A stretch of DNA of 64,000 nt from the human T2T-CHM13v2.0 reference genome, Homo sapiens. This document shows positions 1-64,000 of this stretch, piece by piece. The position numbers and the translations under genes were made by a program. The notes under the pieces were generated by a model. The model ran no database searches. It saw nothing but the letters and a program-made list of their open reading frames with translations, and was not told where the DNA came from. How positions within the stretch are numbered: position 1 is the stretch's first letter; each line of letters opens with the position of its first letter. Where the stretch lies: the NCBI RefSeq assembly GCF_009914755.1, contig NC_060933.1; one strand, written 5' to 3'.

Positions 1-930
1 TTGCTAAAACTTAGAAGCTGTAAAGAAGTCTTTCAGTAGGAGAACAGATAAATAAACTGTGACACATCCAGACAATGGAGTATCATTCAGAGATAAAAAA
101 ACAAATGAGCTATCAAACCATGAAGAAACATGGAGGAAACGTAAGTGCATATTACTGAGTGAAAAAACCCAATCTGAAATGGCTATATAATATATGATTC
201 CAACATATGATGCTCTGGAAAAAGCAAAACTATGGATTTAGTAAAAAGATCAACGGCTGCCAGGGGCTTGGTGGGAGAAGGGAAGGGATGAATAGGAGTA
301 GCATGGAATTTTTTTGTTTGTTTGTTTTTTGAGATGGAGTCTCGCTCTGTCACCCAGGCTAGAGTGCAGTGGTGTGATCTCGGCTCACTGGAAGCTCCGC
401 CTCCGGGGTTCCTGCCATTCTCCTGCCTCAGCCTCCTGAGTAACTGGGACTACAGGCGCCCGCCACCGCGCCCAGCTAATTTTTTTGTATTTTTTTAGTA
501 GAGACAGGGTTTCACCGTGTTAGCCAGGATGGTCTTGATCTCCTGACCCTGTGATCCGCCCGCCTTGGCCTCCCAAAGTGCTGGGATTACAGGCATGAGC
601 CACTGCACCAAGCTGAAGCATGGGATTTTTAGGCAATGAAACTATTCTGTATGATCCTGTAATGGTGGAAACATAACAGTATAAAAAACTCATGGAACTG
701 TACAACACCAAGAGTGAACCCTAATGTCAACTATAGACTTCAGTTAATTTTAATGTATCAATATTGTCTCATGATTGTAACAAATATACCACATGAATGT
801 AAGATACTAATAATAGGGGCAACTGTCAGTGGGCGATAAAGAGGGTATGTGGAACTCTCTGTAAGATCTTCAAAATTTTTGGAAAAACCTAAAATTGCTC
901 TAATAAATTAAGTCTGTTAATGAAAAAAAG
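1..930 (+). mobile_element. Old L1 (L1MC-like) 3' region interrupted by an Alu
   Basis: Typical L1M 3'UTR motifs (aaataaactgtg..catcca..caatgga; ggaaaaagcaaaactatg; tggaactctctgta). Confidence 0.7.
308..613 (-). mobile_element. AluY-like SINE
   Basis: Reverse Alu with Y-type motifs and T-rich tail; flanking agcatgg(a/g)attt duplication. Confidence 0.88.
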
Positions 931-1585
931 GTGTACATTCAGGGGCTAAGAGTTAATTAAATTAATAATTTTTATTGATTCATCAAGAATATTCTTAAGT
1001 AAAACTGGTTTCTTCTTTTTTTTTTTTTAAACTGAGTTTCTAATGGTATAAAAGACAGTAATTGTTAAGTGTAGTTTGGTGACACTGCCTTGACTCATGC
1101 TAAGGCCCCAGCAGTTTGGTCCACTATTGTTTTTGCCCCATTGGTGTAAATGTCAACACAGTAAAAAAAAAAAAAAAAGGCAAATATTATCTTCATATTA
1201 TTTTGATCCCTAGGGGTCCGTGACTCATGTTTTAAGAACTATGGGACTTTCATGTTCTTACATGCAATTTTCTTCATATTTATCATCTTTGGAAGTTTTT
1301 CATATTCTCGAATCTATAAATTTATGCTTTCACTAAGTGTGGGAAATTTTCAGTGATTATTTTATCAAATACATATATTTTTTCTATTCTCTCCTTTTTT
1401 CTTGTGGGACTTCATTAGATAAATGTTAGAATATTTGATACTGTACTCTAATCCTTGAGGCTTTGTTCTCTTTTTTCACCAATGTTTTTCTCTCTTCTTC
1501 AGCTTGGATAATTTCTACCCACCTATCTTTAAGTTCAGCAACTTATCTTTCATCTTATGCTTTTAAGTTCACCCAGAGAATTTTA

Positions 1586-1906
<321 letters not shown>

Positions 1907-1921
1907 TTAAAGAGAATTTGC

Positions 1922-2230
<309 letters not shown>

Positions 2231-2829
2231 AAAGAGAATTTGCATAATCCCATTTTTTTGTATGCAGTCCTTTAATGAATTTAACAATGCCATACTTATT
2301 GCATGCATACACTTTCAGTTTTCTATTACTCTTTGAATAAATTAGGTTATGTCTTTTTAGAAATTATATATATAATTTAGAAATTTTATATTAATAAATA
2401 ATCGTGTATATTCATAATGTATAGTGTGATGTTTTGATGTATGTATACATTGTAGAATGATTAAATCAAGCTGATTGACATATCCATAACCTCATATATT
2501 TTTTTTGTTGTGAGATAATTTAAAATCTACATTCTTAGCAGTTTTCAAATATATATTCAAATATACAATATAATTTTTTCACATAGTATATTTTTCTTCT
2601 AGAAAAAGTGTTTTGTTCCTGTTTATAGTTTTTATTTATTTAATGAGTATCCTATCTATCCATTCATTAAAAGCGTATTTTTCCCTCACATTTTTGAGCA
2701 TAATATAATGGCTGCTTTAAAATTCTAGTCTTTATTCTTACAGCTAGATCATTTTGGGGTCAGGCTCCATTGATTTTTTCTTTGTATTATATCTTTGTGG
2801 GACTAGTAATTATGAATTTATCCTGGACA

Positions 2830-4260
2830 GTCACACCCCCCAAGGCCTGAGCTGAAGTGGCACATCATCCTCTGGGGAATTGGTGCCCTGGCCAATCTGA
2901 GCAACTGTGCATCCCAGAGATGAGATGATGTAGTACCATGCGTCCCAGGGAAGTAGGGCAGTGACTGAGCTGAGACACAACACTTATAGGCCAAATAACT
3001 CTACTGCCCTGCTTTCCTGGAGCTGGACTAGCTCTAGAGTCTGAGCTACAGAGACTCTGCTCCCTGGGGAGAGCCCTGCCCCTCTATCCAAGAAGTAGAG
3101 TCATTGTTCCATGCCCCACAGGGCTCAAAGGACAGCTGTGCTCTGCCATTTTGGGGTACTTGTTGCCATTGATCCTGGTTTCACAGAGTCTAGGATACTG
3201 CTGAGTCCCACTATCCCAGGGTCTAGAGTCACCACTGTATGATGCTTCATCCTTTGGGATATGATTTGCTACTGAGCCTTATGACTCATATTCCCAAATT
3301 GCAGCCATACCCTGCTCTGTAGGCCCAAGCCTCCAGAGTACCCCTTCTTCCCCTGAGCCAGGCCAGTGCTTTGCCCTGCCCTCCAGGGGTAGAATCACAC
3401 GCTCCATGGGCCTGAGCTGCCAGAAGATGCCTGAGAGTCACAGAACCTGAGTCTGTGGGCATGATACATCCAACCTGGCCACAGAGAACAAACCTGAACC
3501 CTAAGACCCAGGTGCCACAGTGGGGTCACAAGACCCTAAGCTTAGGTCTGTGTGGCCCCTCAGCCACCCTGAGCACCTGCACCTGGAACTCAGAGCCTCT
3601 ACAACTGCTTATAGGCCATGTCAGACCTGACACTAAGAGGGATCCCTTTGGCTAAGTCTCCATGTTGTGGGGAATCCCAAAATAGGAAGACCCTAAAAAC
3701 TCTTGCCACTAAAGATATCAACAGCTTTCACTGCTGCTGTCACTGCCCCAAACTTCTTCAGCCTAGGTTAGTGTTAATGAATTAATTCAGCAAAGTTTCA
3801 GGATACAAAACCAACATGCAAAAATCAGTAGCATTTCTAGACACCAACAATGTACTAATGGAAAAAGAAATCAAGAATGCAATCGCAGTTATACTAGGTA
3901 CAAAAACACCCCTAGGAATCAGTTTAACTAAGAGGTGAAAGATCTCTAAAAGGAAAACTATAAAACACTGATGAAAAAATTGAAGAAAACATAAATAAAT
4001 GAAAAGACATGCCATGTTCATGGATTGGAAGAATTAATATTGTGAAAATAATCATACTGTCAAAAATGATCCACAGATTCAATGCAATCCCTATCAAAAT
4101 ACCAGTGACATTCTTCACAAAAATAGTGAAAATATAACAGCTGTACATATTTACAGGGTACGTGTGATTTTTTATATAGGCATACAATGTTTTGATCAGG
4201 GTAATTGGGGTATCCATCACCTCAAGCATTTATTATTTCTTTGTGTTAGGAGCAATTCTG
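2830..4260. mobile_element. Composite old L1 pieces: 5'UTR-like (~2830-3770), ORF2 fragment (+, ~3785-4125), 3' end (-, ~4130-4257)
   Basis: ORF2 motifs ttcagcaaagtttcaggatacaaa, ccatgttcatggattggaagaattaatattg; reverse L1MA-type 3' terminus. Confidence 0.65.
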
Positions 4261-5241
4261 TTGGCCAGTTTCTCTGGTGAAGTGCTTCTGCTGGCCAGAA
4301 TGCAGAGCCACCACCAAAATTTGCATGTTAGCCACTATGAGCCCCGCCCCAGATGGCCTATCCCTGTTGATAATACCACCACCACCACCTCTGCCTGCCC
4401 TATGTTCCCCATGGGGCAAGACAGGAGTGATCTGTCTTCAAAGGACTCCAGACTGGCGAGGAAGCTGAATGTTTGCCTCCAACTCTCTTTTCCCACAGTG
4501 GAAACTGGACCTAGGGGAGTTCTCTCTGTGTGGTGCTGTGCAGGCTTGGGGGAAGTATACTTTTCAGTCAAATTGAAGCTATTCCTTTTACCCTTTGAAT
4601 GCAACTTGTCTCCATTCTCCTGTCCCAGAGGATGTCTCAGCCTTACTTTCAAGTTCTGAGGTATTCACAAAGGAATTCTTGTCCATGGATAGTTGCTAGT
4701 TGGATTTCTGTGAGGGAGACTGGAGCCAAAGAACTATTCTGACAACTTGCTCTTAGATCAAGCTTTCTTGTTTTGATTTCCTTCTCATTTCTTTTTCTGT
4801 ATATTTTAAAGTTTTTTCCTTAGTGGTTATCTGGAGATTACAATTAATATCTTAACTTTACATCAGTAAAGTTTAAATTAATACCAATACCTTATTTTCA
4901 ATAGTAGGTAAATACTGTACTCCTTTCCAGCCCCATCCCTTTCCCCTTTCTGTTGTTATTGTCACAATTATATCTTTATACATTGAATGCACATTAACAT
5001 AGCATTTTAATAATTGTTTTATTCATTTGTCATTTAAATCATATAGAAAAGAGTTATAAACCATATATGCAATACCATTGTCCTTTATATTTACTTATGT
5101 AGCTACCTTTACCCTTGTTCTTAGTGTCCGTCCCTTTCACCCTGGAGGAGTCCCTTTAACATTTATTGTAGGGCAGGTCTACTACTGACAAACTCTCTCA
5201 ATTTTTATTTTATATTATGAATATGTTTTATTTCTCCATTA

Positions 5242-5472
<231 letters not shown>

Positions 5473-5640
5473 CTACATCCTTGCCAGCATTTGGTGCAGT
5501 GAGTGTTTTGGAGTTTGGTCATTCTTATAGGTAGGTAGTAGTATCTTATTGTTTTAATTTGCAATTCCTAGTGAATCTATATGTGTCTTTGTATTTAAAG
5601 TGCTTTTTTTATTTTGTAGACAACATATATTTGGGTCTTA

Positions 5641-5959
5641 TTTTCTTTCTTTCTTTCTTTGTTTCTTTTTTGGTGGGGGACAAGGTCTCACTCTGTTGCC
5701 TAGACTGTAGTGTAGGGGCATGATCGTAGCTCACTGCAGCCTCCAACTCCTGGGCTCAAGCAACCCTCCTGCTTCAGTTTCCCCAGTAGCTAGGACTACA
5801 GGCAAGTGCCACCACACACAGCTAATTTTTAAATTTTGTGTAGAGACGGGGTCTCACTATGTTACCTAGGCTGGTCTTGAACTTCTGGTCTAAAGCAATC
5901 CTCCCATCCTGGCCTTCCTAAACACTAGGATTACAGGCATGAGTCACTGTGCACAGCCT
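5641..5959 (-). mobile_element. AluJ
   Basis: Reverse Alu with J-type motifs (actcctgggctcaag, tcactatgtt). Confidence 0.85.
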
Positions 5960-8900
5960 AGGATCTTTTAATTCACTCTGGTAATCCTTTTAGTTGGTGT
6001 ATTTAGACCATTGATTAGTGATTATTAATATAGTTGGATCAATTTCTACCATATTTGTTACTGTTATCCATTTTTCCATTTGTTTTTTTCCTATTTTTGT
6101 CTGCCATTCTTTCTCTACCTTTTGTGGTGTTAATTGAACATTTTATATGATTCCATTTTCTCTCCTTTCTTAGCATACCATTCTACTTTTTTAAAGGCTT
6201 TTTTTTGGTAGTTCCCCTAGCATTTGCAATATACATTTATAGCTAATCCAAGTCTCAAATAATGCTATACTGCTTTATGGATAGTACCAGTACTGTTTAA
6301 CAACAGAATAATTCTAACTTCTCCCTCCAATACCTTGTGTTATTATGGTCATTCATTTCACTTTTACATAAGTGTACATAGAATATATCTATATGTATAT
6401 AAACATACATAATTAAATACTTCGTTGCTATTTTGACCTCCTAAAGGTCAAGCTGGGATTATAGGACTGAGCCACCACACCCAGCCTGAAAAATAAATTT
6501 TTAAATTTTACCTTGACTTATTCCTTTTCTGATGCTCTTCCTTTCTTTATGTAGATCTGAATTTCTGACCTATATAATTTTCCTTTATTTTGAAGAACTT
6601 CTAAAATTTCTTCAAGGCAGGTCTACTGGCAACAAGTCCCCTTAGTTTTTGTTTGTCTGAGAAAGTCTTTATTTCTCCTTCACTTTTGAAGGATAATTTT
6701 GTAAGGTACAGAATTCTAAGTTTGTGGGGGTTTTTTTTCTCCAAACACCATAGATTTTACTTTTTTCTTTTCTAGCTTGCTTGGTTTCTGACAAGAAGTC
6801 AGATGCAATTCTCATTTTTCTTCCTGTATAAGTAAGATATTTTTTCCTCTGGCATCTTGGAAGGTTTTTTTTTTCTTTAAAGTTTTTTTTTTCTTTATCC
6901 TTTATTTTCTGCAGTTTGAATATGATATGTCTAGGTATACTTTTTTTAAAGTTCATTTTGCTTGGTGTCTCTGAGTTTTTTGGATCTGTAGTTTAATATT
7001 AGACATTAACTTGGGGAAATTATCAGTCATTATTGCTTCAAATATTTCTTCTGTTCATTTCTCTCTTTATTTAATATTTTCATTATATATATATTTTACT
7101 TTTTGTAGTTGTTCCAGAGGTCATAGATATTCTGTTCTGTTTTTTTCAGTCTTTTTTCTCTTTGCTTTTTCCATTTTGAAAATTTCTATCGGCATATCCT
7201 CAGGCAAGCCTTTTTTTCAGCCATGTCCAGTCTAGTAATGAGCATTCTTCATTTCTGTTACAGAATTTTTGATCTCTAGCATTTATTTTTTATTATTTCT
7301 TAGAATTTCCATCTCTCTGTTTACATTGCCCACTTGTTCTGGCATATTGTGTACTTTATCCATTAGAGCCCTTGGCGTATTAATCATACTTGTTTTGCAT
7401 TCCTGGTCTGATAATTTCAACATTCCTGTCATATCTGAGTTCGGTTTTGATGCTTGCTCTGTCTCTTCAAATTATATTTTTTGTTTGTTTGTTTGGGTTT
7501 TTTTTTTTTTTGCTTTTTAATATGTCTTGTGATTTTTAATTAAAAGCCAGATATGATATACTGAGTAAAAGAACCTCCAAAAATAGACCTCTGTTTTTGA
7601 GGTGGTAAGGTGTTGGGGCAGGGGAAGCATTCTATAGTCCTATAATTAGTTCTCAATCTTTTAGTGAGTTTTTTTCTCTGGACTATGAACTTCATAAACA
7701 TTTTTCAATTTTCCTCCCATCTCCTTTCTTAGGTCACACAGAATGGCTAGAGGTATCTGGAGTCTGGTATTTTTTTTCTCCTACATAGAAGGCTAGAGGT
7801 GGCTTGAGTTGGGTATTTCCTTTCTCTTAGGTGGGTTACACTCTGATAAAACCTCAGTATTTTAGGTTATGGTAGACTATTTTCTCTCAAGGGTAGGCCT
7901 TGTTTAGAACAGGATGTTCTGGCATATTTCAAAAAGATTACTTTTCCTCTCCTCTGGCAGCAGCATTCAATGATTTCTCACAAATTTTCACTATGAAACC
8001 TGGTTGAGCTCCTAGAGTCAAAACTCACAAAAGTGTACTTCTCCCAACATAATGACTGAGTCCCTTTGACATTTTTATATCTTAGCTTTGTTCACATTGA
8101 GCCTCCAGCAATTTGTCAGTTACAGTTTAGATTTTCCTACCCTAGCACTGATTCTGGTGGAGGTTTCTGCTCTTGGGTTTCCACTCCAGGAAGTCATTAT
8201 TCTCTGTATTTGCCTTTCTCTCCCTCTCTCTCTCCCTCTGTCTGTCTCTTTCTCTCTCTCTCTTTAATTTTTAGGGCAGTGGTTTGCCTTATAATCTCAC
8301 TTCTCTTATACATCTAAGTAGAATTATTAATTTTTCAGTTTTCCCAGCTTTTAACTTATTGTTAGGATGAAGTGACAACTTCATGTTCCAGAAACGGAAA
8401 GTTTTTCTTCCTTTTTTTGAAGAATGAGTTTGCCAGATATCAAATTTTTAGTTCACAGTTTTTCTGTCAGCACTTTCCATATGTTATCCTACCATGTTAT
8501 AGTTCCATTGTTTGTGGATGGATGTCGGATTATAATCTTATTTTGGATCCCTTGTATGTGATGAGTTGCTTCTTTCTTGCTACTTTCAAGATTCTCTATT
8601 TTTGGCCTTTGACAATTTGACTGTAATATGTCTTCATGTGGATGTCTTTTACTTTATCTTTCTTTGAGTCACTGAGTTTCTTGGATGTATAGATTCATTT
8701 CTTTAATCAATTTGGGACGTTTTTGGCCATTATTTTTTTTCAAATATTGTTTCTGACCCCTTTTCTCTTCTCCCTCTGGGACCCATATTATGTGTATGCT
8801 GGTATGCTTGATGATGTCCAAGAAGTCTCTTAGGCTCTGTTCATTTTTCTTCATTCTCTTCACTTTCTACTCCTCAGAATGGATAATTTCAATTGATTTA

Positions 8901-10351
8901 TATTTAAATTCACTAATAATTCTTCTGCCAGCTCAAATATGCTGTTGGACCCCTTCGTGAATTTTTTATTTCAGTTATTTTAGTTTTCAGCTCTAGAATA
9001 TTTATTTTTATTTAGTTCCTTTTTATAGTTTCTATTTTTTTCTTGATAGTCTCTGGTGAGAAATTATTCTTTTGGTTTTCTTTAGTTGTTTGAACACGTT
9101 ATGACTGTTATTTTAAAGCCTTTGTCTAGTAAGTCCAATGCCTGAGTTTCCTGATGGACATTTTCTGTTAATTTTTTTTTTCTTGAATTGGCCATACTTA
9201 TTTGTTTCTTGCATGCCTCATGTAAGTTAGACATTTAAATATTATAATGTAGCAACTCTGAAAATATGATTCTGCCTCCTCTCTATGGTTTGTTGTTCTT
9301 TGTTATAAGGTTGTTGTTTGCTTGTTTAGTGACTTTTCTAAACTATTCTTCTACAGTGTGTATTTTTTTTTTTAATGTGTGGCCACTGAAGTCTATGTTC
9401 AGTTAGCTGTCTGTTAGTGGTGTTTTAACAGAGTTGCCTTAAGTACCTGGAGCCAAGAAAGTCAAAAAGGAGGGCAAAAATCCTCTACCAGTCTTTGTAG
9501 ATTGGTTCTGTGTTGGGTACTCCTTCAATGCCATGTCAGGCCATTGACATCTCTGTCTTAGCCTTCACTTTTGCTGTGCAGAGTCTGCAGACCAATTGCA
9601 TGTAAATGCTTAGGGTCTTCCCAGGCCTTCTTAAAGCATATTTCTTGCCCTGGATATGGTCATGGCCTTCTGATTTCTCTGTATTTTAAAATTTCTATTC
9701 TCCCCCATATTTCTTTCCCAATGTCTTTCTTTCCAGGTTTCTCTGTCTATTTCTTGTTCAAAGTATTGTCCCTTGTCCCAGGCTGCTGTGTCCAATACAT
9801 GTGTCTTTAAATGCTTTCAACAAAAGCCTCCTTGGGAGCTGCTCCAGCCCTGGGAACACTGTGAGTCAGACAAAACAGTTTTAGCCAGTTCATTAGCTGC
9901 TTTTGCAGATAGACAGAACCCTGGAGTTCTCTACTTTGCCATTTTCAGCCCATGTTATGCATTATAGTGGACATAATTTTGGTTGTTGAATAACATTCTA
10001 ACTAGCAGATGTACTGTAATTTATTTATCATTTTTCTAATGTTGAACATTTTGTTTGTTTATAATTTTTTGCTTTTTTAGATAAGGCTACAATGAAAATC
10101 TTTCTACATATAGCTTTTACCATTTCCCAGATTCTTTAGGATGCGTTCCCAGAAATATAGTTACTAGGTCTGAGAATATGACCATTTTAAGATTCCTGAT
10201 ACTATGATCAGATTGTCAAAAAGATTTTACGGATTTTTATTTCAACCTCACGAGTAATCTTAAACTTAGAATTTTTCTGAAATAGTTTTGTCACTGGCAA
10301 AAGTCTGTGAGAAGTGATACATATTTTAACTTCCTTTTAATGTTTTAAAGA

Positions 10352-10518
10352 AGCGCTTCTCAAACTGCCATGTGCATAAAAATTATCCCAGGATCTTGTT
10401 GGAAAGTAGAACCCAATTCAGAGCATCTCGGGTAGAGCCTGAAACACTATGTTGCTAATAAGCTCCCAAGGTGTTCTGATACTGCTGGTCTGTAGATTAC
10501 ACTGTGAGTGGCAAGGCT
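10352..10518. mobile_element. MER5-type hAT-Charlie element
   Basis: ttctcaaact start; aataagctcccaaggtg..tgatactgctggtc..acactgtgagtggca end. Confidence 0.7.
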
Positions 10519-11721
10519 TGAGGTTTAAACTGCAGCAAAGAACAAAGTAGGAAAACCCTTCCTGAGTTTTAAAAGAAAGCAAGTTTGAAAAACCTCATTA
10601 AAAAAATTTTTTTCCAAATAAAGTAATCTCCCACAGTTGTCTAAATTAGATCAAAGATCAAGAAAAGAACACAAGCTTATTATTGATATGAATGAAGGCT
10701 AAAAGAGAAAGTAAAATTAGAGATACTGCCTGGGGTTTTGACTGAAATACCCAGTGTAGAGAGTTCCTCTCTCTAAGAAGTGTATTGAGGCTTGAACTTT
10801 GATATTAAAATTAGTGTTAATGATAATGTTTTATCTAGGGAGGCAACATATTCAGTTTTTTCATTCAAATGCATAAGTGTCTTTGGTATCATGAATTTCT
10901 CTGTAGAAATATTACATAGTATACAAATATGTCTAGAAATGTCTTTTTTATGTTAAACAGATGTTCACCAATACCTTTATTTTTCATTAGGCCAATTTTA
11001 AATATTATTGTTATTCTAAGCAAATTCAAATTTCTTGATATTTGGGTGATATTTAATCAAGGTACTAGCAAATTTCGTCATCTATTTTGTGTCCTGGAAA
11101 ATAAAGGATAAAATACTATAAAAGTTATTTTAAGTTTATATCATTTGATACGATAATTTATTTATACATTATCATCATTAACATAACAGAGGAACTGCCT
11201 TTATTGTTATCTATGACAGGAATTCTAGAAGAGTGGCATGAAAGAACTCTCTCCTTCCCTGTGGAAGACCTGGACATGCCATTTGGTCTATGTCTCAAGT
11301 CAATTCAGTAAGTATTTATTGAGAGAGCATTTTTTGTTCTAGGCATTTTGATAACTACAACAACTATAAGATAAAAAGTCCTTACCATTCAGTTGTTTCC
11401 AAATTATTTTAACTGTGAAATAATTACCACATAATCATTTTCAGAGGGAAATGTGGCACACAGATAGTTGTGACAGTCCACCTTTTGGGTTCTGCAAGTT
11501 GTTTTAGGTTGAGGCTTATAGGAAGCATTAGAGATTGCAAAGTGAAAAAAATTGAATGCCACCATTTTCAGGCCAATTTTTACTGATTACACAAACAAAT
11601 GTCAAATTGTTCATTCAGAGCTATCTTCAGATGTTCAATATTTTATAAGTGACTTACCACTATGTTGAAATGGTGAGGACAGATTCTCCAGTGACGTTTC
11701 TCAGCCTGTAACTTATGGCCC

Positions 11722-11910
11722 TTCTTTTTATTTTTTATTATTATTTTTTTGAGACAGAGTCTCACTCTGTCACCCAGGCTGGAGTGCAATGTGCAACGGC
11801 GTGATCTCTGCTCACTGCAACTTCTGCCCCACGGGTTCCAGTGATTCTCCTGCCTCAGCCTCCTGAGTAGCTGTGATTACAGGCATGTGCCACTACTGCC
11901 CGGCTAATTA
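11722..11910 (-). mobile_element. Alu right arm (5'-truncated)
   Basis: Reverse Alu half; TSD ttatggccctt on both sides. Confidence 0.85.
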
Positions 11911-12689
11911 TGGCCCTTTTTAATAAACATAAAATTCACACACACGTACAAACACACACCTACCCAGTGTTAAGTTTTTAAATATGTGAAGAATTCTAAA
12001 TAACTTCATCTAGGCCTAATTTCGAGAGTCATGTCAATATTAAGAGTCATACCTAAAAGTAGTTTAATTTGCTGGTATAGGCATTGATGCCTTCAACTTT
12101 CATTTAGTACAATTTATCCTTAATACTTGGAAGATAAATGGTGAGCATGTTTTTGCTCTATTTTTTTTATTCAATCAATCATTCTACAGAAGGTTTTAGT
12201 TTCTTCTTCCTGCCTTTATTTACTCTGACTTCTCTTCCAAGAACCCCTGATTTTTGCCTTGTAGACCTGGACCTTCACCTTCAGGGGTGCAGGGGACTCT
12301 TGTGGTGAGGCACGCAAGGTGCTGAGAATGGTTAAGGAAAAGGGTGGAGTCTTCATCAGAGTAGGTTCTGGTGAATAATTTTCTGAGCTGTGTGGCTCTT
12401 TTTAAACAAATCAGGTGGACTCTGTGTGAATCTCAAATCTTTCAAAAACTGGTGAATGAACCAGTCTCCACACTAAATATATGCCACAGTTACAGATCTC
12501 CATCACAGCAGACATTTCTATTTATGCAGGGCCCCAGAGATTAAATATGAGTGTTCGTGAGTGTCTTTTTATGCCTGCTGGATGCCTATACCTTACAGGG
12601 CAAGGGATGATGAAGATAGTTTATCAATTCAAGTCCAGTCTTATGAATTTCTCCTTCATTTGATAGTGGGTTTGTCAGCATCATGTAGA

Positions 12690-13340
12690 TTTGTGTGTTT
12701 CAAATATATCTGCACACTGGAATCAACTCGGAAACTTTTTATAAAACAACCCTTTGGCTCCTCCCCAGATCAGTTGAATCACAGTCCCTAGGGGTAAGGC
12801 TAAAGTGCTGAGATTTTTAAAAATTCCTTAAGTGATTCTCATACACAACCATAGACTAGGAACCTTTAATGTAGAGCAGTGGTTCTCAAACTCAGCTGCA
12901 CATTAGACCCACTTGGGAATTTAAAAATATCCTGATACCCAGGCTGTACGCCAGACCAATTAAGAATCAGAATCTATGGGGGTTGAGGCTCAGACATCAG
13001 GCTTTTTTTCCTTCTTTGTTGTGGCGGAGCATTTTTTTCAACTAAATCAGTATTTTTTAACAACCCCTAGACAATCACAATATGGGGACAAGTTTGAGAA
13101 CCATTGGTGAGCATCCTTTCGCTCCATGTAATAGTTCACACCTAATACAAATATGCCCCTGGCCACGAGTGAATTATGTCAGTGCTTCTCAGACATAAAT
13201 GTTCATAGGATTACCTTGGGATCTTGTTTCAATGCAGATTCTGATTCAAGAGGGACGTCACTGAGAGTCTGCATTTCTAACAAGTTCCCAGGTGATGCTG
13301 ATGTTGCTGGCTAAGTGACCACACTTTGATTAGCAATGAG
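12690..13340. mobile_element. Cluster of ~3 MER5-type elements
   Basis: cagtggttctcaaact..tttgagaacca termini; tgcatttctaacaagttcccaggtgatgctgatg core. Confidence 0.7.
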
Positions 13341-13485
13341 TTTTGCCACTGAAAATGGCATCTGAATGAACCTTTAAATTAATAACTTTTAAAAAATGGA
13401 ATATAGGAGTTCATATAGAGGCCCACACTTAAAAATAGTTAATTATATTTGATTAGCCTGCACTTAGATTTCTGGTAAGAGATCT

Positions 13486-13768
13486 TATTTTATTTTATTT
13501 TTATTTTTTTGAGACAAGATTGTAGTGATGCAGTCTCGTCTCACTGCAACCTCCATCTCCTGGGTTCAAGCTATTCTCTTCCCTCAGCTTCCCAAGTAAC
13601 TGGATTACAGGCGAGCGCCACCATACCTGGCTAATTTTTTGTATTTTTAATAGAGACAGGGTTTCACCATGTTGGCCAGGCTGGTCTCAAATTCCTGACC
13701 TCAAATGATCCACCCGCCTTGGCCTCCCCAAATACTGGGATTACAGGCATGATCCACCGCGCCCAGCC
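13486..13768 (-). mobile_element. AluS with small internal deletion
   Basis: Reverse Alu, (TTTTA)n tail. Confidence 0.85.
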
Positions 13769-14022
13769 CAAGAGATCATATTTTATTTAGGTAACTTAAT
13801 AAGACAATTAAGGAGATTGTGTAGTCCCAGATAATACTGCAATGTTTTAGATAGACCATGTGTCAGGAAGACTTTAAAAAGATTCAAGCATTGAGTAGTT
13901 CCATGTACTAGAGTAGTGTTTTTAAATTTTTGGCAGTAACAGACCTCTTTTTATTAAAACAAATTTAATTACAAAATCCATCCCATTTTACTTACCAAAC
14001 AGGAACATGTTTTCCCATATGT

Positions 14023-14024
<2 letters not shown>

Positions 14025-14066
<42 letters not shown>
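14025..14066. repeat. (GT)21 microsatellite followed by short AT repeat
   Basis: Direct count. Confidence 0.95.
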
Positions 14067-14069
<3 letters not shown>

Positions 14070-14786
14070 CATATATATATGAGTATCTGTTTGATGGGAA
14101 AATACGTCCCTGTTTCTGGAAACCCTGAACTATTTCTACACAGCCTCTGGTTCCTCAGAGAGTGGGCTGCAACCCTATGATTCAATGTATGGAGAATACA
14201 AGAAATCTATTCTGAGAATTCAGTTAAGCTTATGTTAAGCTTAAATATGAAATCTTCATTTACACGATATGGCTTGTGGTCAAAAGGTTAATGTAGTCAT
14301 TCATAATTCATTAAGAAACTTTCATTGTTGGCTTATTATAAGTCAGTCATAGTTCTAGGAAATGAAAATAATAGTGGGAAGATCTATTCAAAATTAATAG
14401 AAGAAATAAATTTTTTATCCCTAAATTGAAATTTATGCTAATTATGCAAAAATTCAGAAAATTACATAAAAGCACAATGTAGAAACTAAGTTACCTATAA
14501 TGTCATCCCTCAGAAATAACCACTGTTAACATCCTTTAATAGAAATATACTTCTAGATTTTCTTCACATATACATACACATTTTTTTCTTTCATTTTTTC
14601 TTCTTTCTTTTCTCTTTTTTTAAGTGAGATGATATCATGTGTGTTGCTCTGCAGCCTGCTGCTTTTACTCATTCATACGTCATGGACCTCAAAGTTTAGA
14701 TTAGCCCGATCCTAGTGCATTGCCAGATGGTCGCTTAGAGGTGGTGATGGTGGCTTTAGCCTCCTAATAAACTGTATCAGACATCC

Positions 14787-14842
14787 CAATAAATATTTAG
14801 TTCAAGTAAAAGGTCCTCAATAAATACTTAGTTCAAGTAAAA
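14787..14842. repeat. Short direct duplication (25 nt, period 31)
   Basis: caataaata(t/c)ttagttcaagtaaaa twice. Confidence 0.85.
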
Positions 14843-15369
14843 ACAGAGTGCTTGGTAAACAATGTTGCTTCAGTATAAATTCCCCTGTGGGACTGGCACT
14901 GCCCTTCCAACTAGATTGTCCCTTTTAGACCCCTTCCACAGAGCCATCACTGCCAGTCTGGAATGATAAATTTGAATAACCTGTGTGAGATTGGGTGAAC
15001 AATTAAAAACTTCGTTTTACTGTTTCTCACACCTCCATTATTCTCTTGAGGTTTTTTTATTGTCGTTCTTTTCACACATACTAATAACCAAAAGTGATTT
15101 TCCCTCCAATCCACTTAAATTGACCATCTCCACTCCTTCTAGTACATGCGTTGTCAAAGCTCACAAGAAAATGGGGATGAATTAGGCTTCTTCTTTCCTG
15201 GCCTCTCTCCCATCAACATCCTTCAGACAAGACTAAACATTCCAGACAATAACATCCATACAAGAAGTTGCTTTCTTAAATCTTAAAGGAATATTACAGT
15301 GTAAAGAGAATACGTATTGAAATACTAGCTTCCGTTTAAAAAAAGTGGTGGAAGAAAGACCAAAGTTCA

Positions 15370-15754
<385 letters not shown>

Positions 15755-16884
15755 CTATAATTATGAACCACAAAATACAAGGAGGGACTATGGGAGAGAA
15801 GAATTCTCATGGCTGTGGAGTCTAGATTAAGCCAGCAGAGGATAGTTCTCCAAAGTAGGAGGCACACCTTGATTTGAGAGGCAACAACCTGTTTGGAATG
15901 ATAGAAATATGGTGGGCAAGCTGGCAGCAGAAGCTTTCCTGCAATCTCACTGCCTTCTGCACTTTTAGCTCCACCATTTCTAGGTCACTCTCTTACGTAC
16001 CCTAACTCCAAGAATCCTTCAAACACCCTCCTTCTGGAACAAACCATTCATTCTGATCTGGTTGCCCTCACCCACCTCATATCACCTTCCTTGTTTACCC
16101 AGTTTAAATTTCTTGATCAATTATTGTATCAGTTATTTGCATACATTCTTAATTTCCTTGCCCTTTTTTCACTTCCTCTTACTCACCTGGGAAAATTCCA
16201 ACCCTGCTTTATCTTAGATTCTGAGCTTTGACTTGTGCAGCTGAATGTGGGTGGCGAAAACCCCACAACCGTGCTGCTGTGTCTCAAACGTGCCGCTGAG
16301 GCATCTGGTGGGCTCTGACTGCTGCTTGATAATCAGAGTACATGTTCTTGGTCCTTTCACCCTCCTGCTCTTCTAAATGACTTCATGTTTTCACTTTTAC
16401 CTTTGCACTCCAACGACTCTACATATTGTCCTCAAGCCCCCCAAAATTTACTGTCAGTTGATGAACTTGCTTCCTATATATAGAAAAAAAGAATATATCA
16501 TCAAATGGAAGAATGAGTTGTCAGTCTCGTATCCCGTGACCTGCCTTCTCTTACTCTTTGGCAGCCATGGAGGTGCTCTGCTTAAGAGAATTTGCCATGA
16601 GGTGTGTAGTTGGCTGACAGCCTCCCGCTGATGAACTTGTGGTTTCACACTCAAAGCTCTTTTCAGGGTTTATAGTCAAAGCTCTTTCTTCCTCTTCCCA
16701 TATGACTCTCAGGCCCCTCCCAGCCAGGATACTAGAGCTGGGTCATTTTTGCCTCACATGTGATTCTCCTAACAGGCAACCTCTGTTTTGCTATCTTTTA
16801 TTGATCTGATAAAGACTTTCTCATAGTGGCACTATGGTCTAAGTCTCCTCCTACCCAATCTTCCTCCTCCTTTTTCATTCTTTA

Positions 16885-17480
16885 AGCCTTTTTGAGATTT
16901 AATTCACATATCACACAATTCACCTATTTACAGTGTACAATACTAGTTTTTACTATAATCAGAGTTATGCAACCATCGCCACAATCAATCTCAGAAAATT
17001 TTTATCATCCAAAAAAGAAACCCATACTCTTTAGTGGTCACTACCCAATACCCGCCTCTCCATGCTCCAAACCCTTATGGCCCCAGACATCCACTAATCT
17101 ACTTTATGTCTTTATAAATTGGTTCCTTCTGGATAATTCATATAAAGGAATCATACAATACGTGGTCTTTTGTGAGTGGCTTCTTTCAGTTAGCATGATG
17201 TTTTCAAGGTTCATCCATGTTGCAGCATATATCTGTACTTTGTTCCTTTTATTGATGAATAATATTCCATTGCATGGCTTTATCACATTTTATTTATGCA
17301 TTTGTCAGTTGATGGACATTTGGATTGTTTCTACTTTGGGGCTATTATGAATAATACTGCAGTGAACATTTGTGTACCGGTTTTTGTGTGGATATTTGTT
17401 TTCATTTCTTTGGGTGTATACCTAGGGGTGGAATTGTTGGTTCATATGACAACTGTGTGTTTAACATTTGGAAGTGCTAC
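16885..17480 (-). mobile_element. Old L1 (L1MB/ME-like) 3'UTR
   Basis: gttttcaaggttcatccatgttg, gttgatggacatttggattgttt motifs. Confidence 0.8.
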
Positions 17481-17659
17481 CCAGTCCTCTTCATTCCCTT
17501 TCTTCATTTACAGGTCTCAGACCTGCATCATAGTCTGAAGGATCTCCCCAACCTACACCTGCTCTCTTTTCCATTTATTCTTCACAGGTGTTTCTCCCAA
17601 AATCTCTTGCACATGTAATTCCATCCTGACATCTGCTTCTCATAGTACCCACACTTACA

Positions 17660-18730
17660 CATCCTGGTGAATACTCTGTGCTCCCATCTAAGGCCTAGAT
17701 CCTGTCACCTTTTCCTACTCAGGGACATTGCTCCAGCAATTCCTCTTCTCCTTGCCTCATCATTAATTGTTACTTTTCCAGTGGACCATTATATAACTTA
17801 CATGTTATTTCTCAGAATCAATTGTTTAATTCATCGAACAATTTTTCTCTTGGCTCCACTTCTTTTTCCAGCACTTTTCACATTTCTCTCTTCTCCTTTA
17901 ATAAAAACTTCTCCCTAATAGTTGTCTACACTCTATATTTACTCAATATCTTGACCCACTAGTTTATAATTGCTTTTGTCAATGGTTCAACACAATAGAC
18001 AATTCTAAGCTCTTATCTTAGTTGACATAGCAATATTTCATGCAGTCAATTCCCCCTCCTCTTTAAAATATTTGGCCTTCTGCGTGTTGGCTAAAAACAA
18101 AATAAAATAAAAAACTTGGCCTTCAGATGATAATATTATTGATTTTTTTCCCTAGCATACTGGCTCCTCATCAGTCTCATTTGCTGGTTCCTTCTACTGC
18201 CTCCAAACTCTGAACATTGGATGGACTATCCCAGGTTTTTGTCATTGGATCTCTTCTCTTTTCTATCTATATCTACACTCAGTCTCTTGGTGACTTCACC
18301 CCATACCATGGTTTTAAATACCTATTTTTATGCTGATGACTGCCAGTTTTATTTCTCTAGCTCAGACATCTCTCCTGAACTCCAGTCTCATATATTTGAC
18401 TGCTTATCTGATTTCTCCTCTTGCATACCTAATAAGCTTCTCATACTTATTTTGTCCAAACTGAGCTCTTAAACTTCTTCTTACCCAGTCTTCTTTATCT
18501 CAGTAAAAGACAACTTTATCTTTACAGTAGCTTGGGTCAAAACCTCAGAGTCGAGTCATCTTTGACTATTTTAGTTCTCTCACACCCTAGATCTAATCCA
18601 TTAGCAAATCCTGCTGACTATCTTTGGAATGTATTCTGAATCCTGTAACTTCTCACTGCATCCAAGGACATCACCCAGGTCCAATCCAAAGTATTTTCCA
18701 ACTAGCTATTGCAACAGGCCCCATATTGGT
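17660..18730 (+). mobile_element. L2 LINE fragment including reverse-transcriptase YADD remnant
   Basis: ORF 18221-18472 contains YADDCQFYFSSSDISPELQSHIFDCLSD, typical of the L2/CR1-clade RT region. Confidence 0.8.
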
Positions 18731-19021
18731 CTTGTTGCTACTCTTGGTCCCTATAGATATTAAGAAATTATTGTTAATTTTGGGGGCTGTGATAATTTGT
18801 GGTAATTATATTTTTAAAAAGTGCTTATTGGTTAGAAATGCGTATAGTTAGACATACATACTAAAACATCTATAGGAAAAAATCACGATATCTGGGGTCT
18901 GCAAACATTTTGGGGGAAGCAGAATAAACAAGATTGGCAAAATGTTGACAGCTATGAAGGTGAATTATGGGTTAAGGAAGGCTTAATACTATTATTGATA
19001 ACAGAAGAGATTAGAGAAATA

Positions 19022-19553
19022 CAGTAGTCCCCCCTTATCTGCAGTTTCACTTTCTATGATTTCAGTTACCTTGGTCTGAAAATATTAAATGAAAAATTCC
19101 AGAAATAAACAATTATTAAGTTTTAAATTGTGTGCTGTTTTGAGTAGCATGATGAAATCTCTACTGTCCTGCCTTGACCTGTGCAGGAAGTGAATTATCC
19201 CTTTGTCCAGCATATCCATGCTGTACATGCTAACTGCCTGTAAGTCTCTTAATAGCTGTTTTGGTTATCAGATCGTTGCAATATCACAGTGTGTGTGTTC
19301 AAGTAACCTTTGTTTTACTTAGTATTAGCCCCAAAGCTCAAGAGTAGTGATGCTGGCATATTGTTATAATTGTTCTCTTTTATTTTTAGTTATTGCTAAT
19401 CTCTTACTGTGCCTAATTTATAAATTAAACTTTATCATAAGTACATATGTATAGGAAAAACATAGTATATATGGGATTCAGTACTAACCAAGGTTTCAGG
19501 TATCCACTGTGGTTCTTGGAATATATGCCCTGTGGATAAGGTAGGGACTACTG
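19022..19553. mobile_element. MER44/Tigger7-type TcMar element
   Basis: TIRs cagtagtccc..cttatc / gataag..gggactactg with TA flanks. Confidence 0.85.
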
Positions 19554-19600
19554 TACCTTGAAAGTTCTTAAGGAGAAGAAGCACAATCAAGAAATTTACA

Positions 19601-20042
<442 letters not shown>

Positions 20043-20184
20043 CTATAGCAAAATGACTTGTGAATGTTGAATGTCTTATATTGTAGGACTAAGAATAAAA
20101 TAAATGTGGAGATTATAGCTACAGAACAGAATGCCAGTTTTTAGAAATGATGTAAGTTACAAAAGTAGTCTCAATATTATTCTG

Positions 20185-20485
20185 TTTATTTATTTATATT
20201 TTTTTGAGGCAGAGTCTTACTCTGTTGCCCAGGCTGGAGTGCGGTGACACATGATCTCTGCTCACTGCAATCTCCACCTCCTGGGTTCACAGAATTCTCC
20301 TGCCTCAGCCTCCCAAGTAGCTGGGACTACAAGCACGCACCACACCTGACTAATTTTTTGTATTTTAGTAGAGACAGGGTTTCACCATGTTGGCCAGGCT
20401 GGTCTCTAACTCCTGGCCTCAAGTGATCCGCCCACCTTGGCCTCCCAAAGTGCTAGGATTACAGGTGTGAGCCACCATGCCTGGC
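20185..20485 (-). mobile_element. AluS
   Basis: Reverse full-length Alu. Confidence 0.87.
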
Positions 20486-20568
20486 ACTATTCATTTTTCA
20501 AACTCAAATGACATCTACTTTAAGAGAACATACTTTGTGGGGAGAAAGATCTAGATTCAAATAGCAAC

Positions 20569-21437
20569 TTTAATACTAGAAGTTATGTCAGTTTGGGTTT
20601 GAAATGAAATTCAGGCAATTTCTGTACTTTATTTTCTGTAAAATAGAGATAATAATACTTACCTAATAGGGTATAAAACCAAATAATAAAAATTTCAGTC
20701 ATTTCAATATTTATTGTACCAGGCACTGTCCTACGTATTAGGTATATATGGTAATGAATAAAATAGACCTGGAACTCACCTCTCCTTGAAAGAAACAGAC
20801 AAATAAATAAATGAAATATATTGTATGTGAAGTGGTAATAAGTGCAATGGAAATAAACTAATTAAGTGTTTGGTGTAGGTTGAGGATGGAGAGGCATTGA
20901 AATTTCAATTGTAATTGCATCTCACCTAAGGAGGTGATGAAGTGAGCCACGGGGATGTGAGAACGTGGGAGAGGGGCCAGGGAGAGTCACTGTTCTGATT
21001 CCTGGCTGCAGCTGTGATTACTGCCATATCTCTTGTAATTATGCATGTCGGCTTCCCTGAAACACCAACTCTGGCCTTCTACAACTTCAGACCAAGGTCT
21101 CCCAGTCGAGTGCCTTCCTGTTTGCATTCTATGACTGAGCCACAAACAGCCCTGTCTTGAGCTCTTATTTTCTTATAAAGTTTCTGGATATATCTGTATT
21201 TTATTTGGTATGCTCTTAATTATAGCCCTCTCTCCCCATTCCTCTTCTCGCTGCTGGAAGGTGGTGGATGGCTAGGCTGGAAGGCTATCCTGAGCAATAC
21301 CGTCTTATGTTGGTATTTATTATTTGGTTTTATACCCTATTAGGTAAGTATTATTATCTCTATTTTACAGAAAATAAAGTACAGAAATAGCCTGAATTTC
21401 ATTTCAAACCCAAACTGACATAACCTCTGGTATTAAA
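20569..21437. repeat. Inverted repeat: arms 20569-20690 and 21316-21437 (MIR-derived sequence)
   Basis: 119/122 identity, no gaps, by manual alignment; 625-nt spacer. Confidence 0.95.
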
Positions 21438-22419
21438 TACCAATTATCAGTCATCACACCTCCTAATACCCAGTCATTTTATCCAGGCTAAGCTTCTGCA
21501 CCTCAAGTTCTTCCCTTAAGGTGAATTTTTTCTATAGCGAGACCTCTGCCCAGGGAGTTAAGTGCTAACCTGTTTCCTGATAGCTTAGGGGTATTATTAA
21601 TACGGAGGATTTGGCCACTGATCCTCATTTTGTCCTGCTATTGTTCTTATTCATTAATTCATTTATACAATGGCACTTATTTAACATATACTATGTGTCA
21701 AACTTGCATTGATACTGGATATACAATAGGGAATAAAACAAATATAGTTCTGCCCTCATGGTCTACAAGGGTTTCTTTGGATTCTTATAGAATACACTCT
21801 TCCTCTGCCTACCCTACCAGGTAACAAATAGGTATATTTCTTGGGCTGCCTCATGTCTGCACACTCCATAACTTGTTGTACATGTATTTATATCTGATGA
21901 TTGTATCTAATCAATTATCTCTATGATTTGTAAGGTCTTTCAGCAGCAACATTTGTGATTTTAGAATTTGATTGATTTGTAATAAGTGTACTCAGTGCTA
22001 TTTGACTTAAATTTGTTGCACTGCAACTTAGTGTAGCCCTGATAAAACTGGGGCTCCCATGTGGTCTGGCATATACAGTAAATGCCTTAAAAACACAAGC
22101 GTTATAATCAAGAATACTTGAAGAAAAAATTTAAGGTTTTATATAAAGGGAATGAAAGTAGGTCCACTTTATAAGTTAAAGCAAAATGTTTTAAAATTCT
22201 CTATTGCCATCCACTTCTTATTCCCATCTACATACTGAAGCAACTTGAAAGAAAGATCTCTTCTTTTTGTTCATTCTTCAAGTCAAGGTACTGCATCTGT
22301 GCCTCACTTATATTTTATTCCCTAACCCCTCCCCACCATATCACCTGTTATGAAAGGCAACCTAAGTTCTTTGGCTTATTTATTTTCTTTTACTTTACCC
22401 ATTACAAGGATTCTCTACA

Positions 22420-22610
22420 ACAGTGGTTCTTGAACTTTAGTGTGCCTCAGAATTGTCTGGAAGGCCTGTTAAAACACAAATGGCTGGACCCTACTTCCAG
22501 AGTTTCTGATACAGAAAGTCTGGGTTGGGGCTCAAAAATGTACATTTCTAACGTGTTCCCAGGTAATGCTGATGCTGCCTGTCCATGGACCACATTTTGA
22601 GAGCCACTCC
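22420..22610. mobile_element. MER5A
   Basis: cagtggttcttgaact..ttttgagagccact termini and typical core. Confidence 0.8.
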
Positions 22611-25600
22611 TCTACAGTATAGCATCTGGGAGCCATTCCAGCAAATAAGAAATCTATCCATGGATAGAAGCCTTTGCTATATATTATACATAAATATTGT
22701 TACCTGATTGCCTATATATTAATATGAAGCTTATGAATTTAATGAATCATCTTCCATCACCACGTTTAAAATTCTGTGGGTTGGGGTGTATACTTGGGAT
22801 AGGCTCAGCTATAAGCAAGAAGAGTAAAGGAAATAATATTTATTACTTGCTTGTCTATTCAGGAGATAGTAGAGTGTGATTGTTAGAGGAGTTAGCTGTG
22901 CAGCCAGGCCCTTTGGGGTTCAGTCTTAGCCCAGCAGGATTTCTGAGAGACACTTGAAAGACATTTAACCTTTTGTTCCTCACTTTCTTTTGAGATGAGG
23001 ATAATGCAAGTAACCACCTCATAGCCTTGTGGTGAGGCTCAAATGATTTGATACATATAAAACTCTTGAAGATGCCTGATATGTTGTATGAACTGTGATG
23101 TTACCTATTATTGTTATCAGGAATTTGTTGAGTGTTTTCTACATGTTATCTCATTATAACCTCAAATCAATCCTAAATGCAAGTGCCCCTATTATTCTCA
23201 TTGTAGAGACTAGAAAACAGAAGTTTAGAAAAATTGAGTAACAGATTAAAATCTCCCAGCTAGTAACAATCTCTGGTCTTTGTATTTTTCCAGCATTTTC
23301 CCAAAGGAATCATTTCCTCCTGTAAGAAAAATGGTTCAGGAAATCTGTACGATTCAAAAGCATATTTGAAGATAATTGGATAATTACTTGATCAGTATGG
23401 TTGATGAATTTTATAGTCAATATTATTGTGTCTACTTTAAAATGTAATCAAGGCAAAAATGGAGGCAACGATGGGTAAAAGAGTGGTTGTGTAACACACT
23501 AGTGAGTTTCTAACATTTACAGAGTACCGTTACATAACAGGCGTTTAATAAATACTGGTCAAACGACTGGGATGAGTGTGTTTTGGAACTAAAATTACCT
23601 AAAATTAAAGATTCATAATATTGAGTTAGTGAGATTATAGAGAAATGAGCATTGATATACTACTGTGGAACTTCTGGAAGTTGATTTGACAGTAGTCAAC
23701 AAATTTTAAATTTGTATTTCCTTTGGTACAGAGAGTCTAAGTGTCTATCCCAGGAAATACATTTTTGCCCATGAAATGCATGTTCAATGCCTTCAAATTT
23801 AACACTGTGTAACTGGAGAAATTAGAAACCTAAATGTTCATAAATAAATTATTTAATAAATTATTAGCACCTGTTTTACTGACACAGTATAAGAGTTAAA
23901 ATGAATGAGAAAAGCAATATATATTGACATGAAGTATCTCCAAGGTATTCTAAGTGAAAAAAATGTTAACAGAAAAACATGTGTAGAATAACCCATTTTA
24001 TTTATTTACCAAGCTCAAAACTATATCTATAGGAGATATGTAAGAAAATGCATTGGAAAAAGTTTGAAAGAGTAAATCTCAGATAGTTATTAATGGTGGC
24101 CTCTGGAAATTGAAGAGGGCTGGGAGAAGAGGGTCAAGAGAAATTTCCACTTTGTACATTTTTTCTTCTATGTTGTTTGGATTTTCCACAATTGCTATGT
24201 ATTTATGTTTACTTGTGAAATTAAAAATGAAAAAAAGTAGTTTGCTCAACAAATATACTTAAAAGCCCTTTAATAAATATAATAGACATTAATATGTACA
24301 ACAGTAAGTTTTCATGAGCCTTAAAACATATCTATTCTGGTAATACGCATTTGTTTTCAAAAACCTCCAAAGTCATCACTGTTACTAAAATTTTATTACT
24401 TGTAATGCTATTGAGTCCCAGAATATTTCCTGTGAGTAGTAAAAGAGCTGAATTAGCATCTGAGTGGAAAGCACATGATACTAAAATTCTTGTAGGATTA
24501 GACTGCTCAGCCAAAAGAGCTTGCCTTAGCACTGTGACATCATTTTATGCTTGATCTATAACAGGTGGAGATGACAGTAAACATAACAAAGCACCATTAC
24601 ACAAAAGGAGAAAGCAAAGAACTGTTTTTCCCCTCCAAATGGACAGCTATATCATGTTCAGTGGGGGACACTGTTAGATGTGGATGGGAAACCTAAGTAT
24701 GTGGATAAAGTAAGACCACCCTAATAAGGGCGCTCCCTTAATACCAGCTGCCTTTTCTAGAAGGAAAACACCTGCTTTCCCTCTGATCAACTCTCATGAC
24801 ATAGAGATAAAGAGGTACAGCCTCAAACCTCAGAAGGATAAGGCATTCAGGGAAAAAAAGGGGGAAGGAGAAGAGAAAAGTCTAGTTAAGGACAAATTAT
24901 GGACATTTGGAGGTATATGGCCAAGCAGGAGTAGAAGTTAAAATGGAGAACTGTTTCATGCAGCATTTTCTGGTCCAGTTGTGTATTTTGTAGTTGAAAT
25001 GGAAATACACAGTATTCCACCACATCAGTATGATACTTTAATATCAAATCAGATTTTCCTTTGGTCAATAGCATAGCTAGAGTGGAATGACCACAGCAAT
25101 TCCTATAGCTACAGCCCAGAAAATTCACAAAATTATTAAGTTACAGAGAAATTAGAGTGAAGCAAGTGAGAAAAGAAAACAGAACAGGGGTGAAGGGTGT
25201 GGTGGTTGGGAGAAGGAGGCGTGGGTGAGAAAAATTTCACTGTAGTAAACGTCCATCATAATCAAAGAGGGCTTATCTTCTGCTAACCTATGGGTTATAT
25301 GTAATATCTCAGATTATGACTAATACTTGCATAGTTCTGCTTGGCTTTATGATTGAAGATAGACTTCCACACTTTGTGGGTGAATCATACATTTTTTTTA
25401 AATATACATTTTCCCTGTTGTAATTTGACAGAGTATTTTTCTCTCTCATCAGCTTACTATGATGTCTCCCTTACTCCTGGTTATTTCAGTTGTGAGTACG
25501 CTGACACTACTAGATCTAACTTAAGTCAAAAGGAGAAATTTGTCATAAGGAAGTATTTTCAAGATAGAAAATGCATGAAGTTTTGGTGGACCTTATAAGA

Positions 25601-26019
25601 AAGAGGGAACTGAAAAGCTATGGGGACACATACTGCGCACATTCTCTCTCTCTTCTCTTCTGTGGCATTCTTCTCTCCTATAGCAAATCAGCTTTCTGTG
25701 CAAGAATGAAGATGGTAACCTCATAGTGGCAGCCTTAACTTTAGAGCATGGGTAACCTCATTTCAAGTGAACAGAAAAGTCTGATTTGCTGTTTTTGAAT
25801 CCCAACTCCAAATTCCCCAGGAGTGAGACTCTGATGGCTCAGCTTGGTCCAATCAAGGGGTGTGGGAAGCAGGGTGTCACAAACTAGAACGTAGGTGCCA
25901 GAGGCTGGCTACTCTGGGTGAAGAGGACAGTTCTCAGCAAAGAGGACAGAATCCTTAGTCTAAATTAGGACTCAGGAATTAAGTCTCTGAGTCTCTGTAA
26001 ACTAACAATTATGCTAGGG

Positions 26020-26344
<325 letters not shown>

Positions 26345-28188
26345 GAAATTTTGTTTTTAAGAGTGAATGCTGGCATGAATCCTTTCACACACACAAAAAA
26401 TGTTTTTCGTGAATAGGCAACTATATGTCTAACAGTTTTAAGTTAAATTTTTTAAAAGTAGGACATAGTTATAATGGTCATTTTACATATTTTGCCAAAT
26501 AATTATCCTCACTTGAAAGAGGTTATTAATTCTTGGCTTACAAAGGGAAAACTGTTTTGGTTTTCAAGCACCAAAGTTTAATACATCCAGTTATCTCAAG
26601 GGAATGAGGGATCTGTTCACTGGCAATATCTTTTTTGTTTTCCTTTTCTTTTTGTGATTGAAAGTAAGGATAAGGGAACTGATGTAGAGACAAGGACATG
26701 CTGAAGTACCGAGGAGGTATTGGAAAATTTCTTTGCCATAGCCAACCAAATTTTGGAATAAATGGTACTAAAATATCTGGATGATTTGTAGTAAAAAAAA
26801 CATTGCTTGCTTGTCTGTCTACTTGATTAATACCCCTTGCCTTTGTCTTTTGGCTTATAATCCTACATTTGGAATAAATAAGCCTCTTTCCATATTTTAT
26901 TCCTTTCTGCCTTCAGGAAAGTACATCTTCCCTGTTTTGGAAAGAAACAAACTAACTCCTGGACTTCTCCCCATCCCTTCGTTTGAGCCTGTTTCCCTTT
27001 CCAAGGACTTTCCTGCATCTTTTTTTGTGCTCACATTTATGTCCCTCCTTAAGAATGATGTTTTCAGTCTCATCATTTAATGATATAGTTCTGTTTTTTA
27101 AAATTCAAATGGAGATCTTCACATTTATCTCTATTACAACTCAGCCCTTATCCTACCAGCCCACACAGTCCTGTGTAGTGCAATAAACTGTGACAAATAC
27201 TTCAATCTTCCTAATAAAATTCAACAAATTTCTTATACCTCCCAGCTTGGTTATATCTGTAAATTGGTCCTGCCACAGATATAATAGACATTTGATAACT
27301 GTGCTAAGGGTTTTAAAATACTTTTTCACCTAATCTTCAAAATCTCTCTACAGGGGAGATTATTATCCTCATTATACTGATGAGGAAACAGAGGCTTAGA
27401 AAATCTAAATAAACTTTCCTGGCAAAAGCTGTGATTGAAAGAAACCTGGGTGGTCTGGACTCTTAAAGCGTAAGTTCTTAAACCCTTGGCCATGGATTTT
27501 CAACCGTGGCTTTATGTCAAACCACCTAAAAATGTTAAAAAGTTATAGAAGCCAATGCGCCATCTCACACTTACTGAGGCAGTCTTGTTGGGGTGGGGGG
27601 AAGGTTTGGGCATAGCAGTCAAGAATCACTGCTGCCATGCTGGCCAACACTGGAAGGACAAAACCTCAAGACACTACACACAGCCCCACAGTCAACAACT
27701 AGCTGTTAAGTTTTCCCATTAGATCTTGCCACAAAGTTTTGAATCTAAATGTGTTACCTTACAGCTCATATTTCTTGTTTCTTCATATTGTATGAATGTT
27801 TTGAAAGACTTGGTCAAATTCCTTGGAATTCTTTTCATCATTATCAAAGAATAAGGGAAATTTCCTGAAATGTTTGCCTTGAGTAGCAAATTTCTAGTGA
27901 TGCCACTACCAGGAATCACATAAAGAGCTCAAAAGTTCTGTTAATACAGAGTGAAAAAAGCTCAACATTCCAGGTTAGCATTGACTTAAAATCATGTCTT
28001 AGTGATGAGGGAGGCTTTCACTTTCTGAATGACAGGAGGCAAGTTGCTTCATCTTTCTATGTGGGGAGACAGAAGATTTCTCAATTCTATAGGCTTATGA
28101 ATAATATACCCCTTGTCCACCTTGTCTTCCATACCCACATCTCTAATATTAAGAAAATAACCTGCTCCCCCACAAAAATATCCTCAAT

Positions 28189-28250
28189 ATTCACCACTTC
28201 CAAATGGCTTCTCCCTGCAATTCACCAATTTCAAATGGCTTCTCCCTGCA
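28189..28250. repeat. Tandem duplication, 2 x 31 nt
   Basis: attcacca(c/a)tt(c/t)caaatggcttctccctgca twice, 29/31 identical. Confidence 0.9.
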
Positions 28251-28929
28251 AACAGGCTGTGGACAGTAAGAGATACCATGCCTAGTTACATAAGTATATC
28301 ACTGCAAAATATAGAAACATCACTTATAATGAAAGTAATACTGTTTCAGAGTTCTAAAACAAGCATTTTCTTCCCCTCACAAAATATCACATTTCCATTT
28401 CCACAGTTGTGATGCTTTTCATTTACCCATGACGTTAAGCTCATCTTTAGCTCTTCTTCATTATGTGGGTCTGTGTTCTAGCTTTTACCTCAGTAGCAGT
28501 TTTTGTTTGCAGGAAAAAAGGAACTCTTTTGGTAGTCACTGTTTGTAATTGCGGCCTTGATATTCTAAGCCATTGAGTCACAATTAATAATTAGAAATTC
28601 TTACTAACTTTGCCCATATATTACCTATGAAGCAGTAGCCGTAGGAATGCAATTTTCCTGTAAATCCCTCCCTCTTATACAGCTCTAGTTCATTATTTAA
28701 AAGATTCAGGGTGAATTCAAGTAATTTCCTATGCTGCTATCATTTGCTTAAAGACCTTTTGCAATGGGTCTTATGTAAGAAGAAATGCAGGAGTTGCTTT
28801 GGTGAGGTTTATTTAAAGAAACCATTAAGTGCAAGACAGACCTGAAGAGCAGCATCAGTTGTGTATGGGGAAACAGGAGCTATGAATGCGTCACTTCATT
28901 TAGGTTGACAGAAAGAGGGCTAATACTTG

Positions 28930-29455
28930 AAAAAAATCCCTACACGATCTGGTGCCAGGCTACTTCTTTGGCCTCACCTCTTACCACTGCCCCCTCCTTC
29001 CGTGTCCTCCAGCCACAGTGACCTCTTTCCTGATCCTTGAACTTGCCAAACACTTTCCCTTCTCAAGGTCTTTGCCTTCAGGAGTCCCTCTGCCTGAAAT
29101 TCTTTTCCCAGATAGTCATGGGACTGGTTCATTCTCATCCTTCAGATCTCTGCTCAAATGTCACTTATTCTAGGAAATCGTTCCTGGCCACCGTAAAATA
29201 GCACACCCCCTCCTCACTTTCTACTCCTTTTCTTTGTTATTATGTATATGGCAGCAGAAAACTATGCATTTTCTTAGTGGCAATTACACACCCCGCACAT
29301 TATGCATTTAAAGCGTTGTTTGTTGTTTTGTCGCTTCCATCAGAATACAATCCAGTAGGGCAAGGAGTGTGTGGGGTCGTGTTCACCTGGTATCTCTGGG
29401 GACCTACAGCCCGGCACCTAGTAGACACTCAGTAAATATTTGAATGAATGAATGA
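28930..29455 (+). mobile_element. L2 3' end abutting the CpG island
   Basis: ctctgctcaaatgtcac..; ggcacctagtagacactcagtaaatatttgaatgaatgaatga L2 terminus. Confidence 0.8.
29168..29176. promoter_or_regulatory. GAS/STAT and BCL6-type motif TTCTAGGAA (revcomp TTCCTAGAA)
   Basis: Exact TTC-N3-GAA match ~1.2 kb upstream of exon 1; occupancy cannot be shown from sequence. Confidence 0.5.
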
Positions 29456-29497
29456 GGCCCTTTGGCAGCCGGGAAGCCCGTCACAGCCGTTGTCTCC

Positions 29498-29873
29498 ACC
29501 CTCTCCCGGGCTACACCAGGCCACGCCGGTAAAGTTGTTTCTCCTCTAGGAGAAACATTCGCTAGGCCTTGTTGCCAACCCGCAGGCGGCTGGGCGCTTC
29601 ATCCCACCCTCACCCCTTTCCAGCCAAGGTGGCTGATGGGAGTCAGGCTCTCGAGGGCGCATTGCCACGAAACAGCGTGTGTGAGCGCGTTGTCCCCGGC
29701 CCCCGGCGCCACTTCCCCTCGGCCTAGCAGCCTGGACTGGGGAAGGACGGGTCTGCTGTACCCGGGAGGTGGAAGGAAAAGCCGAAAGCGGAGAAGTGTG
29801 CGGGAGGGGAGTCTCCGCGCGGAGGCAGCCCGGCCTCCTCCAGTGCAGGCTGCGCGCTGGGGAGCCAGCCAGG
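29498..29873 (+). other. JAK2: Probable upstream alternative first exon of JAK2 (start approximate)
   Basis: Consensus donor AGG|GTGAGT at 29874 within the CpG island; consistent with recalled upstream-starting JAK2 variants. Confidence 0.65.
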
Positions 29874-30193
29874 GTGAGTCACTCCCGGCCGCTTCCCTGG
29901 AGGGCGGCGGCCACACACACACCCGCCCATCTAGTGAGGGCCGGGCCCAGCGCTGGCGCCTAGCTCCAGCCGGGCACCAGCGTTTCGCGAGGCGCCGCCG
30001 CCTTAACTTCCTTGCGCGCTCACGCCCAGGGGCCGTCCCAGGAATCTCCACGCGCGCTCGCCGGCTTCCCGAGAGGCAGCTGCCCTGCGTGGCCCGCGCC
30101 TGCCGGTCCCGCGACCAGCACCGAGCGGCGCACGCGCACTGCAGGACGCGCGTCCGGCTCTCCCCCAGCCTCTATCCGGCCCGGTCTCCTGCC

Positions 30194-30281
30194 ATTCGGG
30201 GAGACTGCAGGCCAACCGGGAGGCTGAGTTCGAAGCTAGCAGGGCGGCGAAGCCAGTGTCGCCCGCGGCGTTGAGAAGACG
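30194..30281 (+). other. JAK2: Possible short alternative first exon of JAK2
   Basis: Weaker donor ACG|GTGTGG at 30282; recalled transcript start ATTCGGGGAGACTG. Confidence 0.4.
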
Positions 30282-30352
30282 GTGTGGCCCCGGAGAGGGT
30301 GGAGACAACTGTGACGGGCTTCCCGGCTGCCCGAAGTGGGAGTGGTGTGGGG

Positions 30353-30738
30353 CTGCAGGAAGGAGAGAGGAAGAGGAGCAGAAGGGGGCAGCAGCGGACG
30401 CCGCTAACGGCCTCCCTCGGCGCTGACAGGCTGGGCCGGCGCCCGGCTCGCTTGGGTGTTCGCGTCGCCACTTCGGCTTCTCGGCCGGTCGGGCCCCTCG
30501 GCCCGGGCTTGCGGCGCGCGTCGGGGCTGAGGGCTGCTGCGGCGCAGGGAGAGGCCTGGTCCTCGCTGCCGAGGGATGTGAGTGGGAGCTGAGCCCACAC
30601 TGGAGGGCCCCCGAGGGCCCAGCCTGGAGGTCGTTCAGAGCCGTGCCCGTCCCGGGGCTTCGCAGACCTTGACCCGCCGGGTAGGAGCCGCCCCTGCGGG
30701 CTCGAGGGCGCGCTCTGGTCGCCCGATCTGTGTAGCCG
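30353..30738 (+). other. JAK2: JAK2 exon 1 (non-coding; start approximate)
   Basis: Recognised 5'UTR; ends at donor CCG|GTGGGT (30739). Confidence 0.9.
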
Positions 30739-31047
30739 GTGGGTGTTATCTCTGCCTGGCTTCTGGGTGGGGGGCAGCAGCTGTCTCTCCACCCCCTTCC
30801 TACCTTTTGGTCCCGCCTGCCCCCTGCTAGTGGCAGCAAACTTCTGAGCCAGAAAAATCTTCCTCTTTAAGACGACACCTAGAACGAGTCTTGCTGGTGA
30901 TATTTGCTTCCATTTGTGTCTTATAATTCCCTCGCTCCCGCCTCCTTATTCCTTTTTAAAATTTTCTAGACACTTAAACAGCCTAGAAAAAGCATTTGTT
31001 TCCCCTGGATTTATGTGGTAGTAGTTAACTGCTGCTTCTGTTTTTAG

Positions 31048-31130
31048 GTTTCAGAAGCAGGCAACAGGAACAAGATGTGAACTGTTTCTCTTCTGCAGAA
31101 AAAGAGGCTCTTCCTCCTCCTCCCGCGACG
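31048..31130 (+). other. JAK2: JAK2 exon 2 (non-coding, 83 nt)
   Basis: Acceptor ttaactgctgcttctgtttttAG|G with branch-like TTAAC; donor ACG|GTGGGT at 31131. Confidence 0.92.
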
Positions 31131-31751
31131 GTGGGTGTGCTGTCCTTTATCGCTGCAGTAAAGGCGAAGGTGTCTGGAGCTGGGAGTGCGTGCGTAGGGA
31201 AGGTTGGAAGCGTGTGAAGAGAGGCAGGGCTCATTGTTGCTTACTCTTCTGAAAATGTCAGTGCTAAACTTTTAATGTTGATCTGGGAGAGTAATTTTGG
31301 GGTGTTTTGTTGTTCGTCTTGGATCCTTTAAGAAACATTTTTTTGTTGGCTTTACACATAACGTGACTTTGCAGAGAAACGAAAAACGTTGTCCATTACC
31401 CTTTCTTCTTAAGCAGCCAGAGATTCTTAATCCTTTAAAGAGGAGTATTTCCAAGCAATAAGAGATAGCTTTTGGGAGAACACGTTAGCTATTCTTGCTG
31501 GGGTTTCTGCTACCACATTGAATGTTTCCTCATGGTTTTATCTGCCTAAGCTTGCTGTGTCGGTTGAATTTACCCAGTTTGTTTTCCAGTAATTACTAAT
31601 CTGTTAGGAGAAACTCCATTTCTCTGAATGAAAGGGTAGGAGCGGCTGAGTATGGAGAAGGAAACTGGAAGTGGGAATAAGGGAAATGATTGCTTTTGGT
31701 TTCATAATAAGTTTGTACAGTGAGTTGTTGGGCTACTGCAAATAAAGATTT

Positions 31752-32060
31752 TGTATCCCTTCTCCAGAATGCTTGGGACCAAAAGTGTTTTGGATTTTTT
31801 TTAAAAATTTTGGAATGTTTGCATATACAAAATCAGACATCTTGAGGATGGGACCCAAGTGTAAATACGAAATTCGTTTGTTTCATATAGACCTTATTCA
31901 CACAGCCACTAAGTCATTTGCAATATTTTTAATACGTCTGTGCATGAAACAAAGTTTGTATTAAGTACCTATGCGGGGAATTTTCCCCTTGTAGCATCAT
32001 GTTGGTGCTCAAAATGTTTCAGATTTTGCAGCTTTTCAGATAAGGGATGATCAGCTTGTA
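31752..32060. mobile_element. Tigger4/MER46 (Zombi)-type element
   Basis: tatccct..aatgcttgggacca.aagtgttttggattt start; tttcagataagggatg end. Confidence 0.75.
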
Positions 32061-32560
32061 TTTTGATATAACACCCAGAACATTTGAAGATGAATAATCA
32101 ATTTTTGGCCTCCCTTCCCCCATCCGCCTCACCTTATACCACTTTAAGTGTGAGAATTATTTGCTTGTACATGCATTTGTCTGTTGGTGTGTAACGTATG
32201 TACAGACTGGATGTATCCAGCACTTGCCTTAATAGTACATGTATTTACCTGAATAGGAAAGCTGCAGTACTTGCTGGCCAGAAGAGCACACCATGCTTGT
32301 TTTTGCTCTAACTGAATATCCTGTATTTGCAATTTATAGCAGTTTTAGGGACTCATTAGGGAATTTTGTGTGTGTGTGCCTTTGGTGATTTGAGACAGGT
32401 GTCTCAGATATGGGAAGGGAATATGACATTGTTTCTCTTTCACCTGGCTATTACTGAAAGGTGGGATGCTTTTGAGGCAGAATAGGAAAGTGCATTGGCT
32501 TTGGAGTGAGATCTGGATTTGAATCCTGGTGTTCTTGCCACTTAAGAGTTGCATTATTTA

Positions 32561-32908
<348 letters not shown>

Positions 32909-35900
32909 TTATAAGATTGTTGTGAGAAGTGAGTAAGACACATGCAAAGTGGTAAACTGCCTGGCTGTCATAAAAGTCTTGGCTACTATCACGGCTGGGA
33001 GGCAAAGGAGATTCAGAGAAGGGCAGAATGACTGCATAAGGTGATCTGCCTGTAACTCGTGTTTCCTCCTTTCTAGTATAAAGAGATAAAGGACTTCAAG
33101 GTCTTAAACTGGTGAGGGAGTATTACAGCCTTTGTATGGAAAGGTTTGACTTTGTGTCTCTGCTTAAACCCCCATTGTGTTGCCCCTACCAATTATTGTG
33201 CTGCCCCCTTGTGGTTAACTGTGCTAAGACCTTTCTTTTGCTCTTCTCCCATTACATTTCCCACCCTTCCCCACTCCCTTTTAGACCCCTCCTCTTAGCT
33301 CCCAGTTTCCCAAACTGTGTGCCAAGGTGCCCAGAGCACCTCAGGCTTGAACTTGTGTTTTGAGTTGGTTCATGGTTTCAATATTAGATACCTACACCCG
33401 TTTCTACAATGTCATGTCTTTGTAAAGATGTATTTTCAGAGGTTGCTCCGATAAAAAGCAACTACTACATGAAAATGAATGTAGAACAGGAAATGACAGT
33501 GTGGTATTGTCCAATTTGATTCTAAGGTTTGATAAGTTCTACAGTGCTCTACACTAAGTTGTAAGGACATAACTACTAAGTAAGTTGTTCAAACCTATTT
33601 CTTTTGGCCTGGGGGTGTCGTGAAAAATTTGCTAAGACTCAGAGCTCCCTGAATGGGTTTGGAAACCTCTGCCTTAGCTTTTAGTTTGCTTTTCTGATAA
33701 AATTATTGATATAAAGCTAGTACCAGCTGATCATGGCTTAATATATTTCCTCTCCTATGTAATATGTTTATAACTTCTGCCCAGTTCTTTCATTTTAAAA
33801 CTAATCCTATTGCTAACTTGTTGTACTAGTCACTTCCTGGTTTTTCCTGTACTGGTCTTCTGCTTCTACTTCTGTTCATCTCCTTAAACTCCGAATGCCC
33901 CAAGTGAAAGTTACCATTTTCTACCCCTTAATTTTCTTCTAATCATGTAGGCTTTAAATTAGGCATCATCTTTAAACTACTTCTTTCATTTACCTCTTAT
34001 TCCCATTCAAAATGTCCATATTTCCTTTCTTTCTCATATCTCTGCTTTCCCTCCTTTACTGTGTGAATCCCAGGACACATTTCCTGAGCCTAGAATATTG
34101 AAAGTCATTTGAACTTCTGAGAATTCAGTGTCCCTTCCTTCTGTTTATCCTCAATAGAGATTCCACTCTAATACTCCTTATTATAGCATTCCCTTGCCCC
34201 AAAACCTTCAGTGGCTTACCATTTTCTACTTATTAAATTTTCCTGACTTTTAAGATAGTCTATTATCAATCCCTGCCCTATTTATTTAGTCTTTTGTCTA
34301 AGGATCTCTAGTCCTTAAGCTTGTAAGCTGATTTCCACACTTTCTAATAATAAGCTATGCTTCTTCTATCCTTTAATTTTTGCCCATGTTCTCCATCCCT
34401 CTTTTTTTTCCTCTATTTCTGTAGCTCTTTAGTCTTAGAACATTTTCACATGGTTTAATTATATGCCATGCTTTAGTTGTTTGATAGTTATTTCCCTAGT
34501 GTTAGCCATATCTTTTCAAGTTGATTGTGTATTCTTTGAGGAGCAGTACCTTAGATTAAAAAAAAACCACAACACACAGTGGAGAGCACATGGGCAGCAT
34601 TCAAGAAATACATGTTGATTGTGTGATAAGGAACTGTAGTCACCAAACAAATATTTGTTAATACTTGCAATGTAAAAGGTACTTGGCTGTATTCAAAAGA
34701 GAAATAAAGAAATATAAAATAGGCTCCTTTCCCTAAGGACTTACAGTATAATTGGGCAGATAAGCTAAATAATAAAAGTTACAGATATTTAAGACCACTT
34801 GAGTTGAGCAGAGATTTTGCATAATAGGAAGGAACTGGTAGAGGGGGTAAGCAAAGGCAAAATATGTATATATGTATGATATGTTCAGAGAGCAGTACAT
34901 AAATAACTTGACTGAAATGAAGATTTGTGTGAAAGAGTAGTAAGAAATTGTGTTAAAAATGTAGTTGGAATTTGATTATGGATGTCTTTAAATGCTAGGA
35001 TGAGAAGAATGTACTTTGACCTGTAGATATGGAGAAGCTTTAAAAGTTTTGAATTGAGAAAGAGTTTGCTGAAATAAGTATTTTAGGAAAATCAAAGCAG
35101 CACCAGTGCTAGGTCTCATATGAATTGGAAAGAGAATGGTAGAAAGAGGTAGGAAAATAATTGAGCCCTGAAGTAATGAGGACTTAGAAATAAGTCAGAT
35201 TGCAGAGATGTCACAAGACATTATTATGGATTGGATAAGAAGGGAGAATGGAGGGGAGAAGAGTGATTAAAGATTACCTTACCTTGAAGGTTTGCTTTTC
35301 AGTGACGGAGGAAATCAAAGAGTGTTGACTCTCCAAGACATCTTAGAACATCTAAGTCTATATGTTTTGTATATTAGGACTCAGACCAGAGAGATTTAAA
35401 AATGTGTCCAAAGTTACTCAGCTAGTTAATGACAAAGAAACTGCCGTTTGATTAATGGCAGTTACTAACAAAAATAGTTATGGCAGTGTTAGTAGCTGGT
35501 AGAGGGGATGTAGACAGTTGAGCGTATATTGTGGATATGTTGAGTTTGCGGTGGCCGTGGGATGGGCAAGTGAAAATTGATAGCATACAGTGGGACATAT
35601 GACTAGAATTTGTTAGCGAAGTTAAGGCTGGTGCTGTGGTACTTAAGAGAAAAGAGTGGGATTGCCCATAATTAGCGGGTGGGTGAAAGGAGAGGAATGG
35701 GTAAAGGAGACAAAGAAAAAAACAGTATGAGAGGCAAATTAGTGGATAGGTTAGGAGGCGGAATGATCAACATGTTGATCATTGGCAAGAAATGAGAAGA
35801 ATCAGATCCAAAAAAAGGTCTTAAAAAGATGTATTCGTGTTTTTCCTAATAAGAAATCTATAAAAACAGAAGAAAATTGCTTATACTTTCCCTACGTGGA

Positions 35901-37039
35901 AATAACCACTGTTAATATTTTGTTCTCTCCGGTTTAACAAAAGACCTTTGGATTTGACAGTTGGGTGATCAGTGGAGACTTTTCCAAAGCTCTCCATCAC
36001 TAGGACTAAGGATGAGAATTTTAGGCATAATAAAACCTAGGAGATATTTTTCAACAGATTGTCATTCGTCTGTATCGTCTTATATATCACACTGTCCAGG
36101 TACTATTCTTCCTGTGTGCATTGGTTCTGTGTTTTTTTCTGAATGATAGAAGGTTAGACAAGCCATCTCTGGGTGCTTTTGTGCTGGTAAAATTTGAATA
36201 AAGTGATAAAATATTTGTTTCTAAAAGGAAGGAGAAATTCTTGGTCGATAACTTATAAATCTGAGGGTTGAATGATTGATGAAATTAGGGGTACTGGAAA
36301 GAACAAAGAGAAGCATTATTTATTTTGAAGCTTTTCTGTATAGTTACAAAGGGTTAACTAGGTTAGAATGGTCCATGGGCTGTTTACTTTGCTTGCATGT
36401 TTATTTTGATCTTCCCAAGAACATTCTTCTGTTCATCTTTTTAGTATGTTATTGGAAACAGAGTACTCATTAGTTCTTACTAAGTGGTTTTAGTTTAATA
36501 AATTATGATTATGAAATAAAATGCTATTAGGTAATATTTTTATAATATAAAGGGCCATGTGATGTGAGTAAGTGCACTGTTTTGGAAATCAGGGGATAAG
36601 GGACTGACCCTGCTCTCAGCATGGTATATGATTTCAGGCAACTCACGTAATCAGTGAGTCTTGTCTATTGAGGGAATGGACTAAATCTTTTCTAGAAAAT
36701 TTAAAAAGGTGGGATCACATGGTAAAATGTGTATAAAGTTTAAAAAGGAAATGGTTTACCAATGTTTATGACAAAAACCAGCAAACTCTTTCCCACCCCC
36801 CCACCCCACATCTCCTTTTCTAGTCTCTAATTCCTGTACACCAGGCAACCACCTGTCCTCTGTACTTTGCCGTTTTCACCTTTATAATGAATGAATTGTT
36901 TAGCATCCCCTCTAAAGCCTCTCCATTCAGTTGTGTAGAAGAGCTCATCCCCTTTGCCTTCAAGGGCTTTACCATTATATTTCTCTCCTCTTTTTCTTGC
37001 CTTCTCAATTCTTCCCTCTACTGGATTATTTCCATCAGC

Positions 37040-38800
37040 ATTACTCTGATTGCTATTGCTGTGTAACAGAAACTACCCAAAACTTAGTGATTTAAAACAA
37101 CTACTTTATTAGGCTCACAGATACCATGGGTCAGTAATTGAGACAGGGCACACCAGGGATGACTTTGTTTTTGCTCCACAATGGCTACTAGGACATGAGT
37201 TGGGAAGAATTGCCAGCCAGGGGTGACTTGAAGGCAAAGGACTGGAATCATCTGGAGGTGTCTTCACTCACATGATGGGTAGTTGATGCTGGCTCTTGAC
37301 TGGGATGTTAGCTGGGCTGTTAACTGGAGCATGTACATGTGGCCTGGATTTCCTCACAATATGGTGGCTTCAGGGTGGTCACCTTTCATAGTGGTGAGTA
37401 GAGAATTAAAAGTGAGTGTGTCTCAGCATAAATCTTTTATGATTTAGCCTTGGTAGCTGCACAGTATAACTTCTGCCATGTCCTACTGGTTGTAAGGGTC
37501 AGAAGCCTGTCCAGATTTGATGGGGGAGTGGCAAGTTCACACTGCAGAAGAAAAACATGTGAGATGGGAAATAGTGTTATGGCCATCTTTGGACAATTAT
37601 TAATACTATTGCCATAGTTTGCCATTTTGCCAAACTTCACATCCCTCCTGTATCTGAAATACACGCAAAATACACTGAGCTTCTCCTCAAAGGTCCCTAA
37701 TTCACATCCCATCATGACAGTAACTCAGAGTCCAGTATCTCATCATATAAATCAGGTCCAGGTACAGAATAGTTTTCTTGGGTATGGTTAATTGGATATG
37801 GTTCTTCTTGAACTGAGGACCCATGAAGAGACAGTTTATATGTCCCCTGCATACTTTACAAAATGGAAAAGGCACAGGTTATCTGCAGTAGACATTCCTC
37901 CTCAAGAAGCATGCAAGGTAGGCACAGTCTGTAGCAATTCTGCAACCTCACTGGGCACATGTTGCCAGTTCCTTGATTAGGTCTCAGTCCTGCTTCCTGG
38001 AAGTCATTCTTAATAGGACATAGGCTTCTTCTGTTTTTGGGTTTACCTTCTGAATTATTTATCTCCCCCACCCCTGCACCCAACCCATATAAATTGCTTT
38101 GTATTTGTAAGAGTAGCTTTCTGAGCTTGCTTCCTGCCTGTAGTGCTCCAGAGTCCAAAGGCCCCCTTTTATATAGCAACTGTCCCTTTCATTCCAAGCT
38201 AATACAACTCCTTTAAAAACTTTGTGGACTTCCTGTGTGTAAGTTTATAATCTGTACTGCCATACCCACAAATCTCTTTTGAGAGGAACTCTTTCCTCCC
38301 CTAAGCTCTGTGTGAGTCTGCTGTGGGACAACACCCTTAAGATCCTTAGATAATATTTCGTCTGAAAGGATCTATGAGGTACTGATTTAGATCTTAAGAA
38401 AGGATCTTATAATCACACTCTAGATTGGATCTTTGCTCTGAGGCCCTTTTTATTTGACACTTTGCTGGCTGAAAAGATTGTTCTGAGTCCATTACATCTC
38501 CTTGAAATTCTACTCAAAAAATGAATAGCTTATTCTTTAGTTCATCTCTCTGTTCTCTCAATTATAAGGGCAGCTAGAAGAAGCCAAATTGCTTTAACTT
38601 CCTGCTGAGAATCTCCTTAATTCATTAGGTCAGGTATGTATTTTATTTTCCATGTTAATGTAGGTGACAGTTTTGCTAAACTTTGCCCTAGTATGTAACA
38701 AGGGTGTCCTCTTATTCAGCTTTCACTATCATTTCTCTCACTTTGCTTGAAGTCCTCACTGACAGTCTCCTTGAGGGCTCTTAGGCTCCCATGAAGTTTC
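37040..38800 (-). mobile_element. MLT1-type MaLR LTR (~37040-37610) with adjacent internal sequence
   Basis: tattgctgtgtaaca..ccaaaacttagtg.tttaaaacaac..tttatt..ctcacag reverse MLT1 signature. Confidence 0.7.
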
Positions 38801-38857
38801 CTCAAGACCCTTTACATGTGTGAACACAAAGGGTCCTTATCTGTTCCTGGCTATATA

Positions 38858-39422
38858 GCAGGTCCTTGAATAACTGTCATTTCTTCATAACGTTGATAAG
38901 AAAAAAATGGATTCCTGGCTGGGGCCACTGTTTGTGTGGAGTTTGGACATTCTCCCCACGTCTGTGTGGGTTTTTCCGGGTGCTCCAATTTCCTCCCACA
39001 TTCCAAAGATGCATATGTTAGTGGATCGGTGTGTCTAAATGGTCTCAGACTGAGTGATCATGTATGGATGAGTGTGCCTTGCAGTGGGTGATGTCCTGTC
39101 TAGGGTTGGTTCCCACCTTGTGCCTTGAGTTGCTAGGATAGGCTCTAGCCACTCGTGACTGAACTGAATTGGGTTAATAATTATCCTACTTGTTTTTATT
39201 AGTCTTTCTTAAATGTGTGTATAGCTCACATTTATTTCAGTGTTTAATAATCAGAGTGTTTGGAATCTTTACTTAGAAGTTTGATGATGTTTTTGTGGCC
39301 ATAAATATGCCATAGGAACTTCCTTATCTCAATTAGCCTATGGAAAAATGGATTTTGTTACACATTGTTTCACTTAAAGTCACAGTTTCCAAGAACCTAT
39401 TGAAGACAGTGAGGATTAACTG
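38858..39422. mobile_element. MER6A-type Tigger element
   Basis: gcaggtccttgaataac start; tgtgtggagtttg.acattctcccca core; gtgagga.t.actg end. Confidence 0.75.
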
Positions 39423-39429
39423 TACTAGA

Positions 39430-39860
39430 ACTGTTTCCTAACCCACTGGTTCTTATCAGAATTACCTAAAGGACTTATTGAAACACAAATTGCCGCTGGG
39501 CCCCACCCCCAGAGTTTGTTTCATTAGCTCTGGAGTGGGACTTGAGGATTTGCATCTGTGAGTTCCCAGGTGATCTGATAATGTTGATCTGGGGCCTAGA
39601 TTGTGAGAATTACTGATTTAAACCAGGGATTGGCAAGATTTTTCTATTAAGGATCATAAATAAAATATTTTAGACTTTGTGGGCAAGATTGTTTCTCTTG
39701 CACCTACTCAATTCCGCCTTTGTGGTGCAAAAGCAGTTATAGACAATACGTAAATGAACAGACGTGGCTCATGGCTGTGTTCTCATAAAGCTTTATTTAC
39801 ATAACAGGCAGCTGGCTAAATTTGGTATGTGTGAACTGTGCTCTGCCAATTCCCAATTTA
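39430..39860. mobile_element. MER5-like plus MER58-like hAT elements
   Basis: ccccacccccagagttt..cccaggtgat; cagggattggcaa..actcaattccgcc..aaagcag..atagacaatacgtaaatgaa. Confidence 0.7.
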
Positions 39861-41318
39861 AATCATTACTTGACTCCACATCTCTTCAAGCTATGGCCCC
39901 ATTTTTCACTCCCCTTTGGAACAAAACTCTCTGAGAGTTGTCTGTATTTGTCTCTTTTTATTCTTTCATAAAAAAATTATCTATTTTTTGAACACATTTA
40001 AATGTCTTAGAATTCAAAAAGTAGTAAATATCTTTGTACATTTGTCAGGGCGTGTGTGTGTGTGTGACTATAACTAAAGATTAAGTAGAAGAGGAGTTGC
40101 TGATTCAAAAGTGGTATATGTTACTAAGTTCAACAAATATTGCCAAATTGACATAGAAATACCAAGTTATGCTTTTCTACACCTTTACTAACATTGTGTT
40201 TTCAGATGACTTGATTGTTGCCAACTTGAGACATGAAAAATAGAATCTCATTATAATTTTAATTTGCTTTTTATTCTCCTTTTTTAGGGAACTCTTCACT
40301 CATATCTTGGCCCACTTTCTATTGGATTTGTGGTCCTTTTACTTTGCTTTGTGGGAGCTCTTATACTAAGGAAGATAGCTTTGAGTTTGCGAAATGAGTT
40401 GTTTTCCCTAGGTTGTCTCTTTATCTTTTTGATTCTGTAGATAGTGTGATTTTGTTGTTGTGCATCTAGGTAGGTTCCTTCTAACCCTGAAATTATATTT
40501 TGAGATTCTCCCTTGTTTTCTTGTTCCATCTGGAATTTATACTGATGCAAGATATAAGATGGGACGCAACTTTTTTCCCCTAGATGGTTGTCCAGTTTCA
40601 ATACTATTTGTCAGATAATCCTTCTTTTCTCTGCTGCTGTGAAATGCTGGTGTTTTAAATTGTGTATGTAGTTGGATCTATTTCTGGACTTTGTTTCATT
40701 CTAAAAATGGCTCCTCTGAAACCATATTGTGAGTTCTTGGGTAGTGAACATTTCTATTTATTTGTTTCCAAGTCCTGTATAATATTTATTAGCATATGGG
40801 AGGCATTCAAGTACTTGAAAATAAAATGAATAAATCAAGCATTTAGGAATAGAAGCAGATCTTTTTGCCAATTATTCATTTTAGTTATTCTATTTAATTC
40901 TCTATTTCTGATTTTAAACTTGAATTTAACCTTGGTTTTCCATTTTAGTTTTACCTTTTTTTTAAACTTTATTGTGAAGTATTAAGTTATTTTTTGTACT
41001 TACTGAATGGGCATTTGCTAACTTATGTGTCTGCTCTTATTAGTCTATTTTTGGCCTCAAATTGTTAAAAATTCACAGTATAGTTTTATTTGTATCAAAT
41101 TTGCTACTGAGGGAAGCTTGTCATTTCATAATGGCAATCCATAGGATAGGTCAAGTCATTTGAGATTGGAACCATTAAGGATAAGTTCATTTAACATTGA
41201 ATTATTAGATCTGTGGTTAATTGGCCAGGTTAGAGAAGACAGAATTACAGGGAAGTCTGGATTTTACAACTTATTATTTTAGAGGGTCAAATTTAGAATA
41301 ATATTTTTAAGCTTTTTA

Positions 41319-41606
<288 letters not shown>

Positions 41607-42035
41607 CTATTCTGATTCTCTTATTTATATGTATAATTTATTTTTTTAAATACATGAGGTATTGTAGATTTTTTGGTTTTTTTGAGGAGGGGCGGGGGTG
41701 ATGTGAAATATAGTTTTCATTGCATCAGATCTTCAGTTGTAATGATATTGCTGGAATCCACCATTTAGGACCCTGTCTTGTTAAAAAAAAATTATCCTTG
41801 CCTTCACCCCTACCCCTCCCTGCCACAGACTTTTAAAGGTAAGTATTCTGCGATAATTGGATTATATTTACTATTATGAAAATTTAAAATTATTAGAAGT
41901 AAAATGAAATATACCTCCATTGTAGTAAGTTTGATTCACAGTGCCTCTGGTTATGGTGGTCAGTAAAAGTAACACTGTATTAGGAACAGTCTTCATGGTG
42001 GGAGTTCTCTCCTTTTACTCTTCTGTTAGTTTGTT

Positions 42036-42340
42036 CTTTTTTTTTTTTTTTTTTTTTGAGATGGTTTCACTGTCACTCAGGCTGGAGGACAGTGGCTCGA
42101 TCACGGCTCACTGCAGCCTTGCCTTCCCTGGGGTCCAGTGATCCTCCTACCTCAGCCTCCTGAGTAGCTGGCACTGCAGGCGAGTGCCACTAGGCCTGGC
42201 TAATTTTTATATTTTTTTTTGTAGAGATGGGGTTTCACCGTGTCACTCAGTCTGGTCTTGAACTCCTGGGCTCCAGCAATCTTTCTGCATCAGCCTCCCA
42301 AAGTGCTGGGATTATGGTTCTGGAGCCACCGCGCATGGCC
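42036..42340 (-). mobile_element. AluJ inserted at the end of an MST LTR
   Basis: Reverse Alu; flanks tgttagt(t/c)tgttctt duplicated. Confidence 0.85.
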
Positions 42341-42757
42341 TGTTAGTCTGTTCTTGCATTGCTATAAAGAAATACCTGAGGCTGAGTAATTTATAAAGAA
42401 AAGAGATTTAATTGGCTCATGGTTCTGCAGGCTTACAAGCTTGGGGCTGACATTTGCTCAGCTTCTGGGGAGTCCTCCGGGAGCTTTTACTCATGGTCAA
42501 AAGCTAAGAGGGAGCAGGAATATCACATTTCAAGAGCTGGAGCAAAAGAGAATGTGGGGAAGGTGCACACACTTTTAAACAGCCAAATCTTGCAAGAACT
42601 CAGTATCTTCAGGACAGCACCAAGGGGGATGTTGCTAAACCATTCATGAGAAATCCACCCCCATGATCAAGTCACCTCCCACCAGGCCTCACCTCCAACA
42701 TTGGGGATTACAGTGCAACACATGAAATTTAAAGGGGACAACATCCAAACTGTATCA
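42341..42757 (-). mobile_element. MST-type MaLR solo LTR
   Basis: ttgctataaagaaatacctgag..ggctcatggttctgcaggct..cacctcccaccaggcc..caaactgtatca. Confidence 0.85.
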
Positions 42758-43329
42758 ACCTTGCTGTACCCCTCAGCCTCATTTTATAGGCAACAATTGA
42801 ATATATTGGTTTTATAAAGGTTTGATATGGAAAGATTCATTAGGAGTGGATTTTAGGACTTGGGGAATGACTCAGAGAAGAAAATAGTGCATGATAGTAT
42901 AAGTCTATCTGATTGATGAGTAACTGGAAATCCTTCCAAAACATAATGCTTCAGTGTCTGCAGAATTGTTTCATTTCCATGTTTATGTATTTCTTATTGT
43001 TTCCTTGTTTATCCATAGGTGCTTAATTTTTTTTTAATCTGAATGCATTATGATAATCTTTAAATAATTATTTCAGAGGAATATCTGAAATATTCAGTGT
43101 TCTTCTAGCATGGCAGTATTTTAAAAATCATTATGAGCTTAAATTCATACTGATTTAAACAACTTCTAGATTTTTTTGAATATCAATAGCAGAGGGTAGT
43201 TTTAAATATTTCACGAGCAGAATTAATTAAATTTCCTGTGCAATTTTATTTTTTATAGACAAACTCGTCACTTCTTAAAATCTTTTAAAAATGTCTTGGT
43301 AATACAGGCTTGGAATATGATGGTATTGA

Positions 43330-43662
<333 letters not shown>

Positions 43663-43945
43663 AAAAACTCCAACTTTTAGAGGCCTATTTACAGCACTTG
43701 TCCCATATTTGTTCACACTTTTTCTGTATGTGTGTTGTGAATTATAGATCTGGCTTTTCCTACAAATGTGGCTTTTCCTGTGTAGTCATCATTAAGCATG
43801 ATTCTAAGAAGTAGCTCAAAATCTCCTAAGACCAAAAACCACAAAAAACAAAAAAAAAACAACAAAAAACCAAAACCAGAAAAGGGATACATTTTGCAGA
43901 ATAATTTATATTTTCTTCTCTTCATGGCATCAGTTTTCTCAGGAG

Positions 43946-44231
43946 TTCTTTTTTTGAGATGCAGTCTCCCTCTGTCACCCAGGCTGTAGTGCAGTGGTGC
44001 GATCTGCAAGCTCCGCCTCCCGGGTTCACGCCATTCTCCTGCCTCAGCCTCCGGAGTAGCTGGGACTACAGGTGCCCGCCACCACGCCCGGCTATTTTTT
44101 TTTTTGTATTTTCAGTAGAGACGGGGTTTCACCGTGTTAGCCAGGATGGTCTCGATCTCCTGACCTTGTGATCCACCTGCCTCGGCCTCCCAAAGTGCTG
44201 GGATTACAGGCGTGAGCCACCGCACCCGGGC
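43946..44231 (-). mobile_element. AluY
   Basis: Reverse Alu with Y motifs; TSD ctcaggag. Confidence 0.88.
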
Positions 44232-44606
44232 TCAGGAGGTCTTTTAAGCTTTTGCCTGTCATGTGTGTACTTCTGACGCTGGCCCAAGGTAAAATGATTA
44301 CATTTGACTTCGGTAGCCCTTAAATGTATGGCTGTTCTTAATCTTTTCTAAAGCCTAAAAGTTGAATTAGTATTCATCTTAGATTTCTTGTTTCTTAAGT
44401 GAAAGAATCGTGACATTGTATTAAAATATCTTATTTGCATGTATTTTATATACTGTTTTAATAGGCAGTAGTAGTATACAAGCTTTGACCAAATGTCTCT
44501 TCATATAAAAAATTCAAGTGAATAAAAACAGTCATTTAAAAATGACATTAGTCAAAGGGGCAAAAAAGATTACAAATGCTTATTGTGATTGACAGAACTT
44601 GCTTAA

Positions 44607-44790
44607 CATATTAGGGTTCTCTAGAAGGACAGAACTAATAGGATATATATATGAGTTTATTAAATATTAACTTAAATGATCACAAGGTCCCACAATAGGC
44701 TGTCTGCAAGCTTGAGGAGCAAGGAGAGCCAGTTCAAGTCTCAAAACTGAAGAACTTGGAGTCTGATGTTCAAGGGCAGGAAGCGTCTTG
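44607..44790 (-). mobile_element. MLT2A (ERVL LTR) fragment fused to an Alu 5' fragment (~44795-44853)
   Basis: ttagggttctctaga..gacagaactaatagga..cacaaggtcccacaataggc..tctgcaagc. Confidence 0.8.
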
Positions 44791-46109
44791 GCTAATCCAC
44801 CCATCTTGGCCTCCCAAAGTGCTAGGATTACAGGCGTGAGCCCCCGTGCCTGGTGTACATCATTTTTAATATCTTTATAGTATTCTGTTGGCTAAGTTGC
44901 CACAATTTATCAGACCCCTTTAATGTCATTAATTTTTTCCCAATATTTAGACTTGTTTCATAGAATTATTAGATATGCATGCTACTACTCCTGTCCTTTT
45001 TCAAAGGACAATTATTAGATATTCTTGTTTTCCTCATATCTTTGCCAACACTGGGTATTGGCATTCTTCTTGTTTACCAGTCAGCTAAGGAAGCTAAGGA
45101 AGAAACAATATCTCATTTTTATGTACTTTTCTCTGATTCTTAATTATGTTGACCATGTTTTCATTTCTTTTGTGAAATGCCTATTTATGTTCATTTTCAT
45201 ATTAAATTGTAAGAGTTACTTGTATAAATATATTAAACCTTTGTAGTATATATTTTTTCTGTTTTTTTTTAAAGTTTTGATTATAGTGTTTATAATATGC
45301 AGTCAAATTTACCCATCTTTTATTTCCTCTATCATTTTTCACTTAGATGTGGGGTTTAGAAAGGAGGTACATAATGTGACAGAGTTTTTGGTATAGAAAT
45401 AACTGACATAGTTAGATATAAAACATACCAAGGAAATAGTCGGAAATGTCCAATTTCGAATGTGTAAGGAGACCAGTAAGAAAATCATGAAGAACAGCTA
45501 ACAGCAGTAATTTTTAAAAGGGTATTTACAAACACTTGAAAATGTTTATGTAGTTTAAAGGAATGATTCAAATATAAAGAGAAGCGTAACATAAAAATGA
45601 AATAAAGGCATATATATAGTCATTGTGTAGATGGTTTTCTAGTAACAGTTATACCAAGTTTGAAATGATTTTTAGGCTTTGTTATGCCAACTTTTAGGAG
45701 TTTTCTTTTTAAACTTTTTGAGCTTATGTTTCATCATGGCCAATTTTTATAAATTTTCCCTATATGCTCAAAACATTTTTTTAGTGGAAGGTTTTAATAC
45801 GTCTGTAATTTCTCCGGTGTCTTAAAAATAATTAGTTTGTGGAGCTCTTTGTGTATTGGAGATACCATCTTCTTGTTTGATATATTTGTATATGTATTAA
45901 GTAAGAACTGGATAAAGGAGGTGGTTGGGATATGTATAAATATCAGGTAAGAACTTGATAACGTATTGGTTGGTTTGCATATGAAAAGTTGCCCTCACTG
46001 TCAGGTTCTTTCCTGTTTCTAGGAATTGGCTAGCCCTGGAAGGACTGCCCCTTCCAGGGTCAGCAAATTCCCAAGATAGCAAAGCATCAAAAATACAGAA
46101 TAAAAAGAC

Positions 46110-50900
<4,791 letters not shown>

Positions 50901-50905
50901 GTATA

Positions 50906-51914
<1,009 letters not shown>

Positions 51915-52701
51915 ATTATATATAGAATTATTCAAATTTTATATTTCTTCTTGTGCTAGTTTAGGTAAATTGTTTTAAAAGGAACTTCATTTGTTTTTAA
52001 ATTGGAGAATATTCCTGTTGTCTTTTACATGTTTCAATATTGTAAGCTCTGGTAATAATGTCTACTTTTTAATTCCCGATATTGATAATTTATGTTTTAT
52101 CTTCTTTTTTTCTTGATCAGTCTTTCTAGTGTTTTATCAATTTTAATGCTTTTAAAAAGCCAACGTTTTACTTTGCTTTTCTTTATTTTATTTTTATTTT
52201 TCTCTGATTTCTGCTCTTAAGTATTTTCATTTTTATGGTTTTTGGCTTAATTTGTTGCAACTTCTTGAAATGAAAATTTATTTAATAACATTGTTCAGCC
52301 TTTCTTCTCGTCTTGTGTATGAATTTAAGATTATGAATATCTTAGTATACACTTTTACTGCGTTTTACTCATTTTCATTATTGATTCAAAGTATTTTTAA
52401 AGTTATTCTTTGTACCATGGGTTCTATGAAAATATATTGATTAATTTACAAATATATGCGGGTTTCTAGTTATTTTTCTGTATATGCTGTGGTACTTTTG
52501 TCAGTGGTTATATTTTCCATAAGAGATTTTTAATTTAGGTGCCATTGGCAAATTTCCATTAATTCAAATGCAGAACTTCACATTTTTCAATGCATACGTG
52601 AGTTTTTTTTGTTGAGGTATTAAGAATAGCATAAATTTATAAAATATTAAGTAATCATTGAATGCAAAATATGTCCTATTTTGCAACTTAATATACTTTT
52701 A

Positions 52702-52780
52702 TTAGGTTGACGCTAAAGTAATTGCGTTTTTTACTCATACTTTAATGGCAAAAACCACAATTACTTTTGCACCAGTCTAA
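52702..52780. mobile_element. MADE1 (Hsmar1-derived MITE)
   Basis: ~80-bp palindrome ttaggttga..aaagtaattgcgtttttt / aaaaaccacaattacttttgcacca..ctaa with TA flanks. Confidence 0.88.
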
Positions 52781-52789
52781 TAATGAGAA

Positions 52790-53114
<325 letters not shown>

Positions 53115-54861
53115 CTAATAATGAGAATTCTTATCAAACTGTTTACACAGAATAAAATGAGTGGGTAATGGTGAAGCTGAGTTTCACATTTTTATGCGAT
53201 ATTCTTCAGTGTTGCTATTTGTTCAGTACTTTTAAGAATTATATAAATTTTTTATAGTCTATACATAAAGTCAATATTATGGGTCCCAAATATATAAAAT
53301 GTTTGCTTGTTCCATTGTTTATGTTTTGAATACAAATTATATTTTGTATGATTTCATTAATAATTTGTTGAGAATTTTATGGCCTAACATGTGGTCTACT
53401 TTCTAAAATATTCCAGCTTCATTTGAAAAGGATATGCATTCTTCAGTTGTTAGGTGTTTGCTTTTGATTGCTTGTATTTCTCAGTCAAATGTAGGAAGTG
53501 GAGATTAAGAAAAGGGCTGGCACTTTTGGTGATTGAGGAGGAGAAAGTATGAGATAGTTGTCTTGGATAGTGGAAGAGTAAATGTTCTAAAGAAATATAA
53601 AATGATAGTTGAGCAGCACTAAGGGCCCATTTGAGTATGAATCTAAAGAGGGACCAATCTGAATGCATGTGTTTTCATCAGTGATTTTTATATGTGTGGG
53701 TAAAAGCTCTGAGTAGACAGAGATAAACTGAACTCTTTTAGAGTTTCTTTGTTATCTTTGGTGTTTGGATCCTTTGCTTTGATTTGTATCGGTACAGTTT
53801 TTAAAAAATTAAATGTTATCTCCTCTCAGCAGATCTTTTTAACATGAACCCAGCATCTTTAACACCAATAAAATTTCTTCTATTATTTTTCTTCCCTGTG
53901 TTTTCATTCGTCCTCCATCTAGAGCTTCTCTTTAGAATTGTACTCCCTGGATTGATCCTCTTATTTCTTACTTTTATGCTCATAATATTTTTTTCTTTCT
54001 GTCTGTCTCTTTCTCTTTCTGAGTCTAGGACCTGGGAGTTTGTCTTGACTGTCTTCCAAATTATGAGTTTGATCCTTTGAGTCGTATTATTCAACTCTTT
54101 CACTGAATTGTCATCTATCTCTTTTTCTTTAATGTATAGAGAATTTATTATGCACAGCCACTTGCAAACTTTAACAAGTATGATTAGAGCAGCATTTTCT
54201 ATAACAGCAACACATAAGTTGGAACAACACAAATCTTAAAATAACTGGAATGGATGAGCAAATTGGGTGGTCCGAGGCTCAGACATCAGCAGGTGTTAAA
54301 CACCTGTGGGAAAGGAGAGAACGATCCATTTATTTATTTCTATAGGAAATGCAAAAGAGGCAAAATTAAGAAAAATACTGCTTCATGATAAAGAATAAAG
54401 CCGTGAAGAATATCCACAAAATTGTGTATAGTGGCTACATCTGATACAGAATGGAAACAGCCAGGATAGAGCAGCACAGGAACACTATGAAATGCCCAGG
54501 CTGTCTTCATTACTAGTCAGGATTTTTTTTTTTAATTTTGTAAACTTTATTTATTCTCTGCTCCTTTTTCATAATCTAGTGATGCTTTATGTTTTCAAAA
54601 TATTCTTAAATCTCTCTGAGAATACCAAGAAAGATTTTAAACCAAGTTATCTTCCCTGCATTATCTGTTTCTTCTGGGGTCAGTTGTTTTCTGGTCCATT
54701 TTGGTCTTACTCTTTTATTCCTACAACCCCTGCCCCATCCCCATCCTAACTGTAATAATCCTTGATAATCATTGCATATTTATGCTTTTTATGTGTGTGC
54801 AGACAACTGTTTTTATGCTTATAGATGCCTTCCTCTGTGTATTTTTTTTCTTCAGTTAAAA

Positions 54862-55157
54862 TTTTTTTTTTTTGCAGTCACAGTCTTGCTCTGTTGCCCA
54901 GGCTGGAGTGAAGTGGTGCCAACCTAGCTCACTGCAGGCTCAAACTCATAAGCTTAAGCCGTCCTCCCATTTCAGCCTCCCAAGTAGCTAGTACTACAGG
55001 TGCACACTACATGCTGGCTAATTTTTAGATTTCTTTTTTGTAGAGACAGGGTCTCGCAATGTTGCCGGGGCTAGTCTTGAGCTCCAGGCTCAAACGATCC
55101 TCTCGCCTTGGACTTCCAAATTGCTGGGATTGGAGGCATGAGCCATCGCACCTAGCC
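54862..55157 (-). mobile_element. AluJ
   Basis: Diverged reverse Alu. Confidence 0.82.
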
Positions 55158-55415
55158 TATGTATGTTTTAAATAGAATCTATTTCCTCTACTCTGTCATT
55201 CTAGTCCTATCTACTTTTGATCTTCCTGGAATTACTGTAAATTTCTGATTTGCTGATAGCACCTTTTCTTATTTGTCAGAGCCGCCATGAATTCGTTTAT
55301 ATAAACTTTTAATTTTACTCCTTTTAGCTACTGTTGTTACCTGTTTTACTTTTATATCTATTTTAAGCCCTACCATACACCGTTATTATTCATGCTTTAA
55401 ACAATTGTCAGTTGT

Positions 55416-55703
55416 CTTTTTTTTTTTTAGACGGAGTCTCGCTCTGTCGCCCAGGCTGGAGTGCAGTAACATGACCTCCGTTGCAACCTCTGCCTTCGGG
55501 GTTCAAGCAATTCTCCTGCCTCAGCCTCCCGTGTAGCTGGGATTACAGGCGTGTACCACTATGCCCGGCTAATTTTTATATTTTTAGTACAGACAGGGTT
55601 TCACCATGTTGGCCAGGTTGGTCTCGAACTCCTGACCTCAGGTGATTCACCCGCCTCGGCCTCCCAAATGCTGGGATTACAGGCGTGGGCCACCACGCCT
55701 GGC
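55416..55703 (-). mobile_element. AluS
   Basis: Reverse Alu; TSD tgtcagttg. Confidence 0.87.
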
Positions 55704-56321
55704 TGTCAGTTGCCTTTTAATACATTTAATAAATGGAAGAAGAATAATATTATAATTAATCACATATTTACTATTTTTGAGCTCTTCATTCCTTTCTGTA
55801 AACCTGAGTTTACATGTAATATTTCCTTTAATCCAAATGATTTTCTTTATCAGTTCTTGAGTGTGAGTTTGTTGGTGATGTACTCTCTCAGCATCCATTT
55901 ATCTGAAAACATATTTGTTTTGCCTTGAATTTTGAAAATTCTTATTTTTTATAATACAACAGATCCAGTCGTATGAGAATTATTTTTCAGGATTGTAGAA
56001 TTCTGGGTTGACAGCTTTCCCCCTCTCCCTACCAGTACTTTGTCTTCTGGCCTCCATTACTTCTGAAGCGATGTCAGTTCTATTTCTTGTCTTGGTTCTC
56101 CTGTATGTATGTGACTGCTTTTAAGATTATCTTTTTGTCTTTGGTTTTTAGCAGTTTGGCTATAATGTGACTTAAGTATGGATTTGTATAGATTGGATTC
56201 AGATGAACTTTTTGGATCGGTGGTTTGATTTTTTTAAACAAACTTGGAAAACATTTAGCCAGTATTTTTTCAAGTATTTCCTCTGTTCCACTTATATGTA
56301 TCAGACTTTGTTACTCTTGTT

Positions 56322-56575
56322 GTTCAGTGGTGTGATCACGGCTTTCTGCAGCCTCAAACTCCTGAGCGCAAGTAATCCTCCTACCTCAGCCTCCCAAGTA
56401 GCTGGGACTACGGGCACAGAGCACCATGCCCAGCAAATTAAAAAAAAATTTTTTTGTAGAGATGGGGTCTTGCTATGTTGCCAGGGCTAGTCTTGAACTC
56501 CTGGACTCAAGCAATCCTCCTGCCTTGGCCTCCCAAAATGTTGGGATTAAAGGCATGAGCCATGACTCCTGGCCT
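56322..56575 (-). mobile_element. AluJ (tail end missing)
   Basis: Reverse Alu body. Confidence 0.8.
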
Positions 56576-59244
56576 AGATTTCTTGATATTGTAGAGTTTA
56601 CATATGGCTTCTTTATCTTCATGCATTATATTAATTTTTTACTGTAAATTCTATTACATATGTATCATAGTAAACAAAGTCTTTAAAATAAATTCTAATA
56701 TTTGGGTCTGCTTTGGGTCCATTTCTATTATATATATTCTTCTTTTCATGTTTAATAAGTTTCAGCTGACTATTGTACATTGTGGGTGATACAGTGTAGA
56801 AACTCCGGATGATGTGGATTTCAATCTTTCTCTGAAGTAATGAGTTTTGTTCTAGCAGGCAGTTAAATTTACTAGCAGATCAACTTGATCCTGCGGAGGC
56901 TTGGTTTTAGGCTTTGTTGGGACAGGTCTATTTCAGTTTTGCCATTACTTCTGGTAAGTGGCTCTTATTCTTCAAGTGTGGCTTTTCTGGCGTTTCAGTG
57001 GAAAGCCTGAGATATTTACCAGTTCCCTCTAACACTAAATCCTGACTCTCCAGGACCAGATAGCTGTTGAAATCTCTTCCCAGTTCTTTCAGATTTCTAG
57101 CTATTGCCTGTCCCTGGGCTTCGATTTTCATCCTATGGATGGGAATTCAGGAGTCAGGCCCCACTGACTCCCATTTTCCTGAGATTTCTGCCCTCAATTT
57201 TTGGCTTTTCTAGCAGCTCCAAACTTCATTCTCTGATACTTTCACCCAGTAAGACTGCAGCTTTTTACAAGAGCTCTGTCCCCTCCTCTGGCCCCTGCCT
57301 GTACACAACAGACTGTGTATGTAGTTGTCTCAGGATGGAAGAAGAGTAAGTATGGGCCTCATTCAGTGTATTCCCCTTCTTTCAAGGGTCATATCCCCCC
57401 GATTTGTATCTGCTTTTGTTTCTTTGACAATGCCTTCAAATGGTGTTTTTATAAATATATATTTTTAAAAAGTTTATAATTGTCGTCATCAGGAACATTA
57501 GTGTAGTATAAACTACTCTCTCATTATCAAAAATCTGTATGTTAAAAATTACTTAAAATTGTTGTTATTTATCATTTCCTTGGTGTTTGGGGCAGAAGGG
57601 AATGCACATGATTTTTCTGAACTTCTCATTAAGGGAGGCAACCCAGCCTTGGTCTGGAGATCCCGAAATTATACCGTATGTATAATAAAATAATTATTTT
57701 GTTATTTTTATGAGCATAGCATTAATAAATTAAATATTTAGTAAGATTTGTATCTCAGGATTTTTCTACCTGCTAAGAATAGATCGTTTGACAAGGCAGA
57801 TGAGGTTCTTTGTTGAATTATAAGGTATTGAAGCCTATAATTTAGTAGTGGAAAGAGCACATAGCAAGAGTTGTATGATGAGGTTGGAGAGGTAAGCAGC
57901 AAACAGATAATGGAATTTTAGTCTAAACATTCGTAAAATATGAGGGTGGCTCCTGTGGGAGATTAGGTTATTGGGAGGCAAAGTAGACTTAGGGAAAATA
58001 GTTAGGAGGACATTGCAATAGTTCAGGAGAGAAATAATAGCTGTTTAGTGTATGATGGTAGTTGTGGAAAAAAAAGCCAATGGATGGATTTGAAATATAG
58101 TTTGGAAGTAAAACTATCAGTACATATTGATGGACTGGATATAGGGGTGAAAAAAGAGAAGAATAAAGGTTGACCAAATTCTTTATTATCTCAAAGTATG
58201 AAAGCTTGTTAAGACCTCTTTTCTGTTTGTATTTTCTTTCTTGCTCAATAAGAAAACAACCCAAAGCACTTTTTTTCTAATAACTTATATCTTCTTCTTT
58301 TGTGATAAAAAAAAATAGGAGTGGTCTTTAGAGTACAATACAAAATTCTTTTACATTTCACCTCACCATATTTAGGTTTACCAAAGTAGTATAAGAATAA
58401 TTGTAGGAAAAACATAGTATATCTACTTGGACTATAAAATTTTGGTATACTAAAGAAAGTAAATCAAAATGGTTATATCTTGCAATAGAATGCAAAATCA
58501 CATGGATATTAAAGGTAAACATTTAAATGTATTTTATATTCTTGGCTTCTTCTTCAGACCACTCCATTGCCTTTTGGGACATTTCTGTGGAAAAGTTGAG
58601 AAGCACTGACCTATCTGAACCTTCCAATCCAGCCAAACTTGTCTCTACTTTGTTCCAGGAACATGCTGTGTACATTCCTCTTTCCATGTTTTGCATGCTT
58701 TTCTCCCTGCCAATAATGCCCTGTTTTTCATTACTTGTCAAAATTCTATTTTCCTTTTAAGGTCCAGCCTATGTTTTAATTGTTGTGTGAAACTTCTAAA
58801 ACCTTTCTTTGTTTTAAATAATTATGATCATTTTCTTCTTGTCATTTTGTAGCACTTAATTTTTAAAATTTATTTTGTACTTAGATGATGTGTAATTTAC
58901 TATAAATCATAGATTTTTAAGAATTGGGAGGAACAGCGGAAATTTAATTAAGTAATTTTATTATACAAGTGAGGAAGCTGAGATTCATTTGTCATGTAAG
59001 TAGTTTGCAATAAGAAAGGATGAAACTTATTTTTAGGTCTCTTGGCTCCCAGGTTAGTAATTTTTCTAATCTACTGCATTACTTCTTCATGTATATTTAT
59101 TGATCTGAAAAGTTGTGTCTCTTAGAATTATGTAGTATATGAGTAAAGTTTGAAAATATGAACTTTTAAAATGTGATATTTGAGGTACTGGTTTTTGAGT
59201 GTATGTGTACAGTTGATTAAAATTTATTATAACTTTTATTTACT

Positions 59245-59388
59245 CTTTCTTTTTTTTTTTTTTTTTTTGGTAGAGACAGGTTCTCACTATGTTGCCCAGG
59301 CTGGACTTGAACTCCTGAGCTAAAGTGATCCTCTCACCTTGGCTTCCCAGAGTGCAGGGATTACAGGTGTGAGCCACTGTACCCAGCC
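59245..59388 (-). mobile_element. FLAM / Alu left monomer
   Basis: Single monomer with poly-T. Confidence 0.82.
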
Positions 59389-60379
59389 TCTTATTTACTC
59401 TTTATTCAACAGATTTATTAATCAACACATGTTGACCAGACTTAATTACAGCTTTTATATACTCTTCATTTATTCAACAACTTTCATGTGTCAGAGAGTA
59501 TCCTAGGCACTGAGTGCAGTAGTAAATAATACATTAAGGTTCTTACCTTCAAGAAACTTTCATTCTAGTGGTACAAGACAATGAGCAAAATCATAATCTA
59601 ATCTATGGTGGGAAAATATCAGAACAGCTGTGGCCACTTGAGTGGTTGGAGCAGGGACTGATGGAGAAGGAGCATGGAAGAACTTTCTGGGATGCTGATA
59701 ATTTCTTAGGGCTTTGGGTTACATAGGTATATGCAGTGTCCAAACTTATTGACTGGTACACTTAAGATTTGTGCATTTGATTGTATTTAGGAGGGAAAAT
59801 CCTGTAAAACTAGAATAGATGTAACTTATATGAGAGTTATAAATGACAATATGTTAAACACCCATGAAACTACCACCCACCCCAGGAACTAGAATGTTGC
59901 CAGCAATTTGCACCTACATATGTGTTTCTCCCTAGCTATTCTCCTGTCTATCTTGCAGAAGTAACCATTGTGTATTGTATTTTGGGATTAACATTTCCTT
60001 GATTTTTTATTTTTTTTTTGCGGGGGCGGGGGGAGATTTGTTTAACACATGTATATGCCTAAACAATGTACTATTCAGTTTTGCTTGTTTTTGAAATTTA
60101 GAAAAACGGTATTTTACAGCTTACAGTTTTCTATAATTTACTGCTTTTGCAACATTGTATTTTTAAGATTTATCCATGTTGCATAAAGCTATAGTTCATT
60201 TATTTTAACAACTGAGGAACAGATTCTATAGTATAAATGCACAAAAGTATTTACCTATTTTCCTGATAGTTTGGGTTGTTTGCAGTTTTTGCCATTGGAA
60301 GCTGAGGCGCAATGAATATTCTTGTAATGTGTCTCTTGGTGTAAATATGCATGAAGTTTGTAACTAGACGTAGAATTGT

Positions 60380-60800
60380 AGCAGTTCTCAGAACGTGGTC
60401 TCTAGAGGATGCCTGGGTATCCTAAAAACCTATTCAAGGGTTTAATGAAATTAAAATGATTTTCATAATAATGCCAAGATGTTAAATGTCTTTTTCATTG
60501 AGTTGACATATGCACAAATGGTACAGAAGTAATAGTGAGTTAAACGGCTGGCACCTTAGCACAAATCAAAGCAGTAATGCTGGTTGTAGTTGTGATCATT
60601 GTATTCTTTTTCTTTTTCTTTTCTTTTTTTTTTTTTGAGACAAGGTCTCACTTTGTTACTCAGGTTGGAGTGCAGTGGCATGAGCACAATCACTGCTCAC
60701 TGCGGCCTCGGTCTCCTGGGCTCAAGTGATCCTATTGTTTTCTTTCTCGTCATGTACTTCCAGGAAAAGAAAAAAGCCAATTCGAGTCACTTATTCTTTT
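60380..60800. mobile_element. Charlie1-type hAT fragment with an Alu fragment (~60605-60735, -)
   Basis: agcagttctcagaacgtggtc..ttttcataataat..aaga..gctggcaccttagca motifs. Confidence 0.65.
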
Positions 60801-62499
60801 GATTCTTTTTCGTAGAAAAGCATCAATGCATTTTCTAAATGATTGAATTCATTTAAATTCGGGAAACATTTACTGAGTGCCTATGGAATTCTGGGATATG
60901 AGTGTATGTTTAAGGCAGTGTGATTTCCAGTTACCATCCTTTCTGTTCTAAACACGATTGTGTCATATTAAAATATAAAAAGAGAAAAAAATATCCTGAA
61001 TAAAAATAGATCAAGCTGTACATATATATAGATTATAAGTGCAAAATACTGAGTGTGGTTAAAGCCTATGCTATGCTTGCTGGGTTTCCTGTACAGAAGT
61101 AGGCATTGGAGACAGTTTTGCTCTTGTGGTACAACATGGATGACTAGAGGCAGGTCCAGGATGTTACTTTTACTGCCAGCCGTCGCTTCCCTCCAAATAG
61201 ACTATTGGAAGGGGAACCTCCCGCCAAATGCTGCCTACTGCTATAGTGTTGGATAAGTTGCAAGCTTAGGAAGATGAGATGACATGATTTAGGAACTTCA
61301 GGATGAAGTGAAGTATCTCCTGCCTTGTGACTGACTGGATCTGCATCGTATCAGATACCTCCTCAAGGCAGGAATTTTAACCTGCTGTTATAAGACCTGG
61401 TTCTATATATGGATAGCCCAGGTAGGCTAAGTTGTGGCAGCCACAGATTGTTAGATGAGGAGGGACACCACAGACTGTGTATGTGTGTGTGTTGAGGGCA
61501 AGGTGAGGTGAGGAATGGTGCAATGAGCCTGCAAACCATATTGCAAAATATATGAAGAAATGTAGTGCTAAGAAAAATAGTCAACAAAATTAAAAATTGA
61601 AAAATGAATTTTTTCCTGATAAAATTTAAAAATGTAAGTAAACCTCTAATTGAAGTGTAACACACAAACAGGAAAGTATGCTACTCATAAATGCACAGCT
61701 TAACAAATTTTCATAAAGTGAACACACCTTTGTTAACCACTACTTAGATCAAGAAATAGAGTATCACCTGAATTACTGGCAGGAGGCACCCCAGAGGTCT
61801 CCCTGTACCTCCTGCCAGTTATTCTCCATGCCCTCCCACTATCCCAACCCTGCCAAGCTAACCATTATCCTAACTTTTTTTCACCATGAGAAAGAAATGG
61901 AGGGATATGGAAGTGAGCTTGAGAGGCCTCCATGGTCAGTGAACAGTTCTGCTAAAATAATTTAGAGGGAATAACAAAGAAGTAGCATTTGACGGCATAG
62001 TAGCTGAGAATTTCCTAGAATAGAAAAAAGACATGAATCTTTAGATTAAAAGTATGTAGTCATTTTTGATCAAGATAAAGAAGAATCTACATCAAAACCT
62101 TTCCAAAAATATTGCAGAACATTGCTGCTAATGCAAACAAGTTTTAAACTACTTGAGGGAAAGCCATGACATGTAGGAGTGATAGCAGACTTCATATTTA
62201 TGTTAATAGATACCACAAAACAATGCAGTAATATCTTTAAAGTTCTGGGGAAAGAAAATTATAAATAGGATTTTGAGAGTGAGGGCAACATATTTTTTTC
62301 AAAGACTACAACTTAAAAACCCACAGAGCCCCACTGAAAGGTCTACTAAAAGATACATTTCAGCAGGAAAAAGTGAGTCCTGAAGGAAGACCCAAAACAA
62401 TGATGAGCACAAAACAATCCAAAGTCAGTGGTGAGCACAAACTGATAAAATTCTAGCAAATTTACTCATTAATGCTAAGAACTTCGTTTAAATTAACTT

Positions 62500-64000
62500 T
62501 CTATCTTTTCAGAAAACCAACTCTTAGATTTGTTAATCTTTTCCATCATTTTTATAGTTTCTATGTCATTTATTTCTGCTGTGAACTTCATTTTTTCCTT
62601 CCTTCTGTTAGCTTTGGGCTTTGTTCTTCTTTTTCTAGTTCCTTGAGGTGTAATGTAATGTTGTTTGACATCTTTCTTCCTTTTTGATGTAGGTATTTAT
62701 TGCTATAAACTTCCCTCTTATAACTGCTTTTGCTGCATTTAATACTGACTATAATAAGATACGATGTAATAGATTTCAAGGAATTATGTATTTTTGAATA
62801 AATTAATTCTTTAAAGTTGCATATCCAGTTGCAGATGAACTTCAAAAATCTTGCAGTTTTATATCTGTTACAGTAATTGCCAGGTTTTGTTGTTGTTGTT
62901 TTGATACATTAGAAGTTCTAGAATTGTTATATCCTCTTGATGAATTAATCCCTTTATCATTCTAGAATTACCTTGTCTCTTTACTGTTTGTGACTTAAAG
63001 TCTGTTGTATCTGATATACCTTTGCATGGAATATCTTTTTCTATCCCTTTACTTTCAGTCTATGTGTATCTTTAAAGGTGAGATGAGGTTTTGTAAGTGG
63101 CATGTAGTTGGGTCATGTTTTTTAATCCATTTAGCCATTCTCTATCTTTTAAGTGGAAAGTTTAATCTATTTACATTCAAGTTTATTCTTGATATGTGAA
63201 GGCTTATTCCTGTCATTTTATTAATTGATTTCTGGTTGTTCTGTAGGTCCTTTGTTCTTTTCTTTCTCTCATATTGTTTAGCATTGTGGTTTGTTGGTTT
63301 TCTATAGTGATAACATTTGAATCCTTTCTTGTCTGTGTGTGTTTGCTTTACCAGTGGGTTTGATACTTTCGTCATCTGTTTTTCATAATGGTAGTAATTG
63401 TCCTTTTTGTTTGTTTGTTTGTTTCTTTTTTGAGACAGGGTTTTGCTCTTGTTCTGTCCTCCAGGCTGGAGTGCAGTGGTGTGATCATGGCTCACTGCAG
63501 CCTCGACCTCCATGGTCTCAGGTGATCCTTCTGCCTCAGCCTCTCAGGTAGCTGGGACTACAGAAACCTGCCACCATGCCTGGCTAATTCTTTTGTATTT
63601 TTCGTAGACATGGGGTTTTGCCATGTTGTCCAGGCTGCTCTTGAACTCCTGGGCTCAAGCAGTCTGCCTGCCTCAGCCACCCAAAGTGCTAGGATTACAG
63701 GCTTGAGCCACTGTGCCTGGCCTGACATTGTTCTTTGACTTCCATATGTAGAACTCCCTCAAGCATTTCTTGTAGGTCTGGTCTAGTAGTGTTGAATTCC
63801 TCAGCTTTTGCTTGCCTCAGAAAAACTATTTTTCCTTTGCTTAATGAAGGATAATTTTGCTGGGTATAGTATCCTTGACTTGCAGGTTTTTTTCTTTCAG
63901 CACTTTTCATATATCGTTCCATTCTCTTCCTGGCCTGTAATGATTCTGCTGAGAAATCTGCTGTTAGTCTGATGGAGCTTCCCTTAGAAGTGACTAGACT
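62500..64000 (-). mobile_element. Old L1 fragments with nested AluJ (~63405-63722)
   Basis: Minus ORFs resemble L1 proteins (LHLKELEKEEQ..PK; ISRINLNVNRLNFPLKR). Confidence 0.8.

What the first reader, a model, noticed from the sequence alone, without database searches (positions are those of the whole stretch)
29464..30331. ~52-bp inverted duplication brackets the upstream part of the JAK2 promoter
Seen: 29464-29517 (GGCAGCCGGGAAGCCCGTCACAG-ccg-TTGTCTCCACCCTCTCCcGGGCtACACC) is the reverse complement of 30281-30331, with 49/51 matches plus a 3-nt indel. I do not recognise the arms as a transposon. The right arm lies ~20-70 nt upstream of exon 1 and contains a CRE half-site (TGACG). The left arm begins within ~10 nt of the L2 3' tail, at the edge of the CpG island and near the upstream alternative start. 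The ORF track shows the same thing (AAGKPVT.VVSTLS.ATP on both strands). Inference: a proximal-promoter segment was copied in inverted orientation. It could seed an upstream or antisense TSS, allow inversion of the 763-nt spacer that holds the alternative first exons, or base-pair in nascent RNA started upstream and mask the 30282 donor.
Basis: partly seen in the sequence, partly recalled or inferred. Interest (0 to 1): 0.8.

Follow-up and report, generated by a model that had tools for sequence, protein, structure and literature searches.

The report
Short inverted duplication in JAK2 promoter
A real, locus-unique pair of about 52-base inverted copies brackets the upstream part of the JAK2 promoter, but such small inverted duplications are common in human DNA, so it is a modest curiosity whose role in an upstream start site is still untested.

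Summary
29464-29517 is the reverse complement of 30281-30331, with 49 of 51 matches, one 3-nt indel and a 763-nt spacer. No such match appears in 100 shuffles. The whole T2T genome holds only these two copies of the arm and no second copy of the 868-bp unit. It is therefore a local inverted duplication, not a dispersed repeat or transposon.

The left arm starts 8 nt after the shared end of a dispersed repeat, at the 5' edge of the CpG island, and contains the annotated upstream start 29498. The right arm lies 49-99 nt upstream of the main exon 1, not 20-70. The arms carry the region's only two TGACG half-sites.

The class is ordinary. A second unique pair lies 9 kb upstream, and a random 200 kb of the genome held one more. 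Published counts run to millions (PMC5398296).

Best reading: a roughly 50-nt promoter module was copied in inverted orientation and now sits at the upstream alternative start. Spacer inversion and RNA masking of the 30282 donor are unlikely. Age, direction and function could not be tested here.

The parts
29464..29517 (.). Left arm of the inverted duplication (54 nt, with 3 extra nt CCG at 29487-29489)
   Evidence: only 2 copies genome-wide
30281..30331 (.). Right arm (51 nt), at -99 to -49 from the main JAK2 exon 1 start 30380
   Evidence: exon start from the hub annotation
29518..30280 (.). 763-nt spacer forming the upstream part of the CpG island; it holds most of alternative exon 29498-29873 and the start 30194
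   Evidence: hub annotation
29409..29456 (.).
   Evidence: 4 other genomic places at 87-94% identity, all ending at query 126/127, which is window 29455/29456
29498..29873 (+). Annotated upstream alternative first exon; its start lies 34 nt inside the left arm and its donor reads CAG|GTGAGT at 29874
   Evidence: hub annotation; sequence
30194..30281 (+). Annotated alternative first exon (no AG before 30194, so it is a start); its GT donor at 30282-30283 is right-arm sequence
   Evidence: hub annotation; sequence
30380..30738 (+). Main JAK2 exon 1 (NM_004972.4)
   Evidence: hub annotation; GT at 30739-30740
30312..30316 (+). TGACG (CRE half-site, consensus recalled). With its mirror CGTCA at 29479-29483 these are the only two in 29300-30900
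29496..29501 (+). CCACCC box overlapping the annotated start 29498; its mirror GGGTGG lies at 30297-30302
   Evidence: motif name recalled

Best explanation
One local rearrangement copied about 51 nt of JAK2 promoter sequence in reverse-complement orientation to a site about 0.8 kb away. The most likely route is a copy-and-paste event that did not turn the spacer, such as a replication template switch or repair synthesis. The more likely direction is from the proximal promoter (right arm, -99 to -49 of the main start) to the less constrained 5' edge of the CpG island (left arm). The copied piece is a small transcription-factor module holding a TGACG half-site, a CCACCC box and a GGAA-type core. 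Such sites act in either orientation, so the left copy now serves as proximal-promoter sequence for the upstream alternative start annotated at 29498. The inverted symmetry itself (DNA or RNA pairing, or recombination) has no role. Shown: the duplication, its uniqueness, its position relative to annotated starts and exons, and its motif content. Inferred: the mechanism and direction of copying, the age (roughly primate-era) and any effect on start-site use.
For: The duplication is real and beyond chance. The genome holds only two copies of the arm, and the 868-bp unit has no other copy. The annotated start 29498 lies inside the 54-nt left arm, with a chance of about 0.058 under uniform placement in the upstream island. 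The arms carry the only two TGACG half-sites in 29300-30900, plus mirrored CCACCC boxes. Both arms lie inside RefSeq 'enhancer' features (29431-30264 and 30193-30332, hub table). CpG observed/expected rises steadily from about 0.67 at the left arm to about 1.0 next to the right arm, as expected if the spacer keeps its native orientation towards the main start. Divergence of 2 in 51 gives K=0.040, about 20 My at a recalled rate of 1e-9 per site per year (95% range 2.4-74 My). PMC5398296 (section 15 read) dates 79% of human intergenic inverted duplicates as primate-specific. Opposite-orientation non-tandem duplications and template-switch-made inverted repeats are documented in human DNA (passages of PMC5829575 and PMC5453318).
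Against: I saw no start-site data (CAGE, PRO-cap), no factor-binding data and no other species' sequence, so function, age and direction are untested. An annotated 5' end can simply be the longest cDNA. The 6% coincidence was noticed after the fact. The motifs are short, recalled consensus strings with little information content. Published template-switch events are mostly tens of bases in range (PMC5453318 passages), so 0.8 kb is long for that mechanism. The class is very common and mostly without known function: one more such pair lies in this window, one was found in a random 200 kb, and PMC5398296 section 12 counts 4,315,271 in human.
Confidence: 0.45

Rival explanations
1. Same origin, no function. 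The pair is a neutral relic of a small inverted duplication, and the start at 29498 and the donor at 30282 coincide with the arms by chance.
For: Unique pairs of this kind are frequent. A second lies at 20569-20690 / 21316-21437 (122 nt, 98%, spacer 625), with only 2 copies genome-wide. One was found in a random 200 kb (L007, 179 nt, 91%, spacer 617), again with 2 copies only. PMC5398296 counts millions and finds most of them young. The two positional coincidences are each only about 6% events and were noticed post hoc.
Against: The left arm holds an annotated start. The arms hold the region's only TGACG half-sites and lie within RefSeq enhancer features (hub table).
Confidence: 0.35
2. The arms are the footprint of a micro-inversion. 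An inversion of about 0.8 kb made by staggered breaks duplicated the segment between the nicks and turned the spacer. This flipped the main promoter's upstream-antisense unit (arm plus present exon 29498-29873 and its donor) into the sense direction and so created the upstream first exons.
For: Staggered-break inversions leave inverted duplications of non-repetitive sequence, 46 bp to 1.9 kb long, at their ends (PMC1885836 abstract and passages). Some template switches also invert the spacer (PMC5453318). Both arms end inward with an initiator-like YYANWYY heptamer pointing into the spacer (29511 on +, 30281 on -). The exon end 30281/30282 lies 1 nt from the junction between spacer and right arm.
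Against: The CpG and GC gradient rises towards the main start, as in an unturned island. YYANWYY is degenerate, with 11 hits in the region. The Drosophila cases are chromosome-scale. No outgroup was available.
Confidence: 0.1
3. The arms work through RNA pairing. In unspliced RNA they form a long-range stem that hides the 30282 donor and shifts the choice of 5' exon.
For: The full arms give -110.8 kcal/mol. The 20 nt transcribed from 29498 give -39.9 kcal/mol against 30281-30300, with a mean pair probability of 0.94. The arms close the minimum-energy fold, with z -8.3 for the fold starting at 29464 and -3.3 for the fold starting at 29498.
Against: No start is annotated upstream of 29464. RNAs that use the 30282 donor start at 30194 and lack the left arm. 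RNAs from 29498 use the strong 29874 donor. The equilibrium folds ignore co-transcriptional splicing and cap-bound proteins. The high z-score follows automatically from the repeat.
Confidence: 0.05
4. The arms are terminal inverted repeats of a DNA transposon, or two copies of a dispersed repeat.
For: The geometry fits: two inverted ends around about 0.8 kb.
Against: The genome has no other copy of the arms or of the unit. The flanks GGCCCTTT and CGAAGTGG show no target-site duplication. The interior is the JAK2 CpG island with its exons. The search can miss very old copies below about 80% identity, and Dfam was not available.
Confidence: 0.02
5. The arms form an invertible promoter switch, recombining so that the spacer exists in both orientations in people or in cells.
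For: Only the presence of inverted homology.
Against: The arms are 51-54 nt at 96% identity and the longest perfect tract is 23 nt. By my recollection, inversion-mediating repeats in humans are hundreds of bases to kilobases long. No variation data were seen.
Confidence: 0.02

Closest known systems
Inverted duplicates of vertebrate genomes (Chen et al. 2017, PMC5398296; found with Inverted Repeats Finder)
   Same: Two reverse-complementary arms separated by a spacer of at most 1,000 nt. The arm length falls in that paper's longest class (36 nt or more), which also has the longest spacers. Most such pairs are young.
   Different: This pair is genic and promoter-located, whereas the paper analysed intergenic ones. 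Its arms are unique sequence inside a CpG island, and one arm carries an annotated start site.
Inverted duplications at inversion breakpoints from staggered breaks (Ranz et al. 2007, PMC1885836)
   Same: Non-repetitive sequence is duplicated in inverted orientation at both ends of a segment. The reported duplication sizes (46 bp to 1.9 kb) include 51 nt.
   Different: Those inversions are chromosome-scale and in Drosophila. Here the segment is 0.8 kb, its orientation against an ancestor is unknown, and the CpG gradient argues against a turn.
Short-range template-switch mutations (Loytynoja and Goldman 2017, PMC5453318) and microinversions flanked by inverted repeats (PMC8755829)
   Same: A nearby segment is copied as its reverse complement, creating an inverted repeat with or without an inverted spacer.
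   Different: Published events span tens of bases (microinversions of 17-33 nt). Here the copy lies about 0.8 kb from its source.
Terminal inverted repeats of DNA transposons or MITEs
   Same: Inverted ends bracket a segment of under 1 kb.
   Different: Single copy in the genome, no target-site duplication, and host promoter sequence inside.
Cruciform-prone palindromes (non-B DNA)
   Same: Inverted symmetry in a promoter.
   Different: A 763-nt spacer is far beyond what supports cruciform extrusion (recalled: databases use spacers up to about 100 nt).

Membership tests
Inverted duplicate (sense of PMC5398296) | Two reverse-complementary arms of 10-10,000 nt | tested here: met
   54 and 51 nt, 49 of 51 matches plus a 3-nt indel
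Inverted duplicate (sense of PMC5398296) | Spacer of 0-1,000 nt | tested here: met
   763 nt; definition read
DNA transposon / MITE with terminal inverted repeats | Several related copies in the genome | tested here: not met
   Only the two arms match. The 868-bp unit has no other copy. The search may miss very diverged copies.
DNA transposon / MITE with terminal inverted repeats | Target-site duplication directly outside the arms | tested here: not met
   Flanks GGCCCTTT (29456-29463) and CGAAGTGG (30332-30339) differ
Inversion footprint from staggered breaks | Inverted duplication of non-repetitive sequence at both ends of one segment | tested here: met
Inversion footprint from staggered breaks | Segment inverted relative to the ancestral state | not testable with these tools
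   No other vertebrate genome is held. The indirect CpG gradient argues against it.
Short-range template-switch mutation | Inserted segment is the reverse complement of nearby sequence | tested here: met
Short-range template-switch mutation | Source and copy within one replication fork (published cases span tens of bases) | tested here: inconclusive
   The distance is about 0.8 kb. No limit was stated in the passages I read.
Cruciform-forming inverted repeat | Short or absent spacer | tested here: not met
   763 nt; threshold recalled
Inverted repeats that mediate inversion by homologous exchange | Long, highly identical arms (hundreds of bases or more; recalled) | tested here: not met
   51-54 nt, longest perfect tract 23 nt
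Known RNA family (Rfam) | Score at or above the family's gathering threshold | tested here: not met
   The only hit is whalefall-1 at 23 bits against a threshold of 37, at 29498-29558 on the minus strand

The most novel reading that the evidence does not exclude
The two arms are the scar of a promoter micro-inversion of about 0.8 kb made by staggered breaks. The event turned JAK2's upstream-antisense (divergent) transcription unit into the sense direction. This created the upstream alternative first exon (29498-29873, with its strong donor) and, at the new junction with the right arm, the exon 30194-30281 with its donor at 30282. On this reading a medically important gene gained new 5' exons by flipping its own divergent promoter.
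Probability: 0.1. Interest if true: 0.6.

Novelty: new member of a known kind. Interest (0 to 1): 0.3.

Why it matters
JAK2 is a central cytokine-signalling kinase, and its promoter region carries disease-associated variants. A review (PMC8835887, passages) places rs1887428 'in the promoter region'. If the left copy really drives the upstream start, it would be a clean example of a new alternative promoter made by copying a 50-nt factor-binding module. It could be dated and tested with existing primate genomes, CAGE data and a single deletion. There is also a practical point: very short reads or tags that fall wholly inside the perfect tracts (23 and 18 nt) cannot be assigned to one arm. If the left copy has no such role, the pair is one more of the many small inverted duplications in human DNA.

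Tried and rejected
- **Earlier findings:** A second call, sent in the same batch, failed on a missing field.
- **Longer homology around the arms:** self-BLAST of 28500-31500 found nothing colinear. The match 29846-29913 with 30557-30626 (69%, E 0.008) is off the symmetry axis and I take it as chance.
- **Rfam:** only a sub-threshold hit.
- **Literature on this repeat:**
  - 'JAK2 promoter' + 'inverted repeat' gave 0 papers.
  - 'JAK2' + 'inverted repeat' + 'CpG island' + 'promoter' gave 3 papers, none relevant by title or abstract.
  - 'JAK2 promoter' + 'transcription start site' + 'CpG island' gave 3 papers. I read passages of one, PMC10140599, which mentions IRF1 at the JAK2 promoter without positions.
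  - 'JAK2' + 'alternative first exon' gave 32 papers, 15 listed. I checked one, PMC7244579, and it was irrelevant.
- **PMC3961182:** 'staggered' there refers to restriction enzymes, so it was no help.
- **Baseline sample:** I planned 100 random 10-kb stretches. The baseline therefore rests on 200 kb plus the window, and the frequency (about 1 per 100-200 kb) is rough.
- **Motifs:** no full CRE, E-box, GAS, TATA, YY1 or canonical ETS (CCGGAAG) motif in 29300-30900.
- **By eye only:** no convincing CTCF-type match in the arms.
- **Not available here:** other vertebrate genomes, Dfam/RepeatMasker, CAGE or PRO-cap, ChIP data, and human variation or pangenome data.

Full report
**Observation.**
The repeat finder reports two adjoining inverted pairs:
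- 29489-29517 with 30281-30309 (29 nt, 93%)
- 29464-29486 with 30309-30331 (23 nt, 100%)

A gapped alignment joins them into 49 matches of 51 aligned positions plus one 3-nt gap, CCG at 29487-29489, present only on the left. The spacer is 763 nt. Each half matches exactly two places in the 64-kb window at up to 3 mismatches, and none of 100 dinucleotide shuffles gave a match. A sensitive self-BLAST of 28500-31500 finds no other colinear inverted homology; the next best hit has E 0.008 and lies off the axis. The duplication is therefore limited to about 51-54 nt.

**It is not a dispersed repeat.**
- Searched against the whole assembly (3.1 Gb, 24 contigs), a 66-nt query over the left arm hits only the two arms.
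- The whole 868-bp unit has no other copy.
- The flanks GGCCCTTT and CGAAGTGG show no target-site duplication.
- The 48 nt just upstream (29409-29456) do match 4 other chromosomes at 87-94%, and all 4 matches end at the same point, window 29455/29456. That is the behaviour of a retroposon 3' end.

No tool here could name the family. The genome search is BLAST-like and can miss very old copies. Even so, two arms that are 96% alike with no third relative must derive from each other.

**Position relative to the gene (hub annotation read).**
- GC and CpG observed/expected rise at about 29400-29600 and fall after about 30800, so the left arm sits at the island's 5' edge.
- The annotated upstream start 29498 lies 34 nt inside the left arm.
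- A second alternative first exon starts at 30194, with no AG before it, and ends at 30281. Its GT donor (30282-30283) is therefore the second and third base of the right arm.
- Both arms lie within RefSeq 'enhancer' features (29431-30264 and 30193-30332).

**Content of the arms.**
In 29300-30900 the only two TGACG half-sites are the arms' own (30312 on plus, 29479 on minus). Each arm also has a CCACCC box (29496 plus, 30297 minus) and a GGGAAG element (29471 plus, 30319 minus). Each ends inward with an initiator-like YYANWYY heptamer pointing into the spacer. The motif names are recalled consensus strings of low information; YYANWYY alone occurs 11 times in the region. No TATA box, full CRE, E-box, GAS or canonical ETS site is present.

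**How unusual is such a pair?**
- Of the 24 inverted pairs within 3 kb found in the window, 18 lie in stretches the hub lists as masked repeats. The ones printed read as Alu (recalled).
- Two more are A/T runs, one is a short palindrome, and two are the present arms.
- The last one is another pair: 20569-20690 with 21316-21437 (122 nt, 98%, spacer 625). It extends to about 130 nt with gaps and is likewise present only twice in the genome.
- In 20 random 10-kb stretches, a scan for arms of at least 40 nt, at least 90% identity and a spacer of at most 1.5 kb found one pair: L007 1748-1923 with 2541-2719 (179 nt, 91%, spacer 617). It is also unique genome-wide.
- A looser scan added one pair at 82% identity (L010, spacer 1332). 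I did not check its genome-wide copy number.

This agrees with the literature. PMC5398296 (sections 12 and 15, and passages of the methods) counts 4,315,271 human inverted duplicates with spacers of at most 1,000 nt. Its longest fifth has arms of at least 36 nt, and it dates 79% of intergenic ones as primate-specific. The structure as such is ordinary, and only its place is notable.

**Origin.**
Two documented routes give this picture.
- *Copying without turning the spacer.* PMC5829575 describes opposite-orientation non-tandem duplications in long reads (passages). PMC5453318 describes template-switch events that create an inverted repeat (passages).
- *Inversion with staggered breaks.* This leaves inverted duplications of 46 bp to 1.9 kb at both ends (PMC1885836, abstract and passages).

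Only an outgroup can decide between them. One internal clue favours copying. CpG observed/expected climbs steadily from about 0.67 near the left arm to about 1.0 beside the right arm and the main start. This is the gradient of an island in its native orientation.

Divergence of 2 in 51 gives K=0.040. That is about 20 My at a recalled rate of 1e-9 per site per year per lineage (95% range 2.4-74 My). The age would be greater under constraint or gene conversion.

**Mechanism.**
My best reading (0.45) is that the copy placed a second, inverted factor-binding module at the island's edge, where it now acts as proximal-promoter sequence for the start at 29498. The symmetry itself does nothing. The support is positional:
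- The start lies inside the arm, with a chance of about 0.058.
- The arms hold the only TGACG sites.
- Both arms lie in RefSeq enhancer features (hub table).

None of this is a functional test, and the coincidence was noticed after the fact. The main rival (0.35) is a relic without effect.

RNA pairing is thermodynamically strong. The full arms give -110.8 kcal/mol. The 20 nt transcribed from 29498 give -39.9 kcal/mol with a pair probability of 0.94. The fold z-scores are -8.3 and -3.3. It is biologically weak, for three reasons:
- No start is annotated upstream of 29464.
- The RNAs that use the 30282 donor start at 30194 and lack the left arm.
- RNAs from 29498 use the strong donor at 29874.

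Cruciform formation is implausible with a 763-nt spacer, and homologous inversion is implausible with 51-nt arms whose longest perfect tract is 23 nt. The thresholds for both are recalled.

**Novelty.**
No paper in the searchable library links JAK2's promoter with an inverted repeat. The pair is a new, undescribed member of a well-known and very numerous kind.

The boldest reading still open (about 0.1) is that a micro-inversion flipped the divergent antisense unit into the sense direction and so created the upstream first exons. The mirrored initiator-like elements and the exon end 1 nt from the junction of spacer and right arm fit it. The CpG gradient does not.

**Limits.**
No other vertebrate genome, Dfam, CAGE or PRO-cap, ChIP or human variation data could be reached. 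Supplements of the cited papers were not opened.

Noticed in passing
window 20561-20690 and 21316-21445: A second locus-unique inverted duplication lies 9 kb upstream of the JAK2 promoter. Its arms are 122 nt (about 130 with gaps) at 98% identity, the spacer is 625 nt, the sequence is AT-rich, and the genome holds only these two copies. Its total span (869 bp) is almost the same as that of the promoter pair (868 bp), probably by chance.
   Followed up: partly
L007 1748-1923 and 2541-2719: A randomly drawn 10-kb stretch holds a similar unique inverted pair (179 nt, 91%, spacer 617), with only two copies genome-wide. The three unique pairs seen have spacers of 617, 625 and 763 nt. Clustering this tight has a post-hoc chance of about 0.027 under uniform spacers of 0-1500 and remains unexplained.
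   Followed up: partly
L010 2660-2860 and 4193-4397: An inverted pair of 205 nt at 82% identity with a 1332-nt spacer, present only twice in the 264 kb examined. Its genome-wide copy number was not checked, so it may be a repeat family.
   Followed up: no
window 29536-29557: A 22-nt near-palindrome (20 of 22 positions; 10-nt stems around a 2-nt centre) lies 18 nt downstream of the left arm, inside the upstream alternative exon. It underlies the sub-threshold Rfam hit at 29498-29558.
   Followed up: no
window 29409-29456: The end of a dispersed repeat, with a GAATGAATGAATGA tail, matches 4 other chromosomes at 87-94%, all ending at the same base. The family was not identified.
   Followed up: partly
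window 3522-3559: Overlapping inverted arms (25 nt, 80%) form a short palindrome.
   Followed up: no
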